Origin: a virus
Taxonomy: Duplodnaviria; Heunggongvirae; Uroviricota; Caudoviricetes
Strand: one strand, 5' to 3'
Length of the DNA stretch: 64,000 nt
IMG/VR virus record: IMGVR_UViG_3300048838_001248
Coordinates: 1 to 64,000 of that record
Part shown: positions 1 through 64,000 of the stretch, in pieces
How positions within the stretch are numbered: position 1 is the first letter of the stretch
Layout: each line of letters opens with the position of its first letter
The notes under the pieces: generated by a model
The model's input: only the letters and a program-made list of their open reading frames with translations
Told to the model about the DNA's origin: nothing
The model's database searches: none
Made by a program: the position numbers and the translations under genes

Positions 1-324
1 AGATTTGTTTTTGATACTTCATTTACATATGATGTAGATAATAATCTGATTAATCCAGAGTATCAAACCTTGCAACCAAAAAAGAAAAGAAAAAACGCTC
101 CAGTAATTGAAATAAATAAGCCACAAAACCTAATGACCATATACCTTGGTGAAAACAGAACTTTCAATAACGTAGAATTGCTCAAGCAATATGTTAAAAA
201 AAGCAAGAGAGGGATTGTTATTCTTGCTTGCAATGAAGATGTTGAAGATGTTATGTGGTTTACCAATCTCGATGATGCAGCAGACTACTATTTTCAGAAA
301 CAAATTTTTGAATACGAAACATAA
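1..324 (+). CDS. hypothetical protein, 5' partial (frame open from window start)
   Basis: Frame of track ORF 70..324 stays open back to nt 1; Lys-rich stretch. Confidence 0.4.
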   Translation, partial: RFVFDTSFTYDVDNNLINPEYQTLQPKKKRKNAPVIEINKPQNLMTIYLGENRTFNNVELLKQYVKKSKRGIVILACNEDVEDVMWFTNLDDAADYYFQKQIFEYET

Positions 325-326
325 TT

Positions 327-1040
327 ATGGAAACAATAATTGCAATATCAGTAACAGTGCTTATCTTGTCATTCATTATAACAATGATAACACCAATATC
401 TCTTGATTTGTATTTCATGACACTTAACATTGAAAGACATCCGGTCTTAAAAGCAATGGTTGATGATGTTCTGACAAACATATGTAAGGAAGAAGATATT
501 ACTGTTTTACATAAAACTTACGAAGAAATTAATGTGAATATTGAGGATGATAGGGAAAAAGCATTGGGTATGTATGTCTATACGTTGGATGAAGACCACA
601 GAATTAAACTAAAACAAACATATCTTGAGGTAAAAGATTTGGAGCATAAACACGGCATTCCATATAAGGAAATTTGTAAACTTCAAGGTATAGAAACTAC
701 CCATAGTGCGGAAGATTTTGCACTTCCAAAAATTCTGTTGTGTAAAGAAAAACTAATGAAATTCGGATTGAATAGCTATTATAGCACATATTTTCATGAA
801 ATAGGTCATCATTTTGCCATTAAAAACATGGGAAAACATACCGAAGAAGATGCAAATAAATTTGGTCATAAAATTATAGTTGAAAGACTTCCATTATTTT
901 TCCAACTATTTCCCGATTTTAGTTTTAGATATCGTGATGGAGTGCAGGAAGAATTAAAGAATAAAGAAAAAAGAATTGCAATGTTGGGATATTTGAAATA
1001 TTATATAAAGAATTGGAAAACAATTAAAAGGAAAAAATAA
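327..1040 (+). CDS. HExxH zinc metallopeptidase-like protein (ImmA/IrrE-like)
   Basis: 237-aa ORF with HEIGHH motif (YFHEIGHHFAI); tight operon spacing. Confidence 0.4.
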   Translation: METIIAISVTVLILSFIITMITPISLDLYFMTLNIERHPVLKAMVDDVLTNICKEEDITVLHKTYEEINVNIEDDREKALGMYVYTLDEDHRIKLKQTYLEVKDLEHKHGIPYKEICKLQGIETTHSAEDFALPKILLCKEKLMKFGLNSYYSTYFHEIGHHFAIKNMGKHTEEDANKFGHKIIVERLPLFFQLFPDFSFRYRDGVQEELKNKEKRIAMLGYLKYYIKNWKTIKRKK

Positions 1041-1342
1041 TGGCACATAAATTTATAATAAATGATGGCTACCTTATCCTTGGTGATGTTGAATTTCATG
1101 AAGATTTAGTGTGTAAAGGAAGGGATAAAAGCAAAACAGTTGGTGGTGGCAGATGGCACGTAGACAGGGAACGCAACGTTATTTTTTTCTTTGGCAAGAG
1201 TATTGATTTCGGCAAGGTCACACAAAAAGATTTCGATGAAGCATTCAAACAACCAAGTGTTGAAAGGATGGGGGTTTTCTTTAGTGAGAAAGAAAATTTC
1301 GAAGAAGTTTTAATTGAATTTGAGGAAAAAAATAAGTCATAA
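1040..1342 (+). CDS. hypothetical protein
   Basis: TAATG stop-start overlap with upstream ORF. Confidence 0.5.
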   Translation: MAHKFIINDGYLILGDVEFHEDLVCKGRDKSKTVGGGRWHVDRERNVIFFFGKSIDFGKVTQKDFDEAFKQPSVERMGVFFSEKENFEEVLIEFEEKNKS

Positions 1343-1345
1343 TTT

Positions 1346-1376
1346 TTGTAACATTTTTAAACACTTTTCGTATAAT
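1346..1376 (+). promoter_or_regulatory. phage ECF-type promoter
   Basis: TTGTAAC-N16-CGTATAAT. Confidence 0.6.
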
Positions 1377-1394
1377 CAAAAAATAATAATAATT

Positions 1395-1901
1395 ATGAAC
1401 AGACTGGTTGAAATTTTCAAGAAACACAATCCCGGCACTCAAATGAGTGAGGAAGAAACAAGGATTGCAATGAATCTCATGTTATCAAAAGAACAGGAAT
1501 TTCAAACCCCAATCGAAGAACTTGATAAAACCACAGAACTTTACAAGCACTTCAAACCACTTATTGAAGCATTTCAAATGCAGGTCTTTCTTTCAAGACT
1601 CAAACATATGACCAGTCTTAGAATTACATTGGGTGCATTTATAATGATTGCACAACATTTGAATTCTGCTGGTTCTGCGGTAATGCATGTGTTTTATTTA
1701 CATCATAAACTCCCTGCAAACACATTGGTGGATATCAATGTGATATCAATGAAATTGTTTCCTTTTGGATTCTTTTCAGATAAACAACTCAAAGAGATTT
1801 GGGACGAGCAGAAGGTTAGACCGGAAGATGGTCTGGATGATTGCACATGCGTTGGTGCATACGATAATTTAATTGATTACGCTGAACTCTGGAAGCTATG
1901 A
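1395..1901 (+). CDS. hypothetical protein
   Basis: First ATG 19 nt after phage promoter -10 at 1369-1376; track ORF 1314..1901 trimmed. Confidence 0.55.
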   Translation: MNRLVEIFKKHNPGTQMSEEETRIAMNLMLSKEQEFQTPIEELDKTTELYKHFKPLIEAFQMQVFLSRLKHMTSLRITLGAFIMIAQHLNSAGSAVMHVFYLHHKLPANTLVDINVISMKLFPFGFFSDKQLKEIWDEQKVRPEDGLDDCTCVGAYDNLIDYAELWKL

Positions 1902-2170
1902 GACTCAATATACTACTTACACCGGAAATAAGGGCAACACTACCACAATCAGTAGTTATTTTAGTTGATTTTGGAAGAATAGATGTGAGGTTCTCCGCAC
2001 TTGACCCCAAAGAAAATCCAATGATTCTAACTGGTGATAACGTGGTAATTGAAGGGGAACAGGATGATATTGTGAAGTGGTTAAAACCTTTTGATGCAGT
2101 TGCTGTTGGTGTGGGTGGTAGTCCACAATTTGAACAGTTTGAAATCATGCACATAAAAGATGAAATATAA
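1898..2170 (+). CDS. hypothetical protein
   Basis: ATGA overlap with upstream gene. Confidence 0.5.
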   Translation: MRLNILLTPEIRATLPQSVVILVDFGRIDVRFSALDPKENPMILTGDNVVIEGEQDDIVKWLKPFDAVAVGVGGSPQFEQFEIMHIKDEI

Positions 2171-2326
2171 ATGGGAAAACTGAAAAAATATTCTACTTTT
2201 GAGGAACTGAAAGAATCTGAGACTTCTAAAGAGGTTCGTTCTAAGGAAGAACAAGAAAAAATTGAAAAAAGACACGAGGAAGTTTTAGAGTTTTTAAAAG
2301 AACTGAGAAAAAATATAAAAAAATAA
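2171..2326 (+). CDS. small Lys/Glu-rich protein (51 aa)
   Basis: Fills the gap between 2170 and 2330; not in track (<60 aa). Confidence 0.35.
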   Translation: MGKLKKYSTFEELKESETSKEVRSKEEQEKIEKRHEEVLEFLKELRKNIKK

Positions 2327-2329
2327 GTC

Positions 2330-2695
2330 ATGGCAGTCTACGGAATAAATTATGATGAAGGAAATAAGAAAGACTTGGGTTACGAGTCGGTTCAAGTTTC
2401 CTACGGTGAAAATCAGAAAAAGATTTTCAATTCAGGAAACTTTATTAAAGATTGGTTTGACCTTATAAAGTTTATTATAACCGAACTCAGTGAAACCGAA
2501 TTTCATTTCACAGGTTCATCAAGTGTTGACCATTTCTTTATGGATGGTGCTGACTATGATGAAGCATATATTGTAACAGATGAAGCAGGTGTTTCTGAAT
2601 TATGTTACGGTAATTTTGAAGACATGGGTATTAAACTATATGTACCTGCTGGTACAAAACCAACTTGGGTAGAACTTAAAGAAATGTGTAAATGA
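2330..2695 (+). CDS. hypothetical protein
   Basis: 121-aa ORF in operon. Confidence 0.5.
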   Translation: MAVYGINYDEGNKKDLGYESVQVSYGENQKKIFNSGNFIKDWFDLIKFIITELSETEFHFTGSSSVDHFFMDGADYDEAYIVTDEAGVSELCYGNFEDMGIKLYVPAGTKPTWVELKEMCK

Positions 2696-2907
2696 TAGCA
2701 ATAAAAGTAATAATATTTTTTCTCGCAATGTGGTTAACGTTTGCATTTATTGAAGATGTGATTGAGAAAATCATACTGCATAATAAAAAAGATGCCGATG
2801 AACTCGATGTATTATATACGACAGGAATACTTTCAACATTTGACGGCTTTTTATGGATTTGTGTGTTGGTTATTTGGACTGCATTTTATTTTGTAAATCA
2901 ATTATGA
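2692..2907 (+). CDS. small membrane protein
   Basis: Two hydrophobic segments. Confidence 0.45.
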   Translation: MIAIKVIIFFLAMWLTFAFIEDVIEKIILHNKKDADELDVLYTTGILSTFDGFLWICVLVIWTAFYFVNQL

Positions 2908-3353
2908 TGTTTGAACTACTACTCGGACACCTTGTTGGAGACTATCTTCTCCAAAATGAATGGATGGCAATGAATAAATCCAAAAACACTTGGATTGGTT
3001 GGCTATCAGCATTAATTCATTGTGTATTATATACTTTAGCTGTATGTTTATTCATACAGAACTTTGACTTTATTTGGATTGCGGTTGTATTTTTATCACA
3101 CTTTCCAATTGACAAATTCAGTCTGGCTGAAAAGTATATGCATTTCATTAAAGGTAAGGGAATGAAAGACTATGTTTTGAAAGACCTTCGAGATATAGAA
3201 ACTCAGGGATTATTATATCCACCTAAACTACCAAAGCACGTGCTTAATCGTTACGATATGCTTGAGGGTGGATTTACTTCAATTGTTTATACAGTGACAG
3301 ATAATACACTTCATCTGGTTTTAATGTATGTTTCATATAATTTAATTTATTAA
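2904..3353 (+). CDS. DUF3307-like membrane protein
   Basis: Starts MMFELLLGHLVGDYLLQ (HxxGDYxLQ motif); multiple TM helices; trimmed from track 2853..3353. Confidence 0.45.
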   Translation: MMFELLLGHLVGDYLLQNEWMAMNKSKNTWIGWLSALIHCVLYTLAVCLFIQNFDFIWIAVVFLSHFPIDKFSLAEKYMHFIKGKGMKDYVLKDLRDIETQGLLYPPKLPKHVLNRYDMLEGGFTSIVYTVTDNTLHLVLMYVSYNLIY

Positions 3354-3364
3354 AAAATAAAGAT

Positions 3365-3715
3365 ATGCCATTTTTTTTCAGCAGTTTTGACGAAGGGGAT
3401 TTTTATCCCGGAAATGAACCGAAACGTGATACATATTTCATGTACGGAATATTAGTTCCATTTAATAGATATAAAGAATGGGAAGAAGGGACTGGTAGAA
3501 AATTTCCTGTTGGTATATATGGTGATATCTTTTGTTCATTTCGTAGTCGGGATGAAAAATTTCTCATCATTGGCAAGAAAATCAAATTAAATAGTTATAA
3601 TAGTCCAGTACGTGTTCCTGAATTAAATGAGGTTGAACAGAAGGAAGTTGAATCCTCAGTAGAAGAAAAGTTTGGATTTAAAGGAGATTTTCATTATTAT
3701 TTTATAACAGAATAA
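3365..3715 (+). CDS. hypothetical protein
   Basis: 116-aa ORF. Confidence 0.5.
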   Translation: MPFFFSSFDEGDFYPGNEPKRDTYFMYGILVPFNRYKEWEEGTGRKFPVGIYGDIFCSFRSRDEKFLIIGKKIKLNSYNSPVRVPELNEVEQKEVESSVEEKFGFKGDFHYYFITE

Positions 3716-3716
3716 A

Positions 3717-4526
3717 ATGAGAAAAGAAAACAATAAATTGGGACATCAAGCACCAAAACGTTGGAGATATAATCGTTATTTTAACTATATTGTGATTAGA
3801 GGTGACTATCATTATTGTCAAAGTCATAACTTTGTTTATAATTGTGTTGAAGAAGAACGTAAACTCTATAATGGGGAAGCATGTTACTATACTGATGGAA
3901 GATATTTAGATAGTAAACACAACTACTATAAAGACTGTTATCTCTATTGGACACGTTCAAGATGGAATAAAGATATTAGTTTAAAATCTTGCATTCGTAG
4001 AACACTGAAATGTAGAAACATTCCGGTTGGAACTATTGTGGATTTCACTCATGACTGGTATTTTGCTGGCAAAAAAATTGATATGAGTTATCGATTTAAA
4101 ATAAGAAAAGAAAATAATTTCGACCCTAAATATGAAATTAATCTCATAAAATATACAAGGAATTTTGACAATGACCAATGGGCGCAGGAACTTACGGAAG
4201 AACTTCGTGCGAACGGATTTATTGTTGGTGTGAGTCAGGGCAATACAAACTTTTTATCCAACATGATAAGTACTGCTGCTGCATACACCGGAAAATTTAT
4301 TGAAGCCAGTGAGGAAGAAGGACAGACTGCCATTGCTTATGGTCACGGAATGAAGATTGGTTTCAGTTCAGGAAGAAATAATTTCATGGGATATTCTTGT
4401 GGTTGTGATAGCGTGTTGTTCGATTACTTTGAAGAATTTGATAAATGGAGCAGGTGTAATGAAATCAGTAAAGACCTTTCACCAAAAGAAATTGTTCAAG
4501 AACTACTAAAACCAAGGGAAGAATGA
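3717..4526 (+). CDS. hypothetical Cys/Tyr-rich protein
   Basis: 269-aa ORF. Confidence 0.5.
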   Translation: MRKENNKLGHQAPKRWRYNRYFNYIVIRGDYHYCQSHNFVYNCVEEERKLYNGEACYYTDGRYLDSKHNYYKDCYLYWTRSRWNKDISLKSCIRRTLKCRNIPVGTIVDFTHDWYFAGKKIDMSYRFKIRKENNFDPKYEINLIKYTRNFDNDQWAQELTEELRANGFIVGVSQGNTNFLSNMISTAAAYTGKFIEASEEEGQTAIAYGHGMKIGFSSGRNNFMGYSCGCDSVLFDYFEEFDKWSRCNEISKDLSPKEIVQELLKPREE

Positions 4527-5077
4527 AAATACCGAGAACCGAAATACAATTCTATCGTTACGAAGCACGTGAATATAGTGCTGGGACTGATGAATTTGGA
4601 GACCCAATACATAAAATTGTACCAGACCCAAAGGTAAGTCTTATGACTTTTAATCTACATAAAGAAACTCCAAAAGGATATTGGATTGGGCATGGGTTTC
4701 ATTGTCCTGATAATTTACGTGCTAATGCAAGATGGGTTAGTAAAACTGGTAGAAAACGATACGCCTATCCAACCAAGGAAGAGGCACTTGAGAGTTTTAT
4801 TAAACGCAAGGAAAAACAGGTAAAGATATTGAAACATCAAACATGGTCAGCAGAAATTGCGTTAAAATTAGCACAAGAACTAAAAATAAAACACGAAAAA
4901 TTTAAACCCAGAGATAAAGTAAATCTCCCATTTAATGAAGAAGGTGAGGTTGTTGAATATCTTGATTTATTGTGGGGAAGTCGCTATAATGTCAGAATCA
5001 CAAAATCCAACGGATTTAATGATGTTGGAGAAGTTGTGGATTTTTTTGAAAAAGATTTGGAATTAATAAACAATTGA
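4523..5077 (+). CDS. hypothetical protein
   Basis: 184-aa ORF, ATGA overlap. Confidence 0.5.
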   Translation: MKIPRTEIQFYRYEAREYSAGTDEFGDPIHKIVPDPKVSLMTFNLHKETPKGYWIGHGFHCPDNLRANARWVSKTGRKRYAYPTKEEALESFIKRKEKQVKILKHQTWSAEIALKLAQELKIKHEKFKPRDKVNLPFNEEGEVVEYLDLLWGSRYNVRITKSNGFNDVGEVVDFFEKDLELINN

Positions 5078-5085
5078 CTACATTT
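5055..5085 (+). promoter_or_regulatory. host-type Bacteroidota sigma-A promoter
   Basis: TTTG-N19-TACATTTG before the small membrane protein / SPFH operon. Confidence 0.5.
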
Positions 5086-5113
5086 GCACGAATATTAATT
5101 TAAATTAAATAAT

Positions 5114-5281
5114 ATGATTATTCAAATCGTTTTTTATCTTTTGGTCTTCTTAGTATTCATTTACTATGTGACTGTTGCTATTCACCTATTGGGAACGCAG
5201 GTTTTTCAATCCGCAGACATTTCAATAGGTCGTGCTCTCATTCCCTTTTACTATTGGTTTAAAAAGGAAGTAATTAAGTAA
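5114..5281 (+). CDS. small membrane protein (possible NfeD-like partner of SPFH protein)
   Basis: 55-aa hydrophobic ORF directly after host-type promoter, upstream of SPFH gene. Confidence 0.4.
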   Translation: MIIQIVFYLLVFLVFIYYVTVAIHLLGTQVFQSADISIGRALIPFYYWFKKEVIK

Positions 5282-5375
5282 TTTATTAACAAACAATTTT
5301 ATTAACAATTAAAAACAAATTTTTATAAAAAACAAGAAAATTTTTGCAATTGCATTTGGTGTTCTCGCCATTATC

Positions 5376-6515
5376 ATGTTAATCATGATGGGTAGTATTT
5401 TGGAAACAAACAGAGCAGGTTATTTCCAGATTAAACAGGCTGCTATTACTGGTAAGATGAGTGTAAGGTTCAATCCCGGTACTTATTTCCAGAATTTCGG
5501 CACAATCAGCGACTATAAAAACGTAGCAACTGTTGGTATCGGTGAACATCACATTGGTGAAGGTACTGCTGATATTGAAGCTGTTGATGTAATTTTTAAT
5601 GATGGTTCTAAAGCCAAGATTTCAGGACTTATTCGAATAAAATTACCATATAGCGTTGAAGGTGCTCTTAATTTGAAAAACGAATATTCTCAGGGTTTTG
5701 AACATTTTATTCAATCTGGTGTCGTACCTATTGTAAACAATGCCATTAAACTCTCAGCGAACCTACGTAGTGCACAGGATGCATATACCACACTGGCTCT
5801 TTTCCAACAGGCAGTTGAAGACCAATTAAAACATGGTATATATGTAACGAAGTCCGATAAAGTAGAAAAAACCACATCCACTGGTGATACTGAAGAACAG
5901 CGTGTAACTGTACTTGTTTACGGTGATGACGGTCAACCACTGAGAACACCAAATAGACTTCAACAGTTGGGTTGTGAAGTACTTGAATGTGTTATTGATG
6001 TCCCACAATTTGATTCTAAGGTTGAAGAAATGATTTCACTCCGCAAAGATGAAGCCATGAAAACCGAACTTGCCAAGCAGTCAGCAATCCGTGCAAAACA
6101 GGATGCTCTTACCGCAGAACAGCAGGGTTTGGCAAACGTAGCAACCGCTAAATACAAACAAGAAGTTGTTAAGGTTGAAGCTGTGACTATCGCTCAGAAA
6201 GAATATGAAGTAGCTGCACTCGCTGCTAAGAAAGAAGAAGAAAATAAGAAAGCCACAATCTTCAAAGGTCAGGCAGAAGCCGAAGCAAACCGTTTAAAGG
6301 TTGCAGCAGGTCTTTCTCCACAGGAAGCTGCCGAATGGCATTATAAAACAACCGTTGGTGTTGCAGCAGAAATGGCAAAAGCACAGCCAAACGCATTTGT
6401 ACCACAAATAATGATTGGTGGTAGTGGTTCTGGCGCAAACAATAATGCAATGGAAGCTGTTGGTTTAAAAATGATGCTCGATGTTGTGAATCAACTTGAG
6501 ACTAAAAAGAAATAG
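5376..6515 (+). CDS. SPFH/band-7 (flotillin/stomatin-like) protein
   Basis: SPFH-like core then long Ala/Glu/Lys/Gln coiled region (AKQSAIRAKQDALTAEQQ...). A hydrophobic in-frame extension from about 5313 lacks an ATG. Confidence 0.65.
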   Translation: MLIMMGSILETNRAGYFQIKQAAITGKMSVRFNPGTYFQNFGTISDYKNVATVGIGEHHIGEGTADIEAVDVIFNDGSKAKISGLIRIKLPYSVEGALNLKNEYSQGFEHFIQSGVVPIVNNAIKLSANLRSAQDAYTTLALFQQAVEDQLKHGIYVTKSDKVEKTTSTGDTEEQRVTVLVYGDDGQPLRTPNRLQQLGCEVLECVIDVPQFDSKVEEMISLRKDEAMKTELAKQSAIRAKQDALTAEQQGLANVATAKYKQEVVKVEAVTIAQKEYEVAALAAKKEEENKKATIFKGQAEAEANRLKVAAGLSPQEAAEWHYKTTVGVAAEMAKAQPNAFVPQIMIGGSGSGANNNAMEAVGLKMMLDVVNQLETKKK

Positions 6516-6517
6516 TC

Positions 6518-6697
6518 ATGAAAGAACTCTGGAGTATCCTAATGGAAAAACTCAGATTGGTTGAACCAATTGAAGCATTAGTTGCAATAGGTATTATGGG
6601 TTTGTTCACAATAGGAATGATAACCATTGTTTCCAGTAAGTTATTCACAATGATAACCGAAATAGTGTTAGCCTTTGCAGGACAACCACTCAAATAA
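6518..6697 (+). CDS. small membrane protein (59 aa)
   Basis: Hydrophobic; followed by terminator. Confidence 0.4.
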   Translation: MKELWSILMEKLRLVEPIEALVAIGIMGLFTIGMITIVSSKLFTMITEIVLAFAGQPLK

Positions 6698-6702
6698 TTA
6701 AA

Positions 6703-6728
6703 GGGGGAAAATTTATTCCCCCTTTTTT
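6703..6728 (+). terminator. intrinsic terminator
   Basis: GGGGGAAAATTTATTCCCCC then T6. Confidence 0.6.
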
Positions 6729-6739
6729 AAACTTATCAT

Positions 6740-6889
6740 TATGAAAGATAAGAAAAAATCTAAAAACAAGAAAAAAAAGAAGTCGAAAGACAAGAAGAAA
6801 CACTCCGGTGTTATGTGTGAACCAATTGTAAAACAAGAATCGTTCACAGCAAGTCTCTGGAGAAAATTTCAGATTTGGTTAAGGACATA
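6740..6889 (+). CDS. small lysine-rich protein (49 aa)
   Basis: Sits between two intrinsic terminators. Confidence 0.3.
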
Positions 6890-6897
6890 AAATTAAA

Positions 6898-6922
6898 CCC
6901 GAAGAAATTCGGGTTTTTTTTT
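6898..6922 (+). terminator. intrinsic terminator
   Basis: CCCGAAGAAATTCGGG then T9. Confidence 0.6.
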
Positions 6923-6929
6923 ATAAGTA

Positions 6930-6960
6930 TTTGTATTTAAATTTAAAAATATTATATTTG
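6930..6960 (+). promoter_or_regulatory. host-type Bacteroidota sigma-A promoter
   Basis: TTTG-N19-TATATTTG, 18 nt before ATG 6979. Confidence 0.5.
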
Positions 6961-6978
6961 TTATCTAAATTTATAATT

Positions 6979-7179
6979 ATGGAAGCAGTAAAAGTATTCT
7001 CACCTATCGAAGACAAAGAAATTCGTAAAAACCTCAATGATTCACCAATTTGGAAACAAGCATATCATGAAGAAGAACTATCCCGTGTTGATAAAAAATA
7101 TGCCACGATGTTTGAATATACCATTAAGTTTGAGGGTTTAAAACCTGTCATGGTTAATGGCGTTAAAAAAATTAAATAA
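6979..7179 (+). CDS. hypothetical protein
   Basis: ATG 18 nt after host-type -7 box; track ORF trimmed. Confidence 0.45.
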   Translation: MEAVKVFSPIEDKEIRKNLNDSPIWKQAYHEEELSRVDKKYATMFEYTIKFEGLKPVMVNGVKKIK

Positions 7180-7181
7180 TC

Positions 7182-7394
7182 ATGTGTTACAGTGGTAAAT
7201 GTAGATGGGAAGGTTTCATGGGAGATTGTAACTTCCCAAACATTAAAGCAGTGAGGGATAAGTATCGGTTTCCGGTTTGTGAAATTGGTGATGAAAATGA
7301 GGAAGAACAGCAAAGAACACAAGAAGCGATTGCAGACATAATTGACATTTTAGCAAATGAAAGCCTACGGACTTCGCAGCAAACTAAGGATTAA
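7182..7394 (+). CDS. hypothetical Cys-containing protein
   Basis: 70-aa ORF. Confidence 0.45.
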   Translation: MCYSGKCRWEGFMGDCNFPNIKAVRDKYRFPVCEIGDENEEEQQRTQEAIADIIDILANESLRTSQQTKD

Positions 7395-7515
7395 TTTACC
7401 GGATAATCATCCAAAGAAAGGTTGGATTAACTGGTGGGAAGCTGAATGGCATACGGTTAAGAGTAAGAAATCTGCAAGACAACAAGCAAAGAAAATAATA
7501 AAAAAGTCTATAAAT

Positions 7516-7546
7516 TTGTAACATATTTCTATTTGTATCGTATAAT
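7516..7546 (+). promoter_or_regulatory. phage ECF-type promoter
   Basis: TTGTAAC-N16-CGTATAAT. Confidence 0.6.
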
Positions 7547-7564
7547 GTAGAAAAACAGAAACAA

Positions 7565-7990
7565 ATGAGAATGTGGGGGATAAATCCTAAGTTACTTTGT
7601 CGGCAACACTTGCTTGGTGAACACAATGAAATTCACAAACACAGGCATAATTTCGTAAAGCATCATAGCATTGCCAAACGTATCGCTCCTGTTGTTCAAA
7701 TTGAACCAGAAAATATGATGGCAAGACATGATGCACTTGTTGAAGAAATGCTTGCACGTGGATATAATCACAATTCTCCGTATGAACAACCCGACCTTTC
7801 TCATTTATCACATGATGAGAGATATGCGGAAATCGATATTTATCTTTCAATTGCCGATTTAATAAATCGTTGCCCCGAATGTAGTAAAAGAATATCGGAT
7901 GTTATCGCTGAAACTGGTAAGGAAACTTTAAAAGAAATGATATGTATATTAGAATCGGAAGGTATATATACTATGACGACCCCAACATGA
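7565..7990 (+). CDS. pyrimidine-dimer DNA glycosylase (T4 endonuclease V / DenV-like)
   Basis: N-terminus MRMWGINPKLLCRQHLLGEHNEI resembles endoV MTRINLTLV..DQHLMAEYRE; later EEMLARGYNH. Promoter at 7516-7546. Confidence 0.5.
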   Translation: MRMWGINPKLLCRQHLLGEHNEIHKHRHNFVKHHSIAKRIAPVVQIEPENMMARHDALVEEMLARGYNHNSPYEQPDLSHLSHDERYAEIDIYLSIADLINRCPECSKRISDVIAETGKETLKEMICILESEGIYTMTTPT

Positions 7991-8080
7991 TTGGTGGTGA
8001 GATGAACTTGTGTGGTGAGGTTGTTATGGGTATTGATGGCGAATATATTCAATGGTTTGCATGAAAATATCTATAAAAAT

Positions 8081-8111
8081 TTGTAACATTTTTATTTAGT
8101 TTCCGTATAAT
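8081..8111 (+). promoter_or_regulatory. phage ECF-type promoter
   Basis: TTGTAAC-N16-CGTATAAT. Confidence 0.6.
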
Positions 8112-8127
8112 AAAAAAACGATAAACA

Positions 8128-8613
8128 ATGAAAAGCGAAAAATTAAATGATTTTAAAGAAGTTCTGAGGAACGGAATGATTGCAAATTTTGAAAAAGACG
8201 GATATGTTGCCCCTATTGTCTTCTTTTTTAAAGACGATAGACCAATTATGAGTGTAGTACCTCCTGAATATATATCAACACCTGAAGGAAAAGCAATGCT
8301 TGCTCAAATGATTAAGAGTTTTTGTGCCCAACCAAATGTTCTTGCTGCAGGTCTTATTATTGAAGCCAATGGTGCAAGAATGGATGCAGATAGTGAAATG
8401 ACAAAACTCGTTTTAAACGGCAGCGTTAAAATATCTGAACTTAAAGACAAAATTGATATTATTGTTATGATATTCAGCACACCTGAAAGCGAAGAATTAA
8501 TTGCATATGAGGTTGATTGTGAAAATTTTAAGGTTGGTGAAAAATTTAGTGATGAAGCAGCAAAAGCAATGGGTAGCACATTTTCTAATTTCTTTAATTG
8601 GAGTAAAAATTAA
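8128..8613 (+). CDS. hypothetical protein
   Basis: Promoter at 8081-8111. Confidence 0.5.
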   Translation: MKSEKLNDFKEVLRNGMIANFEKDGYVAPIVFFFKDDRPIMSVVPPEYISTPEGKAMLAQMIKSFCAQPNVLAAGLIIEANGARMDADSEMTKLVLNGSVKISELKDKIDIIVMIFSTPESEELIAYEVDCENFKVGEKFSDEAAKAMGSTFSNFFNWSKN

Positions 8614-8954
8614 TGCAAAACGAAACCATCATACAATTTTTTGACAGACTTAATCTTTTTATGAAAGGAAAATTAAGAAATGAGTGGATTGTTGTTGATG
8701 GTTTCAAAATGTATGTGAGGAAATCCAAAAGATTTTACGACAATAAATTCGTTGACTGTCTCGATATCGCTTCAATGGAAGCTGAAGTACAGGGAACTGG
8801 AATTTTTACAAAAATATTGACGAAAATATTATCTGACTATCCCAAAACAAACATTTTTGTTGAATCAATACTTAATCCAAGATTAAAACCATTTTTAGAA
8901 AAATTTGGATTTATTGAATATAGAACCGATGACATGATTTTAATTAGAAACTAA
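8613..8954 (+). CDS. hypothetical protein (possible GNAT fold)
   Basis: VQGTGIFTKIL resembles GNAT motif A; weak. Confidence 0.35.
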   Translation: MQNETIIQFFDRLNLFMKGKLRNEWIVVDGFKMYVRKSKRFYDNKFVDCLDIASMEAEVQGTGIFTKILTKILSDYPKTNIFVESILNPRLKPFLEKFGFIEYRTDDMILIRN

Positions 8955-8955
8955 C

Positions 8956-9279
8956 ATGGGAAATTTTTTTAAAACGGATAGTGAGAGGGAACTCTGGATT
9001 AAATTAAATGCGGAGCATATTCAATATGGTGAAAAGGTTATAAATAATATGGATAAAGAACTTGGAGATGTTGATAAACCATATTCACCAATGTGGGTTT
9101 CTAAGAACCAATTGGAATATGATGAAGCAAATAAGGATGCACCACGTTTTAGTCTTGAAGAACTCCTAACCGAATCACCAATGGAATTGGTTAGACTCAC
9201 ACGTGAGAGGAATAAAGATACTATTAAGAAACTATTTGAAGGCTTTAAATTAATAAATCCATTAGATAATGACTATTAG
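8956..9279 (+). CDS. hypothetical protein
   Basis: 107-aa ORF. Confidence 0.5.
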   Translation: MGNFFKTDSERELWIKLNAEHIQYGEKVINNMDKELGDVDKPYSPMWVSKNQLEYDEANKDAPRFSLEELLTESPMELVRLTRERNKDTIKKLFEGFKLINPLDNDY

Positions 9280-9404
9280 AAAATCTCACTGGCGTACAAC
9301 CACCAGTAAATCTGGTGCAAAGAAAAGTGTTAAAGTACAAACAAGTTTTGTCAAAAGACCTAAAAGTGGTTTGGCAAGAAAGAAAAGTAAATAAATTTAA
9401 AACT

Positions 9405-9701
9405 ATGAAACGTAATTTTTTATTATTCGCAGTATTTGCAATCATTGTGTTATTAATTTCAAGCTGTGCGCATGTTGTTGATGTCAGCACTTGCGTTGAA
9501 GGCACAAAAGAATATGGGTTTTGGAACGGACTCTGGCACGGCATAATTGCACCGTTCACGTTTATCGGACACTTGTTTAATCATGACATCGCTGTATTTG
9601 CCACCAATCTCAAAGGAAGTGGTGGTTGGTATTACTTCGGTTTTCTTTTGGGTGTTGGTGCATATAGTGGTGGTACTAAAATTACCTATAAAAACAAATA
9701 A
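9405..9701 (+). CDS. putative lipoprotein
   Basis: MKRNFLLFAVFAIIVLLISSC signal with lipobox Cys; Gly-rich C-terminus. Confidence 0.5.
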   Translation: MKRNFLLFAVFAIIVLLISSCAHVVDVSTCVEGTKEYGFWNGLWHGIIAPFTFIGHLFNHDIAVFATNLKGSGGWYYFGFLLGVGAYSGGTKITYKNK

Positions 9702-9703
9702 TT

Positions 9704-10033
9704 ATGATAGGAGAAATTAATCCAATAAAACCTTCAGAGGTTGTAGAAAAAAAATTGGCAGCGATTCCCAATGAAATGATTCAGGCTGTTAATGAAATGA
9801 TTGTTAAACATTGGGATGGTCATGAGGCAACATTTAAACAGGATGAACTTATTGAACGATATTTTGTGATAATAGATAAACCAAATTCTCAAAGTAATCG
9901 TGAAATACTTTTTGAGAATCGTTTCTTAAATTTCGAACCTATTTTCGAAAAAGAAGGCTGGAATGTTAAATATGACAAACCGGGGTTTAATGAAAATTAT
10001 CCTTCTACTTTTACATTTAAAGTAAAAAAATAA
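9704..10033 (+). CDS. hypothetical protein
   Basis: 109-aa ORF. Confidence 0.5.
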   Translation: MIGEINPIKPSEVVEKKLAAIPNEMIQAVNEMIVKHWDGHEATFKQDELIERYFVIIDKPNSQSNREILFENRFLNFEPIFEKEGWNVKYDKPGFNENYPSTFTFKVKK

Positions 10034-10041
10034 TAAAAATA

Positions 10042-10072
10042 TTTGTATATTAAATAAATTGAATTATATTTG
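10042..10072 (+). promoter_or_regulatory. host-type Bacteroidota sigma-A promoter
   Basis: TTTG-N19-TATATTTG before gene 10111. Confidence 0.5.
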
Positions 10073-10110
10073 CAGTCTCTAATTAATTGTTTAACTTAAA
10101 ACCTGTAGTT

Positions 10111-11049
10111 ATGAAGAAGAATTCTTTAACCCCGAATAAAGGTCTTAGCCTTTCACAAGCACAGTCAATTTCTAACCTCTGTCACCAGAGTGCACTTGAG
10201 ATTGCTGCTCAACTTATTGTTGTAAACAACCTCAAGAAAACCGTAAAGGTTGAAGGCGAGGATAAGGTACTTGTTACCCCTAAACCACTCCCTGCTGACG
10301 TGGTTGTTCTGTTAAAGAAAAAGGCAGGTCTTCATGCTTGTCAGGCATTCCTGATGGAAAACATTAAAGCAAAGGATGCTATGCTGAAAAAGGCACGTAC
10401 TGAAAGTGCCGATGTATCAGCCATTATATATCCTGAAAGACCTAAATTCGTTGACCCGGTTGTAGGTTCTCTGGCAGATGTTGACGAGAATTGGGGTTGG
10501 GAGCAACTTAGTGCTGCTGAACTCAATGAGTTCATGGAAGCCGAAGCATTTGCTGCTCACATTGGTCAGTTCATTCACAAGGATGGTATTCTGACTGGAT
10601 TGAGGAACGAACTTCCTAACATCCCTGCCATTGAGTGGATGGTGATTAAGGATGGTGTGAAGACTCCTGTTGACATCACAGTGCATCATGAATCAATCAA
10701 ACTGCTTGAGATTCACAATGAACTTGCACAGGCTCACCGTGAGTATGAGCAGCGTGTGAACTACTTCAAAGCAAAGGTGAAAAACCTTACCACTGCCGAG
10801 AATGCACGTATTGCAAAGCATAATGCTGACATTCAGAATGCTGCTGCAAAAACCAACAATGATTTGCAGGTTACATACGAAACCCAAACGAAGAAGGCTA
10901 ATGAGCAGGTCAACGATATTCGTGCTGAGTTTGAAAAAACTCGTCAGGCGAAAATCGCAGAAATCGCAGCAATGCGTATCTCAATTGACCCACGCTTTCA
11001 GGCAACCATTGATGAGTTTCTAACAAAACTCCCTGACAGTCAGGAATAA
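10111..11049 (+). CDS. hypothetical protein (host-promoter-driven)
   Basis: Follows TTTG-N19-TATATTTG promoter and precedes a strong terminator; GC slightly higher than surroundings. Confidence 0.55.
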   Translation: MKKNSLTPNKGLSLSQAQSISNLCHQSALEIAAQLIVVNNLKKTVKVEGEDKVLVTPKPLPADVVVLLKKKAGLHACQAFLMENIKAKDAMLKKARTESADVSAIIYPERPKFVDPVVGSLADVDENWGWEQLSAAELNEFMEAEAFAAHIGQFIHKDGILTGLRNELPNIPAIEWMVIKDGVKTPVDITVHHESIKLLEIHNELAQAHREYEQRVNYFKAKVKNLTTAENARIAKHNADIQNAAAKTNNDLQVTYETQTKKANEQVNDIRAEFEKTRQAKIAEIAAMRISIDPRFQATIDEFLTKLPDSQE

Positions 11050-11061
11050 AAACTAAGGTAA

Positions 11062-11098
11062 GGGACAGATAGAGCACAAGCCGAGTCTGTCCCTTTTT
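11062..11098 (+). terminator. intrinsic terminator
   Basis: GGGACAGA..TCTGTCCC then T5. Confidence 0.6.
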
Positions 11099-11099
11099 A

Positions 11100-11400
11100 C
11101 GCTTAGTGATAGGTTCTTTTACATATATATGAAAGTTATATAAACTAACATTCGTTGTTGTATCCTTCGGGGTATGACGACTCCTTGGTAAACCGCTTCT
11201 CCAGCAAACCCAATAGTCTTTTTGGCTTCCTACATAAGAAGACCAAGACGTGGAATAAGTTACACACACCTTCGGGTAGATAATTAGTCCACAAAACAAG
11301 ACATGGATTTTGCCTTTGACCTTGTAGCTGGAGAAGGTCTTTGCTCTTGACGTTGGTTTTGACCTCGACTATATAAACCTATCACTAAGCGACTTTTTTT
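11100..11400 (+). ncRNA. structured RNA / inverted-repeat-bounded element
   Basis: 16-bp perfect inverted repeat (11100-11115 / 11376-11391) closing about 260 nt, then T-run; internal 10-bp pairing and two UUCG-type hairpins. Confidence 0.4.
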
Positions 11401-11408
11401 ATTATATT

Positions 11409-11439
11409 TTGTAACATTTTCAATTTATTTCTGTATAAT
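11409..11439 (+). promoter_or_regulatory. phage ECF-type promoter
   Basis: TTGTAAC-N16-TGTATAAT. Confidence 0.55.
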
Positions 11440-11467
11440 TTTTTTATGAAAGCATGCGATATTTGTG

Positions 11468-11770
11468 ATGAGCAGGGAAGAAATTAATGAATTATTATTG
11501 GTAGAATTACCGGAAGCCAAGCAAAGTAATGTGCTGAGTGATGCGCTCAAATCTTTATTTTATGTGATATGTAGAAGAACTGTTGAATCCGATAGATATA
11601 AATTTCTTAACGATGACCGGAAATATGATTGTGTTTTAAATGCTTATGAAGCATGCACAAAACATGCAATCAAATTCAATCCAGAAAAATCCAATGATGC
11701 GTATAGTTACGTCAATATAATAATAAGAAGTTCAATTGCTGGAACAATAATTAAATTGAAAAAATCATGA
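11468..11770 (+). CDS. hypothetical protein
   Basis: Promoter at 11409-11439. Confidence 0.5.
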   Translation: MSREEINELLLVELPEAKQSNVLSDALKSLFYVICRRTVESDRYKFLNDDRKYDCVLNAYEACTKHAIKFNPEKSNDAYSYVNIIIRSSIAGTIIKLKKS

Positions 11771-12090
11771 AAAAGTTATTAGTGTTATTATCAATTTTCT
11801 TTCTTGTATTATCATGTACAACAAACGAAAAACCTGTGGTTAAAGAAAAGGATGATTTTCTTAAAGTTTACGAACATCATGATACTCCCACAACCCAAGA
11901 AACAACCAGCGAAAATGTATCGTATTGGTTTGTTGTTGTTGAAAGGAAAAATGGCGAGGGTAAATTAAATGCATTCATTAAACAAGAACATAGATATTTT
12001 TCACAGAGTGAAGCCAAAGCTGCTTTTGGTGGTGAAGTGTTCATTTTGAACATGGTCAAAATTGATAAAGAAACCTACGAAAAAAATTAA
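11767..12090 (+). CDS. putative lipoprotein
   Basis: MKKLLVLLSIFFLVLSC lipobox. Confidence 0.5.
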   Translation: MKKLLVLLSIFFLVLSCTTNEKPVVKEKDDFLKVYEHHDTPTTQETTSENVSYWFVVVERKNGEGKLNAFIKQEHRYFSQSEAKAAFGGEVFILNMVKIDKETYEKN

Positions 12091-12093
12091 ATT

Positions 12094-12381
12094 ATGAATA
12101 CACTCATTTGGATATTTGAAAATTTAAGAGGAATTGGATTCCCGATTGGTTGGATGTTTGGAATGTTAATTCAATTAATATTATTTCCATTATTTTTGGA
12201 AAAATTTAAAGCCGATGCATCGTGGTGGACTCCACAATTAATTGGACTTACAATAACATTTATTATTGTCGGAGTTCTAAATAGAAAAATTGTTGTTCCT
12301 TGGTTTAAGAAAACATTAAGCCTTTTTATCCTCTGGATTAAGAAACAATTAAATTATTTCATAATTTGGCTGAAAAAATAA
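12094..12381 (+). CDS. membrane protein
   Basis: Two to three TM helices. Confidence 0.5.
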   Translation: MNTLIWIFENLRGIGFPIGWMFGMLIQLILFPLFLEKFKADASWWTPQLIGLTITFIIVGVLNRKIVVPWFKKTLSLFILWIKKQLNYFIIWLKK

Positions 12382-12400
12382 TAACATTTTGATTTTATAA

Positions 12401-13441
12401 ATGGAAACACTATTAGATAGAGACACTTTCCGTGAGTCCGTCTTCGAAAGAGACGGGCATCTTTGCGTTATCTGTGGTGAACCTGCGAAAGACGCTCACC
12501 ACATAATAGAACGCAGACTCTTTTCTAATGGTGGTTACTTTATTAATAATGGTGCAAGTCTCTGTGAAAAGCACCATATTCTTGCAGAACAAACAACACT
12601 TACTTGTGATGAAATCAGAAAAGCAGCAAAAATCGAAACAGTCGTTCTCCCCGAACACTTCTATTCGGACGTTGAATATGATAAATGGGGGAATGAAATT
12701 CTTCGAAATGGCACAAGAATCAAAGGCGATTTATTTGATGACCCGTCAGTACAAAAAATATTAAAACAAGGAAATGTTTTAAATCTTTTTGCTGACAGGG
12801 TTAAATATCCCCGAACTTTTCATCTACCTTGGTCTCCCGGAATGAATAGGGATGATAGACAAATGACTGACGTATCAATATTTGAGGGTCAACAAGTCAT
12901 GATTTGTGAGAAACTTGATGGCGAAAACACCACATGGTATCGGGATTATATGCATGCAAGGTCTTTAGATAGTGATAGTCATCCCAGCCGTACTTGGGTT
13001 AAGAACCTCTGGGCACAACATGGTTACGAAATTCCCGAAGGTTGGCGTGTTTGTGGCGAAAATATGTATGCCAAGCATGCAATTCATTATACCAAAGAAA
13101 ATAAAAATGCACTACAAACGTATTTTTATATGTTTAGTATTTGGAACGAAAAGAATTTTTGCTTATCTTGGGACGAAACTGAAGAATGGGCAGAACTTCT
13201 CGGACTTACACTTGTACCTGTTTTTTATAAAGGTATTTGGGATATGAGTGTTATTGAAGAACTTAATAAAAGAATGGAAGGAAGTCCAAATATTGTTGAG
13301 GGTTATGTTGTTAGACTTACAAGAGAATATCATTATAGCGAATTTAGAAATGTTTGTGGAAAATATGTACGCAAGAATCACGTACAGAATAATCACGGAC
13401 ACTGGAGTACACAAAAAATAATAAAAAATGAACTTGTTTAG
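12401..13441 (+). CDS. HNH endonuclease fused to ATP-dependent RNA/polynucleotide ligase
   Basis: N-terminal HNH (C..C..HH..N..LC..HH); ligase motif I KLDGEN, motif IV EGYVVR, motif V KYVRK. Confidence 0.65.
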   Translation: METLLDRDTFRESVFERDGHLCVICGEPAKDAHHIIERRLFSNGGYFINNGASLCEKHHILAEQTTLTCDEIRKAAKIETVVLPEHFYSDVEYDKWGNEILRNGTRIKGDLFDDPSVQKILKQGNVLNLFADRVKYPRTFHLPWSPGMNRDDRQMTDVSIFEGQQVMICEKLDGENTTWYRDYMHARSLDSDSHPSRTWVKNLWAQHGYEIPEGWRVCGENMYAKHAIHYTKENKNALQTYFYMFSIWNEKNFCLSWDETEEWAELLGLTLVPVFYKGIWDMSVIEELNKRMEGSPNIVEGYVVRLTREYHYSEFRNVCGKYVRKNHVQNNHGHWSTQKIIKNELV

Positions 13442-13640
13442 TAAGAAAATAAAAAGGGAAAGCCGATTGTTTAATGCAATTAAGGCTTTGATTGAAGAAG
13501 CCAACCCGGATTTTAAAATTCCTACAAATCAACCGGAATTAAAAGTAGTTCATATAAACGAAGAACCGGAATTTTTTCCTTCTACGGAAGAAGAATTGTT
13601 CATGCATATTAAACGTGACGAACGAAATGACGAAATTTGA
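13428..13640 (+). CDS. hypothetical protein
   Basis: 70-aa ORF. Confidence 0.4.
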   Translation: MNLFSKKIKRESRLFNAIKALIEEANPDFKIPTNQPELKVVHINEEPEFFPSTEEELFMHIKRDERNDEI

Positions 13641-13812
13641 ACTATCTCCAAAAGAAGTGGAAGCCTATGAAAAATTCGTAAAGGGTCTTCCAAAAAAATA
13701 CCGTAGTATGCCAAAACAAATGATTTTTTCGTTTGGAAACGGAATCGGTGTTGGCGTAAAAATAAAAGTTGGTGATAAGGAAAAAGACATAACAGATTAT
13801 AATACATGGTAA
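13615..13812 (+). CDS. hypothetical protein
   Basis: 65-aa ORF overlapping upstream gene end; start uncertain. Confidence 0.35.
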   Translation: MTNEMTKFELSPKEVEAYEKFVKGLPKKYRSMPKQMIFSFGNGIGVGVKIKVGDKEKDITDYNTW

Positions 13813-13813
13813 T

Positions 13814-14236
13814 ATGAATAAGATTGAAGAAATATTTATAAAGCATCGCTTTAATACCGGAAGAATGATAAGCGGTTCAAAATCTGGATACCGTCATAGA
13901 CATCCTGAGAATGAAGTAATTTTTAACGCCAGAATTTTTACACCAAAAAAACATCTTATCTGGTGGGGTGATTTAGATATCACACTTGATTATAAAAAAT
14001 TACAAGAAGTCTGCAATGAAATCAATGAGGAATTGCTTATAACTACAGAAAGTATCAGTTGGTATGCTGAAACAAAAAAATATTCAGAAATTGAAAAATA
14101 TGGTAGTTTTAAGTTTAAACCAAAATCTGAAACATATTTAAAGAGACTGTATGATGGTTATGATAGCGTTATGGCAGGTAATATGACCATTATTACAAGC
14201 AAAGGTATTGATTGGCAGGAAGTTAAAATAGTATAA
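13814..14236 (+). CDS. hypothetical protein
   Basis: 140-aa ORF. Confidence 0.5.
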   Translation: MNKIEEIFIKHRFNTGRMISGSKSGYRHRHPENEVIFNARIFTPKKHLIWWGDLDITLDYKKLQEVCNEINEELLITTESISWYAETKKYSEIEKYGSFKFKPKSETYLKRLYDGYDSVMAGNMTIITSKGIDWQEVKIV

Positions 14237-14237
14237 A

Positions 14238-14807
14238 ATGGAAAGAAGAAATTTTTTAAGAAATCTTGGTGGATTATTTGCAGTTTCATTGATGTCACCA
14301 AGCATCCTCAAAGCACTTGATAGGTCGAGTGGTACTGAGAGTACGTTAAAAATTGACGAAAAAACCACAGTTAAGTCACTCAGTGGCTCATTGGATATGC
14401 TGGATGCCGAACAAAAGGAATGGACGGAAGCATTTTTTAAATACTTGAAAAACAACAACGTTGGCTTTAAGTGGGAGAGAGTCTATTCTCCGATATTTGA
14501 AACAAAAGTTGGTCGTCTGTACGAATGTAGAGCACATAAAGTTGCAAATTTTCAAACATTTTGGGAGTTAAATGGCGTTCATGAAGTTCATATGCAAAGT
14601 TTTAGCGGTGGTACTTCAACGTATTACAGTCCTAAAACATTGGAAGAATATCGTGAAAAAATTTTTGCTGAAATCTGTATGGGCGTTAGAAACAGGAAAA
14701 GAGAAAGAGTATATGTGTATTCAATCATGCTAACTCCACAGATTTATGACCCGATGGGGGGTTTCCAAGCAATAAGAGGCGTTTGCATCAAAGGCGTTGA
14801 AATATGA
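14238..14807 (+). CDS. secreted protein with twin-arginine (Tat) signal
   Basis: [21 protein letters not shown] = RRxFLR Tat motif plus hydrophobic core. Confidence 0.5.
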
Positions 14808-15361
14808 AAAATCAGTTTGAAATAATTCCAGATGAACAGACTCCATTGGTAATTGAAGAACCTTCAATTAAAGAACACGGTGACTTGTATCGGGAATTCC
14901 TTGAGTTTGCAGAAAAACAGTATAATGCTGTGGGTTTAGCTGCAAACCAATGTAATTTGAATGGCAAGAGGTTTAATCATCGAATATTTGCTCTCAGAAA
15001 CGTAAAGGAAGGCACGTGGCGACTTATTATTGACCCGGTAATAACAGAATACATCGGGATAAATGAGAAGAAATTAGAGGGTTGTTTGACGTGGTTTGGC
15101 AGGGTAGTTCTTGCAGATAGATATCGTGCAGTTAAGGTTAAATATTACGATATTGAAGGAAATCTACATAGCGATGAAGTATATGGTGGATTCTCAGGAC
15201 AAATTTGGCAACATGAAATTAATCATCTCAATGGAGTTCCCGAAATAATTGTAGATATTAACTATAATTTAGCACACTCTAAAATTGGAAGAAATGACTT
15301 ATGTCCCTGTGATTCAGGTAAAAAATATAAACAGTGCTGTCTAAAATACGAAAATACTTAA
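14804..15361 (+). CDS. def: peptide deformylase with C-terminal SEC-C zinc motif
   Basis: PDF motifs [20 protein letters not shown]; C-terminal [13 protein letters not shown]. Confidence 0.75.
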
Positions 15362-15367
15362 TATTTT

Positions 15368-15398
15368 TTGTAACATTTTAAAATATATTACGTATAAT
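15368..15398 (+). promoter_or_regulatory. phage ECF-type promoter
   Basis: TTGTAAC-N16-CGTATAAT. Confidence 0.6.
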
Positions 15399-15429
15399 CG
15401 ACAAAATATGTGTAACTAAAAACAAAAAA

Positions 15430-15999
15430 ATGAAAAGAATTATTGGATTACTCTCGATTTTTGCCTTGATGTTGGTTGTAGTACCTACACAGGCACAGAC
15501 CCCCAAACAGGTTGGCGACCCTACGTCTTATATGACTGCAGACCAACTGGCAAAGTATTACAGTGACATCAAAGTTGCTGAACTCGAAAAGAAACTCGAA
15601 ACCTATGGAAATTGGGTAGGTGTTGGTGGAGAAGTGGGAAATGCAATTAAAGAAGGTTTGACTGCTGTTGTTGATGTTGCAGATAAATTCAGTGAAACAA
15701 ATGTCGGCAAGTTTACAATGGTTTTGGTTGCATGGAAAGTCGTGGGAAAAGATTTTGTGAGAATTGTTTTGGGACTATTATTTATAATTGCATATACATT
15801 TCTAACATACAGGATTTACCAGAACATGTTTGTACCTAAACGAATATTAGTTGAAAATCCGGGTTTTCTTAAATATCCAAAAAAATATGAAGTGAAGACT
15901 CCTGACGATGGTTGGGATGGATATCAGTTCACCAAAGTACTGTTCCTATTGCTCTATATCGGTTCATTTGGAATAACATATGCCATCATGTTCGGGTAA
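15430..15999 (+). CDS. signal-peptide membrane protein
   Basis: N-terminal signal peptide, C-terminal TM helices; promoter at 15368-15398. Confidence 0.5.
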   Translation: MKRIIGLLSIFALMLVVVPTQAQTPKQVGDPTSYMTADQLAKYYSDIKVAELEKKLETYGNWVGVGGEVGNAIKEGLTAVVDVADKFSETNVGKFTMVLVAWKVVGKDFVRIVLGLLFIIAYTFLTYRIYQNMFVPKRILVENPGFLKYPKKYEVKTPDDGWDGYQFTKVLFLLLYIGSFGITYAIMFG

Positions 16000-16021
16000 T
16001 CACACCCTGAAATAAACCAAA

Positions 16022-16047
16022 CCCCACCCAAAAAGTGGGGTTTTTTT
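16022..16047 (+). terminator. intrinsic terminator (T-run continues into next promoter -35)
   Basis: CCCCACCCAAAAAGTGGGG then T7. Confidence 0.6.
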
Positions 16048-16076
16048 GTAACATTTCTACTTGGTTTACGTATAAT
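16046..16076 (+). promoter_or_regulatory. phage ECF-type promoter fused to the upstream terminator
   Basis: Terminator T-run runs into the TTGTAAC box. Confidence 0.6.
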
Positions 16077-16081
16077 CACAT

Positions 16082-16693
16082 ATGAAAATACCACGACAAC
16101 ATATTGAAAGTCAAAAAAGTTTTGTTGAAAAACTTGAGAGCACTAAATTTATTCACTATCGTGACCTTTATAAGAATATCGACAGAAGTAACTTTCAGGT
16201 CTGTACTAAAGTAGATTTCAAAGCAATTGAAATGAAACCGGAGCACAAAAGTATTCACGAAACTTGGGGTAGATTAAAGCACGAAAGTGTTCTTACCTAC
16301 GAACATACAAGTAAAACTGGTAGCCAGTACTTCATTGATGATAACGATAATGTTTATAGGTTTTCAAACCATTGGGGTGCTGTTGCAAGCTGTGAATGGA
16401 CACGTGAAGGCAAGGGTCAGTTAATGATGAGCATATTTGAATCTGGTGATTGGGAAATTGGTGTTGCAAACCTCAAAGATTTTAAGATTTTCAGAAGGAA
16501 AAACGATAGAAGGGTTGATGTTATTTTGAATCCAGAATGGATTAATCAAATGAAGAAGGTTATTCCCACCAGAAAAAAATTGGCAACATTAAAAGGTAGT
16601 CCAGATTTTTTAAATCTACCAGTTGAAGACAAGAAATTTATTGGAGAAAATTACGGTTTTTTTAATTCACGATTTAAAGAAATAGAATCATGA
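16082..16693 (+). CDS. hypothetical protein
   Basis: Promoter at 16046-16076. Confidence 0.55.
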   Translation: MKIPRQHIESQKSFVEKLESTKFIHYRDLYKNIDRSNFQVCTKVDFKAIEMKPEHKSIHETWGRLKHESVLTYEHTSKTGSQYFIDDNDNVYRFSNHWGAVASCEWTREGKGQLMMSIFESGDWEIGVANLKDFKIFRRKNDRRVDVILNPEWINQMKKVIPTRKKLATLKGSPDFLNLPVEDKKFIGENYGFFNSRFKEIES

Positions 16694-16905
16694 AAAAATT
16701 TACTGAAACAATGAAAAGATATTTTACCGATTACAGGTATTGGGTAAAACTCATTTTATGCGGGATTGTGATTTTTTCTATTCCACAGTTTTGGATAGTA
16801 CTAATTGCAATAGGTTTAATTTGGTCACTATAAATGTGTGACTTAAAAATAAATTTGGAGATTATAAAATAATTACTTATTTTCGTAACGTAAATACAAA
16901 TCAAA

Positions 16906-17316
16906 ATGGATAAGTTCACAGTATATGATAGGTATCAAAGCAAAAAGGGTCGTAAGATTGCTTACAATCCACTGAAACATATTTCAAATAAAGACGAAGC
17001 CAAAGCGTTGAGAAGAATTATGTCGAGAACCGGAATGAGTGAAGAACAAATTAGACTTCATCCAAAATTCCGTAAAGAACTTTCCGAAATACAAAAAGAT
17101 GGTCAGATTGCCAAAAAAAGCGAGACCGAAAAATTTTATCAGGAACTCATAAAGGAAGCCTGTAAGAAAACCGGACTTGTTCCACAGCATCCAGATACAT
17201 TGAAGGTTCTTAATGAAATAATTAAAGAAAGAAGTGGAAGAAGTTGGGGAAAGCGTTTCTTCACATATCGACACCTGAGTACCGCAGAAAGTATAGTCAA
17301 ATACTATTCAAAATAA
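16906..17316 (+). CDS. hypothetical basic protein
   Basis: 136-aa ORF. Confidence 0.5.
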   Translation: MDKFTVYDRYQSKKGRKIAYNPLKHISNKDEAKALRRIMSRTGMSEEQIRLHPKFRKELSEIQKDGQIAKKSETEKFYQELIKEACKKTGLVPQHPDTLKVLNEIIKERSGRSWGKRFFTYRHLSTAESIVKYYSK

Positions 17317-17334
17317 GAAAAAATTAGAAAAAAT

Positions 17335-17664
17335 ATGAAAAGAACACCGGAAGAACAGCATCTACATGAATTCGTAGAGTCATATTTGACTCCACTTAGA
17401 GAAGAAATTAAAGAACTTCGCAGTAAACTCAAAGAGATTCAAAAGGAACATGATGCAACACAGCAGAGGGTTTATGATAGAACCTTGGATATGGTGGATG
17501 ACCATATCATGACCGTTGAAGAGTGGCAAAATGCTGTTGAAGATGGTTATTTTGAAAATGAAGACGGTAGTGGGTATTGGGTTAAGAATAATTTGGCTTG
17601 CAGGGATGAAGTTTTTAACTCTGAACCATTAGATGCGACACATATGGTTTGGTATAACAAATAA
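17335..17664 (+). CDS. hypothetical protein
   Basis: 109-aa ORF. Confidence 0.5.
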   Translation: MKRTPEEQHLHEFVESYLTPLREEIKELRSKLKEIQKEHDATQQRVYDRTLDMVDDHIMTVEEWQNAVEDGYFENEDGSGYWVKNNLACRDEVFNSEPLDATHMVWYNK

Positions 17665-17673
17665 ATTGAAGAC

Positions 17674-17883
17674 ATGAACAGTAAGATAAGCAGTATTATC
17701 GCCATTGGCATGCATTTCATGAATGAGATGGAAACTCGCTCTGAAAACTGGAAGGATAGGATTCGTGCTGAATGGGAGAACAGCAAAAATTACCCAAGAA
17801 AGAAAAAGAAAAGAGTTAGAAAAGAACTGGTAGTGGAATGGAGTATTGCATGTTGGAGTCCTTTTGATGACCTTAAATTTTAA
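17674..17883 (+). CDS. hypothetical protein
   Basis: 69-aa ORF. Confidence 0.45.
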   Translation: MNSKISSIIAIGMHFMNEMETRSENWKDRIRAEWENSKNYPRKKKKRVRKELVVEWSIACWSPFDDLKF

Positions 17884-17889
17884 ATAAAA

Positions 17890-18111
17890 ATGAAAGAAGA
17901 GGAATTAAAAAATCAGAATACGTTCTTTAAATATGGAGAAAATGTTTGGTATGACCACCAATTCGACTTCCAGATAACCTTTACTAAGGGAATGGCAGTC
18001 CTATCACATCATTGTGAAGTTAAGGGCGATACTTGGTTTATTAAGTATCTTAAAAATCTGGAAGACCTCAAGAAAGTTTATGAAGCAATAAATGATACAG
18101 AATTCAAATGA
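17890..18111 (+). CDS. hypothetical protein
   Basis: 73-aa ORF. Confidence 0.45.
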   Translation: MKEEELKNQNTFFKYGENVWYDHQFDFQITFTKGMAVLSHHCEVKGDTWFIKYLKNLEDLKKVYEAINDTEFK

Positions 18112-18500
18112 TGCCTTACGAATATATTGTAAATCTTATTGTGTCAGGTGTTAAGTTCAAGTACCTGAGTTATGACCATCGTGCTGCAGTCGAAGAATTA
18201 AAAGGTAATCCAAGTAATTTGAACGTAGGTCACTTGGGAAATCACATGTTTTCACCACCAGAAGAACACTGGATTATTCCTGATGAAATAAAACAAAACC
18301 ATTTGGTTTGGCGTACCGGAAAAATAAGAGATGTGTCATTCAATCCCAATGGGAAGATGTTTAAATTCAGAATTGGAGCACGAAGAGCCAAAGCGTTCTA
18401 TCTCAGTGATTTCGGTGTAAACGTCAAGCCAATAATTTTTAAATCTGACGATAACTTGAATTTAATTAATCAAGGACTTGCAATAGAGGATAAGATATGA
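18108..18500 (+). CDS. hypothetical protein
   Basis: 130-aa ORF. Confidence 0.5.
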   Translation: MMPYEYIVNLIVSGVKFKYLSYDHRAAVEELKGNPSNLNVGHLGNHMFSPPEEHWIIPDEIKQNHLVWRTGKIRDVSFNPNGKMFKFRIGARRAKAFYLSDFGVNVKPIIFKSDDNLNLINQGLAIEDKI

Positions 18501-18655
18501 AAGAAGAAAAGAAACAAAAGAGGGAAGAAGATATAAAATTAGGCTATATCTGTAAATCATGTCTCGAACCAATCAGAGATAAAAGCAAGTGGGGAAAACC
18601 TACTCTTTGTCAGGGTTGTGAAGATGCAGTTGAGCATGGAATTTCATGGCATTAA
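18497..18655 (+). CDS. small zinc-ribbon protein (52 aa)
   Basis: CxxC...CxxC; ATGA overlap; not in track. Confidence 0.4.
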   Translation: MKEEKKQKREEDIKLGYICKSCLEPIRDKSKWGKPTLCQGCEDAVEHGISWH

Positions 18656-18669
18656 TTAATGGTAATATT

Positions 18670-18700
18670 TTGTAACATTTTCAATTTATTTCCGTATAAT
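18670..18700 (+). promoter_or_regulatory. phage ECF-type promoter
   Basis: TTGTAAC-N16-CGTATAAT. Confidence 0.6.
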
Positions 18701-18706
18701 AGAAAA

Positions 18707-18922
18707 ATGACAATAATGAGAAAGCCGAGAAAAAAAACAAGTGTAGAAAGCATAGCACTGACAACACTAAAGTCAGGCGAATCCTTTTACACACATAAGC
18801 ACGATAAGGATATTACCGCAATTGCCAGTTATTACGAAAAGAAAGTAAAAACTGAAAGACTATTACTTTTAAATACACAAACAGAAACCGTAGAAAAAAT
18901 CGTTAAAGTAACAATTCTATAA
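18707..18922 (+). CDS. hypothetical protein
   Basis: First ATG after promoter 18670-18700. Confidence 0.45.
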   Translation: MTIMRKPRKKTSVESIALTTLKSGESFYTHKHDKDITAIASYYEKKVKTERLLLLNTQTETVEKIVKVTIL

Positions 18923-18924
18923 TT

Positions 18925-19425
18925 ATGAAAAAACTATTTACATTACTGTTAGTGACATTCGTTGTCAGTTGTTGTAATATCATTAATACTGAAACGTATT
19001 ATGTGAACGAAAAATTCCTGCTCATAGATAAAACCCAAAAAGAAATGGTTATTGAAGGCAATACCAAAAATGTTCGAACATGGGTGGTTCAAAGAGTTGT
19101 TGTTGAAGGTGACAGTATTATGACCGCAGAAATTGATGACAGAGGTTGTGGCTGTGGAATTATAACTGACGAAAAGTGGAAAGAAAGAAATGTTGGTGAC
19201 ACCTTGTTTTTCGAATATATAAGAAAAGAAAGGTTTGTTTTGTCGAACAGTATGTGGTGGGGTGATTTGACAGCCGAACCTATTGAGACACAGGAAGCAA
19301 GTACAGTAACACAGGAATCAATAATTAATCTCAACAGTCTCGAAATAGAAAGACGAATTTTGGAAATCGAAAGACAAATATTGTCATTGGAAAGAGAATT
19401 GGAAAAACTAAAACAAATTAAATGA
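18925..19425 (+). CDS. putative lipoprotein with C-terminal coiled coil
   Basis: MKKLFTLLLVTFVVSCC lipobox; LEIERRILEIERQILSLERELEKLK heptads. Confidence 0.5.
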   Translation: MKKLFTLLLVTFVVSCCNIINTETYYVNEKFLLIDKTQKEMVIEGNTKNVRTWVVQRVVVEGDSIMTAEIDDRGCGCGIITDEKWKERNVGDTLFFEYIRKERFVLSNSMWWGDLTAEPIETQEASTVTQESIINLNSLEIERRILEIERQILSLERELEKLKQIK

Positions 19426-19622
19426 AAACTTTAAAAGACGGAACAGAGGTAAGTTCAAGAAGTTATTACTTCTTACTGGATTTCAACGATAGGGATGGTT
19501 GGAAAACACTGGTTGAAAATTTCGGTGTAATGAAACTCCATGACCTGAATCTTGAACAGTATACCCGTTTATTTGAAATAGCAACACAAAGAGAAATTGA
19601 AAATCTTAAAAATAAAAAATGA
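19422..19622 (+). CDS. hypothetical protein
   Basis: 66-aa ORF. Confidence 0.45.
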   Translation: MKTLKDGTEVSSRSYYFLLDFNDRDGWKTLVENFGVMKLHDLNLEQYTRLFEIATQREIENLKNKK

Positions 19623-19918
19623 AAGTCTTTCACGCAAATATAATCTACAGAGGTAGAAGTCTCGATGTGAGGTTCTGTGCTAAAACAATTAAAGAAGCTG
19701 CAGAAATACTTGATTGCAGTGTTCATCACGTAAGAAATTATGTTCACTACAGAAAAATAGATGAACCATTCACCGGAGTATTCGCCACACCATATGGGCA
19801 TGAGGCAAATAAAGTACTTGAACCCCGGAAAGAATATGATTTTGAGGAAGCAAAAAAACTTATCAACGAATATGCTGATAAAGCATGGTCGGAATATTTA
19901 AAAACAATTAAAGAATAA
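19619..19918 (+). CDS. hypothetical protein
   Basis: 99-aa ORF. Confidence 0.5.
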   Translation: MKVFHANIIYRGRSLDVRFCAKTIKEAAEILDCSVHHVRNYVHYRKIDEPFTGVFATPYGHEANKVLEPRKEYDFEEAKKLINEYADKAWSEYLKTIKE

Positions 19919-19920
19919 TT

Positions 19921-20232
19921 ATGGAAGTTAACGGAAAATTTTACTCTCTTTGGGGACAGTTTGTTGAAAAACAACAGGAATTTATTGGTGGAACTCTTGA
20001 AGACACTGGTGATAACATGGACAGGAGCATGGGTTTTAATCCAATGACTACAACAATCACAGGTATTGAATTGAAACCAAATGGTGATGATTCTGCATTC
20101 TTTAGTGTAAGGGGTAAAGACTTTGATTGTGGTTTTGATGTGCAGTATGGTGGCATTGTAGGTGGGGAAAAAGGTTGGTTGACCTTTAGTGGTTATGGTG
20201 GTCACACATGGAGAATAAAAAAGAAGGAATGA
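19921..20232 (+). CDS. hypothetical Gly-rich protein
   Basis: 103-aa ORF. Confidence 0.5.
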   Translation: MEVNGKFYSLWGQFVEKQQEFIGGTLEDTGDNMDRSMGFNPMTTTITGIELKPNGDDSAFFSVRGKDFDCGFDVQYGGIVGGEKGWLTFSGYGGHTWRIKKKE

Positions 20233-20513
20233 ATTGGAAAGAGACAAAGCTAAAGGCAGGTGAAACCTTTATCACATCAGAAAAGGGTAATTCAATGACA
20301 CCCATCATCAAATCAGGACAAGACCATAAACTTGCTCCGGTTAAGATTGAAGAAGTAAAAGTTGGTGATATCGTTTTTTGTAAGGTAAGAGGGAAGTATT
20401 ATACACATTTTGTTAAAGCTAAGAGTGACAAAGGTTGTTTAATTGGTAATAATAAGGGTGGAATTAATGGTTGGAGTAAACAAATCTTTGGAAAAGTTGT
20501 TGAAGTATTGTAA
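20229..20513 (+). CDS. S24-family (LexA/UmuD-like) peptidase domain protein
   Basis: GNSMTPII..GDIVFCKV..GKVV pattern parallels GDSM..GDIV..K of LexA/UmuD C-domain; no HTH. Confidence 0.5.
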   Translation: MNWKETKLKAGETFITSEKGNSMTPIIKSGQDHKLAPVKIEEVKVGDIVFCKVRGKYYTHFVKAKSDKGCLIGNNKGGINGWSKQIFGKVVEVL

Positions 20514-20536
20514 TATCTAATTTTTTATTATATTTG
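20508..20536 (+). promoter_or_regulatory. host-type promoter (weaker -33)
   Basis: ATTG-N18-TATATTTG before gene 20541. Confidence 0.4.
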
Positions 20537-20540
20537 TCTT

Positions 20541-20780
20541 ATGAAAGAACAGTATTTTATTATCAGTAATTCAGATGGTGACACACATGTTGAAGCCGTT
20601 GACAAAGAAACTCTTCTTGAAAGAATAGAAGAAGGATATTATGGTAGAGACAGGGGTGTTTTAGAAGGACTACCGAAAGAAAGTGATACCAACTATTGGG
20701 GTGAAAACATCCTTGTTATTAAGGGTAAGATAGTAAGTCCTGTAGCCGAACAGGTTGTAACTAAATATAACATCGAATAA
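20541..20780 (+). CDS. hypothetical protein
   Basis: Follows host-type -7 box TATATTTG. Confidence 0.45.
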   Translation: MKEQYFIISNSDGDTHVEAVDKETLLERIEEGYYGRDRGVLEGLPKESDTNYWGENILVIKGKIVSPVAEQVVTKYNIE

Positions 20781-20781
20781 C

Positions 20782-21315
20782 ATGAACCATTCCAACGAAA
20801 TCGTAAAAATGTGTGAGGAAGCCAGTAAGACCACTGTGAACAATGAAAAACCATACGAACTATCAATGGTGAAACATTTCATTGAATTGATTGGTGAAGA
20901 AAATTTCAATTGCAAGTTTGAAAATTATTTCATCTATAAAGATGAAGATTTCGATTCTTGCTTCTACGATTTTCATAAATCTATGCGCCAAACCGATTTT
21001 TATGAAATAGGTGAAGGTCATCTTGATATGCTGTTCTGGAACTTTATCCAGATTTCTGATACCACATATGAGGTATTGAAAAAGTATTACAATAAATATA
21101 AAATGCTTGAACAGTACCTGCAGAACATCGGCAAGAAGGTTATGAAATGTAGCATAGGTGAACAAGAAAAAAATCATAAACCATTTAAATCCGGTTTTCA
21201 AACCAACACAATTAAAGATGTGGTCATGCACGAATTCATTGATGAACCCGCATATGTTTTCAATGAAGACGATTCATATGTTGAATGCAGGAGATGTAAA
21301 ATCATAAACGAATAA
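20782..21315 (+). CDS. hypothetical protein
   Basis: 177-aa ORF. Confidence 0.5.
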   Translation: MNHSNEIVKMCEEASKTTVNNEKPYELSMVKHFIELIGEENFNCKFENYFIYKDEDFDSCFYDFHKSMRQTDFYEIGEGHLDMLFWNFIQISDTTYEVLKKYYNKYKMLEQYLQNIGKKVMKCSIGEQEKNHKPFKSGFQTNTIKDVVMHEFIDEPAYVFNEDDSYVECRRCKIINE

Positions 21316-21317
21316 TA

Positions 21318-21506
21318 ATGGCACTCTCACACACAACCCAAACATCGGAAGATATTCTCAAATATCTTAAAGACAGAAAATTTGAACTCAATGATGAAGA
21401 TAAAGAATTCATAAGGAAAACAACTTATGATGCAATTGTCAGTGCTGTTGAATGGGAGTCGAATGGTTGTGATTGTGGACAGATGAGTTGTCCAATTTGT
21501 GGCTAA
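21318..21506 (+). CDS. hypothetical protein
   Basis: 62-aa ORF, C-terminal CxC..CxxC. Confidence 0.4.
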   Translation: MALSHTTQTSEDILKYLKDRKFELNDEDKEFIRKTTYDAIVSAVEWESNGCDCGQMSCPICG

Positions 21507-21518
21507 ATAATAAATATT

Positions 21519-21758
21519 ATGTCAAGAACAACAGTTATAAACGAAAGAACCGGAGAAGAGTTTCCCCGTAAATCCAGAGGTAAGAACGGAAAGGGAAAGA
21601 AATTCTTTGGTTATAGATATGGTGATGCAACCAGTCCCAATGCTAAAAAAGGCGAGGACTTCATCAATGATGGTTATCCCTTTGAAACAAGACATAAGTC
21701 AGTCATTGAACAAAAAATAGCTGACGACTTGACAAAAGAAATGCTTGAAGAAATATAA
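21519..21758 (+). CDS. hypothetical protein
   Basis: 79-aa ORF. Confidence 0.45.
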   Translation: MSRTTVINERTGEEFPRKSRGKNGKGKKFFGYRYGDATSPNAKKGEDFINDGYPFETRHKSVIEQKIADDLTKEMLEEI

Positions 21759-21780
21759 TATTAACTTAAAAACAGAAATC

Positions 21781-22161
21781 ATGACAGGATTATTTTTAGT
21801 AATTTTTGGTATGCTTGGAATATTATTCTTTGCAATATCATTTCTTGATGACTATAACGAAGAAGAATGGAAATTAGCTTCTATAGTTGCATTCGCACTT
21901 ATGGCAATCTGGATAATCGCAATTCCAATCAGTAGAATTGATAGCAAAACAAATGCTGAATACGTGAAGATTCTGCAGGAAACCATTGACGAGAACCGGA
22001 TAAATCAACAGGAGTTTAGCGTGTTGGAGAGAACAGCAATTATCGAAGAAATTAATTCCTGTAATCAGAAAATTACCACATGGAAGACCAAAGGTCAAAA
22101 ATGGTACAACAACAAATGGTATTACCATCCTTCCGTAAAAGAAGCAAAATACTTGAAGTAA
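21781..22161 (+). CDS. membrane protein
   Basis: Two TM helices; start set at MTGLF after upstream stop. Confidence 0.45.
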   Translation: MTGLFLVIFGMLGILFFAISFLDDYNEEEWKLASIVAFALMAIWIIAIPISRIDSKTNAEYVKILQETIDENRINQQEFSVLERTAIIEEINSCNQKITTWKTKGQKWYNNKWYYHPSVKEAKYLK

Positions 22162-22376
22162 TGACACACGAAGAAAGAAGAGCAAAACGTGTTGCGGATT
22201 GCATTGAAGTTGAAATGCGATTCAATGGAGATTCATTCTTGGGTTATAATGATTATAATAGTGACTTTAATGTTCACCATACTGAGATGTTATGTAGTAG
22301 CGATGAACAGTGGGATAAGATTATTAATAGTCTCCGTGAAGAACTCCAGAGAAGAAAAACTCAATTGATTAAATGA
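22161..22376 (+). CDS. hypothetical protein
   Basis: Internal ATG of track ORF 22080..22376. Confidence 0.45.
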   Translation: MTHEERRAKRVADCIEVEMRFNGDSFLGYNDYNSDFNVHHTEMLCSSDEQWDKIINSLREELQRRKTQLIK

Positions 22377-22663
22377 AACTTCATACAGATAGAATTCCGA
22401 AATGGGCAGAAGTCATGGCTGAGTATCCCGCAATACAGGTAGAGAGGTATGCTTATGTTAGACCGTTTAAAGAAGGTGTGAATGCTAATTCACCGGATGA
22501 AATCACAATTAGGGTTGTAGCAAAATACAATAATCAAATCTTCGAGGAAACTTATATCTTTCAGGGTGACGAATATGACATAGCCAAAGAAATAAAGATA
22601 GTAAGAAAGTTAAGAAAAAAAATTACTGAAAAGAAACAACTAATTGAACCTGAACAAGAATAA
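22373..22663 (+). CDS. hypothetical protein
   Basis: 96-aa ORF. Confidence 0.45.
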   Translation: MKLHTDRIPKWAEVMAEYPAIQVERYAYVRPFKEGVNANSPDEITIRVVAKYNNQIFEETYIFQGDEYDIAKEIKIVRKLRKKITEKKQLIEPEQE

Positions 22664-22667
22664 AACA

Positions 22668-23072
22668 ATGAGAAAACAAAAACTTTTGATTTATCTAAGA
22701 CAAAAGGGTTTTGAAATTAAATTCGACCCCCTTTTTATTACATGTACTGATATTAATCAGGCTGTGATTCAAATCAAAAGAAAGAAGTACGTCAGAATTG
22801 ATTACGATAAAATAAAACATCTACTGGCTACTTGGGGTTATGATGTTTCAGACTTCGATGAAATAACAAAGAAACGAGAACGTAGTTTCAAAAGCAAAGC
22901 GGAAATAAAAGACCGTATTAATGGTCTCGAAGAAAAACTATTAGTAGATATTGAAACCTACAAAAACCTGTCACAAATCGACATGTTAAGTAGTACCGGA
23001 AATCAAACACAGATAGTAATTAATAATACCAAGGGTGAAATTAATGCGCTTAAATGGGTATTGGGTGAATAA
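22668..23072 (+). CDS. hypothetical protein
   Basis: 134-aa ORF. Confidence 0.45.
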   Translation: MRKQKLLIYLRQKGFEIKFDPLFITCTDINQAVIQIKRKKYVRIDYDKIKHLLATWGYDVSDFDEITKKRERSFKSKAEIKDRINGLEEKLLVDIETYKNLSQIDMLSSTGNQTQIVINNTKGEINALKWVLGE

Positions 23073-23085
23073 TAAATTTAATAGC

Positions 23086-23304
23086 ATGAATACAAAGCAA
23101 AATTTAGGTACTGATGACAAACCAGTATTAATTAAAGGTACTGAGTTAACAGATGAACAGAGGTCAAAATTAAAGTTTAATGGCATGCAGAATCCCGATT
23201 GGGTTAACAGTCATTCTTTTTACTTCATTAATAACAAACCTGCACCGGAAGACAGTGATTATTATTATCCAGTAATGAATTCCGCATCGTGGCTTCCTTA
23301 TTAA
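23086..23304 (+). CDS. hypothetical protein
   Basis: 72-aa ORF. Confidence 0.4.
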   Translation: MNTKQNLGTDDKPVLIKGTELTDEQRSKLKFNGMQNPDWVNSHSFYFINNKPAPEDSDYYYPVMNSASWLPY

Positions 23305-23448
23305 ATGTTTATTAAGAGAAAAATAAGAAATAAATGCTACGCAATGTATCTTAATAGCGTATGTCTTGAGAATATCTCAACTGAACTTAATCTTAGTATG
23401 GAGGAAGTCGAAGAAATTATTGATTACATGAACGAAATTTATGTCTGA
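23305..23448 (+). CDS. small protein (47 aa)
   Basis: Fills gap before promoter at 23454. Confidence 0.3.
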   Translation: MFIKRKIRNKCYAMYLNSVCLENISTELNLSMEEVEEIIDYMNEIYV

Positions 23449-23453
23449 TAAAT

Positions 23454-23484
23454 TGTAACATTTTCAGATATTCTACGTATAACG
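23454..23484 (+). promoter_or_regulatory. phage ECF-type promoter
   Basis: TTGTAAC-N16-CGTATAAC. Confidence 0.55.
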
Positions 23485-23498
23485 AAAAAACGGAAAAA

Positions 23499-23885
23499 AT
23501 GATTGTCTTAGAGAAATACGAAAAAAAATGGATTCTGCTCTGCAAAGGACAGCTACAAGAAAAATATCCATTCAAAGGCAGATGGCACGAAACCCTCAAA
23601 CCATTATTTATTGAAATATATGGCTGGAATCCAGATACAGATAATAACTATCGTGATTATCTCAATTGTATTTTTAATAAACTCTTAGACACATACTTGA
23701 AAATCAAAGACCAGTGGAGCAGCGAAAATGCACAACTTAAAGAAATCTTCGAAGCTGCATTCTACAAGGGAATCAGTTGCGATGAAGAACTGCCAATTGA
23801 AAGAGCAATTCATAAACTCTGTGGATTGATTCAATGCAATACAGTAGTTAATCCCGATGGCACAAAAAGATACGAACTCTTTTAA
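23499..23885 (+). CDS. hypothetical protein
   Basis: ATG 15 nt after promoter -10. Confidence 0.5.
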   Translation: MIVLEKYEKKWILLCKGQLQEKYPFKGRWHETLKPLFIEIYGWNPDTDNNYRDYLNCIFNKLLDTYLKIKDQWSSENAQLKEIFEAAFYKGISCDEELPIERAIHKLCGLIQCNTVVNPDGTKRYELF

Positions 23886-23894
23886 TTAAAAAAC

Positions 23895-24149
23895 ATGTGG
23901 AAAAGATACAGATTTAAAACCTATGCTGTAGAGGACAACAGACCTCTGGTATTCAACCCCAAATATCCTTGGTGGTGTAGTGGAAGTGGTGAAGATAATA
24001 ATGGCGAATTTGCCGTAATTATAGCCTATCTACCTAAAGACGAAGACCTGTTAAAGTATTGGGACGATGCATTTGATATTGATGCAGAAGACCGGGATGA
24101 AATTACGTTCACAGATAGATTTCCAAAACCAGATTATTTTGAAAAATAG
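23895..24149 (+). CDS. hypothetical acidic protein
   Basis: 84-aa ORF. Confidence 0.45.
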   Translation: MWKRYRFKTYAVEDNRPLVFNPKYPWWCSGSGEDNNGEFAVIIAYLPKDEDLLKYWDDAFDIDAEDRDEITFTDRFPKPDYFEK

Positions 24150-24190
24150 AGAAGCAGTGGATATCGAAATCAAAGAAAGAATTTAAATCA

Positions 24191-24718
24191 ATGTTAATAA
24201 ACCTAACCCCAAACCAAGAAGAAATCGAAAGGCGCAAAGCAATTGCTGCTGAACATAATTTCGAATATATTCCACAATCCGACCCCAAGTGGTTACAGGA
24301 AACCGGAATATACCAAAGCAGTTTTCCATTTAACTTCCCCAAGGAAGAATTTATTGAAGAACTCGATGGCTGGCATTACAACGAAAGCAAGAAAAAGCCA
24401 GATGAAACCGATTTACAATGCTATGCCCGAACCTATAAGAATTGGGTAAGCCAATACGGTGTCGCTGATAATATAGAACAGATTAAGAAGTTCTATAAGA
24501 AACAAATCAAAAGTAAAAAAGAGAAATTCTGCATAGCACTGTCTCCTGTGTGGCAGGACAGAGAAAACCGAGGCAAAGGCGGTGGATGGCGTTGGCATAA
24601 ATGGGGAACTTATATCGGTGAACTCAATCCACAACACGAATATCTGGATGACGAAGACTTCGGAGAAAACTTCGAATACGTTATTTGTTTTCATTTGTAT
24701 TACGTGAAAGATAATTGA
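24191..24718 (+). CDS. hypothetical protein
   Basis: 175-aa ORF. Confidence 0.5.
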   Translation: MLINLTPNQEEIERRKAIAAEHNFEYIPQSDPKWLQETGIYQSSFPFNFPKEEFIEELDGWHYNESKKKPDETDLQCYARTYKNWVSQYGVADNIEQIKKFYKKQIKSKKEKFCIALSPVWQDRENRGKGGGWRWHKWGTYIGELNPQHEYLDDEDFGENFEYVICFHLYYVKDN

Positions 24719-24726
24719 ATTCTTTT

Positions 24727-24757
24727 TTGTAACCTTTTTACTTGATTTACGTATAAC
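24727..24757 (+). promoter_or_regulatory. phage ECF-type promoter
   Basis: TTGTAAC-N16-CGTATAAC. Confidence 0.55.
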
Positions 24758-24772
24758 GAAAAAACTATAACT

Positions 24773-25297
24773 ATGGGATTAGGAATACATAGTGACGGAA
24801 TTCACACAGTTTATGAAATACCACTTAATTCAGGACATGATGAAAAGTGGAATGACCGTTCGTGGCTCATAGAACACTTACGTCAACTTGCAGATAAACT
24901 CGAAGAAACAAAATTTGAAGTCTATGTTGTGGGTATTGAAATGGATGCTCAATATAAAACACCAAAATTATTTATCAAAGGTTGGGAACATAAAGAAGAT
25001 GTTCTGGCTGATATTATTGATGGTGGTGGAGAATTATTCACAGATTGGATACCAGAAGCACATATTTCATTGAGTCAATTTCAAGGACTTCCAGATAAAC
25101 AAAAATGGGAAATATTTGAAAGTCTTCTTAATATTGAGTGGACTTGTCCTGAGTGTGGAAACGTCATGGATAAACCCCATACAGTAATTCAAGGTGGTCT
25201 ATTCTGCAGTCATTGTGATGAACTACTTACAAAAAGAACTGGTGGTGGTCAAAATAATCCTTTTAATTGGTCATTCAGAAGAATAAATGAAAAATAA
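24773..25297 (+). CDS. zinc-finger protein
   Basis: CPECG..CSHCDE; promoter at 24727-24757. Confidence 0.5.
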   Translation: MGLGIHSDGIHTVYEIPLNSGHDEKWNDRSWLIEHLRQLADKLEETKFEVYVVGIEMDAQYKTPKLFIKGWEHKEDVLADIIDGGGELFTDWIPEAHISLSQFQGLPDKQKWEIFESLLNIEWTCPECGNVMDKPHTVIQGGLFCSHCDELLTKRTGGGQNNPFNWSFRRINEK

Positions 25298-25300
25298 ATT

Positions 25301-25819
25301 ATGAAAAAATCTGATATAACACCACAGATGTTTGAAGACTGGAAAGCAGAAATGCGTGAAGTTTTTAAAAATGACCCGAATTCAATGAACTTAATTGCAG
25401 TGGGACTCAGAGTTATTGCTGACGAAAGTAAAACCGAATTGCATGAAAACTGGAATAAACAACTATTGCAGTTCTTCGAAAACGAATTATCACGTAAAAA
25501 TGAATTGGTTTGTGAACACTGTGGTAATAAACTTGAAATTTATTACACCGCTCAGTGTTTTCATTGCCTACCATGTAAACCCAAAATAGAAAATCACGAG
25601 GGTAACTATCTTTGTGCCGTCAAATGGATAAAGAACCAAGAACCGGAATTTAATGAAGACGTGATTTGGAATTATATCTGTAATTACGATATTCTCAGAG
25701 GCAATGACACATATATGGTACTGCCGGAAGAAACCCAAGATGAAAAATATAATGAGAATATCAAAATATTTCTCAAACACTATCCCGAAAAAAATATTAA
25801 ATGGTTTGTAAGTTGGTAA
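25301..25819 (+). CDS. zinc-ribbon protein
   Basis: CEHCGN...CFHCLPC. Confidence 0.5.
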   Translation: MKKSDITPQMFEDWKAEMREVFKNDPNSMNLIAVGLRVIADESKTELHENWNKQLLQFFENELSRKNELVCEHCGNKLEIYYTAQCFHCLPCKPKIENHEGNYLCAVKWIKNQEPEFNEDVIWNYICNYDILRGNDTYMVLPEETQDEKYNENIKIFLKHYPEKNIKWFVSW

Positions 25820-25835
25820 TATAAAAATAGATAAA

Positions 25836-26747
25836 ATGAAAGAGATTATTCTTGACAACACCCTGACAATTGATGGCAGAGATTTTAATGAATTTGATGC
25901 CAAGTACTTCTTCAAAGATAACCAAGGTTATGAGGCTGTAACCACCATGAACACCAAAATAGTACACCGGAATTATTTGGACTACCTGACCCTATGTTGG
26001 AAACGTCATTATGGCGTTATCGTAAGTCCAACAATTCTTTGGAATATGGTGTTAAATAACCTTGCATATAAAGTTAACCAGACACCAGATGTGTTTCGTA
26101 AATACTTTACGGACTCCGATGAAAAACAAGAAATCTGTATAAAACAAGGCGGTAATCTTATTGATGTCAAACTACTGGTTGAAGGTGTTATGGGTAGAAT
26201 ACCCACTGATATTGTTGTACCATGCTTCGTTGTCGGATATTCAACAGATACACAGAACTCCAAGATTGCAAACTACACGGCTTTTCTTGATATGGTAAGT
26301 CCATATTATAATTATTCCATGTATCTCTGTGGCATACCAAAGGTCAAAGTGCTTGGCACTGATGAAGATTGGGAAAAATTCTGTGATAATACCACGGCAA
26401 TTGCTAAAATCATACCGGAATTTGAAACCTATCTGACTGCGGTAAGACTTAAAATATATTCATTACGTAACGACACTCTCGACTTTTCTAATATGTTCAG
26501 ACTTGACAGGTGTGGTTCAGGTAGCCAAGTAGAAGTTGCTGGTTGGATTCGTGATTTTTATATTGAACAACCACATGTTTCATACCCGGAGAATTTCATA
26601 TCATGCATGGCAAAAATTGATTACCATAATTATAATGATGGTCAGGACTATCGTATGTTTGCAGGATTGTTTAATTCCGAAATACAAGATGGTTACTTAA
26701 TGCCGTATTTTGACAAAATGTATTTTCAAAAGTCAAAAAACTCTTAA
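25836..26747 (+). CDS. hypothetical protein
   Basis: 303-aa ORF. Confidence 0.55.
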   Translation: MKEIILDNTLTIDGRDFNEFDAKYFFKDNQGYEAVTTMNTKIVHRNYLDYLTLCWKRHYGVIVSPTILWNMVLNNLAYKVNQTPDVFRKYFTDSDEKQEICIKQGGNLIDVKLLVEGVMGRIPTDIVVPCFVVGYSTDTQNSKIANYTAFLDMVSPYYNYSMYLCGIPKVKVLGTDEDWEKFCDNTTAIAKIIPEFETYLTAVRLKIYSLRNDTLDFSNMFRLDRCGSGSQVEVAGWIRDFYIEQPHVSYPENFISCMAKIDYHNYNDGQDYRMFAGLFNSEIQDGYLMPYFDKMYFQKSKNS

Positions 26748-26757
26748 ACGAACTATC

Positions 26758-27054
26758 ATGATAGACAGACAGAAATTCTTAGAACCAACAAAGAAATATA
26801 CAGAAGAAAATTCTTTGTTATCGAATAGAACACCCGAAATAGCCAAAGATTGGTTCAATGCAGACCTGATATTTTTTGCCGTTCAATATAAGAACGCTGA
26901 TTATCAACAATCAGTACTCGTGCAAATGGCTTTTGATAAATTCCAAAAGCATTATGAAATAAGCCAGACTTATGCAGAAATCAGCGAACTATTTGGTGAA
27001 TATTCCAAAGAAAGTTTTGATGAACTCATGATAGAACTTGTAAGACAGGGATAA
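26758..27054 (+). CDS. hypothetical protein
   Basis: Internal ATG of track ORF 26710..27054. Confidence 0.45.
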   Translation: MIDRQKFLEPTKKYTEENSLLSNRTPEIAKDWFNADLIFFAVQYKNADYQQSVLVQMAFDKFQKHYEISQTYAEISELFGEYSKESFDELMIELVRQG

Positions 27055-27058
27055 AGAT

Positions 27059-27319
27059 ATGAACTCATTCTTAAATAAAAACATGATGAAAGCAAGTGAA
27101 GCAAATATTAAGGCAAAAACTTATTTAAGTACTGTTGTTCCAAAAGAGCAATACCATACAATTATGACAAGTATTAATTACTTGACCACACAGGGCGAAT
27201 TCAATTTGTGGGAAGAATGGCTGCACGAAGATGTTATTGCCAGACTTCGTAATGAAGGATATACAGTAAAAAAATTGTGGAATGGTGGTTATAATATATC
27301 ATGGAAAAACTGTTCTTAA
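27059..27319 (+). CDS. hypothetical protein
   Basis: 86-aa ORF. Confidence 0.45.
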   Translation: MNSFLNKNMMKASEANIKAKTYLSTVVPKEQYHTIMTSINYLTTQGEFNLWEEWLHEDVIARLRNEGYTVKKLWNGGYNISWKNCS

Positions 27320-27423
27320 ATAAAAACAGATGGATGTAAATGCGAAAATAGCGTTGTGGATTATTTTGACTGTGGTTCTGACATGGATAGTTAGTAATTT
27401 AAAGCATAAATCGAAATAAAGAT

Positions 27424-27858
27424 ATGGAACTCAAATTAGGAAACTCCTGCGGGTCTTGCATACATAGCAATAGACCAAAAACACCAAGAGAACATGCAGC
27501 ACACTACGAAGTAGCAAAAACAGAACGCTGGTGCTTTAAACACAATCAACACATAACAAGGGAAAGTAGTTGTGATGACCATGAAGGCGTAAGTCGTGCA
27601 GCAAAAACTGCATTCACCAGACTAATAAAATATAATGCCAGACGGAAAGCAATATTAGAACTCGCTGAACTAATGACCAACAAACCCGTTATAACCAGAG
27701 ACCGTATTTATTTTGCTAAAAACAATTGGGTGTATTATGTCTATGGTAATGATTTAAAAAAATTAAATGAATCAAACAACTATTACCATTATTCTCTGAG
27801 GTCAAAAGAAAGTAGCACAGATAGAAAAATTAAAGAAATTAAAGAATACTTAAAATAA
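27424..27858 (+). CDS. hypothetical protein
   Basis: 144-aa ORF, N-terminal CxxC. Confidence 0.5.
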   Translation: MELKLGNSCGSCIHSNRPKTPREHAAHYEVAKTERWCFKHNQHITRESSCDDHEGVSRAAKTAFTRLIKYNARRKAILELAELMTNKPVITRDRIYFAKNNWVYYVYGNDLKKLNESNNYYHYSLRSKESSTDRKIKEIKEYLK

Positions 27859-28052
27859 TGGAAACCGGAATAAAACAATTCAGGTGTGGTTCATGTGGAG
27901 AAAAAAAGCACGAACTATATATTAAACCCACAGGAGAAATACTTGTGGAATGCTGTAATCCTAAATGTAAAAACGTAAGCATGATTGCCGTAAGTATACC
28001 TAAAATTACCGTGAGTAATTATAGCGGTGATGGATGCATAGCAGTGTTTTAA
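27858..28052 (+). CDS. zinc-ribbon protein
   Basis: CGSCGE...CCNPKC. Confidence 0.45.
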   Translation: METGIKQFRCGSCGEKKHELYIKPTGEILVECCNPKCKNVSMIAVSIPKITVSNYSGDGCIAVF

Positions 28053-28056
28053 AACC

Positions 28057-28446
28057 ATGAGTAAAAATATTAAAATAAAAAAACTGGTTGACCTTAAAAA
28101 AGGAGATAAATACTATTCACACGATTGGGAAGATGATTCAGTTTATGAACTACTGGAACTTATTATCATTCACGGTGACAATAACAGAATAATCTATAAG
28201 GAAAGAAAAATTGGTACTGATGTAATTATCAGTCATGAGGTACAAGGCTTGGAAGTAGTTAATCATGCCGGAGTTTGTATGTATCGTGGCAGAGATAAAG
28301 GAAGTTTTATTTCAGGATTTAAAGCAGCAATGCGTCTTTATCAAAAATATATGCAGGTCTTCGATAAAGAAAATGCGGGTCTTAATAACCATTTCTTAAT
28401 ATGGAAAACAATGCATGAAGAATATGAAAAGTGGAAAGTAAAATAA
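28057..28446 (+). CDS. hypothetical protein
   Basis: 129-aa ORF. Confidence 0.5.
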   Translation: MSKNIKIKKLVDLKKGDKYYSHDWEDDSVYELLELIIIHGDNNRIIYKERKIGTDVIISHEVQGLEVVNHAGVCMYRGRDKGSFISGFKAAMRLYQKYMQVFDKENAGLNNHFLIWKTMHEEYEKWKVK

Positions 28447-28892
28447 GCTATGTAAATTTAAGTAAATCAGTTACTTAGTCTTATACTGGCATTGCTTCAT
28501 GACATCAGTAATTCCTTATATGTACTATAACTATGGTTTATGTGTACCTAAAACTTATGTTTTTACAGTTTTTTGTACCTTTTTATAATCCCTGTGGGAT
28601 ACTGATTATCAGGTAGTTATACGCTGGCAAATAAATGTTGGTGGTTTATGGTGGGACTTTTTGGGGTATAGTGGGAGAAATTCATATGAAAACAGCCGAA
28701 ATGTAGTCCCGGCACACGCAACTTCCCAGCAGATTATTTTTTATAGAAAATCGATTTTATAATTTTTTATAATTTTTAAATAAAGTTCATATCCCCGGAC
28801 TCAGGATGTGCATAAACTGTATTATTCATATAAATTTACATATGTTTTTGACAAACGGAAATAAAACTATTGCTTTCCGGTTAAGAACTATT

Positions 28893-28900
28893 TATATTTG
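28893..28900 (+). promoter_or_regulatory. host-type -7 box
   Basis: TATATTTG 25 nt before ATG 28925; -33 element unclear. Confidence 0.35.
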
Positions 28901-28924
28901 CAGTGAATAATAAATTGTTGCACA

Positions 28925-29155
28925 ATGAATTTAGTATTACAGATTTACTTAATAGGGGTGTTGGTCGCCTTTATTGAATCAGTCTATATCATGAGAGATA
29001 GAGAGACCAGACTGATATTATTAAGCGACCTCACGATAAGTTTTATTTTATCATTATGTAGTTGGGTTACAGTATTTGCGCTTTGGGTTGGCAGCAACAT
29101 AAAGCGTGCTGAAGATAAAATGATAGACAATAAAAATAAAAAGTATTTTAAATAA
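28925..29155 (+). CDS. membrane protein
   Basis: Two TM helices; host-type -7 box 25 nt upstream. Confidence 0.45.
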   Translation: MNLVLQIYLIGVLVAFIESVYIMRDRETRLILLSDLTISFILSLCSWVTVFALWVGSNIKRAEDKMIDNKNKKYFK

Positions 29156-29161
29156 AAGATT

Positions 29162-29557
29162 ATGCCAAGATTTGATAATATTAATGAGTTGCCTTACACA
29201 TTTGAGCAGCTTGATTATTTTGAAAGGGAGATGAAGAAGTATCGTTTACCCAAGTACGTTCAGTTCTGGAAGAAAGCCGGAGTATGGTTTATCAGGAACA
29301 CATTTTTACCAGCATTAATAATTATTGCTGTGTTTGGTTTTCTGTATATGTCTGATAGAAATTATGGTCAACGGGATTGGATGTGGACATTGGATAAGAC
29401 CATTGCATTATTTTACATTATTGGTTTTGGACTCTGGACATTATCATCACATCTTCTGGAATTATATTCAACGAATAAATTGCGTAGACGTTTAGGATTA
29501 CCCAAGTGGCATTTCCAAGTTCTGGTTATTGCATTCCAGATAACAGGTATGGATTAG
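29162..29557 (+). CDS. membrane protein
   Basis: Several TM helices; last gene before convergent terminator. Confidence 0.5.
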   Translation: MPRFDNINELPYTFEQLDYFEREMKKYRLPKYVQFWKKAGVWFIRNTFLPALIIIAVFGFLYMSDRNYGQRDWMWTLDKTIALFYIIGFGLWTLSSHLLELYSTNKLRRRLGLPKWHFQVLVIAFQITGMD

Positions 29558-29574
29558 TGTACAATGGTGCATAT

Positions 29575-29606
29575 AAAAAACCCGGACATTGCTATCTGGG
29601 TTTTTA
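29575..29606. terminator. bidirectional intrinsic terminator between convergent blocks
   Basis: A6-CCCGGACATTGCTATCTGGG-T5. Confidence 0.55.
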
Positions 29607-29625
29607 ATTAAAAGCTGTACATTGA

Positions 29626-29934
29626 TTACATGAACAAACTATAAATCAACCAGCCAACAAATAGTGTAAACCAAGGTGCGATTATGCTAACAATTGCTCC
29701 TGTGGTATTATCTTTATATTCTTTCTTGATAACCTGTCCGTCTCCAATACGAAAGAAACCAATGAATAAGAATAATCCCACTGCATGCCAGAAATTTATT
29801 TCAGGTAGACCGGGGAAGACTGGTATTACGAACCAGTACCAGAACTTGTACAATGCGTAACCCCATGAGAGGCTACCGTACATTAATAAAACAAAAGCTA
29901 ATGCTAAGAAGCCTAATAGTGCAAGTAATTCCAT
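29626..29934 (-). CDS. membrane protein
   Basis: Hydrophobic 102-aa ORF. Confidence 0.5.
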   Translation of the reverse strand: MELLALLGFLALAFVLLMYGSLSWGYALYKFWYWFVIPVFPGLPEINFWHAVGLFLFIGFFRIGDGQVIKKEYKDNTTGAIVSIIAPWFTLFVGWLIYSLFM

Positions 29935-29944
29935 AATTTAAATT

Positions 29945-30199
29945 TTAAAATAATTGAATATAATTTTTGTATTCCGGGTATTTGTTTTTAAGATAATCGA
30001 AAGCCAGTTTATCACCTGACTTTTTGGACAATGCGGTTATCTGGAATTCATCCAGCCATTTGATTCTATCACCACAGATAGTCATACCATTTTCATCGAA
30101 TTGCACCATGCCTTGTGGACAATATGTTTTGGTGTACAATCTCTGAATGAACATTGGTAAATTGAGTAGCCAGTGTTTTTGTTTGAGTTCAACTTTCAT
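29945..30199 (-). CDS. hypothetical protein
   Basis: 84-aa ORF. Confidence 0.45.
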   Translation of the reverse strand: MKVELKQKHWLLNLPMFIQRLYTKTYCPQGMVQFDENGMTICGDRIKWLDEFQITALSKKSGDKLAFDYLKNKYPEYKNYIQLF

Positions 30200-30612
30200 A
30201 TCTTCCAGTTTGGTGGGTATTTCTTATGTCTTTTAATATATTCCGCATCCAGTTCTTCGAGCATTCTGAAGCATCTGTTCTTCAGCAAGCTATAAGGATG
30301 GTGGATTTTATCGTAGTGGTCGAGCCAGAGTTTCTTTCCGAGTTCCGGTGTATGGATATATTGTTTGGTGTACAATCTCTCAAGACCTTCTTGCATATCG
30401 AATGCTGACTGTGATAGTCTACCAACGTAGTCCAGAATTCTGATAATTTCTTCATAGGTTTCAGTATGTGTTTTATCATCTATTCTTTTTTGGGTTTGAA
30501 TTATTTTTAATCTGTTTTTGAGTTTTTCAATAATCTCTTCTGCCTTACTTAGTTCGTTTTTATGGTCTGGGGTTATGAGATTATTATCGATTAGGATTTG
30601 TTCACTTAACAT
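30196..30612 (-). CDS. hypothetical protein
   Basis: 138-aa ORF. Confidence 0.5.
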   Translation of the reverse strand: MLSEQILIDNNLITPDHKNELSKAEEIIEKLKNRLKIIQTQKRIDDKTHTETYEEIIRILDYVGRLSQSAFDMQEGLERLYTKQYIHTPELGKKLWLDHYDKIHHPYSLLKNRCFRMLEELDAEYIKRHKKYPPNWKI

Positions 30613-30634
30613 GTGTTAAAAAGTTACATAGCTG

Positions 30635-31015
30635 TTATTTTTTTCTGATGGTTACGCCATCAACGTTACCCTTGACATTACCACAGTTAATTGTAGTACC
30701 GTCAACATCACCTCCTACATCTCCATTGATATTAATGCTTGTGCCATCAACGTCTCCACGTACATTGCCGTTAATGGTAGCACTTGTACAATCAAGATTT
30801 GCGAGGTCGCCTTCGAATGTGATGCGTACATTGCCATTAAGATTTTCTTTAATAACATCACCATCAACAATTACCTTACCGTTTCTCACCACGATATTTC
30901 TACCACGGACTTCGAAGGTCTCATTGTCAATACTGATTTTATTTAAAGCCTTCTTCATAGATTTGAATGCATCATCTAAGGTTTTTTCCATGTCATCGAA
31001 GATACTCATAGGCAT
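30635..31015 (-). CDS. Gly/Asn/Val/Asp repeat protein (beta-helix, bactofilin-like?)
   Basis: Repeats GNVRGDVDGTSININGDVGGDVDGTTINCGNVKGNVDG. Confidence 0.45.
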   Translation of the reverse strand: MPMSIFDDMEKTLDDAFKSMKKALNKISIDNETFEVRGRNIVVRNGKVIVDGDVIKENLNGNVRITFEGDLANLDCTSATINGNVRGDVDGTSININGDVGGDVDGTTINCGNVKGNVDGVTIRKK

Positions 31016-31017
31016 TT

Positions 31018-31266
31018 TTAATTAAAGTTAATACTATTTTCTAATATATATTGTTTCACAATTTTATCTGGGGTTTCGGAATTCGGGATGCCCGTGAAAT
31101 TAGTTTCGATTCCAAAACCCTGACTCCAATCAAACACCAGACCTTCACCTTCTGGGGTCTCGGATACCATTTCTTTATCGAATAGCTGCAGGAATACTCC
31201 TAACATATGGTCGTCACCACCTACAAGAGTTAATCTGTCGTCCTGATATAATGTCTTTCTACTCAC
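31018..31266 (-). CDS. hypothetical protein
   Basis: 82-aa ORF. Confidence 0.45.
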   Translation of the reverse strand: MSRKTLYQDDRLTLVGGDDHMLGVFLQLFDKEMVSETPEGEGLVFDWSQGFGIETNFTGIPNSETPDKIVKQYILENSINFN

Positions 31267-31291
31267 GGGGTTATAGTTTTTAATTAAAGTC

Positions 31292-31750
31292 TTACTTCAG
31301 GTCGTAGACATAAACATCTACAGATGCGCAGTCTTCGATAATTTGTTCGATGGTATTCCAGTCTCCACCTGCAAGACCTGCACCGATTCTCGGCATATGA
31401 AGACTTGCTCCAGTACGATAGGCGACATTATTTACTGCAGCAAGACAAGCACGCAGAGCACCGTATCTTATTGGTGGTTCTCCATTGGGAGATATTCCAA
31501 CACCACGCTGCGCAATCATGTTTGCCACTGAGATATTATCTTCTACCGGGACGAGCATTACTTTACCAAGCATCAATTCTTCTTTAGACATTTCTCTATA
31601 TGCTTCTTCAGGTTCGCTCCAACGTTTGGACAATGCTAATACGAAGCCAGCACCCCATGCACCGATATCGTTACATATGTGACAGATAATCTTGTTGCCG
31701 TCTCCCTGTGGGCGAGTAGCATCGCCTTTTAGATATTTGATTTTTTTCAT
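31292..31750 (-). CDS. macro-domain (ADP-ribose binding/processing) protein
   Basis: KGDATRP..IICHICNDIGAWGAGFV and HMPRIGAGLAGGDW resemble macro-domain glycine-rich loops. Confidence 0.5.
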   Translation of the reverse strand: MKKIKYLKGDATRPQGDGNKIICHICNDIGAWGAGFVLALSKRWSEPEEAYREMSKEELMLGKVMLVPVEDNISVANMIAQRGVGISPNGEPPIRYGALRACLAAVNNVAYRTGASLHMPRIGAGLAGGDWNTIEQIIEDCASVDVYVYDLK

Positions 31751-31756
31751 TTTTAA

Positions 31757-32122
31757 TTAAAATTTATATGTTTTTCTGAGTTCTTTTTTCACATCCAGTC
31801 CTTGGTTGTACATTGAGATGTAATTAAACAACTCAGTAGTACAGTCGTCCCAAGAGCGGTCGCATAATTGTTTCTCATGATACAGTATTTCATTTATGCG
31901 TACATTCTCACCTGTCTTCTCAGATTTCAGTGAGTAAACATAGTTATTACTTCTGAATTTTAAAAATTTCTTTTTCAACTTTGGTAATATTTTTTTATTA
32001 TCTACTACCACAGCGATTTGAAATCTCTTATCAAAGTGTTGAACGACAGTGGGATTATCCACCTCAATGATGGACAATCCCAAGCCATTCGGCAAATCTG
32101 TGTGTGAAGTGATTTTCATCAT
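31757..32122 (-). CDS. hypothetical protein
   Basis: 121-aa ORF. Confidence 0.5.
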   Translation of the reverse strand: MMKITSHTDLPNGLGLSIIEVDNPTVVQHFDKRFQIAVVVDNKKILPKLKKKFLKFRSNNYVYSLKSEKTGENVRINEILYHEKQLCDRSWDDCTTELFNYISMYNQGLDVKKELRKTYKF

Positions 32123-32553
32123 GCCATTTGCTTTTTAAGTTGTGCTTCCCGGTTTCTGGCAAACATTTCTTCCAGTGCATCTTCGCCTTTGATTTTCTGA
32201 GACACGTAATTGATATCAATATTTGCTTCGTATCCAATCCTGTCATCCTGCCATGCGTCACAGAACTTAACCCATGTAAGTCTCACAGAGGTCTTATTGA
32301 CCTTGGTAACCACATATACTGCATAGCTATCTGCATGCGGGAATCTGACTGTGCGTCCCAAGAGTGTGTTATGTGCACGGGCGATGGTTTTGAGTTCATC
32401 CATCAGGGTTTCCTGACGTTCCATGATGTTGTCGAAGTTATTCGGGTCATCACTTACTTTACCAAAAGAACCATAGGTGGGTTCGATTTCATTCATGGCT
32501 TCCAACTCTTTGAGTTTTACCACGATGTCTGAGAACAGATTTTTGTTTTTCAT
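32119..32553 (-). CDS. hypothetical protein
   Basis: 144-aa ORF. Confidence 0.5.
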   Translation of the reverse strand: MKNKNLFSDIVVKLKELEAMNEIEPTYGSFGKVSDDPNNFDNIMERQETLMDELKTIARAHNTLLGRTVRFPHADSYAVYVVTKVNKTSVRLTWVKFCDAWQDDRIGYEANIDINYVSQKIKGEDALEEMFARNREAQLKKQMA

Positions 32554-32582
32554 TTGTTTGTTTTTATTGGTTATTACTATTT

Positions 32583-33089
32583 TTAATTAAAATCAAATGT
32601 CTTTGGGTCGAATTGTTCTCTGATTTTATTGATTCTATTAATACCTTGCTTACGTAATTTTTCATCCCCGGAGTGATAGCAAGCCATGATTAGCATTCCG
32701 TACACATAATCATCCAAGGACTTCTCTGGATACCACTCACATTTGATATATTCATTGATTGCCAGTTGTAATTCATTGTTCTGCAGGTGCTGTAATGTAT
32801 TCAATGCGAATTTGCGTGCACGGTAAACCTGAATGTTTCTTTTATATGTGAGTAGTTCATTTTGACACCAACCTGCAACAATCAGGAGTATTCCACTTGT
32901 CATTAATGAACCTAATAATCCTGTTAGAATAGGTATGATAATTGATAGTTTAGTCCAATCACCATCTGAATAAATTCTAACAATAATTGTGGTTATCAGA
33001 AATACAGCGAAGAATATCAGGCAAGCATATCCAATTTGCATCAGAAGTTTTGTTTGCCTTTTCAGTTTGAATTTTTTCTTGGCTTCCAT
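32583..33089 (-). CDS. membrane protein
   Basis: Three to four TM helices. Confidence 0.5.
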   Translation of the reverse strand: MEAKKKFKLKRQTKLLMQIGYACLIFFAVFLITTIIVRIYSDGDWTKLSIIIPILTGLLGSLMTSGILLIVAGWCQNELLTYKRNIQVYRARKFALNTLQHLQNNELQLAINEYIKCEWYPEKSLDDYVYGMLIMACYHSGDEKLRKQGINRINKIREQFDPKTFDFN

Positions 33090-33112
33090 AGTCGTAGTGT
33101 TTTTAATTAAAA

Positions 33113-33511
33113 TTACTTTACTTCATATCCACATTGGGGACACCAACGTTTTCCTTCTTCAACATATGTTGGCATGTCTCTACCGTCACAATTACAGATA
33201 GGGTCTTGCTTATCATACTTAATTTCCAATTGCTTGTGAGGATGTTGGTCTTCAACATATTTCTCAATGGTTTGAATGTATTCGATTTGCTTCTCGAATT
33301 CCAAGGACTTAATGTATTCTTTGCTTCTATTTGAACCTATGAGTGATTTGGCTTTGAAGACATCTACAGAATTTGTGCTGATTGGTGCTTCGGGATGTAA
33401 GCAAGCAAGTGTGTATAATCTGGTGATGACAATTTGCTTTAGCTTTTCTGTCTCGTTTAAGAGGTCATCCATTTTCCTCTTATAGTCCTGTGCATTTGGG
33501 TTTTTTCTCAT
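33113..33511 (-). CDS. coiled-coil / C-terminal zinc-ribbon protein
   Basis: C-terminal CNCDG...CPQCG; the -10 element sits 4 nt from the ATG, so the transcript may be leaderless. Confidence 0.5.
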   Translation of the reverse strand: MRKNPNAQDYKRKMDDLLNETEKLKQIVITRLYTLACLHPEAPISTNSVDVFKAKSLIGSNRSKEYIKSLEFEKQIEYIQTIEKYVEDQHPHKQLEIKYDKQDPICNCDGRDMPTYVEEGKRWCPQCGYEVK

Positions 33512-33515
33512 GATT

Positions 33516-33546
33516 ATTATACGTAAATCATTTCAAAATGTTACAG
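33516..33546 (-). promoter_or_regulatory. phage ECF-type promoter (minus)
   Basis: Plus strand reads ATTATACG-N16-GTTACAG; 4 nt from start codon. Confidence 0.5.
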
Positions 33547-33608
33547 TTTTACTTGAAATAAAAATCCCTGTACATTGAAGTACAGGGATTTAAGAGAGTA
33601 CACAATAA

Positions 33609-34784
33609 TTATTCGATATCCACCAGTCTTGTCTCAATCATTTTCAGGAGTTCGGACATTGGTCTGCTTTCAGCTTCCGCTTTCATTGCAGTTTCAATTG
33701 GCAGTTGATTTGCCTTAACTTTGGCAATCAGTTCTTCAAGTTCTGCTTCCTCGTATTCCTGATAATCGCTTTCGAAGTACGCTTGTTCAATGATGTCAAT
33801 TTTACCATTGGTATAGGTTGCAACTGCGAAGGGGAAGTATTCACTCACACGCATTTTGCTGTGGTCATAATCCGGCACTGCAACAACATTGGCAGGGTTG
33901 ACGTAGCACACCAGTACTGCATTTCCACTGGAAGCAAACCTTTCAACATAAGTTGTTGCTCCAACATGCAGACCGTATGAACAATCCCTTGCAGGGTCGC
34001 TGTCACATGCATGGCGAGGCATCACTACTGGCTGACCGAGTACAATACTCATGGTCTTAGTGTGCTTGTCAGTGTAAATGGTTTCGGGTTCGTTTTTGTC
34101 ATCATTAAAGATTGACATAAACATGTCTCCGAGTTTGCCAAGGATTTCAACACCCTTTTCTTTTTCATCCCAACTTTCGGCTGTTTCGATTTTGGTAATG
34201 AAATAGTTTGTGGTATCTTCTTCCCTGTACACCACGTACTTGTTAGGACTGCATTTCCAGTCTTTCTTAACGTGAAGGTACTGGTTGCTCACGAATGCCG
34301 GAAGGTCGTTATCGGCTTTCTTTTTGTAATCAACAGCCTTGTACACAACCATATAACCGTTGTCAGTCAGAACAAAGTCATGGGTTGTAATGAAGTCAAA
34401 CAGACTTTCACGTACCCTGACATCCGGGTTAATCATCAGGAGTTTCCAGAAGTTGATAATGGCTTCCAGAGGATAGTTGTTCTCATGATATTCTTTCACG
34501 ACTTCAACCAGTGTTGCGGGAACGGGAGTATTGAAACCTGCAAGGTAAACCAATCCAGTTTCAGGGTCGGCTTCCAGACCTGCTTCCATTGCAATACGTG
34601 TGCGCTCATTGAGAAGCAAACGGACTGCTTTAAAATTATCCTCATTGGGATTTTCTTTTGCTTTCAGAACGGCACGAAACAGTTCATCAGCTTCTTTGGG
34701 TGAACCGCAGTTTTTCTTGTGAAGTTTACCTTCAATCGAAATGTTGACTACGTTACCTGTTTTGATTGCATTAATGTTTTTCAT
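33609..34784 (-). CDS. rIIB: rIIB-like protein
   Basis: CSYGLHVGATTYVERFASSGNAVLVCYVNPANVVAVP parallels T4 rIIB C..GLHV...F.SS..V..V.P..VV.P; directly downstream of rIIA. Confidence 0.7.
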   Translation of the reverse strand: MKNINAIKTGNVVNISIEGKLHKKNCGSPKEADELFRAVLKAKENPNEDNFKAVRLLLNERTRIAMEAGLEADPETGLVYLAGFNTPVPATLVEVVKEYHENNYPLEAIINFWKLLMINPDVRVRESLFDFITTHDFVLTDNGYMVVYKAVDYKKKADNDLPAFVSNQYLHVKKDWKCSPNKYVVYREEDTTNYFITKIETAESWDEKEKGVEILGKLGDMFMSIFNDDKNEPETIYTDKHTKTMSIVLGQPVVMPRHACDSDPARDCSYGLHVGATTYVERFASSGNAVLVCYVNPANVVAVPDYDHSKMRVSEYFPFAVATYTNGKIDIIEQAYFESDYQEYEEAELEELIAKVKANQLPIETAMKAEAESRPMSELLKMIETRLVDIE

Positions 34785-34823
34785 TTCAGTGTTTTTTAAG
34801 TTATTATTGTGTTTCTCTATGCA

Positions 34824-34854
34824 ATTATACGTAAATTATTTCAAATGGTTACAA
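34824..34854 (-). promoter_or_regulatory. phage promoter for rIIB
   Basis: 26-nt promoter-plus-leader block identical to the rIIA one. Confidence 0.6.
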
Positions 34855-34879
34855 AAATAAGTGAAAAAATGATGGTGCA

Positions 34880-37174
34880 TTATAGCACCATCACTTTATT
34901 TAAAATGTCATACAGGGTATCATTTGCATTCTCCATGCTCCAAGGCAGATTAAGATAAGACAAGATTTTCTGATTATTGACCTGTAAATCCTGTATTTCT
35001 TTCATTAAACGCAATATGCGTTTCTGTTCAGGGGTCTGCTTAATATTGGTCAGGTCAAAATGTCTCGAAAGTTCTGATTTCATGTAACCAACATCCTTTT
35101 TACTTGAAGGTAGATTTTCAATGTAGGTTTTAATTTCGTCAACCTTTGCCTGATATTTGGGAGCATTGAGTTTTGAATAGTTAACATCTTTATAGAAGTT
35201 AGTAATACTATCCCACTGCTCGGACATTCCATGTGTCTGAAAATAGGACATTATGAAGTCAGTTTTTCTGTAAAGCATTTTGTTGTAAAACTGGCTGACA
35301 TGATATGCTTTCTTGCAGTACTCAAAGTACTTTACATTACCCTGTGCAACCATGATAAACATAATGCTATTCTTTTCCTTGCCGGAATAACCATTATTGA
35401 ATTTACCATTGTAATCAACATATCTCACAACTGCTTTGTTATCAAAGAGTTCACGAAACATATCACTTGCTCTTCTCAATTCATTTTCATTTTCCTGTGT
35501 GCCATAGAAGATAGGCATGTTATAATCGAATAACATCGACAAACTAATCCTTTCCTTACTATGACCACCTATGAATTTTACAGGTATGGTTAACTTCCTT
35601 AGTTCAGGAGACATTGATTTCTTGTTCTTCCTTGAAGCAATAAAATCTTCCGGTACTTCAAGTGTATCATAATCCTGTGCGTTTTCACGTACAATGCTAA
35701 AGTATTCTTCCTGCATGTCAATCAAAGACTGAACAAAAGCAATTGGTTTGCCGTTATCGTCTGTGGTTTTATCCATGTGTACATTAAACAGTTCGGCAAT
35801 TTCACTGCGCATCCAATTATTGGCAACATTGCGAAGTGTAACAATATGATACAGGTCATATTTATAACCTAAGTAAGCCTGTTTGATAACCTTACGGTTA
35901 AATTCATCGTTGACGTACAATAGATTTGAATTCTTTTTAAGTTCTTCGTAACCACCTTCGAATTCGTACTTTGATGATGAATACCTTGACCTTGCAGGTT
36001 TCTTGCCATAAGACTTGACTTCGAAGAAAAACTTGAACAACTGTCTGTCATTCGGCATTTTCATAAAGCTGTACCGGAAATTCGACAGGTCAACATCTGA
36101 TTGCTTAATGATGTTGCTAACGGTTAAGGACATTCCGTTTTTGAATTCCAATACACCAAAGTTGTGTTTCAGATTAAAGTAATCCTTTAAGTCAACTATG
36201 TTACTGTACTGTTTTACAAGCAGTTCTTTCACTTCTTCCTTTGCAGCTTCCAGTTTCTTTTTGAGAACCTTAATGGTTTTCTCGCTGTAATCCAGTTGTT
36301 CTCTGGAAGCAACAACACCTATGTCACCCACTTCGAGTTTCAAAGCAATAGGTAAACTGTAATCACTTGCTGATAATCCAAGCACACTATAATCAATAGG
36401 GTAAGCAACCCTACCAAGGCATACATGCATGTGATGTGAATACTCATTGCCCCTGTAAAGGAAGTTCTTTCCCCGGACAATCTGATACTCATTTGAGAGT
36501 GTTTGACCATTGTAATAGTCATCTTCAAAACCTTCAAAGACAACATTTTCAAAGTAGTACAATTGCTTTACCATTTCTTTGGAGAAGCTATTCAGGTCTT
36601 TTTCCAGTACTGGTATACGGATTTCAGTACCATTGCGTTCTGTTGTTGCTTCACTATGTAACAAGCTGATTTCAGGTGCTTCCTGACCTTCATAGATACA
36701 GTAATAATAACGTGTACCATTGAAGTTGGTAATAACATAAAAGCTGTTATCGTATTCACCTTCACCATGACCAGTACTGCGTTTGTAAGCCAATGGAGTT
36801 TTGCCACCAATACCGAAACCACCAATCTGTGTGTTGTCGCACCTTTTTGTGCTTTCGAAGTAAACACCATAGATGTTTTCAACCCTGTCAGGAGACATAC
36901 CAACACCATAATCAATGAATGATATATATATGGTATCGGTTTGTGGGTCTTTGGATTTCTTAATGACAACCGGAGAATTCACCTGTGCTTCGACATGTGA
37001 ATCAAAACAGTTACTGGTAATCTCACGGACAACCGTACCTATAGGATTACTGTAAATGTTTTTGGTAAAAAGCTGAAATACCATTGAGGTAGCATTCTCT
37101 GATAAGCGCATTTTCTTTGCACCTGTACTGGCTTCTGTTGCCTGTGTCGAGAGTTGTTTCAAGTTGATTTCCAT
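34880..37174 (-). CDS. rIIA: rIIA-like protein (GHKL ATPase)
   Basis: N box EITSNCFDS, G1 IDYGVGMS, G2 GGFGIGGK match T4 rIIA (ELITNMIDA / RDFGPGMS / GGFGLGSK); 764 aa. Confidence 0.8.
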   Translation of the reverse strand: MEINLKQLSTQATEASTGAKKMRLSENATSMVFQLFTKNIYSNPIGTVVREITSNCFDSHVEAQVNSPVVIKKSKDPQTDTIYISFIDYGVGMSPDRVENIYGVYFESTKRCDNTQIGGFGIGGKTPLAYKRSTGHGEGEYDNSFYVITNFNGTRYYYCIYEGQEAPEISLLHSEATTERNGTEIRIPVLEKDLNSFSKEMVKQLYYFENVVFEGFEDDYYNGQTLSNEYQIVRGKNFLYRGNEYSHHMHVCLGRVAYPIDYSVLGLSASDYSLPIALKLEVGDIGVVASREQLDYSEKTIKVLKKKLEAAKEEVKELLVKQYSNIVDLKDYFNLKHNFGVLEFKNGMSLTVSNIIKQSDVDLSNFRYSFMKMPNDRQLFKFFFEVKSYGKKPARSRYSSSKYEFEGGYEELKKNSNLLYVNDEFNRKVIKQAYLGYKYDLYHIVTLRNVANNWMRSEIAELFNVHMDKTTDDNGKPIAFVQSLIDMQEEYFSIVRENAQDYDTLEVPEDFIASRKNKKSMSPELRKLTIPVKFIGGHSKERISLSMLFDYNMPIFYGTQENENELRRASDMFRELFDNKAVVRYVDYNGKFNNGYSGKEKNSIMFIMVAQGNVKYFEYCKKAYHVSQFYNKMLYRKTDFIMSYFQTHGMSEQWDSITNFYKDVNYSKLNAPKYQAKVDEIKTYIENLPSSKKDVGYMKSELSRHFDLTNIKQTPEQKRILRLMKEIQDLQVNNQKILSYLNLPWSMENANDTLYDILNKVMVL

Positions 37175-37219
37175 AATGTTTGGTTTTTATTGGTTAATAA
37201 TATTGTGTTTCTCTATGCA

Positions 37220-37250
37220 ATTATACGGAATATATTTGAAATGGTTACAA
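37220..37250 (-). promoter_or_regulatory. phage promoter for rIIA
   Basis: ATTGTGTTTCTCTATGCAATTATACG block shared with rIIB. Confidence 0.6.
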
Positions 37251-37335
37251 AATTATTCAATTATTTTTACTTTGCTTTTAAATAAAATTGTTGAGTTTTC
37301 AATCATGCTATTGTTTTTAAATAAAATCATATTGA

Positions 37336-37366
37336 GTTATACGTTTGAGTTGAAGTAAGGTTACAA
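37336..37366 (-). promoter_or_regulatory. phage-type promoter with no gene (about 70-nt transcript?)
   Basis: GTTATACG-N16-GTTACAA. Confidence 0.4.
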
Positions 37367-37375
37367 TCAGGGTCT

Positions 37376-37480
37376 TATTTAGACTGATTCTAACATCAGG
37401 ATATAAGGTAGGTTGGAGTCCACTTGGTTTCAGGTGGTGTGCCTGTTACAACTATTGGCTTATGTGGGTTATACATTCAT
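37376..37480 (-). ncRNA. candidate small RNA, family copy 1
   Basis: Core TTTAGA-N-TCTAAA hairpin plus TCAGGATATAAGGTAGGTTGGAGTC, directly downstream of its own promoter 37487-37517; no ORF. Confidence 0.4.
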
Positions 37481-37486
37481 ATATTT

Positions 37487-37517
37487 ATTATACGGATTCA
37501 GATTAAAATGGTTACAA
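37487..37517 (-). promoter_or_regulatory. phage promoter of sRNA copy 1
   Basis: ATTATACG-N16-GTTACAA. Confidence 0.55.
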
Positions 37518-37560
37518 ACATTTGCCACTAAATTCGTTTTATTGTCAATTGTTTGAAAAG

Positions 37561-37598
37561 AAAAAATCCCCTGCCGTTCTGGTTAAACGGAACAGGGG
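37561..37598 (-). terminator. intrinsic terminator (repeat copy A)
   Basis: CCCCTGCCGTTCTGGTTAAACGGAACAGGGG with T6 on minus. Confidence 0.55.
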
Positions 37599-37632
37599 AC
37601 TAACCAATAAAAACTACAAACAACAAATATTT

Positions 37633-38373
37633 TTATTTAAAACTGAACCTTTTGGGTATTTGGAATTCTACACTTAAACCGTGGATGACATCACCAACCC
37701 TGAAGGTATAGTTTGTATATTCTGGCATGCGGAGCACTGACCGTCTGGGAATAAATTTTGTTGGATACATCAGGAAGTTAAGCACGTGTACCATTACCGG
37801 GATTCTGGGTTTCTCTTCTTTGTCTCCCAGCAGCACAACTACCCAGAGTTTACGCTTGAAGTTCTTCACTGCGTAAGGTGAACCATGCTTATACCTGTAG
37901 AAGTCAAAGAAGTGTGTAACATCATTTACATGTTCTGGGGAACGGTATTGTCTTTCATATATGTTTGCACGCTCGTATTGTTTTGTGTCCCTTAAAAACT
38001 TTATCACGTCATCGACTTTAACCAGATGAGACCTGCCCATGCCCCGGAAGTTGTCTTCTGATACTTCTCCCGTCTCATAATATCTTTTTACTGCCTCTTC
38101 AGTGCCGTAGCAATTTACATAATTCAGTGTAAGCTGTTTTTCAAATTCACTTCTGCTGGGGTCTTCCTTTATCTTGTTTATGCTGCTACCATAACCTATA
38201 GAGAATTCGTAGTTCCTGAAATCTAAATTCTGATTCTTTTCCTTTATAGGATAGCTGCAATCTTCGTTTCTCATCCTAACCAGTTTGGCATTTTGCCCTG
38301 AAGCCAGCGCACGCCTTAAATCCAGCAAGCCAGCAAATATGTTTGTTTTCGGAGATGACCAGTTTGTGTTCAT
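37633..38373 (-). CDS. hypothetical protein
   Basis: 246-aa ORF with own promoter and a downstream terminator. Confidence 0.55.
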   Translation of the reverse strand: MNTNWSSPKTNIFAGLLDLRRALASGQNAKLVRMRNEDCSYPIKEKNQNLDFRNYEFSIGYGSSINKIKEDPSRSEFEKQLTLNYVNCYGTEEAVKRYYETGEVSEDNFRGMGRSHLVKVDDVIKFLRDTKQYERANIYERQYRSPEHVNDVTHFFDFYRYKHGSPYAVKNFKRKLWVVVLLGDKEEKPRIPVMVHVLNFLMYPTKFIPRRSVLRMPEYTNYTFRVGDVIHGLSVEFQIPKRFSFK

Positions 38374-38396
38374 GGTTTTATTTATTGGTTATAGTT

Positions 38397-38427
38397 CTTA
38401 TACGTAAACCCGGTTAAAATGTTACAA
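38397..38427 (-). promoter_or_regulatory. phage promoter (minus)
   Basis: CTTATACG-N16-GTTACAA. Confidence 0.55.
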
Positions 38428-38464
38428 AATTACCTATACTTTGTTTACTCAGTAAAGTAAGTAA

Positions 38465-38715
38465 AAGAAGAAACCCCCTTAACCTCGGCTTGGTATGCTC
38501 TTGTGAGCGGACGTGCGGGGTCTCAGGGGGTTTCTCTACACGGTCTGTTAGGCGTAACAGTCGCCACCGTGCAACCATTGCCGTCAGAGTGTCTTAACAG
38601 TTTCTCCTGCTCTCCTACATACGGTCAGTGCCTTTCAGCCATTTCTGCCAACTTCAGTAGCCTATTAACGGTTGGTTTTCACTTCTTAAATATCTTGGTT
38701 AAAGAACGTTTTCTA
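38465..38715 (-). ncRNA. candidate ncRNA (GC-rich, promoter- and terminator-bounded)
   Basis: Promoter 38720-38750; 10-bp GAAACCCCCT/AGGGGGTTTC stem at 38469-38534 then T-rich tail on minus; local GC far above surroundings; no minus-strand ORF. Confidence 0.35.
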
Positions 38716-38719
38716 TATT

Positions 38720-38750
38720 CTTATACGTAAGTCATTCTGAAATGTTACAA
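38720..38750 (-). promoter_or_regulatory. phage promoter of ncRNA candidate
   Basis: CTTATACG-N16-GTTACAA. Confidence 0.5.
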
Positions 38751-39118
38751 ACAGCTTTCACTTTTTTTCTTGGTCTGTAAATAAATTTGCCGTCATTATT
38801 GTTTTTAATTAAAACGAATCCTTGTTTCCGGTAATAGCCGTACAATCGTTTTATGTCTGCACCATATAAATTAGTGGCGTACAATCTGACTTCAATCTGA
38901 TGGTCATCCGCAAAGTTTATTATGTCGGACAATACAGCAGAACCATATCCCAGATTTCTTTGTGACTTTTTAATTTGAATCAATGCCAGATAAATATATG
39001 GTGGTTCTCCGTTATCGTAACAATATTCTAATTTAAGATTTTGGATTTTGTTGATGTACTTTTGTTTTTTTAAATAAAAAACAAACTCATCGAGTTGTGT
39101 CTGGGTAACGTTTTTCAT
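38732..39118 (-). CDS. GNAT-family N-acetyltransferase
   Basis: Motif A RNLGYGSAVLSDII; start moved to MKNVTQ directly after the upstream terminator. Confidence 0.55.
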   Translation of the reverse strand: MKNVTQTQLDEFVFYLKKQKYINKIQNLKLEYCYDNGEPPYIYLALIQIKKSQRNLGYGSAVLSDIINFADDHQIEVRLYATNLYGADIKRLYGYYRKQGFVLIKNNNDGKFIYRPRKKVKAVCNISE

Positions 39119-39123
39119 AAAAA

Positions 39124-39152
39124 ACCCTTTGACATAAATACTTGTCAAAGGG
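39124..39152 (-). terminator. intrinsic terminator
   Basis: CCCTTTGACA..TGTCAAAGGG then T6 on minus; the ATG of the GNAT gene follows directly. Confidence 0.55.
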
Positions 39153-39191
39153 TTTTGCCTCGCACCAATTGTGGACATTGCCACAATATTT

Positions 39192-39818
39192 TTATGCTCT
39201 GGGGTCGCCTTCGAACATCATGGTTGGTTCTTCAACATCGCCTTCCCAGAGGGTCAACAATCTCCATTGACCTTCGATATCGCTGTTCAGCATTTCATTT
39301 GCCTGAGACAAATTGTACACGCAAAAACTCGCATCCATGTCCGGGTGAATCTCACCATCCTGTTCAGTGCCGTCTTCTCCGACAACCTGAAAGCCTATTA
39401 CCTTTGCACATGTTTTTAGTTCTGCTGTTTGAATAACAGAAGAAAGTTGACAGTCATCACACCAACCGAGTTCATCACCTTCAACCTCATCAACAAATTT
39501 CTGACCATCATTTGGTTTCGTCCATGATTTAACCTGAACATGGTCTCCACCACAATGCATACAAAGGTATACACATTTGGTTTTATCAGGGTCGGGATTC
39601 TCCCGTTCTTCTTCCAGTTCGAAATCAAAAACATGTATTTCAGGTACATCCATTTCGTCAACGGCATAATCCTGAATGGCATCAATGAGAGCCAGAATTC
39701 CTTCCAGTGCCTGTCCCTGTTCAACAGTAGTAACAGTATTCATCACCTCAATCAATGCTGATTTCTGTGTTCTGAGGTCTGTCCAGTCGATTCTTTTAAT
39801 AAATTCGGGTGTTTCCAT
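39192..39818 (-). CDS. acidic zinc-finger protein
   Basis: CMHCGG...CDDC; strongly acidic. Confidence 0.5.
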   Translation of the reverse strand: METPEFIKRIDWTDLRTQKSALIEVMNTVTTVEQGQALEGILALIDAIQDYAVDEMDVPEIHVFDFELEEERENPDPDKTKCVYLCMHCGGDHVQVKSWTKPNDGQKFVDEVEGDELGWCDDCQLSSVIQTAELKTCAKVIGFQVVGEDGTEQDGEIHPDMDASFCVYNLSQANEMLNSDIEGQWRLLTLWEGDVEEPTMMFEGDPRA

Positions 39819-39844
39819 TTGTGTGTGGTTTATTGGTTATAATG

Positions 39845-39875
39845 ATTATACGTAAGCTGATTGAATTTGTTACAA
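39845..39875 (-). promoter_or_regulatory. phage promoter (minus)
   Basis: ATTATACG-N16-GTTACAA. Confidence 0.55.
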
Positions 39876-40076
39876 TTCGTCATCATCAAAATCATACTCG
39901 GTAACCTCACCCTCGAAAGTAAATTCGTTTTCTTCATCGTCATCATCATTAGCAAGTCTGCTGAGTTCTGCAAGACTAAGACTTTCAAGAAATGCGAGTT
40001 CCTGTGGGTTATCATTATCACCATTTTTATTTAAAATGGAGTCGATAAGCTGCTGTCTTTGAGATTTTTTTGCCAT
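39870..40076 (-). CDS. small highly acidic protein
   Basis: 68 aa, C-terminal DDDDEENEFTFEGEVTEYDFDDDEL. Confidence 0.45.
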   Translation of the reverse strand: MAKKSQRQQLIDSILNKNGDNDNPQELAFLESLSLAELSRLANDDDDEENEFTFEGEVTEYDFDDDEL

Positions 40077-40112
40077 TTGATTTAAAGTTAAGGTTTATAC
40101 TATTTTATATTT

Positions 40113-40149
40113 ATTATACGAAAAAACCCCGGAAATGTTACATCCGGGG
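40113..40149 (-). promoter_or_regulatory. fused terminator-promoter cassette
   Basis: Hairpin CCCCGGAAATGTTACATCCGGGG carries the -35; the A6 spacer is the terminator T-tract on minus; -10 ATTATACG. Confidence 0.6.
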
Positions 40150-40157
40150 TCTTACTT

Positions 40158-40328
40158 TTATATCTCTCCAAAAGTTTGTTCAATTTCTTCCTGTAATGCA
40201 ACTGCATCTTCAAGAGTGTCACGATATGCCACACCTATTGGACATTCTTCATCGGTGTATTCTTCATCGTCAGTACCAAAGTTATCAATACGTTCGATTT
40301 CAATCCAGATTTTATATTTTGTTGCCAT
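40158..40328 (-). CDS. small acidic protein (56 aa)
   Basis: MATKYKIWIEIERIDNFGTDDEEYTDEE...; not in track. Confidence 0.35.
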   Translation of the reverse strand: MATKYKIWIEIERIDNFGTDDEEYTDEECPIGVAYRDTLEDAVALQEEIEQTFGEI

Positions 40329-40348
40329 AGTGTTTTTAATTAAAAGGG

Positions 40349-40789
40349 TTAAACATCATCTTCATCAGGATTAAGTTCGTCTTCCCAAACAGCAATTGTG
40401 CCATATTGTTCGTTCTGACCATAGACATCAATAATGAAACCCTCTTCAGTTTTAATTAAAAAGATATTGGCATTTTCACCACCGTGAATTTGAATTTCCT
40501 CACGTTCCAGTTCTTTATCAAAACCTTTCTTGATGATTTTGAAATACGTTTCTTCCTCTTTTTCATCCGGCTGTGTTGCTTGTTTTTCAATCCATCTGCG
40601 GAATGCAATAGCAACATCACCATCTGACCAGTTTACAGGGTCTGCGGTTTCGCAAACATCCTCGTAGCAATCCTGAACAATATCCTCAAAGTTTGAAGGT
40701 ATGTCCATTGCGAGAGTTGCCCACATATTAATTAATATGCGTTCAATCTCGTCTTTCTTTTCAACAGTCCAATTTTTTACTTTTCCCAT
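40349..40789 (-). CDS. hypothetical acidic protein
   Basis: Start at MGKVKNW after promoter 40817-40847. Confidence 0.5.
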   Translation of the reverse strand: MGKVKNWTVEKKDEIERILINMWATLAMDIPSNFEDIVQDCYEDVCETADPVNWSDGDVAIAFRRWIEKQATQPDEKEEETYFKIIKKGFDKELEREEIQIHGGENANIFLIKTEEGFIIDVYGQNEQYGTIAVWEDELNPDEDDV

Positions 40790-40816
40790 TTGTTTGTTTT
40801 TATTGGTTTGTACATT

Positions 40817-40858
40817 ATTATACGGAAAAATGCGGTGAATGTTACAAACAAACACCGC
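40817..40858 (-). promoter_or_regulatory. fused terminator-promoter cassette
   Basis: Hairpin GCGGTG-AATGTTACAAACAAA-CACCGC contains the -35. Confidence 0.55.
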
Positions 40859-40878
40859 ATTTTATGCATTGATTAATT

Positions 40879-41394
40879 TTAAATAAAAACTACTTTTCCG
40901 TTTTCGAATTTGAAATTGGTGTTCAGGAGTTCAACACCATCATGGCAATGTTCGCTGACAATCTTAGCCACATGAAACACCAACTTGGTCATTGGTATTA
41001 TGGACAATGGTTGTTTGAAATTTATGTACCTGTATGAATTGCCATTGGGTTTACCAACAACAATGGAAGTTGCAAACAGCTTCTGCATTTTCTTGTCAGC
41101 TTTGGCTTTGAGATACTTCTCAAACTCTTCGTCAATTGCGGTTTCAAGACTTGGTTGATATTCAAAGTTGAATTCTTCTGACTTAACCTTTGGCAAGGTC
41201 TTGAAGTATGCTTCAGCTTCTGCAATAACCTGATTATCTTCTTTTGAGTTTCCACGATAATCGGTGCAACCACCATGACCATCATTCTTTGCATACCCTA
41301 CTTTCTTACCATTAATATAAAGGTCGGCAACAAAGCAGTTTGTTTCCTCAGACATTCTCTCATTGAAACTGATTTTCTTTAATTCGATTTTCAT
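40879..41394 (-). CDS. hypothetical protein
   Basis: 171-aa ORF, no own promoter. Confidence 0.5.
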   Translation of the reverse strand: MKIELKKISFNERMSEETNCFVADLYINGKKVGYAKNDGHGGCTDYRGNSKEDNQVIAEAEAYFKTLPKVKSEEFNFEYQPSLETAIDEEFEKYLKAKADKKMQKLFATSIVVGKPNGNSYRYINFKQPLSIIPMTKLVFHVAKIVSEHCHDGVELLNTNFKFENGKVVFI

Positions 41395-41418
41395 ATTTGT
41401 GATTTTTATTGGTTTATA

Positions 41419-41610
41419 CTATAAACAAAACAAATCAGGAAAGTCACAGGGTTCACTTTTAAATCCACAGTCATAGCATTGAATTTCTTCTGCTTCAATT
41501 CTGTGAAGTATTACTGAACCACAATTGCCACAGGTAACTATATTAATCTTAGCATTGTTTACGATTTCCTGTGATAAGTCGTATTGCTTTTTTAAAGTAT
41601 TCTTTGCCAT
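41419..41610 (-). CDS. zinc-ribbon protein
   Basis: CGNCGS...CYDCG. Confidence 0.45.
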   Translation of the reverse strand: MAKNTLKKQYDLSQEIVNNAKINIVTCGNCGSVILHRIEAEEIQCYDCGFKSEPCDFPDLFCL

Positions 41611-41636
41611 TGTGTTGGTGTTTATTTGTTATAGTT

Positions 41637-41670
41637 ATTATACGAAAAAAACCCTGTAAATGTTACAGGG
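41637..41670 (-). promoter_or_regulatory. fused terminator-promoter cassette
   Basis: Hairpin CCCTGTAAATGTTACAGGG contains the -35; A7 spacer. Confidence 0.55.
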
Positions 41671-41682
41671 TTCTTAGTTTAT

Positions 41683-42513
41683 TTATGCTACTTCCAGTTC
41701 TTGTACATTGATGTATTCAGCACTGTTATTAACATCATTAGGTTGGATAACGAACACTGAATTAAGTACTTGCTTTTCAGCTTCTCGGTTTGCTATGCGT
41801 TTCCATTTCAGACCTACAATCACACCGTTTGCATCTGCAACCCTGTAGTCTGTTAAGTCACCGTTAACAACCTTATAACCTTTGTACAATGCAGGTAGTT
41901 GTTTTTCATTCTTAACATTGAATACCATTGCAATATTGTGTCCGGCTTCAAGAACTGCTTCACATAGTTCCCAATTACGACCTGTGTATGAGAGTGTTAA
42001 ATGATAGTTCGAAGGCTTGTTGTTGAATTTCAGGGGATTTTTGGTATAATCGTAAAACTGAACATCAGGAAAGATTTCGAAGATATTCTTATTGTCAACT
42101 CTTACATTCTGCCAGTCAACATCAGAGGTACAATTCAAACGAACGCTGAAATAAAAACCTTCTGCCTGTGCTTTGGCTTTGGCAACATTGATTTCAGCTA
42201 TAAGCCATGCCATAAAAAATTCAGGTTTTTCATAAAGCATACGAGTTTTTTTGCTTCTGCTGTCCTGTGTTTTGGTCTTACCTGCAAGAATTTCCATTCC
42301 TGCCCTGCCACTTGTATTAAGGCAACCCATTCTGCATTCCGGTGTACTGAAAGCACAAGTATTATAACCACTTGTACGTGCCGGAGCAAGATATAAACCA
42401 TATGTATGTTGGTTAACCTTGCCGTTTTTTGCGAGTTTTGCACTTGCATTGACTTTACCTAAGTAAGATAAGCCAGTCTGTTTCATTGCTTTGCCGATTG
42501 TTGTAAATGTCAT
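41683..42513 (-). CDS. hypothetical protein (Cys cluster CAFSTPECRMGC)
   Basis: 276-aa ORF. Confidence 0.55.
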   Translation of the reverse strand: MTFTTIGKAMKQTGLSYLGKVNASAKLAKNGKVNQHTYGLYLAPARTSGYNTCAFSTPECRMGCLNTSGRAGMEILAGKTKTQDSRSKKTRMLYEKPEFFMAWLIAEINVAKAKAQAEGFYFSVRLNCTSDVDWQNVRVDNKNIFEIFPDVQFYDYTKNPLKFNNKPSNYHLTLSYTGRNWELCEAVLEAGHNIAMVFNVKNEKQLPALYKGYKVVNGDLTDYRVADANGVIVGLKWKRIANREAEKQVLNSVFVIQPNDVNNSAEYINVQELEVA

Positions 42514-42541
42514 ATCTATGGGGTTTTTATTGGTTATGGTT

Positions 42542-42572
42542 ATTATACGGAAATAAATAGTTTTTGTTACAA
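42542..42572 (-). promoter_or_regulatory. phage promoter (minus)
   Basis: ATTATACG-N16-GTTACAA. Confidence 0.55.
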
Positions 42573-42752
42573 TTTAGCTATAGATAATCCAACCATTTCT
42601 TTACTCCATTTATCTGCAGGGTGTTCACCTGTATGGTCATAATAAATACCACATACTTTACATACAAGTGCCGAATAACCCAAACAACCGTCATAGGCTT
42701 TTGCTTTTTTGGGGTCTGTGTTTCCACAACTGCAAGTGAATTTCGTTATCAT
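42567..42752 (-). CDS. zinc-finger protein
   Basis: CSCG...CKVCG. Confidence 0.45.
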   Translation of the reverse strand: MITKFTCSCGNTDPKKAKAYDGCLGYSALVCKVCGIYYDHTGEHPADKWSKEMVGLSIAKL

Positions 42753-42776
42753 AGTTTTATCGTATTGGTTACAGTA

Positions 42777-42807
42777 ATTATACGGATTTTAATTAAAATG
42801 GTTACAG
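42777..42807 (-). promoter_or_regulatory. phage promoter (minus)
   Basis: Spacer contains TTTTAATTAAAA. Confidence 0.55.
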
Positions 42808-42873
42808 TCCTACACGATAAACTGCATGATAAATTGCATTAAAAATGTTACAATTTTGGTAGTAATACTACCT

Positions 42874-42946
42874 AATTTAGAATAATTCTAAAGTCAGAGT
42901 ATAAGGTAGGGTCGGATTACTGCACCCAAGTTTTACCCTGCCTACT
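42874..42946 (-). ncRNA. candidate small RNA, family copy 2
   Basis: Same core as copy 1 (AATTTAGAATAATTCTAAAGTCAGAGTATAAGGTAGGGTCGGAT); own promoter 42948-42978. Confidence 0.4.
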
Positions 42947-42947
42947 T

Positions 42948-42978
42948 ATTATACGGATTTTAATTAAAATGGTTACAA
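42948..42978 (-). promoter_or_regulatory. phage promoter of sRNA copy 2
   Basis: Spacer contains TTTTAATTAAAA. Confidence 0.55.
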
Positions 42979-43002
42979 AAAAAGTGGTCGAAATTGACCA
43001 CT
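42977..43002 (-). terminator. intrinsic terminator fused to the promoter -35
   Basis: AGTGGTCGAAATTGACCACT with T6 on minus running into TTGTAAC. Confidence 0.5.
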
Positions 43003-43013
43003 TTAATTAAAAG

Positions 43014-43229
43014 TTATGAGTTAGAATCAGCTTGGAGCAATCTGTCTTTTTCTTGAATACATTTTTGGTATTCTTGCAGTCCTTGTCCTTTGTGTTCAAT
43101 ACACCAGCCAATATACACGCTATCAATTGAACTTGCAAATGCAGGTGTGAACACTCGGTAATCGTGTAGGTTTTCTGTCCTGCAAACAGTACAACCAACC
43201 GTTCTGCCGTAGTTATTTGTTACTGTCAT
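43014..43229 (-). CDS. hypothetical protein
   Basis: Start at MTVTNNYG just after upstream stop. Confidence 0.4.
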   Translation of the reverse strand: MTVTNNYGRTVGCTVCRTENLHDYRVFTPAFASSIDSVYIGWCIEHKGQGLQEYQKCIQEKDRLLQADSNS

Positions 43230-43231
43230 GG

Positions 43232-43483
43232 TTAAGAATTTACGGTAAATACCCAATCCGTTACACCATGATTAACCTTAGAGGTTACTGATATGCCTCT
43301 TGAACGGAGTTCTGCAGCAATATCATTCATGTTTCTGTGGAGTTCTCTGTCCCAATTAGGATAGTCACAAGTCGCTAACGTGTCTGTGATTACATTTCTG
43401 CGTACCATTCCGGCAACAATTTTGTCTGCCTCTGCATTTACATAGGCTTTCTTTTGTTCTCTGAGTTCTGATAAAGTGTCCAT
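43232..43483 (-). CDS. hypothetical protein
   Basis: 83-aa ORF. Confidence 0.45.
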   Translation of the reverse strand: MDTLSELREQKKAYVNAEADKIVAGMVRRNVITDTLATCDYPNWDRELHRNMNDIAAELRSRGISVTSKVNHGVTDWVFTVNS

Positions 43484-43507
43484 AGTTTTTATGTTTTGGT
43501 TATACTG

Positions 43508-43538
43508 ATTATACGGATTTTAATTAAAAAGGTTACAA
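43508..43538 (-). promoter_or_regulatory. phage promoter (minus)
   Basis: ATTATACG-N16-GTTACAA. Confidence 0.55.
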
Positions 43539-43880
43539 AAGTCTGACGTGCTTTGAACTGATTTTAAATAAAGTCTTTGTCTTGGGGTCTGCAATGATTA
43601 AATCCTGTTTATATACAGGCGTTGATGTATAACTTTTTTTCAAAACATTTTTTTGTCCGGTATAGCAAACCACATAGAAATCATCAGGTTTTAAATCAGC
43701 AAGCCTTTCATAGTCATCGTATTCAAATTCACAATCAATATGACTCATGCTTGAGTAGTCAATAACAACAACACGGTCGCCAATTTCTTTTTTATTGTTG
43801 TCAATAAATTCATCAATGGTTTTATTATTTTTATTTAAAACCTTTCTTATATCATCATCACTAAATAAAAAGTTTTCCAT
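43533..43880 (-). CDS. hypothetical protein
   Basis: 115-aa ORF. Confidence 0.5.
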   Translation of the reverse strand: MENFLFSDDDIRKVLNKNNKTIDEFIDNNKKEIGDRVVVIDYSSMSHIDCEFEYDDYERLADLKPDDFYVVCYTGQKNVLKKSYTSTPVYKQDLIIADPKTKTLFKISSKHVRLL

Positions 43881-43896
43881 GTTATTTGTTTTTTTT

Positions 43897-43934
43897 ATTA
43901 TACGAAAAAACCCCTGAATTGTTACACTCAGGGG
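43897..43934 (-). promoter_or_regulatory. fused terminator-promoter cassette
   Basis: Hairpin CCCCTGAATTGTTACACTCAGGGG contains the -35. Confidence 0.55.
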
Positions 43935-43942
43935 TTTGCATC

Positions 43943-45085
43943 TTAATACTCGAAGTATTTTTTGTATAATCCAATTATGTCTGTTTCTGCCATATCTTTA
44001 AACCTTATGGCTGACAACCGTTCCATTCTCCAACCAACTTTGAGCATTCCGTTGTGACACAACGCACCATACTCATAGATTTTCTTTATCTGAATTGGTG
44101 TCAGGTCAACATTCTTCCTATTAATCTTTTCATTCAAGCAACCTGCAAACTGTACATTGCTGTCATGTATTTTAACCCAACCTTGCTGTTCAAGCCATGC
44201 ATCAGGATTTACCTCATCACCATCAGGAATAATTCCCTTATCCTGCAATGCACTTGCAATCTGAATGTGAAGCATATTTGCAATCTCACCATTGAGAGCA
44301 TAATAATCGCCTTCCGGTGACAACCAACCCGCACTGTAATTATCCATGATATTAACAGGTTCAATGCCTTCGGACATTATCTTGTCGATTTCCTGTGCAG
44401 CTTCAATATAGTTATCCAATATTTCACTTTCTTTCTGAACTTCGGACAAATCACAACGGAGCAATTCAGTGAGTTTTTCTGTTACAAGCTGTAAAACCCT
44501 ACCACTTTCAGAACGATTGGCAACAAGTTCAACTTCATCAGGATAAGTCTTTTTCATCCAATCCATTACGGACATTATCTTCACTGATTTCTCAATATAA
44601 CGTTTGGTAACGTCAATTAGCAGAGCAAGTTGTGATATTTCCTCACTTTCCATCAGGTCGTCAATGATATGTTTGCTGTCACCTGTGGTGATAAAATCAA
44701 TTATCATTGAGTAGTCATAAGTCCTGTACAGTTTCTTGTACTTCATGTGGTACAACATTTCATCAATGGCTTTTTTCAGTCCATTACCATTGGTAGTGAT
44801 TTCACGAATGTTTCCTATGCACCAATCTTTCACGTCAATTCTTGGATATTCATCATCAATACCTTCTTCCCTTTGACCAACCAAAAGCTGTTGACTTTCT
44901 TCATCAACGTGCATAACATAATCGCCTTTCAAGACTTTGAGTTGAAGTTCAGGGGGCAAATCACTTAGCGTATCAAGTGCTTTCTGAATGTTGTGATTAT
45001 AGAGTAAGTGTTCCTGTGCAATCTGCATGAGTAGTTTACCGAAACCTTCTCCAATTCTGAAATGTAATTCTTTAAGTTCTGCCAT
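43943..45085 (-). CDS. hypothetical protein
   Basis: Start at MAELKEL. The track's upstream extension reads through the promoter and a terminator. Confidence 0.55.
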   Translation of the reverse strand: MAELKELHFRIGEGFGKLLMQIAQEHLLYNHNIQKALDTLSDLPPELQLKVLKGDYVMHVDEESQQLLVGQREEGIDDEYPRIDVKDWCIGNIREITTNGNGLKKAIDEMLYHMKYKKLYRTYDYSMIIDFITTGDSKHIIDDLMESEEISQLALLIDVTKRYIEKSVKIMSVMDWMKKTYPDEVELVANRSESGRVLQLVTEKLTELLRCDLSEVQKESEILDNYIEAAQEIDKIMSEGIEPVNIMDNYSAGWLSPEGDYYALNGEIANMLHIQIASALQDKGIIPDGDEVNPDAWLEQQGWVKIHDSNVQFAGCLNEKINRKNVDLTPIQIKKIYEYGALCHNGMLKVGWRMERLSAIRFKDMAETDIIGLYKKYFEY

Positions 45086-45110
45086 TGCTTTATATGTATT
45101 GGTTATACTG

Positions 45111-45141
45111 CTTATACGGAATTTAATTAAAAAGGTTACAA
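45111..45141 (-). promoter_or_regulatory. phage promoter (minus)
   Basis: CTTATACG-N16-GTTACAA. Confidence 0.55.
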
Positions 45142-45151
45142 GAGATGAAAT

Positions 45152-45176
45152 AAAAAACCCCCGCAACCTTTCGGGG
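45152..45176 (-). terminator. intrinsic terminator
   Basis: CCCCG-CAACCTTT-CGGGG with T6 on minus. Confidence 0.5.
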
Positions 45177-45185
45177 CGAGGGGAA

Positions 45186-45490
45186 AAATCTATTCTGGCA
45201 TATGGTTCGGCTACGGGAAACCGGACTAACATATAACACTCAGGGGTGTCCGGTAGAAACATATAAAGCACCGAGGGCATTTTTGGGTTGGTTACCATTT
45301 ATAGAGCCATAAAGGGTGCGGAATTTTGCCTGAACCTACCTTGCAAGGATTTTGAAGAACGGATTTTTATTATCGTTTATGTCTATTATATTAAGTTATT
45401 AATTAAAAAGTTGGTTTTACGGAGAACCTTTGTTTCGTGCTTCCATGTTAACGGCTGTTTTAGGCATTAATAATTAAGAACTATCTTCAT
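45186..45490 (-). ncRNA. candidate ncRNA or leader unit
   Basis: Promoter 45494-45525; intrinsic terminator 45152-45176; only a 16-codon minus-strand ORF. Confidence 0.3.
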
Positions 45491-45493
45491 GCA

Positions 45494-45525
45494 ATTATAC
45501 GAAAACTTTTTGAATTTTGTTACAG
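45494..45525 (-). promoter_or_regulatory. phage promoter (minus) of non-coding unit
   Basis: ATTATACG-N17-GTTACAG. Confidence 0.45.
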
Positions 45526-45540
45526 TTTTTCAGATTATTT

Positions 45541-45720
45541 TTATTCAACAACCATAAATACCTCACCTTCCAGACCTTCATCGAGTTCTGCTTGAACTTC
45601 TGCTTTGCAGTCCTCAATGGTTTCCAAAATTTTACCTGTTTTGCAACCTTCATCACCAATTGTATAGGTGAACGGAACATTAATGGTTACTTCCTGACCT
45701 TTTACTAATTTCTGTGCCAT
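45541..45720 (-). CDS. small protein (59 aa)
   Basis: MAQKLVKGQEVTINVPF...; ATG 27 nt from promoter -10; not in track. Confidence 0.4.
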   Translation of the reverse strand: MAQKLVKGQEVTINVPFTYTIGDEGCKTGKILETIEDCKAEVQAELDEGLEGEVFMVVE

Positions 45721-45746
45721 TGCTTTGATTTTTATTGGTTATACTA

Positions 45747-45777
45747 CTTATACGGAATTTAATTAAAAAAGTTACAA
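45747..45777 (-). promoter_or_regulatory. phage promoter (minus)
   Basis: CTTATACG-N16-GTTACAA. Confidence 0.55.
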
Positions 45778-45990
45778 GTGTGTGGTATAACCACAACCCA
45801 AACATTCACAATAAGGTTTACCACCTTCACGGACTGCAATACCTGCTTTGGGGTATAACCACCATTCAGTTCCACCACATTCAGGACATGGCTGAATACG
45901 TTCTTCAACCGGAATACCTTTGGTTAACTGACTTACTTCCTTGTCGTCAATAAGTCTTAGTTCTGCCTGATAAAATCTGAGTTTGCTCAT
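45772..45990 (-). CDS. zinc-ribbon protein
   Basis: CPECGG...CLGCG. Confidence 0.45.
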   Translation of the reverse strand: MSKLRFYQAELRLIDDKEVSQLTKGIPVEERIQPCPECGGTEWWLYPKAGIAVREGGKPYCECLGCGYTTHL

Positions 45991-45993
45991 GGC

Positions 45994-46305
45994 TTAATAT
46001 CTTTTAATTAAACTTCTTAATCCTGAACCGCTAATTGGAACTTTGAAACGCTGTTTGTCGGTTTCTGCTACAACTATTTGTATCCACCAATCTGTGTCCT
46101 CAACAACACCTGTAACGAAGTCAAAGAGTGCTTTCTCCAACTCTTTTTTGGTTGCATTCAATGCACGGGCATAAACACAATACTTATATCCGTGTCCTTC
46201 GTCATTTGACTGCCAGTCAAAGAATAGTGCATTCACGTTATTGTCTGACGGGTGACCAGTGTATTTGTGATAACTGGTTCTCTCTATGAAATCTTTTTTT
46301 GTCAT
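45994..46305 (-). CDS. hypothetical protein
   Basis: 103-aa ORF. Confidence 0.5.
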   Translation of the reverse strand: MTKKDFIERTSYHKYTGHPSDNNVNALFFDWQSNDEGHGYKYCVYARALNATKKELEKALFDFVTGVVEDTDWWIQIVVAETDKQRFKVPISGSGLRSLIKRY

Positions 46306-46328
46306 TGCTTTGCGTATTGGTTATAGTT

Positions 46329-46359
46329 CTTATACGTATTTTAATTAAAATGGTTACAT
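46329..46359 (-). promoter_or_regulatory. phage promoter (minus)
   Basis: CTTATACG-N16-GTTACAT. Confidence 0.55.
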
Positions 46360-46425
46360 CCATATGCATGAAAAAACCCGCACCATATCGATGCGGGTAT
46401 TCGAACCAAAACAATGAACGCAAAA

Positions 46426-46773
46426 CTATTTTTTTCCAAAGGAATGACCTGAATCAACAGCACTTTTAAATGTTTCGTCTTCCCGGTACAATACCAATTT
46501 CCTATGTCTTACTTCAACCAAATCATCATTAAGCCGGGTAAAGAAACCAAAGTAACTGCCGTCTGTAAGTATGTCGGTTTTGTTTTTCTTCATGAGTTGA
46601 ACAATCTCTTTCTCCTGCTCCTTGGACATTGGCATACCACTATTGTGGTCAATATGTAATTCTTCGAAGGGAATAACATTAGGGTTGTTTTTCTGCCGGG
46701 TTCTCCACTTAATGGCAAACTTGCCAAAGGGTTCAAGTTTGAATGTTTTCGATTTTGTTAGCGTGATTTCCAT
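46426..46773 (-). CDS. hypothetical protein
   Basis: 115-aa ORF. Confidence 0.5.
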   Translation of the reverse strand: MEITLTKSKTFKLEPFGKFAIKWRTRQKNNPNVIPFEELHIDHNSGMPMSKEQEKEIVQLMKKNKTDILTDGSYFGFFTRLNDDLVEVRHRKLVLYREDETFKSAVDSGHSFGKK

Positions 46774-46800
46774 TGGTTTGTGTTATTGGTTTGTACATTA

Positions 46801-46839
46801 GTTATACGTAATGAACCCGGAAATGTTACAATCCGGGTT
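46801..46839 (-). promoter_or_regulatory. fused terminator-promoter cassette
   Basis: Hairpin AACCCGGAAATGTTACAATCCGGGTT contains the -35. Confidence 0.55.
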
Positions 46840-46846
46840 CAATTTT

Positions 46847-47083
46847 TCATACTCCTGTGAGCCTTACCACAATATTGGGTTCAACCTCAAATTCATCATT
46901 AAATGGGTCGGGAATCCAACACTCATCACCTTCTTCCGGCAACACCTGTTCAATAAAACTACTGTCAAGTGCGAACATTCCACCGTTGTCATGTTTGAAT
47001 ACGGACAATGATACTTCACCTTTGGAATCCGGGTCAATAACTGTTATCTCCCGGACGAACTTTGCTGTTTTCATGACTGACAT
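46847..47083 (-). CDS. hypothetical protein
   Basis: 78-aa ORF. Confidence 0.45.
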   Translation of the reverse strand: MSVMKTAKFVREITVIDPDSKGEVSLSVFKHDNGGMFALDSSFIEQVLPEEGDECWIPDPFNDEFEVEPNIVVRLTGV

Positions 47084-47619
47084 CTTTTTTCGGTTTTCAA
47101 CATATCGGCTTCATACTCTTCAACGATTTCCAGAATTTCATCAATGATTTCATCTGGCAGTTCCTCATAGGAATAGTTGTTGTAACTCAATGTGATTTCA
47201 TCCTGATACACAACGGTTTCAACACTATCTGCATAGAACTGTTCAACTAATTCGCTGACGTTATTCTTACCACTACCAATGGAATTCAGGCAAGGTGAGT
47301 GGTCACGTTCACGTTCACAAACACTGGTTGAACCCCATTCGGTAATGATTGCTTTGATTTTGCCAATCTTAATTGCCTTACTGTGGTAATGAACACCATC
47401 CATGTTAGTACCTGTCAGGTCTTCTTTGGTTTCAATGTCAATCAGGAACGACCAATGCAATAGGTCAATGTCGCTATTGTTCTGCGCCTGAAAATAATCT
47501 GTCAGGGCAAACAATTGGGTTTCAGGACAATTGAGAATTTCCTCAACTGTGCTTCTTTGGTCAATGCCATTTCCGGTTTCGGTTGGCACGACTGCAACTC
47601 TTAGATTTTTTACATTCAT
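47071..47619 (-). CDS. hypothetical acidic protein
   Basis: 182-aa ORF. Confidence 0.5.
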   Translation of the reverse strand: MNVKNLRVAVVPTETGNGIDQRSTVEEILNCPETQLFALTDYFQAQNNSDIDLLHWSFLIDIETKEDLTGTNMDGVHYHSKAIKIGKIKAIITEWGSTSVCERERDHSPCLNSIGSGKNNVSELVEQFYADSVETVVYQDEITLSYNNYSYEELPDEIIDEILEIVEEYEADMLKTEKRCQS

Positions 47620-47643
47620 TTTAATTAAAGTTTTGGTTCTCTT

Positions 47644-47674
47644 ATTATACGTAAATCAGGACATTATGTTACAA
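47644..47674 (-). promoter_or_regulatory. phage promoter (minus)
   Basis: ATTATACG-N16-GTTACAA; terminator hairpin just upstream at 47679-47700. Confidence 0.55.
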
Positions 47675-47719
47675 AAAAAAGGGGTGAACATTCACCCCTT
47701 TTATATCTCAGTACATTGG

Positions 47720-48610
47720 TTATGCATTGGCAAGCAAGTACTCAAATACTTTGCTGTCGGTTTCCATTCGGGTTTCCGGTGCAGCTATGGTTCTGTCGCT
47801 GAACATATATTGGTTTATTCCGTTATATATCAGCCAGTCATTTACCTTACCGTTGTAACCAAGTGATGCGTTCTGTGCTTCGGTCATTATCCGGTTGGTT
47901 ATGTCATTCAGGGTGTTGAACTTTGAAGTGTCAACCATTGCTATCTTTGTAGCTTTCAGTACCTCAGTAAGCCTGTCCTGAACATTCTCAACCCATCTGC
48001 CACCAAGCATTTCGTACTTTGCAGTCAGAGCGTTGGTTATCTCTTTTGCGTTCTCGCCAAAGTTCTGCAACATTGTGTCAAGTTCGTCAAAGCTATGCAG
48101 AATTTGTTCTGTGTGCTTACCAACAATTGCAAGATTGAATTCCTTCATTTCTTCAACTGCGATAACAAGACCATTGGAGCAAACCAAACGGAAGTAACCA
48201 AACACAATCCGGTATTTGGTAAGACCGTTGTAACTGTGCTGAACTCTGAGCATTGGCTGAATAACGTCATTACTACCTTTCATTTTGTAGCCATAACGCT
48301 TGTCATCAATAGCATAGTCAGCATAAAACCTGACGTTGTTGATATGCTTGTACTCAGGGGTGAAATTAATCCTGTGTGCATTCAACACGTTTTCAATCTG
48401 CGGGAAAATGTTAGCATTCGGTACAAGTGCGTACCTGTCAGAGCAGTAGTTCAAATCCATTTCCTGACCACCAATGACACCTGTTACAACCTTGCAATAC
48501 TCAGGGTTGGTGTTTCTTGGGTTGTCAATCAATTCGACCGGGAAAAGCAAGTCATTCAGACTGCAAATCTTGGTTTCGGCTTTTTGTTTTTTTTCAGTTG
48601 CTGTTTCCAT
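47720..48610 (-). CDS. DUF932-like phage/plasmid protein
   Basis: HSYNGLTKYRIVFGYFRLVCSNGLV resembles the DUF932 signature. Confidence 0.45.
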   Translation of the reverse strand: METATEKKQKAETKICSLNDLLFPVELIDNPRNTNPEYCKVVTGVIGGQEMDLNYCSDRYALVPNANIFPQIENVLNAHRINFTPEYKHINNVRFYADYAIDDKRYGYKMKGSNDVIQPMLRVQHSYNGLTKYRIVFGYFRLVCSNGLVIAVEEMKEFNLAIVGKHTEQILHSFDELDTMLQNFGENAKEITNALTAKYEMLGGRWVENVQDRLTEVLKATKIAMVDTSKFNTLNDITNRIMTEAQNASLGYNGKVNDWLIYNGINQYMFSDRTIAAPETRMETDSKVFEYLLANA

Positions 48611-48635
48611 TTTATTTTATGTTTTGGTTATACTG

Positions 48636-48666
48636 ATTATACGGACTTTAATTAAAAAGGTTACAC
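48636..48666 (-). promoter_or_regulatory. phage promoter (minus)
   Basis: ATTATACG-N16-GTTACAC. Confidence 0.55.
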
Positions 48667-48708
48667 GAATATACAATTATTTTTAATTAAAAGCGAAAAT
48701 TGTTTCTT

Positions 48709-48796
48709 TATTTAGACTAAATCTAAACTCAGGATATAAGGTAGGTTGGAGTCTACCCTCTGCGCACCTTCGGAGTGCGAACCTCCTTTCTTTACT
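48709..48796 (-). ncRNA. candidate small RNA, family copy 3
   Basis: TATTTAGACTAAATCTAAACTCAGGATATAAGGTAGGTTGGAGTC core plus UUCG-type hairpin; own promoter 48798-48828. Confidence 0.4.
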
Positions 48797-48797
48797 T

Positions 48798-48828
48798 ATT
48801 ATACGGTTTTTAATTAAAAAGGTTACAA
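48798..48828 (-). promoter_or_regulatory. phage promoter of sRNA copy 3
   Basis: ATTATACG-N16-GTTACAA. Confidence 0.55.
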
Positions 48829-48848
48829 GAAAATCAAAGTATTTTAAA

Positions 48849-48887
48849 TAAAAAAACCCCTGCCGTTCTGGTTAAACGGTTCAGGGG
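48849..48887 (-). terminator. intrinsic terminator (repeat copy B)
   Basis: Near-identical hairpin with T7 on minus. Confidence 0.55.
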
Positions 48888-48927
48888 CATTACCAACAAA
48901 GATATGAAACAACGCAACAACTATATT

Positions 48928-49275
48928 TTATTCACCATCGGTTTCAACTGTTTCTCCGGTTTCCTTGCAGAATGAAGACAAAAGAAATTCTTCACACTCA
49001 AAATCACCGTCTTCAACCTTCTGCCAGAATTCCTGTGCATTCTCCAGACTTCCGTTTGAACCTGCTTTAATGTCATTCCGGCTTGGCACGGTATTGCCGT
49101 AGTAATCTCTTTTCCTGTCTTCCGGCAACACACATACACCTATTCTCAGACAATCTGCAGCGAATCTTCCAACACTGCCTTCCATTAGCCAACACTGACC
49201 ATTGTTTATCATTTCCTGTGTCTGTGTCACTCCGTATGACTTCTGCATTTCGATTATATTCTCAAGTGTTATCAT
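48928..49275 (-). CDS. hypothetical protein
   Basis: 115-aa ORF. Confidence 0.5.
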   Translation of the reverse strand: MITLENIIEMQKSYGVTQTQEMINNGQCWLMEGSVGRFAADCLRIGVCVLPEDRKRDYYGNTVPSRNDIKAGSNGSLENAQEFWQKVEDGDFECEEFLLSSFCKETGETVETDGE

Positions 49276-49299
49276 TGCTTTGCGTTTTTGGTTATAGTT

Positions 49300-49330
49300 A
49301 TTATACGGATATCAGGGTAAAATGTTACAT
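49300..49330 (-). promoter_or_regulatory. phage promoter (minus)
   Basis: ATTATACG-N16-GTTACAT. Confidence 0.55.
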
Positions 49331-49650
49331 TAACACTCAGAATAAACTTCATCCATTACCTGCTTACAAATTGCTTTAATCTGGTCGTCCGGCATCCTGT
49401 TCCAACGGTTATAAAATTCGTTCTGCATTGCAAGTCTGGCATGAATACCACAAGTCCACGATACAAACATTTCAACACCCTTAACCCATTGTTTGAGTTC
49501 TGCAATAGTCCAACCCAGACCATTGCGCTGTTTCCGTTCTTCTTCTGTGCAAGCACTTGCAGCGAATTCAACTATGTTACCCATAAACTTTTGCAGATAA
49601 GGTTCAATGAATTCTGATGGTATTTCTGGTAAATCTGCTGTTGTTTTCAT
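49330..49650 (-). CDS. hypothetical protein
   Basis: 106-aa ORF. Confidence 0.5.
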   Translation of the reverse strand: MKTTADLPEIPSEFIEPYLQKFMGNIVEFAASACTEEERKQRNGLGWTIAELKQWVKGVEMFVSWTCGIHARLAMQNEFYNRWNRMPDDQIKAICKQVMDEVYSEC

Positions 49651-49792
49651 TTCTTCGGGTGTTTTGGTTTACGAATATATTGTTTCTTTGACTTGTGAAT
49701 CTTATGCTTGGCTTTCCAACCCATTTCGCTTTCAAGTTCAGCCTCTCTGCTGCCCTTCCGGTTTGCTTTTATGTAGTCATCGGTTTTCATGC
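49647..49792 (-). CDS. small basic protein (47 aa)
   Basis: MKTDDYIKANRKG...; ATGA overlap with upstream. Confidence 0.35.
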
Positions 49793-49924
49793 CTTGCTTT
49801 TTTTCTTCCTCGCCTGTTGTCTTAATTGAATGTTCATCCAATTGCGTTCTGCAAATGTTGTGGTCTGTCCTGTTGCAACCCTGTTGCGAATATCTTTCAG
49901 CGATTCATAACATTTTTTGTCCAT
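49787..49924 (-). CDS. small basic protein (45 aa)
   Basis: MDKKCYESLKDIRNR...; ATG after promoter 49950-49980. Confidence 0.35.
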   Translation of the reverse strand: MDKKCYESLKDIRNRVATGQTTTFAERNWMNIQLRQQARKKKSKA

Positions 49925-49949
49925 TGCTTTATCTGTATTGGTTATAACT

Positions 49950-49980
49950 CTTATACGGTTTTTAATTAAAAAGGTTACAT
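49950..49980 (-). promoter_or_regulatory. phage promoter (minus)
   Basis: CTTATACG-N16-GTTACAT. Confidence 0.55.
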
Positions 49981-50232
49981 CCAACCCTGTTTAATTATAA
50001 CAGGTTTGCGTTCAGCGTTATATTGCCAATATTCAAACCATTCACCCCATTCGCCACGTCTGGAACGTGAAACCCTGACTTCCGTGTTCATGTAGTCATA
50101 CAACCTTCTTTCCTGAATATCCCTATCAAGCAAGAGTTTCATGTTTTTCTTTACTTCCCGGTAGGTTGAAAATCTGGTTGTTTTACCGTTGATTGTCACC
50201 TGTGGTTTCCATTGTGTAATTGTGTTTGCCAT
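49975..50232 (-). CDS. hypothetical protein
   Basis: 85-aa ORF. Confidence 0.45.
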   Translation of the reverse strand: MANTITQWKPQVTINGKTTRFSTYREVKKNMKLLLDRDIQERRLYDYMNTEVRVSRSRRGEWGEWFEYWQYNAERKPVIIKQGWM

Positions 50233-50235
50233 TGC

Positions 50236-50340
50236 TTAACGAATTATCAGTATTAATACTATCCAGAATGATATGGAAAATCCTACTGCTATGTGCCATA
50301 CTACTGGTCTGAAATAAGGTGAATCCATAATTTTTTTCAT
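50236..50340 (-). CDS. small membrane peptide (34 aa)
   Basis: MKKIMDSPYFRPVVWHIAVGFSISFWIVLILIIR after promoter 50364-50394. Confidence 0.25.
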   Translation of the reverse strand: MKKIMDSPYFRPVVWHIAVGFSISFWIVLILIIR

Positions 50341-50363
50341 TGTCGTGTGTTTTGGTACATTCT

Positions 50364-50403
50364 ATTATACGAAAACTGCCCCAGATTGTTACAGTCTGGA
50401 GCA
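50364..50403 (-). promoter_or_regulatory. phage promoter with overlapping hairpin
   Basis: ATTATACG-N16-GTTACAG; imperfect hairpin CTGCCCCAGAT..GTCTGGAGCAG around the -35. Confidence 0.5.
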
Positions 50404-50428
50404 GTTCTTTTTAATTAAAAACGCAAAA

Positions 50429-50764
50429 TTAAACGTGACCGCCTGACTTAATTTTGTCAATGACTTCCTGCAGACTTATGGACATTGGCTTAAAGTGCAT
50501 ATCTCTCTCAATGCCTAATCCAAACCTGCCCCTGAATGCCTGTAACTCGGACATTGAAACCGTGCCACATTCTGCACAATCTCTGTCGCCAAGGTTCACA
50601 AATGCCCAATAAATATCCTCGTCTTCCTTCTCGTACAAATACCATGTACCTGCACCTGCCGGATTAAAGAGTTTCATTACAATCTTAATATCTTTAGGGT
50701 CTTTGTCACCTGTGTAACCCTGTTTAGCAAAAGCTGCTTCGATTTCTTTGGTTATGAGTTTCAT
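50429..50764 (-). CDS. hypothetical protein
   Basis: Start at MKLITKE after promoter 50789-50819. Confidence 0.45.
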   Translation of the reverse strand: MKLITKEIEAAFAKQGYTGDKDPKDIKIVMKLFNPAGAGTWYLYEKEDEDIYWAFVNLGDRDCAECGTVSMSELQAFRGRFGLGIERDMHFKPMSISLQEVIDKIKSGGHV

Positions 50765-50788
50765 ATCTTTAATGTGTTGGTTATACTT

Positions 50789-50819
50789 ATTATACGTTTT
50801 AAATAAAAAAAGGTTACAG
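50789..50819 (-). promoter_or_regulatory. phage promoter (minus)
   Basis: ATTATACG-N16-GTTACAG. Confidence 0.55.
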
Positions 50820-50855
50820 AAACCTGCAACCCTTTTAATTAAAAACGCAATGTTA

Positions 50856-51230
50856 TTATTCGACAACTTTGAAACTCCAAAACATATCTTCTCCCATGCC
50901 CTGACGGATTGTTGCATACCTGTTCTGACCGCCTGTAAAGTCTTTGTAATTCTTTGCAGTCCGGTACAATAATTTACCCATGCAAGACTGGTTCAGACAA
51001 TACTCCATGCCTCTGACATCGGACAATGAGAAATACCATGCCTGACCATTGATAGTACAGAAACCCGATACGTAAAAGTGTCCACGATTGAACACTATAT
51101 CAGTTGCACCCTGAGACTTCAGTTCCTTTGTAAACTCAGATTTGAAAGTTCTGTAAAACTGTGCAAACTCAGGTGTTAATCCTGATGAACTTTCGAAACC
51201 TGCCTGTAACATTTGAATTGCTTTTTTCAT
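50856..51230 (-). CDS. hypothetical protein
   Basis: 124-aa ORF. Confidence 0.5.
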   Translation of the reverse strand: MKKAIQMLQAGFESSSGLTPEFAQFYRTFKSEFTKELKSQGATDIVFNRGHFYVSGFCTINGQAWYFSLSDVRGMEYCLNQSCMGKLLYRTAKNYKDFTGGQNRYATIRQGMGEDMFWSFKVVE

Positions 51231-51256
51231 TGCTTTGTTGTGTTGGTTTGTACATT

Positions 51257-51287
51257 ATTATACGTAGGTTTTAAATAAAAGTTACAT
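51257..51287 (-). promoter_or_regulatory. phage promoter (minus)
   Basis: ATTATACG-N16-GTTACAT. Confidence 0.55.
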
Positions 51288-51746
51288 ATTATTAACTGAT
51301 TTTAGATAGTCCTCATAATATTTACAATTGTCGTAAACAATTATACTGTCCTGTGAATAATTACTAACAGGTGGTTGACTGTACAATACAAACTTACTGG
51401 CATCAATTGACTTACCAATATGGTATTTTATGTACATTGGATTGTGTTTAAGGCAATTTCTTATTGCTTGCTTGTTATCCCTGCCAATGAAATACATATT
51501 CTTAGGCTGAAAAGCATACCACGAATAAACATTAACACTTCTGCTCATGCCATACTTTTTACTCATTGGTACATTACCTGCAAGTACTTCCAGATAACCG
51601 TACAAATTGTTTCGCCTTACTCCCAGAATGACAAATACATTGCTGTTATGCCAATTGAATAACTTGCCAATCAATATCTTTTTGATTGTCTTGTTTACTG
51701 GTATGTGTCCATAATATCCGAACATTGCGTTTTGGTTTTGGTACAT
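51282..51746 (-). CDS. hypothetical protein
   Basis: Start probably the internal MFGYY ATG at 51725, since the first ATG is only 3 nt from the -10. Confidence 0.5.
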   Translation of the reverse strand: MYQNQNAMFGYYGHIPVNKTIKKILIGKLFNWHNSNVFVILGVRRNNLYGYLEVLAGNVPMSKKYGMSRSVNVYSWYAFQPKNMYFIGRDNKQAIRNCLKHNPMYIKYHIGKSIDASKFVLYSQPPVSNYSQDSIIVYDNCKYYEDYLKSVNNM

Positions 51747-51749
51747 TAT

Positions 51750-51780
51750 ATTATACGGTTTTTATTTAAAAATGTTACAT
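51750..51780 (-). promoter_or_regulatory. phage promoter (minus)
   Basis: ATTATACG-N16-GTTACAT. Confidence 0.55.
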
Positions 51781-51838
51781 TCCGGCAAATAAAAACGGAG
51801 TACATTGCTGCACTCCGTTTCATTGGACATTGACCGAA

Positions 51839-52099
51839 TTACTTTATTCCTGCCAGCTTTTTGAGTTCTGCCTTAATCCGTTTGGCTGTTTCGCCCTTCC
51901 ATGTTCCGGCATTGGCAAGGAAGTACAATACAATTGACTTGCCGGAGTCCATTCCGTAATTGTCATTGATTGAGTTCAGGCACTCCATTGCATCAAGATA
52001 AGGTTTTGCACCAAAATAGATACCGTTCTTACTTGTTGCTTTCCAGTCCTTGCGAATTTCACTTGCAATCTGGTACAAAGGTCTTGTCGTTGTTGTCAT
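51839..52099 (-). CDS. hypothetical protein
   Basis: 86-aa ORF. Confidence 0.45.
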   Translation of the reverse strand: MTTTTRPLYQIASEIRKDWKATSKNGIYFGAKPYLDAMECLNSINDNYGMDSGKSIVLYFLANAGTWKGETAKRIKAELKKLAGIK

Positions 52100-52123
52100 A
52101 ATTTTTGCGTTTTGGTTATACTT

Positions 52124-52154
52124 ATTATACGTTGGTTTTAATTAAAAGTTACAT
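52124..52154 (-). promoter_or_regulatory. phage promoter (minus)
   Basis: ATTATACG-N16-GTTACAT. Confidence 0.55.
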
Positions 52155-52367
52155 TCTGGACAAACTATTTTCCATATCTGCAATTAATTTTTTCTGTATC
52201 TTAATTGCCCTGTACAATCCAAACGAAAAACCTATTGCCTTGCGCATACCCTGAAGTTTTTCAAGTGCATTTTTAGCATTCTGTAACTCACTTGTCGTTG
52301 TGCTTGCACAATAACAGACTGTTGATAAAATTACGTTTGCGTTCATTGCTTTGTCGTTTTGGTACAT
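52149..52367 (-). CDS. hypothetical protein
   Basis: Start probably the internal MNANVIL ATG at about 52346. Confidence 0.45.
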   Translation of the reverse strand: MYQNDKAMNANVILSTVCYCASTTTSELQNAKNALEKLQGMRKAIGFSFGLYRAIKIQKKLIADMENSLSRM

Positions 52368-52370
52368 TAT

Positions 52371-52401
52371 ATTATACGGAATTTAAAGTAATTTGTTACG
52401 T
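52371..52401 (-). promoter_or_regulatory. phage promoter (minus), -35 variant
   Basis: ATTATACG-N16-GTTACGT. Confidence 0.45.
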
Positions 52402-52469
52402 TCTGAACATTGTATCTGAACATTGTAACAATAAAACGGAGTACATTTCTGCACTCCGTTTCTATTGCC

Positions 52470-53024
52470 TTATGCGTTCACTAACTGTGCCTGTAACATT
52501 GTTCTGCACCTGTTTATCATTCCTTTGACAGTTCCAAGCGGTACATTGCAAATCTCTGCAATTTCGCTATATTCTTTTTCATGCATAAAATACAGGTTTG
52601 CAATACGTCTGTATTTAGGTTTCAGACTTGCAAATGCTTTCAAAATTGCTTCCCTTAGTTCTCTGTTGTTTGAAACATCATTGCCGTCAGTACCAACAAA
52701 TTCAAACATTTCTTTTCCGGTTTCATCAACAAAATCAGAAACATGAACATCTGTTGCATGGTATTTGTTTGCCCTGAAAAAATCAATAACTGCATTGTTA
52801 GCAATAAAATGTAACCATGTAGTCATTTTTGATACACTTTCATTATACTTGTCAAAGTGTTTGTATGCGTTAACAAATACCTTTGCTGTTATATCCTCTG
52901 CATCATTGATATTGTTAACTTTCGTATTTACATAGTGCAAAATTTGATTGTAAAACTTTGCGTAAACCTGATTAAAATTCATTGTTTCAGTCGTTTTCAT
53001 ATCTTTGCGTTTTAAGTTAAACAT
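52470..53024 (-). CDS. ECF-type sigma-70 family RNA polymerase sigma factor
   Basis: Region 2 DAEDITAKVFVNAYKHFDKY..TWLHFIANNAVIDFFR; region 4 YRRIANLYFMHEKEYSEIAEICNVPLGTVKGMINRCR. Track start is GTG at 53033; ATG at 53024 is more likely. Confidence 0.75.
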   Translation of the reverse strand: MFNLKRKDMKTTETMNFNQVYAKFYNQILHYVNTKVNNINDAEDITAKVFVNAYKHFDKYNESVSKMTTWLHFIANNAVIDFFRANKYHATDVHVSDFVDETGKEMFEFVGTDGNDVSNNRELREAILKAFASLKPKYRRIANLYFMHEKEYSEIAEICNVPLGTVKGMINRCRTMLQAQLVNA

Positions 53025-53037
53025 ATAATTCACGTAT

Positions 53038-53063
53038 CAAATGTACTATATTTAACGTTACAA
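53038..53063 (-). promoter_or_regulatory. promoter region of sigma factor gene (host-type -7 box overlapping a degenerate phage-type motif)
   Basis: Minus strand TTTGTTTGTAACG..TACATTTG-ATAC-GTG: TAcaTTTG -7 box plus upstream TTTG; the phage-like -10 is degenerate (TACGTGAATTAT). Confidence 0.4.
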
Positions 53064-53236
53064 ACAAACAAAAGTTTCATTATTTTGTATCAAAGTTACA
53101 AAGTTACCCTAATTTATATTCATTCTAAATAAGCCAATACTATACCATATATATAGGAATTATTTTTATTCATAACTTGCTGATAATCAGAACAGAATAA
53201 AATAAATGCAATTTTAATTAAAAATAGTGTACCCAA

Positions 53237-53267
53237 AATGTAACCAAAACAATTTTTTACCGTATCA
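53237..53267 (+). promoter_or_regulatory. weak phage-type promoter
   Basis: ATGTAAC-N16-CGTATCAC upstream of gene 53297. Confidence 0.3.
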
Positions 53268-53296
53268 CTATATATAAACCAATAAATTTTAAAAAC

Positions 53297-53866
53297 ATGG
53301 AAAACGCAAAAAAATTCTTCGGTCAGTTTGAAAACCTCAAAGGTGCTTCATTCATTGCAATTAACAAGTATTTTGCCAAAACTACGGGTGAAGTTGCTAA
53401 CCACGTTGTTAACGTCAATATTAGTGTGCAGAATGCAAAAGAAACCGATTTTAACAGGTTGAAAAATTGCAATGATAATGACGTTCAGGCAATTAGTAAG
53501 GCTTCCGGTATTGATGCTGAAACCGTTAAACTTGCACTTTCTGAAATGCTTGTAAGTGCAGAAAAAAACCTATCTGCAAACATTGAGGACAGGACAAACC
53601 AAAGCAAAGGACAGACAGATGCATATATCAATTTGACCCCTGCAATACGTCTGCATAAGGAAACCCTTGAAATTCACGTATTTGGGCAGTCAATTTCAAA
53701 GGTTGTTTTGGTCAAAGGTGAATACAAAACCGTTAACAGTTCAGCCAAAACCCTTGCAAAACAGGCAATTACCAAACACCTTGATTTGAGAGCCGGAAAA
53801 TTCAGGGACTTCATTTGTGGCAGAATTGATACCGTAAAAGTGAACGGTGAAACCATTGAGTTGTAA
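53297..53866 (+). CDS. hypothetical protein
   Basis: 189-aa ORF followed by terminator. Confidence 0.5.
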   Translation: MENAKKFFGQFENLKGASFIAINKYFAKTTGEVANHVVNVNISVQNAKETDFNRLKNCNDNDVQAISKASGIDAETVKLALSEMLVSAEKNLSANIEDRTNQSKGQTDAYINLTPAIRLHKETLEIHVFGQSISKVVLVKGEYKTVNSSAKTLAKQAITKHLDLRAGKFRDFICGRIDTVKVNGETIEL

Positions 53867-53884
53867 TTCAGAATCAGTCTAAAT

Positions 53885-53912
53885 AAGGGAGTAAAACTGC
53901 TCCCTTATTTTT
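53885..53912 (+). terminator. intrinsic terminator
   Basis: AAGGGAGTAAAACTGCTCCCTT then T-rich tail. Confidence 0.55.
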
Positions 53913-54000
53913 AGGCTGTTTTTAGCCTGTTTAAGACACTCACATAAGAAATAATAGCAGTACACCAACACGAAAAGATAAGCCAGCCATGAAGCTATAA

Positions 54001-54075
54001 CACCCCTTCCCCCCACCGTATCCCCCCCTGACACCCCCCACCCAGACCGCCCTCCGGGAAGGCGGGGGTGCTACA
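54001..54075. other. poly-pyrimidine C-rich tract with G-rich complement
   Basis: CACCCCTTCCCCCCACCGTATCCCCCCCTGACACCCCCCACCCAGACCGCCCTCCGGGAAGGCGGGGGTG in an otherwise AT-rich genome. Confidence 0.5.
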
Positions 54076-54181
54076 TGAGTAACTTATAAATGGTCGTAAA
54101 AAATTCCCAAAAAAAATTTTATGATTTCCTGAAAATCAAGTACTTACCTAAAAATCAGAACCATAAAAAATTCTGGAAAAA

Positions 54182-55072
54182 TTATTTTCGTTTTCTATTA
54201 ATGGGTTTTACTGTATATTTGGGTTTAACTATATCTATGGGTTGCAATTCTTTCTCACCGTATCTCAGCGTGTAACTCTTGGATTTAATTACACCCCTAC
54301 AGATTCTCCCAACAGATGTGGGACTTATTTTAAGGGCAAGACCTGCTTCAAAGATATTAGAATACCTGATTTCGTTACCTCTTTTGTCGGTATATATGAT
54401 TGTGTATCTCCGGTATGTAGAAGGTCTTCTATATTTACTTTTCTCTCGTTTTTCTTTTTTCTGGTTTTCTATTATCAAGCCAATATTTATTCTATTGGGA
54501 ATACCACCAAAATTCTCAATCAGTTCTTCTTCTTTCAACCAGTACGAACCATATCTGAATCTTGTTTTAATATTATTACTTGTAAGCATGGAATACAGTC
54601 TTGTACAACCACTACCATTTTTTATTCTATAATCTTTAAAGACATGTGTTGCCACTTCTTTACCACTTTCCCAGACTTTAACAAGATAACCCAAGATATC
54701 GTATTGCACGACACGTTTATATTTACTTTCCGAAAGTTGTTTAAGGGTATTAACATCTCTTTCTTTACCTTCCCAGAAACCTCGTTTACCATCGAGCATC
54801 CACTGAGAATTAAGTAATGGATGTTGGTCTTTATGTTTATCTACGACTTCCAGAAGTTTTTCATCGTACCAGTCTTGCAGTGCAATAGTTTTAAGCACCA
54901 CCATATTCACATCTGGGTTTTCGATTAAGAAATTTTTAATATCATTATTTTTATATCGAGCACCAACATCTGATTTTCTTAAATCTCGATTTCCTTTAAT
55001 TGATTTAATAGTTTTACCAATGTAATTAAAACCTCTATCTGTTTTTACACCATAAATTATTGCTTCTTCCAT
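54182..55072 (-). CDS. GIY-YIG homing endonuclease
   Basis: N-terminal IYGVKTDRGFNYIGKT (GIY..YIG); basic C-terminal DNA-binding region; antisense to flanking genes. Confidence 0.7.
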   Translation of the reverse strand: MEEAIIYGVKTDRGFNYIGKTIKSIKGNRDLRKSDVGARYKNNDIKNFLIENPDVNMVVLKTIALQDWYDEKLLEVVDKHKDQHPLLNSQWMLDGKRGFWEGKERDVNTLKQLSESKYKRVVQYDILGYLVKVWESGKEVATHVFKDYRIKNGSGCTRLYSMLTSNNIKTRFRYGSYWLKEEELIENFGGIPNRINIGLIIENQKKEKREKSKYRRPSTYRRYTIIYTDKRGNEIRYSNIFEAGLALKISPTSVGRICRGVIKSKSYTLRYGEKELQPIDIVKPKYTVKPINRKRK

Positions 55073-55170
55073 TGTTATAAATTAAAGATTATTTGCCCAA
55101 AAATAGACATAATAATATTATTATACAAGAAGTTTTTTAGTCTCAATATAAAAACACAGTATTTATATAC

Positions 55171-55683
55171 ATGGACATCAAGACAATCATAGACTCCGAA
55201 ATACAGGATTTCAAAACACCCAAAGACCAGAGAAAACTCAAATGGGATGGTATTGAGGATGATATTCAACACCGTAGTCAGAAGAAAGACCCCAGATTCA
55301 AGTTAAGTGGTAAGTGGAAGACCTTCAAAGAAAATCGTGAGGGTTATAAGGTATTTACGGTGGATGGTGAATGGGTTAGAAATAATCTCAGCATAATTTT
55401 CGGACATGGTGGACATGGTTTAGTACATGAGTTTATTCCCCACGATGAAATCTGGATTGCCAGCCATCACTATAAAATCAAGGGTCTTGATGGAGAAAGT
55501 TTTGAATGTGGATGTAATTTCGGTAATCAGAAAGTCAGTGATGAATATTATCTAAGTTGTACTATTCATGAAATTGCAGAAAACATAATGATGAAGACCA
55601 AAAAAATGAATTACTGGACTGCACATAATTTAAGTCTGGATATTGAAGAAGACCTTGGCATTTTACCAAAAGACGAGATTTAA
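55171..55683 (+). CDS. hypothetical protein
   Basis: 170-aa ORF; HGGHGLVHEF motif. Confidence 0.5.
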   Translation: MDIKTIIDSEIQDFKTPKDQRKLKWDGIEDDIQHRSQKKDPRFKLSGKWKTFKENREGYKVFTVDGEWVRNNLSIIFGHGGHGLVHEFIPHDEIWIASHHYKIKGLDGESFECGCNFGNQKVSDEYYLSCTIHEIAENIMMKTKKMNYWTAHNLSLDIEEDLGILPKDEI

Positions 55684-55758
55684 ATCAAAAAATTTTCTAC
55701 CCACTTAAAATCATTAAAGCATTGATTTTTAATTGTTTTTCTACCCACCCATCTACCC

Positions 55759-56415
55759 TTAGTAAGTAAATTGTGTCAAGATATTATAAGGTTTATTTAG
55801 TGCCATTAAAGCTATTTCCACTTCTCTCAGGCATTCATTGATACCACCACCAGTTAGATATAGTTTTCCACTATAATTTTGTAAGTAATCCATTAGTTCT
55901 GGTATATTAATCATATCACCTGCTGACTCCAATAAGTCTCTGACATCAGATTGGTCTGCTCCGGTTTCTTTCATGAAGCCATTCCACATGTCTTCGTCAA
56001 TATCTCTGCTATCGTTTATATTGTGTTTAATCATGTACTGCACGAGTTTAACCACGTCATCATCATCAATTCCTTCGTCCATGCAATATCTGAAGAACGC
56101 ATAGCCTTTATCATAGAATTTACTGTAATCAAGATTTTCTTCTTCGAAGCCGTTTTCCACAAGCCAGTACTTATATTCGTTTTCGCTGACACCACCGACA
56201 GTATCAGTGCCATTATATAAAAATGTCAAAGAGTTAAGGTTGTCAAAATTCTTATTAAGGAAGTCAAGATAATCTTTTATATAGAATCCAAATCCTTTTT
56301 CGTATTCCGGTTGTATGTCTACACTGATAAGGTTTGCTCCCCGTAGGTAATCAACACCTGCTGTTTCCAACATTTTATGTCGTTGTTGTTCTTTAAGGAA
56401 AGCTGGTTTTCTCAT
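55759..56415 (-). CDS. hypothetical acidic protein
   Basis: 218-aa ORF. Confidence 0.5.
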   Translation of the reverse strand: MRKPAFLKEQQRHKMLETAGVDYLRGANLISVDIQPEYEKGFGFYIKDYLDFLNKNFDNLNSLTFLYNGTDTVGGVSENEYKYWLVENGFEEENLDYSKFYDKGYAFFRYCMDEGIDDDDVVKLVQYMIKHNINDSRDIDEDMWNGFMKETGADQSDVRDLLESAGDMINIPELMDYLQNYSGKLYLTGGGINECLREVEIALMALNKPYNILTQFTY

Positions 56416-56753
56416 TATTTCTTTCTGATATTTCTGATATTCATTACAAGCAATACGACACCATTAATTGCACCAATTACCCAGCTTATCATTTCTTTCC
56501 AGTCGAAAGGTTTTTCTTTCTCTATGATTTCAATTTGTATTGGTGTAGATTTTGGTATTTGTAAATCAATTGCGGTACTATCATAGATTTCCATTCTCTG
56601 GATTTCCTGCATTGGCATTTCTATTGGTTGCAGGTCATGTTGTTTTATGTCGGGGATTACCGATAAGCCAATAACAATTACAATGGATACCATGAGCATG
56701 GTTTTAATCCATTTATTTTGTAATTGAAATACTTTTCCTATTGTGAGTTTCAT
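56415..56753 (-). CDS. membrane protein
   Basis: Two TM helices. Confidence 0.45.
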   Translation of the reverse strand: MKLTIGKVFQLQNKWIKTMLMVSIVIVIGLSVIPDIKQHDLQPIEMPMQEIQRMEIYDSTAIDLQIPKSTPIQIEIIEKEKPFDWKEMISWVIGAINGVVLLVMNIRNIRKK

Positions 56754-56773
56754 AAATGTTTTAACATAAATAC

Positions 56774-57109
56774 TTAGTACTTATGACTTGCAACAAGTAC
56801 ACCATTTTTATCGTACATCAAGCATTTTCCTACTTTCTTATTATTACGGTATTTCATTACATATGCAAGTTGACCATTATCATGCCAGACTTTCCAAGTT
56901 CCGGTTTTACTACCATTAAAATAATAGGCTTTAGCAATTAATTTACCATCGGTATTCCAAGACTTACAGACACCATCTAATTTCAGACTGTCATTATAGG
57001 TATTAATCTCTCTTAGTTTACCGTTATCGTGATAGTATTTTCTCACGTTTTGTGCACTACAATAAAGAGTTGCAAGCATAAAGCTGATAATCAGGATTAA
57101 TTTTTTCAT
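56774..57109 (-). CDS. secreted MORN/YwqK-like repeat protein
   Basis: Signal peptide; repeats YxNGKL...W..DGKL...YY.NG..TG.W..W..NGQL. Confidence 0.45.
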   Translation of the reverse strand: MKKLILIISFMLATLYCSAQNVRKYYHDNGKLREINTYNDSLKLDGVCKSWNTDGKLIAKAYYFNGSKTGTWKVWHDNGQLAYVMKYRNNKKVGKCLMYDKNGVLVASHKY

Positions 57110-57220
57110 TGTCTTAGGTATTAAGGTTAATGCAAATGTAACAATTATTAATACAAATGTAACAATTATTTAATATAAATAGCCAGAATTTCGAGTAATT
57201 ATATATGAAAAATCATTTAT

Positions 57221-57460
57221 ATGAAAAATTTAACATTGGTATTGGCAGTATTATTTCTTTTCGCCATAGTGGAAGGGAAAGACAGAAATAAAAAACAAAA
57301 TAAGAATAATACAAATATTGAGGTCATAAAAACTGACAGCATTAATATTAGTGCTACAGATGTAGATTTTTTTCAGAACGAACTCCGGGAATCCGTTTTG
57401 GAATTCATTATGGATGTTGGCATGAATCCCGATAGTTGTTACGTACCTTTTAAGAAGTAG
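57221..57460 (+). CDS. small secreted protein
   Basis: Signal peptide MKNLTLVLAVLFLFAIVEG. Confidence 0.4.
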   Translation: MKNLTLVLAVLFLFAIVEGKDRNKKQNKNNTNIEVIKTDSINISATDVDFFQNELRESVLEFIMDVGMNPDSCYVPFKK

Positions 57461-57734
57461 GCTTATTATTGAGTCTATCGATTTCTGCTGCGATTAATGC
57501 TCCTGCAATAACCAGTCTTTCCTTATAGGATTTTTTTGCCATTTTCTTACAAATTGCAACATCCCAATTCATGGGCATTTCTTCCCAGAAACCCCGGTGT
57601 TCTGCTCTAATTAATGAGATAGCACCGCTAACCAGTTGTCCGGTTCTATTATACTTAACATCGGCTTCAATACTTCTGCCGTGTTTTTCGATTTGTTCTT
57701 GCCTTTCGGCTGCGATTAATTCAATTCCTGTCAT
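57450..57734 (-). CDS. hypothetical protein
   Basis: 94-aa ORF. Confidence 0.45.
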   Translation of the reverse strand: MTGIELIAAERQEQIEKHGRSIEADVKYNRTGQLVSGAISLIRAEHRGFWEEMPMNWDVAICKKMAKKSYKERLVIAGALIAAEIDRLNNKPTS

Positions 57735-58060
57735 GGTTTTATTTTAAATTTTTGTGTTGTTAGGTGATAAACGCCTTGTTTGGCTCTCTTTTTTCTCAGA
57801 GGTTTGCATTTCTTACATTCTGTTTGGTATTTTTCATGCACACATACCACTTGTTCATATAAAGGGTCATATGTGACAAATACATATTTCTGTCTTTCTT
57901 TATATTCGACAACAATTGCCAGAAGTTCTATGAGATTATCGTATGCCTGTTGTTTTGTTTCGCCCTCCGCAATAACATTTGGAATATTCTTGAAATACGC
58001 AGTATATCCACCAATTTTTGGGTCTTCAACAAACACTATTTTTAATTCAAGATTTTCCAT
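57731..58060 (-). CDS. HicB-like (UPF0150) domain protein
   Basis: GGYTAYFKNIPNVIAEGETKQQAYDNLIELL resembles HicB N-domain; C-terminal CxxC. Confidence 0.4.
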   Translation of the reverse strand: MENLELKIVFVEDPKIGGYTAYFKNIPNVIAEGETKQQAYDNLIELLAIVVEYKERQKYVFVTYDPLYEQVVCVHEKYQTECKKCKPLRKKRAKQGVYHLTTQKFKIKP

Positions 58061-58293
58061 TATTCCTCCAATTTTTTTATAAGTTTCTTTAATGCTTTGA
58101 ATTCTCCGAATGTCAACTGGAATCTTTGTCCAAGTTTTCCAGAAACCTCAACATCGAAACCCTCACCATTTCTCCATTCACAGACTTCCATGAAGTCATG
58201 TTCGCCAGCAAAATAACAATGAGGTTTTAAATGTGTAAAAACAGTTTTTCTTTCATAGCTGTCAATCTTAACGTTTTGTTTATCAGTGCTCAT
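58060..58293 (-). CDS. hypothetical protein
   Basis: 77-aa ORF. Confidence 0.45.
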   Translation of the reverse strand: MSTDKQNVKIDSYERKTVFTHLKPHCYFAGEHDFMEVCEWRNGEGFDVEVSGKLGQRFQLTFGEFKALKKLIKKLEE

Positions 58294-58511
58294 ACTTGGT
58301 TTATTTGAACCTTTACATCATATGTTTTAACATATTCCCAGCAGTCGTTTATGCAATCTTCGCAGCTATCGAAACCCTCAGAGGTTTTAACGCCTTCATG
58401 AGTCCAGAAGCATTTAATATCCCAGAGGTAATCATCTTGAACTGGTTTGTTAAAGAATCTGAATTGCAAGCCTGATTGCATGATTTCATCGAGTTTTTTT
58501 ATTGCTGTCAT
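58290..58511 (-). CDS. hypothetical protein
   Basis: Start at MTAIKKLDEIM, internal ATG of the track ORF. Confidence 0.4.
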   Translation of the reverse strand: MTAIKKLDEIMQSGLQFRFFNKPVQDDYLWDIKCFWTHEGVKTSEGFDSCEDCINDCWEYVKTYDVKVQINQV

Positions 58512-58692
58512 TGCTTTTTGTTTTACTATATTCTTTTGCATATGCTTCGCTGGCTTTCTTCACATTTTCCATAAGTTTTTCCACAGCTTTAATTTCATCT
58601 GGTGTCAATTCTTCTTGGTGTGCATTCATGAATTCACAATATGCTCTTCTTGTTTTAATTTTTGCTGCCTGTAGTTTTTCTAACTTAGTCAT
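58486..58692 (-). CDS. hypothetical protein
   Basis: Start at MTKLEKLQAAK. Confidence 0.35.
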   Translation of the reverse strand: MTKLEKLQAAKIKTRRAYCEFMNAHQEELTPDEIKAVEKLMENVKKASEAYAKEYSKTKSNDSNKKTR

Positions 58693-58702
58693 ATTTTTAT
58701 AA

Positions 58703-58876
58703 TTCATCGGTATTATATGTTTTGGGGTCATTGATATCACGTCTCCCAATTTCTTTTTTTGCCATAATATCCAGTGCTTTCAACAAGTCTTTATCGTTTC
58801 GAAGTTCTTCTTCTCGGATTGCTTGTTGCAAATAATGAATTGATTTTCTCAAGTTGCTTATTGCTGGCATTATATT
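58703..58876 (-). CDS. small protein (about 57 aa)
   Basis: MPAISNLRKSIHYLQQAIREEELRN...; not in track. Confidence 0.3.
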
Positions 58877-58983
58877 TTTATAAATTTTTATAAAACGTTC
58901 GGATACCCGGTTTGTGTGCTATTCAGAATTTCTGTCAAATGTATTGAAATAAAATTAAAATAGCAATAAAAATATTGATAATT

Positions 58984-59014
58984 TTGTAACTATTTATGAG
59001 ATATTACGTATAAT
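58984..59014 (+). promoter_or_regulatory. phage ECF-type promoter
   Basis: TTGTAAC-N16-CGTATAAT. Confidence 0.6.
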
Positions 59015-59036
59015 CAATAAATTTAAACCCAATAAC

Positions 59037-59930
59037 ATGGATATAATTGATAAAAGAACTGACAAGGAAAAAGCGATTTCATTATTAGAGAGAATCAGCA
59101 GTGTCGCACATCCTTATAGTCTTGCACTTCGTGGTGGTGGCAGGTCGGGGATTTCTTCAGCAACTGCGTATCAGACAAAAATTCTTGTAGATTTACTACC
59201 TAAATTAAGTCCTGAAGACCTTCAGGAAATCAGGGAAATGTCAATTACCACTCGCACAGGCAGGGTTGTTAAATTCGAAGATTATGTGAAAAAAATTGAA
59301 AGTCTTGGTGGACAGAAGAAAGCCAAGGAAGACCAGAAAAATATATCAACAACTGGTGACCAATATGCTGCACTCGTATTAGAAATTCGTGGAAAGATTG
59401 AAGACTTTCTTGTTGACCAAGAAGCCAAGATTGACAGCAGCATAAAAAGAGATTGGCAATATATTCACGAGCAATACAAAACATTATCACAGGATGAATT
59501 TCAGAGGAAATTCGGTGAAAAGAAATATCAAAAAGGATTTGCAGGACAGCCACCGAGAGAATATTATAGTCTTAATATGTTCTGGAATACACATTATGGT
59601 GTTTTACTTAGAATGAAAATCGAGAATTTACCGGAATTCATTGTTAAAGCACAGAAGGCATATCGTGAAAAAGAATATGGTAAGATTGATTCTTTGATTT
59701 ACAAATTAAAAGCCAGATATCCGAGTTTGGTAGATTTCACCATGACTAATTTCATTAAGGGTATTAATGGTATTGAATTCACATTAAATGCCAATAGTCC
59801 TGATGGTAATGTTGTGATTTACACACAAACCATTTATGCTGGTGGTTATAACATACAGAAACTACATTTGCGTTGGCTAATGCATGTGAGTGATAGTAAA
59901 GGTAATAGGTTTAAGATTGAGCAGGGTTAA
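59037..59930 (+). CDS. hypothetical protein
   Basis: 297-aa ORF; promoter at 58984-59014. Confidence 0.55.
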   Translation: MDIIDKRTDKEKAISLLERISSVAHPYSLALRGGGRSGISSATAYQTKILVDLLPKLSPEDLQEIREMSITTRTGRVVKFEDYVKKIESLGGQKKAKEDQKNISTTGDQYAALVLEIRGKIEDFLVDQEAKIDSSIKRDWQYIHEQYKTLSQDEFQRKFGEKKYQKGFAGQPPREYYSLNMFWNTHYGVLLRMKIENLPEFIVKAQKAYREKEYGKIDSLIYKLKARYPSLVDFTMTNFIKGINGIEFTLNANSPDGNVVIYTQTIYAGGYNIQKLHLRWLMHVSDSKGNRFKIEQG

Positions 59931-60396
59931 GTCTTGATTTAATAAGCCTTCCGAGATTTCTACTTGCACGCATATCAACTGGAATTCCATTATTTCTAAG
60001 GTCTTCTGAATACGGTATTAGCACAAGATTTTTATTGTGTGTTAATCCTTCTTTTCTTTTGAAATTATCCAAGATGTTTTTTTGTTCTCCGTCACAATCT
60101 ATATAAGTATTATTTGGAGTTTTAACAACAAAATGGTCTATTTGGTTTCTACCGTAGTCATAAATAACATATATATCATATCTAAATATCATATTAAGTG
60201 CATGTGCGAGAATTGCACAGCCACCAGCACACCAAGTAGATTCACCAGCAGTGCTGTTATCAAGAATTTCATATGCTTCTTTAGAATTAAGTATTGGTTT
60301 AATACTGTTTTCATTAATGAAATTTTCAATAACTTCGTTAACCAATGAAATAATTGTATGGTTAGGATACCAGTTTTCGGCTTCTGACATTTTCAA
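59911..60396 (-). CDS. hypothetical protein
   Basis: 161-aa ORF. Confidence 0.5.
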   Translation of the reverse strand: MKMSEAENWYPNHTIISLVNEVIENFINENSIKPILNSKEAYEILDNSTAGESTWCAGGCAILAHALNMIFRYDIYVIYDYGRNQIDHFVVKTPNNTYIDCDGEQKNILDNFKRKEGLTHNKNLVLIPYSEDLRNNGIPVDMRASRNLGRLIKSRLNPAQS

Positions 60397-60402
60397 ATTA
60401 CA

Positions 60403-61311
60403 TTAATTTCCATGTAAGTCTCTTTCAATAACCTTTGCCATATCGTGGAGTTTACGAACCAACGAATTTTCATATAGTTTTTCAACCACTGCATTTCCAT
60501 GCATAGATTCGATGATTGAGTCACCATACATTTCCAGAACTTTTGAATCTTCGTCCATGAAATTAATTCTGGCATTATCAAACATTTTTTCTACAATTGT
60601 CCAATCCCACATTTCTTCGATTACTGAATGATTATGCATTTCATCTACCTTGCTCATATGTCTTAATCTATCGGCTTGAGAAGTATCACGCATTTCCAAT
60701 ATATTTGCATCTCCTTTAAGTACAGCAATACGTGATTGGTCGAACATTTTTCCAATTTTAGCTTGTCCAAACATTTTCATTACTTTACTGTAATCATACA
60801 TTTCTACAATTTTACTGAAACCAAGCATATCAATAATTTTGGTATTGTCACGGGTTTCATCTATTTTTGTTTCATCTGTCATCTCACAAACAATTGAATT
60901 ATAGTCAAGGACTTTTATTCTTGCATTATCATACATTGCAAAAATCATTGAATGTTTTGCTACATCGACAACCGCATCACCATTTAGTATAACACCATCA
61001 TGTAATAATAATTGTTTGTGTCCGGTAATAATCATTGATTCAATAATTGTCTTTAGTTTATTATTTACTTCTTCGGCAAATTCTCCATAGAACCAATCTG
61101 GAATATAGGTTTCATCCACAATAATTCTATATTCTTCGACATTATCAAATCGTTGACCTTCATGTGGAGAAAATCTGGCTTTAAAATATGTTTTTTCTGC
61201 CACATCTCCATGAGTTAAATATTTCTCAACTAAATCTTTGTGTGATGTCGCATATATATTATGTACGATATCACCGTTCTTTTTTATAATTACTAAATAA
61301 AACTTTTCCAT
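60403..61311 (-). CDS. nonapeptide tandem-repeat protein
   Basis: About 18 consecutive 9-residue repeats of type [ST]K[IV]xEMxDx. Confidence 0.55.
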   Translation of the reverse strand: MEKFYLVIIKKNGDIVHNIYATSHKDLVEKYLTHGDVAEKTYFKARFSPHEGQRFDNVEEYRIIVDETYIPDWFYGEFAEEVNNKLKTIIESMIITGHKQLLLHDGVILNGDAVVDVAKHSMIFAMYDNARIKVLDYNSIVCEMTDETKIDETRDNTKIIDMLGFSKIVEMYDYSKVMKMFGQAKIGKMFDQSRIAVLKGDANILEMRDTSQADRLRHMSKVDEMHNHSVIEEMWDWTIVEKMFDNARINFMDEDSKVLEMYGDSIIESMHGNAVVEKLYENSLVRKLHDMAKVIERDLHGN

Positions 61312-61420
61312 ATTGTTATGTTTATTGATAAATACTTACGGGGATTATTTTGGAATTTTTAAAAACTCTTTGATGTTAAATTTAAAATTATTATATTAGC
61401 AACCTAATATAATAAAAATC

Positions 61421-61765
61421 ATGTATGATAGCGATATTGATGACGAAAGAATGCGGGTAATTGATTACGCAATCTGTCATAAGAAGGGGAGTAAGGAAGA
61501 AATAGAATTATATGAACAGCTTTCTCTGGCATTGGAATTAAAACAAGATAATAGTTTTAGAGTTGAGGGCAGTATAATTTGTAATGGAATCAATTTTAAT
61601 ATTGTCACACAATATCCAGATGGGTTACCAGTTGATATAGGTTCTATGTTTTTCAATATAGACACTTCGTATGCAGTAAGCATTAAAGAAGATAATTTAT
61701 TTACAAACGGTATTCATGTTGACCCCGGTGAAAGAAATTTTAGTATTACAATAAAAAAATATTGA
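61421..61765 (+). CDS. hypothetical protein
   Basis: 114-aa ORF. Confidence 0.5.
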   Translation: MYDSDIDDERMRVIDYAICHKKGSKEEIELYEQLSLALELKQDNSFRVEGSIICNGINFNIVTQYPDGLPVDIGSMFFNIDTSYAVSIKEDNLFTNGIHVDPGERNFSITIKKY

Positions 61766-61770
61766 TTTTT

Positions 61771-61801
61771 TTGTAACAAATTAAAAAATTATACGTATAA
61801 T
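61771..61801 (+). promoter_or_regulatory. phage ECF-type promoter driving the tRNA-like RNA operon
   Basis: TTGTAAC-N16-CGTATAAT; no ORF downstream for about 1.2 kb. Confidence 0.6.
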
Positions 61802-62032
61802 TGCACAGAAGAAGTTCTTTGAATGTAGTCGAGTGTAAACTCCACATGTTGCTCGAAAGGTAGGCTAATCACTCATACCCAAACCATTGGGAACGAAGTG
61901 TTAGGTATTGAGATGCCGAGATATAGGGTATAATATGTAAGGTGTAGATTCAGACCAGATAGATGCATCCCAAGGAGAGCATGACACCCGCTATGGTTAG
62001 GTGGGAAAAGACTATTTTTTGTTAGCATGGAC

Positions 62033-62057
62033 GCAGGTTCGATTCCTGTGACCCCGA
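62033..62057 (+). other. orphan tRNA T-arm-like motif
   Basis: GCAGG-TTCGATT-CCTGT then GACCCCG-A; no complementary 5' acceptor strand found within 150 nt. Confidence 0.25.
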
Positions 62058-62114
62058 TGGAAACTCGGAATAAGGTGTACGACTCAGCAAGGATGAGCGG
62101 TTGCTAACAAATCT

Positions 62115-62210
62115 GGTGTTGTATGCCGATGATGGCAAGGCAACTTGTTGGTGAAGGGTCGAACCGAAGTACCACAAGACATCACGCTGGTTCAATTCCA
62201 GCCAGCACCA
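62115..62210 (+). tRNA. tRNA-like element (96 nt, anticodon arm not resolved)
   Basis: 7-bp acceptor GGTGTTG/CAGCACC with one G-U; D-stem TGCC/GGCA; perfect T-arm GCTGG-TTCAATT-CCAGC; discriminator A. Confidence 0.35.
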
Positions 62211-62315
62211 CAAAACCCTGAGTAGTGTCGTAGTACTTAGAGTGAAAACTTAACTATGCTGTAGAGGTAACACGCAGTTATGGGATGAAAGGGGTTTACG
62301 TTCTTTAAAATAAAT

Positions 62316-62443
62316 GGCTCAATCATCGCTGAAAATCAGAGGAAAAATGCATGAAGTATCCTGATGGAAAGTTGGAGATGGGGTTGTGCGGGGAGTGATA
62401 TCCGAAGCGCATGTATCAGGGGGTTCGACTCCCTCTTGAGCCA
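62316..62443 (+). tRNA. tRNA-like element with long internal insertion (128 nt)
   Basis: Perfect 7-bp acceptor GGCTCAA/TTGAGCC; T-arm GGGGG-TTCGACT-CCCTC; 5' half not a canonical cloverleaf. Confidence 0.25.
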
Positions 62444-62541
62444 CAAAGTGTAAAGTGAGAAGTCCATGTCGATATGATTTGATTCAGGAAGTACAGGACT
62501 AATATGGTGACAACACCTTTATACTATGTTCTTTAAAATCT

Positions 62542-62702
62542 GGGGGTATAAACAAACTGGTAAAGTTGCTTCCTGTTTTGGGAAGGTCAGACGGTAAGTG
62601 TACACTTATACTGTCGGAAGGTTGACAATAGTGGTACGTGGGTTCGAAACAGCGTATCATGAAGATAGACTGACTCTGGGGGTTCGATTCCCTCTATCCC
62701 CA
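62542..62702 (+). tRNA. class-II-like tRNA-like element with about 95-nt insertion before the T-arm (161 nt)
   Basis: Acceptor GGGGGTA/TATCCCC; 3-bp D-stem AAC/GTT with GG-containing loop; anticodon arm CTTCC-TGTTTTG-GGAAG; T-arm GGGGG-TTCGATT-CCCTC. Confidence 0.35.
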
Positions 62703-62792
62703 CATTATGTGTCGGAAGGCACATATAAGTGCCTGTCGTATTAAGGGTGCGTGAATCTGCAGATAACACACACTATATAGACTTCCGGTGCT

Positions 62793-62865
62793 TGCGATAT
62801 GACGCAGTTGGTTAGCGTGCCCTCGCTCAAGAGGGAAGTCACGGGTTCGAATCCCGTTATCGCAA
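62793..62865 (+). tRNA. tRNA (73 nt) with non-canonical 6-nt anticodon loop GCTCAA
   Basis: Perfect 7-bp acceptor TGCGATA/TATCGCA; D-arm ACGC-AGTTGGTTA-GCGT; anticodon stem CCCTC/GAGGG; T-arm ACGGG-TTCGAAT-CCCGT; discriminator A. Confidence 0.55.
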
Positions 62866-62930
62866 CAAATTTGTTTGGGGTCTGCTTCGGCAGACAGGTG
62901 GTTTACAATTAGGATGCTTAACCTAACCCA

Positions 62931-63002
62931 AAGGCATGAAAGTCTGGTCTTATATAGAAAGCATAACTGACCGATATACTTTCATGCCTTCCCAAACTTT
63001 TT
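62931..63002 (+). terminator. large stem-loop / terminator closing the RNA operon
   Basis: 13-bp stem AAGGCATGAAAGT/ACTTTCATGCCTT then T5 a few nt on. Confidence 0.45.
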
Positions 63003-63015
63003 AAATAGAAAAATT

Positions 63016-63657
63016 ATGGATAACTTAGGTGAAAATGTAAAATTCGAAGCATCCCATGTAATTAAATTGGGAAGTATTGAACGTAAAAACGCAATTGAAG
63101 AGATTGCATGGCAAGTCTTTTTAAATAGACTTGGTTTGAGTTTTAAAAGAGAACTCACTGACGAAGAAAAGAAATCAATCACCGATGATGAAAGTTATGA
63201 ATACTATCGTCAAGAAGCCGAGAAAATCTACGAAAAAAAGCAACGTGCAGTTTTAAATAAAAAGTATCCTATCATTGATATTCCGGCAGATGGTAGAGCC
63301 AAATGGTATGGTGGTGCTTATTGCCTGTGCTTTGTTTATTCAAAACATAATGGGAATTTTGTTCTCCGGGGTTATATTCGTGAAGTTGAAGAATATCTGA
63401 AAAAGAATTACACCCATTATTTCTGTAATAAAAGTCTTTGGTATGCTGGTCAAAACAGGGACATCTGGAGTTTCTGGAAATCAAATGTAGGAATTTCACT
63501 TCCAAGTATTCGTGAAAGAAAAAAGGGAAAAAAGGTTCAAGTTTGGGCATATCGTAGTTGGTTTGACGAAGATTCAACAAAAGAAGAACGTGAAGAAATG
63601 ACTTTTAAATTCAGACGTATGCCAAAACGTTGGATTTCAGAATTCGATAAATTTTAA
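63016..63657 (+). CDS. hypothetical protein
   Basis: 213-aa ORF after the RNA operon terminator. Confidence 0.5.
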   Translation: MDNLGENVKFEASHVIKLGSIERKNAIEEIAWQVFLNRLGLSFKRELTDEEKKSITDDESYEYYRQEAEKIYEKKQRAVLNKKYPIIDIPADGRAKWYGGAYCLCFVYSKHNGNFVLRGYIREVEEYLKKNYTHYFCNKSLWYAGQNRDIWSFWKSNVGISLPSIRERKKGKKVQVWAYRSWFDEDSTKEEREEMTFKFRRMPKRWISEFDKF

Positions 63658-63659
63658 TC

Positions 63660-64000
63660 ATGGAAGATACACGAGTTTCATTCGAAACAGCAAAATTTGC
63701 CAAAGAAATTGGCTTTGATGTTATTCAGAGATATGGACAAGAAGCCTCATTATATAATAAATTTGGAAAGCATACATATTATATGAATTATGGCTTCATG
63801 TATTCCGGTTTGTCTGATGGGTACATTAGTGCGCCAACTCAAACATTACTTGCTAATTGGGTGAGAAAGAATCATAATATTCATGTTGAAATATATGCTA
63901 ATGCAAGTGGTTGGGGTTACATTCTAACTAAAACCAATGGAACAACAATTAAAGAAATTGATGATGATATTTTCTTTGAATCCCCGGAAGAAGCACTTGA
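63660..64000 (+). CDS. hypothetical protein, 3' partial
   Basis: ORF open to window end (MEDTRVSFETAKFAKEIGFDV...). Confidence 0.45.
   Translation, partial: MEDTRVSFETAKFAKEIGFDVIQRYGQEASLYNKFGKHTYYMNYGFMYSGLSDGYISAPTQTLLANWVRKNHNIHVEIYANASGWGYILTKTNGTTIKEIDDDIFFESPEEAL

What the first reader, a model, noticed from the sequence alone, without database searches (positions are those of the whole stretch)
61771..63002. Promoter-to-terminator operon of tRNA-like RNAs, two carrying 100-nt-scale insertions, plus one 73-nt tRNA with a 6-nt anticodon loop
A phage promoter at 61771-61801 is followed by about 1.15 kb with no ORF, ending at a 13-bp stem and T-run at 62931-63002. Within this stretch, four elements have perfect 7-bp acceptor stems joined to canonical T-arms (GGTTCRAnTCC) and a discriminator A. 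They lie at 62115-62210 (96 nt), 62316-62443 (128 nt), 62542-62702 (161 nt) and 62793-62865 (73 nt). The 161-nt element has a class-II-like 5' half (3-bp D-stem, anticodon arm CTTCC-TGTTTTG-GGAAG), then about 95 nt inserted before its T-arm. The 128-nt element has no recognisable D or anticodon arm. The 73-nt element is a good cloverleaf, but its anticodon loop is 6 nt (GCTCAA). It contains TCA (UGA-reading) and CAA triplets in no canonical register, so it could be a suppressor, a frameshifter or a decoy. An orphan T-arm lies at 62033-62057. These do not look like a standard phage tRNA island. They could be tRNAs with unusual introns, tRNA-mimic decoys against anticodon nucleases, or processing-dependent RNAs.
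Basis: seen in the sequence. Interest (0 to 1): 0.6.

Follow-up and report, generated by a model that had tools for sequence, protein, structure and literature searches.

The report
Phage operon of anticodon-less tRNA mimics
An uncultured T4-like phage transcribes a 1.2-kb string of small structured RNAs, four of which keep the tRNA body but have lost the codon-reading part; they resemble phage T4's still-unexplained RNAC and may be tRNA look-alikes used against the host.

Summary
The stretch is ORF-free and GC-enriched. It starts at one of 43 copies of a phage-specific promoter.

Eighty-plus related metagenomic loci show these are not odd tRNAs. They belong to conserved families (A, B, C, D) in which compensatory changes maintain the acceptor stem, T arm and D arm or elbow. 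The anticodon region is replaced or unconstrained:
- A has a long bulged helix in its place.
- B has two novel arms.
- C has a tRNA-Leu-like body, a non-conserved loop and a variable arm of two hairpins (about 90 nt).
- D and its relatives have loops of 3-9 nt.

So they do not decode, and intron, suppressor and frameshifter readings fail.

The elements are interchangeable cassettes mixed with non-tRNA modules (L, A0, S1-S3). They sit between the promoter and a universally conserved 130-nt structured RNA (T) that directly precedes a conserved ORF of unknown fold.

Most likely they are excised by host tRNA-processing enzymes and act as non-decoding tRNA mimics. Their function is inferred, not shown. 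The closest analogue is T4 RNAC.

The parts
61773..61801 (+). Phage-specific promoter GTAAC-N17-CGTATAAT that drives the RNA operon
   Evidence: Scores 10/12 as a sigma-70-like site. One of 43 copies in the window, 0.26 expected. The same motif heads the homologous loci.
61814..61823 (+). 5' leader motif GTTCTTTGAA upstream of L. Copies also lie at 62300-62309 before B and 62528-62537 before C.
   Evidence: Three of the 4 window occurrences are in the operon. The motif recurs 3-8 nt upstream of cassette 5' ends in relatives.
61825..62015 (+). L element: structured RNA of about 190 nt, not tRNA-like, closed by GUAGUC/GACUAU
   Evidence: Conserved in L221, L222, L223/L234, L276, L233, L285 and L295. 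No Rfam family. The single-sequence fold z-score is only -0.95.
62018..62111 (+). A0 module: closed cloverleaf-like RNA whose first arm is the 'orphan' T-arm-like hairpin (62033-62049)
   Evidence: Fold z = -2.6, with a 10-bp closing helix UUGUUAGCAU/GUUGCUAACAA. Conserved with compensatory changes in L295 3317-3415 and, more diverged, in L285.
62115..62210 (+). Element A (96 nt): tRNA frame with the anticodon arm replaced by a 4+5-bp bulged helix, an AAG/GAAG internal loop and a variable tip
   Evidence: Rfam tRNA 33.6 bits. In 12 homologues 94% of cells are paired, 10 pairs show double changes, and covariation is 0.342 against at most 0.075 when slid.
62213..62297 (+). S1: non-tRNA cassette closed by AAACCC/GGGUUU
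   Evidence: Conserved in L295, L253 and L288, where it is always flanked by tRNA-like cassettes. The fold alone is not significant.
62316..62443 (+). Element B (128 nt): acceptor and T arm plus two novel arms (P2/P3 with an invariant AUGCAU loop; P4)
   Evidence: In 5 homologues 97.2% of cells are paired, 9 pairs show double changes, and covariation is 0.452 against at most 0.162 when slid.
62447..62525 (+). S2: structured spacer found only in this window
   Evidence: Fold z = -2.2. No homologue in the loci fetched.
62542..62702 (+). Element C (161 nt): class-II, tRNA-Leu-like frame with a 3-bp D stem. The anticodon-type arm has the loop UGUUUUG, and a variable region of about 90 nt holds two hairpins (V1, V2).
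   Evidence: In 12 homologues 83.9% of cells are paired and 26 pairs show double changes. The D-arm 17-mer equals that of phage tRNA-Leu(CAG). The profile hits both halves of T4 tRNA-Leu.
62709..62791 (+). S3: structured spacer found only in this window, closed by CGGAAG/CUUCCG
   Evidence: Fold z = -1.8. No homologue.
62793..62865 (+). Element D (73 nt): cloverleaf with a 6-nt 'anticodon' loop GCUCAA (62825-62830)
   Evidence: ARAGORN calls it tRNA-???. Rfam tRNA 52.8 bits. Across 15 D/E-type relatives the frame is 96.7% paired with covariation 0.699, while loops are 3-9 nt.
62873..63002 (+). T module: conserved five-helix RNA. It comprises a 7-bp closing helix plus U-run, a cUUCGg hairpin, two repeated hairpins with the loop AUAGAAnGCUUAAC, and a 13-bp helix.
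   Evidence: Found in 77 related loci. In 45 distinct sequences 95.5% of cells are paired and 23 pairs show double changes. Fold z = -4.9.
63016..63657 (+). Conserved ORF (213 aa) that always follows T by 13-15 nt; function unknown

Best explanation
The stretch is one transcription unit of an uncultured, distantly T4-like phage. It encodes a string of independently folding non-coding RNA cassettes.

Four cassettes (A, B, C, D) are non-decoding tRNA mimics. They keep a 7-bp acceptor stem, discriminator A, the T arm with the GTTCRA loop, and (in A, C, D) U8, A14 and a GG-bearing D loop, so they should form the tRNA L-shape and elbow. No CCA is encoded. The anticodon arm is replaced (A, B) or no longer constrained (C, D), so they cannot read codons.

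Inferred steps:
1. Host RNase P cuts at each 5' end.
2. An RNase Z/BN-type activity cuts after the discriminator, and the CCA-adding enzyme finishes the 3' end, as for the CCA-less tRNAs of phage T4.
3. The same cuts release the interleaved non-tRNA cassettes (L, A0, S1-S3) and define the 5' end of the terminal T RNA.
4. The released mimics act in trans as tRNA look-alikes. They would occupy proteins that recognise the acceptor/T-arm/elbow half of tRNA. Candidates are host anti-phage tRNases or tRNA-modifying toxins, or tRNA enzymes. The family-specific extra domains would add specificity or drive dimerisation.

My likelihoods: identity as selected, non-decoding tRNA mimics about 0.85; maturation by the tRNA machinery about 0.6; a decoy or competitor role about 0.3.
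For: Shown:
- Exact positions and non-chance occurrence.
- The tRNA covariance model passes for A and D.
- Compensatory changes maintain the acceptor, D and T stems in every family, while the anticodon region is replaced or free. A has a continuous helix there. C loops are 4-7 nt with no shared triplet. D/E loops are 3-9 nt.
- ARAGORN gives inconsistent or '???' identities in relatives.
- The extra domains are themselves conserved and covarying, which argues for function and against decay.
- Content is cassette-like and differs between close relatives. Nine loci have the promoter 33-58 nt from T with no cargo. In 34 of 58 distinct loci a T-arm ends about 7 nt before T. The orders seen include L-A, L-C, A-D-D, B-C and L-A0-A-S1-B-C. 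This turnover is typical of accessory or arms-race loci.
- The operon is driven by the general phage promoter used for the small-ORF arrays that include rIIA/rIIB.
- C retains the tRNA-Leu D-arm architecture and A73.

From the literature:
- T4 makes tRNAs without encoded CCA from multimeric precursors cut by RNase P (PMC11143913).
- Phage tRNA genes serve as counter-defence against tRNA-cleaving systems (PMC13096335).
Against: - There is no expression, end-mapping, CCA or binding data. Every step after transcription is inferred.
- No candidate target is identified, and the host is unknown.
- Nucleases that read the anticodon loop could not be decoyed by RNAs that lack it.
- Abundant tRNA mimics could also compete with the phage's own translation.
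- Many related phages carry no such cassette, so the function is dispensable.
- D-type members often have an unpaired 1:72 position (5 of 15) and leader-trailer pairing, which may alter processing.
- The alternation with other structured cassettes fits a pure processing role equally well.
Confidence: 0.4

Rival explanations
1. Pure punctuation. The tRNA-like units exist only as RNase P/RNase Z cleavage signals and stabilisers that cut the polycistronic transcript into the real effectors (L, S1, T). They have no function once released, like plant-mitochondrial t-elements or the MALAT1 mascRNA.
For: - tRNA-like and non-tRNA cassettes alternate.
- S1 is always flanked by tRNA-like units in the window, L295, L253 and L288.
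- A tRNA-like 3' end lies about 7 nt before T in 34 of 58 loci.
- Conserved leader (GUUCUUURAA) and trailer (A-CAA) motifs exist.
- t-elements are documented (PMC1920247, listed).
Against: - T and its ORF occur without any tRNA-like unit in at least 9 loci.
- tRNA-like units occur in tandem with nothing between them (D-D in L253, B-C in L295, C-C in L276).
- A processing signal needs only pairing, yet each family keeps a conserved acceptor sequence and large covarying extra domains.
Confidence: 0.2
2. Natural tRNA scaffolds. The functional parts are the inserted domains: A's bulged arm, B's arms, C's V1/V2 with self-complementary loops. The tRNA frame only provides processing, CCA capping and nuclease resistance.
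For: - The inserted domains are conserved and covary.
- The C V2 loop keeps a 6-nt palindrome through compensatory change (AU:6, UA:4, GC:1).
- The B loop AUGCAU is invariant.
Against: D/E-type members carry no cargo at all, only a short capped stem, yet they are the commonest type next to T. The frames keep tertiary-core nucleotides beyond what a scaffold needs.
Confidence: 0.13
3. Aminoacylatable but non-decoding carriers. Host synthetases that ignore the anticodon charge them (LeuRS for C, by its tRNA-Leu-type D loop and A73). They then donate amino acids to a non-ribosomal reaction or sequester synthetase or amino acid.
For: - C shares its D-arm 17-mer with phage tRNA-Leu(CAG), and both halves match T4 tRNA-Leu.
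- A73 is invariant in C, and acceptor sequences are conserved within families.
- Bacterial LeuRS identity rests on A73 and D-loop/tertiary elements, not on the anticodon or the variable arm (my own knowledge of E. coli tRNA-Leu identity work).
- An aminoacyl-tRNA-dependent phage enzyme exists (PMC13219725, title and abstract).
Against: No aminoacyl-tRNA-dependent transferase is recognisable near the locus. The adjacent ORFs have no Pfam, PHROG or fold match. No identity set is recognisable for A, B or D. None has G3:U70.
Confidence: 0.12
4. Cis-regulatory leader. The whole 1.2 kb is a long 5' UTR of ORF 63016-63657. The tRNA-like units act on the T attenuator, as T-box leaders sense tRNA 3' ends.
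For: - T ends in a helix plus U-run only 13 nt before the ORF start, with no room for a separate promoter.
- T and the ORF are inseparable in 77 loci.
- Both repeated T hairpins begin with UGGU, the complement of ACCA-3'.
Against: T's UGGU does not covary with the discriminator: E-type loci with C73 keep UGGU. T works without any tRNA-like unit in many phages. There is no specifier-like element.
Confidence: 0.07
5. They are decoding tRNAs after all: with spliced insertions, or (D) a suppressor or frameshifter with a 6-nt loop.
For: D scores 52.8 bits on the tRNA model. Its loop contains UCA and CAA.
Against: No anticodon or loop length is conserved among orthologues. A's 'insert' is a covarying helix. 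The inserts are too short for group I introns, and Rfam reports no intron family. U33 is absent from C's loop (UGUUUUG).
Confidence: 0.03
6. Decaying remnants of a former tRNA island (pseudogenes).
For: There are anticodon-loop indels, and the 'orphan' T-arm looks like debris. C is derived from tRNA-Leu.
Against: Purifying selection with compensatory changes acts across loci whose neighbouring protein is only 43-69% identical. The novel domains are conserved. Even the 'orphan' T-arm sits in a conserved, compensated module.
Confidence: 0.03

Closest known systems
Phage T4 RNAC (species 1 RNA, 139 nt) and RNAD (species 2 RNA), the stable RNAs at the distal end of the T4 tRNA operon
   Same: - Encoded in a T4-type phage within a tRNA-type multi-RNA transcription unit.
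- Longer than a tRNA.
- RNAC ends in a canonical T arm (CCGGGUUCGAAUCCCGG) followed by a short closing helix.
- No anticodon function is known, and the biological role is still unknown (PMC3014915, PMC9697503).
   Different: - No sequence homology to any cassette here.
- T4 has one or two such RNAs next to eight real tRNAs. This locus has four to five mimics and no real tRNA.
- The families here have perfect 7-bp acceptor stems, which RNAC lacks in its minimum-energy fold.
Class II tRNA-Leu (including phage tRNA-Leu)
   Same: Element C shares the 3-bp D stem, the AAAYUGGUAAA D loop, A73, the T arm and the position of the long variable arm.
   Different: The anticodon loop is not conserved (4-7 nt; G at position 33 in this window). 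The variable arm is expanded to about 90 nt with two hairpins. ARAGORN does not call it.
tRNA-like processing and stability elements: plant-mitochondrial t-elements, MALAT1 mascRNA, gammaherpesvirus-68 tRNA-like RNAs
   Same: These are tRNA-shaped units without decoding function, placed next to other RNAs, whose ends the tRNA-processing enzymes define (PMC1920247 for t-elements; the others from my own knowledge).
   Different: Those are eukaryotic or organellar. Here there are several conserved families with large extra domains, arranged as shuffled cassettes in a phage.
tmRNA tRNA-like domain
   Same: An acceptor stem plus T arm with the anticodon arm replaced by other RNA. Rfam tmRNA hits exist, but only on the 17-nt T arms.
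   Different: There is no G3:U70, no tag reading frame and no pseudoknot set. ARAGORN finds no tmRNA, and scores are 11-20 bits against a gathering score of 47.
Bacterial Y-RNA-like YrlA (tRNA-mimicking module)
   Same: A non-coding RNA that mimics the tRNA T arm, D arm and elbow without an anticodon (my own knowledge).
   Different: In YrlA the RNA termini lie in the Ro-binding helix and the 'acceptor' is closed. Here the termini are at the acceptor stem. No Rfam Y-RNA hit was found.

Membership tests
Canonical decoding tRNA | 7-bp acceptor stem with discriminator, adjacent to a 5-bp T stem with a GTTCRA-type 7-nt loop | tested here: met
   All four elements meet it. Acceptor and T stems are 94-100% paired with compensatory changes in the A, B, C and D families.
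Canonical decoding tRNA | D arm with G18G19, U8 and A14 (the elbow and tertiary core) | tested here: met
   In C and D, T8, A14, G18 and G19 are invariant. In A, T8 is nearly invariant and the D-loop GG is mostly kept. B has no canonical D arm, only an invariant GGUUGGAGA junction.
Canonical decoding tRNA | 5-bp anticodon stem with a 7-nt loop (U33, purine 37) and an anticodon conserved among orthologues | tested here: not met
   A has a covarying 9-bp bulged helix instead. B has none. C loops are 4-7 nt with G33 in the window. D has 6 nt, and its relatives have 3-9 nt with only 1 of 15 at 7 nt.
Canonical decoding tRNA | Called with a definite amino-acid identity by tRNA finders | tested here: not met
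   In the window ARAGORN gives only 'tRNA-???' for D. Relatives get '???' or implausible calls such as a 74-78-nt 'Ser', Val(aac) and Tyr(ata). tRNAscan-SE was not available.
Intron-containing tRNA (group I or bulge-helix-bulge) | An insert in the anticodon loop whose removal restores a canonical arm, with a group I core or BHB motif | tested here: not met
   C's insert is in the variable region. A's is a continuous helix with directly opposed AAG/GAAG loops, not staggered 3-nt bulges. Inserts are 24-95 nt, and Rfam reports no intron family even at E <= 10.
tmRNA | tRNA-Ala-like domain with G3:U70, a tag ORF, pseudoknots, and detection by ARAGORN or Rfam | tested here: not met
   Pair 3:70 is U-A, C-G, G-C and C-G in A-D. 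ARAGORN finds no tmRNA. Rfam tmRNA matches only the T arms at 11-20 bits.
T4 RNAC/RNAD-type phage stable RNAs | Non-tRNA stable RNA encoded within a phage tRNA-type operon, longer than a tRNA, with a T arm near the 3' end | tested here: met
   The context and anatomy are comparable to T4 rnaC and to elements A-C here.
T4 RNAC/RNAD-type phage stable RNAs | Sequence or profile homology to T4 rnaC or rnaD | tested here: not met
   nhmmer profiles of A, B, C, D and T against the T4 tRNA region hit only true tRNAs (Leu, Thr, Pro), not rnaC or rnaD.
T4 RNAC/RNAD-type phage stable RNAs | Accumulates as a discrete stable RNA processed by host enzymes | not testable with these tools
   This needs RNA-seq or Northern data from infected cells.
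tRNA-like processing signals (t-elements, mascRNA type) | A tRNA-like fold abutting another functional RNA whose end it would define | tested here: met
   D ends 7 nt before T. A T-arm ends about 7 nt before T in 34 of 58 distinct loci. S1 is always flanked by tRNA-like units.
tRNA-like processing signals (t-elements, mascRNA type) | Actual cleavage by RNase P and RNase Z at the mimic's ends | not testable with these tools
   This needs in vitro cleavage or end mapping.
T-box-type tRNA-sensing leader (considered for the T module) | A UGGN element that covaries with the tRNA discriminator, plus a specifier that pairs with the anticodon | tested here: not met
   UGGU is invariant in T even in loci whose adjacent mimic has discriminator C. 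The mimics have no anticodon. Rfam T-box gave no hit.

The most novel reading that the evidence does not exclude
A large group of uncultured T4-like phages carries a shuffled cassette array of purpose-built, non-decoding tRNA mimics. There are at least five families: one derived from tRNA-Leu and probably chargeable, and others with self-complementary loops that would let them dimerise. Under this reading they form a previously unrecognised RNA-based counter-defence or host-takeover system, acting on proteins that recognise the acceptor/elbow half of tRNA. The array is coupled to a new structured leader RNA (T) and its partner protein. If so, this would also supply a function for the 50-year-old T4 RNAC puzzle.
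Probability: 0.2. Interest if true: 0.9.

Novelty: new variant of a known kind. Interest (0 to 1): 0.68.

Why it matters
Phage tRNA genes are now seen as weapons against tRNA-cleaving host defences, but those tRNAs still decode. Here selection has kept only the non-decoding half of the tRNA and added new conserved domains. It did so in several independent families, arranged as exchangeable cassettes.

That makes three things testable:
- What the acceptor/T-arm/elbow half of a tRNA is worth to a phage on its own.
- Whether RNA decoys or scaffolds of this kind are a general phage strategy.
- What T4's RNAC and RNAD, unexplained since the 1970s, might do.

The work also yields covariation-supported RNA families absent from Rfam (A, B, C and T) and two further conserved candidates (L, A0). 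It links them to a widespread protein family of unknown fold.

Tried and rejected
Searches that found nothing or too little:
- DNA similarity to GenBank phages gave no match for the region or for the downstream protein. rIIA is only about 23-26% identical to T4-like phages.
- Rfam at permissive thresholds, on the region and on six relatives, gave only tRNA-model hits. There is no family for L, A0, B, C, S1 or T.
- ARAGORN and Rfam on the first five related loci called nothing, although C and B homologues are there. Standard finders miss these RNAs.
- The genome-contig scan found only three MAG contigs (Ignavibacteriales, Patescibacteria, Saccharibacteria), probably binned phage DNA, so the host was not identified.
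- PHROG and Pfam scans of 20 window ORFs found only rIIA/rIIB, an RNA ligase and a peptide deformylase among named functions. No tRNA enzyme lies near the locus.

Wasted scans:
- A second pattern had one N too many and found nothing.
- The exact T 17-mer occurs only in two IMG/VR contigs already known, and the element B pattern found only the two contigs already held.

Readings tested and rejected:
- The T-box-like reading of T was rejected for lack of covariation with the discriminator.
- Homology to T4 rnaC or rnaD was rejected.
- The intron, tmRNA, suppressor and pseudogene readings were rejected as set out under the rivals.
Full report

Yes.
- The region 61766-63015 has no ORF above 63 aa on either strand.
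- It is GC-enriched, at 0.43-0.48 against 0.26-0.35 around it.
- The T-loop consensus GGTTCRANTCC occurs five times in the 64-kb window. All five are on the + strand between 62036 and 62854, with 0.17 expected.
- A stricter finder of my own required a 5-bp T stem, a TTCRANN loop, an adjacent 7-bp acceptor with at most one G-U, and T8. Block shuffles give 0.04.
- ARAGORN reports only 62793-62866, as 'tRNA-???' with a two-base anticodon.
- Rfam's tRNA model passes its threshold at 62793-62865 (52.8 bits, six-base loop) and at 62115-62210 (33.6 bits, 24 bases in the loop). No other Rfam family appears even at E <= 10.

**2. What phage is this, and is the promoter real?**

The window encodes rIIA, rIIB and an RNA ligase. 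However, rIIA is only about 23-26% identical to cultured T4-like phages, and the region has no DNA match in GenBank phages. Related contigs reach 362 kb.

It is one of 43 copies of GTAAC-N17-CGTATAA in the window, where 0.26 are expected, and all are co-oriented with the gene arrays. It is therefore a phage-specific promoter class.

**3. Relatives**

The downstream ORF (63016-63657) retrieved 5 IMG/VR loci and 80 metagenome loci. A closer relative, L295, came from an exact-protein look-up. Sequence-profile searches with each piece of the window show a modular picture.

The only universal part is the last 130 nt, which I call T (62873-63002). It is present in 77 loci and always lies 13-15 nt upstream of the ORF homologue.
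- In at least nine loci the promoter sits 33-58 nt from T with nothing in between.
- In 34 of 58 distinct loci a T-arm ends about 7 nt before T.

The elements in between are cassettes whose content and order differ even between close relatives:
- L-A (L222)
- L-C (L223)
- L-A-D (L221)
- A-S1-D-D (L253)
- B only (L004)
- B-X-C (L003)
- L-A0-A-S1-B-C (L295)
- L-A0-A-S1-B-S2-C-S3-D in this window, one of the richest arrays.

**4. Anatomy of the tRNA-like families**

*A (96 nt, 12 homologues).*
- It has an acceptor stem, a 4-bp D stem and a T arm.
- The anticodon arm is replaced by a 4+5-bp helix with a bulge, a conserved AAG/GAAG internal loop and a tip of variable length.
- 94% of cells are paired and 10 pairs show changes on both sides. 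The covariation score is 0.342, against at most 0.075 when the partners are slid.
- This is a helix, not an intron.

*C (161 nt, 12 homologues).*
- All seven acceptor pairs vary while staying paired.
- It has a 3-bp D stem and the D loop AAAYUGGUAAA with invariant T8, A14, G18 and G19.
- It has an anticodon-type stem whose loop is 4-7 nt with no shared triplet. In this window the loop is UGUUUUG, with G rather than U at position 33.
- Two hairpins then follow in the variable-arm position.
- 83.9% of cells are paired and 26 pairs show double changes.
- Its D-arm 17-mer is identical to that of ordinary tRNA-Leu(CAG) genes in three unrelated phages. Its profile matches both halves of T4 tRNA-Leu best among the T4 tRNAs.
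- C is therefore a remodelled class II tRNA-Leu.

*B (128 nt, 5 homologues).*
- It has an acceptor stem and a T arm plus two new arms in a cloverleaf-like layout.
- 97.2% of cells are paired and 9 pairs show double changes.

*D (73 nt) and a related E type (15 sequences).*
- Acceptor, D and T stems are 96.7% paired, with the strongest covariation of all (0.699).
- The 'anticodon' hairpin loop is 3, 3, 4, 4, 4, 4, 4, 5, 5, 5, 6, 6, 7, 8 or 9 nt.
- ARAGORN's calls on relatives are correspondingly erratic.

None of the four encodes CCA; each is followed by CAA or CAU after discriminator A.

The conclusion from these data is that selection maintains the acceptor/T-arm/elbow half of a tRNA and the added domains, but not an anticodon. 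These RNAs do not decode.

**5. The rest of the operon**
- *L* (61825-62015) is a conserved RNA of about 190 nt that is not tRNA-like.
- *A0.* The 'orphan' T-arm is the first hairpin of this closed, cloverleaf-like module (62018-62111). It is conserved with compensatory changes in L295.
- *S1* (62213-62297) is a conserved non-tRNA cassette, always flanked by tRNA-like units.
- *S2 and S3* are structured but specific to this window.
- *T* has five helices. In 45 distinct sequences 95.5% of cells are paired and 23 pairs carry double changes.
- *The ORF behind T* has 293 homologues, no Pfam domain and no structural match.

**6. How it most likely works**

Shown: one promoter, one strand, no coding capacity; a chain of independently folded, conserved modules; and tRNA frames under purifying selection without anticodons.

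Inferred: because the frames keep everything that RNase P, an RNase Z/BN-type 3' endonuclease and the CCA-adding enzyme recognise, the transcript should be cut at each mimic. T4's CCA-less tRNA precursors are cut this way (PMC11143913). Those cuts would liberate both the mimics and the modules between them.

What the mimics then do is not shown. I rank the options as follows.
1. *A trans-acting mimic or decoy for tRNA-binding proteins.* Three points favour it: each family keeps a specific acceptor sequence and specific extra domains; the cassette content turns over quickly, as accessory arms-race loci do; and phage tRNA genes are an established counter-defence (PMC13096335). Nucleases that read the anticodon loop are unlikely targets, because that loop is the unconstrained part.
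2. *Pure punctuation.* This is weakened by tandem mimics with nothing between them, and by T existing without any mimic.
3. *A tRNA scaffold for the inserted domains.* This is weakened by the cargo-less D/E types.
4. *Chargeable non-decoding carriers.* C keeps the tRNA-Leu D loop and A73. From my own knowledge, these are the main LeuRS identity elements in E. coli.
5. *A T-box-like cis system.* This is rejected because T's UGGU does not covary with the discriminator.

**7. Comparison with what is known**

The closest classical case is T4 RNAC/RNAD. These are stable RNAs at the end of the T4 tRNA operon. RNAC is 139 nt with a canonical T arm at its 3' end. Their role is still unknown (PMC3014915, PMC9697503).

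There is no sequence homology to them. The present locus also differs in three ways: it has several families, perfect acceptor stems, and no true tRNA.

Functionally analogous tRNA-shaped, non-decoding units are the plant-mitochondrial t-elements (PMC1920247), mascRNA, the MHV68 tRNA-like RNAs, the tmRNA tRNA-like domain and YrlA. The membership tests for tmRNA, intron-bearing tRNA, decoding tRNA and T-box all fail on a defining feature.

**8. Verdict**
The mimic and processing readings survive. The intron, suppressor and frameshifter readings do not.
- The locus is a new, much elaborated variant of the 'phage tRNA-like stable RNA' theme.
- It yields RNA families absent from Rfam: A, B, C and T with covariation support, plus L and A0 as conserved candidates.
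- Function remains inferred. End mapping and binding experiments would settle it.

Noticed in passing
window, 43 sites, e.g. 1348-1375, 33517-33544, 42778-42805, 58986-59013, 61773-61800: GTAAC-N17-(C)GTATAA occurs 43 times against 0.26 expected, co-oriented with the small-ORF arrays. It is conserved in all related loci. It looks like a phage-specific promoter class that does not match the T4 early, middle or late consensus.
   Followed up: partly
window 62873-63002 plus ORF 63016-63657: T is a new covariation-supported structured RNA family: a 7-bp closing helix followed directly by a U-run, and two repeated hairpins with the invariant loop AUAGAAnGCUUAAC. It is always 13-15 nt upstream of a conserved ORF family of unknown fold (293 homologues). 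In many phages the promoter-T-ORF unit stands alone. It is a candidate protein-controlled attenuator or RNP partner.
   Followed up: partly
window 62643-62648 (C, V2 loop); 62348-62353 (B, P3 loop); 62600-62603 (C, V1 loop): These loops hold self-complementary hexamers kept by compensatory change. C V2 has U-N-C-G-N'-A, with positions 2 and 5 counted as A-U in 6, U-A in 4 and G-C in 1 of the 12 homologues. B has an invariant AUGCAU. The adjacent C-G cannot pair within one loop, so this suggests kissing-loop homodimers.
   Followed up: partly
window 61825-62015: The L element is a conserved non-tRNA RNA of about 190 nt, always first after the promoter. It was found in 8 related loci (7 distinct sequences) and has no Rfam match. 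Its single-sequence fold is not better than shuffles (z = -0.95), so its structure is still undefined.
   Followed up: partly
window 62018-62111: The A0 module is cloverleaf-like, with a 10-bp closing helix. The T-arm-like hairpin occupies the first (D-arm) position and a GG-bearing loop the third, which suggests a rearranged tRNA-like fold. It is conserved in L295 and L285.
   Followed up: partly
L003 5080-5500: An extra ORF-free insert of about 420 nt lies between the B and C cassettes in one relative. It starts after the same GTTCTTTGAA leader and has no Rfam hit. It may be another, larger RNA cassette.
   Followed up: no
L036 4802-4883 (also L046, L054, L076): In the ordinary tRNA island of an unrelated phage lineage sits a tRNA-like gene. 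It has a tRNA-Leu-type D arm, one acceptor mismatch and an 'anticodon' loop of about 13 nt. ARAGORN does not call it in L036 or L054, so non-canonical tRNA-like genes may be under-reported in phages generally.
   Followed up: no
window 62778-62792 with 62866-62872, and D-family relatives: In D-type cassettes position 1:72 is unpaired in 5 of 15 members (A.A or U.U). The leader GGUGUU can pair with the trailer AACA, extending the acceptor helix. This may alter how, or whether, RNase P and RNase Z cut them.
   Followed up: no
window 12401-13441: The RNA ligase ORF matches PHROG 24030 and Pfam RNA_ligase over residues 165-323. Its N-terminal ~100 residues weakly match HNH endonuclease families.
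   Followed up: no
L291 (T4) 4840-4905, minus strand, just after rnaC: The sequence after T4 rnaC (CUUGCCUUGGCAGGUGG...) superficially resembles the start of the T module (CUGCUUCGGCAGACAGGUGG). The T profile finds no significant match, so I treat it as coincidence.
   Followed up: partly
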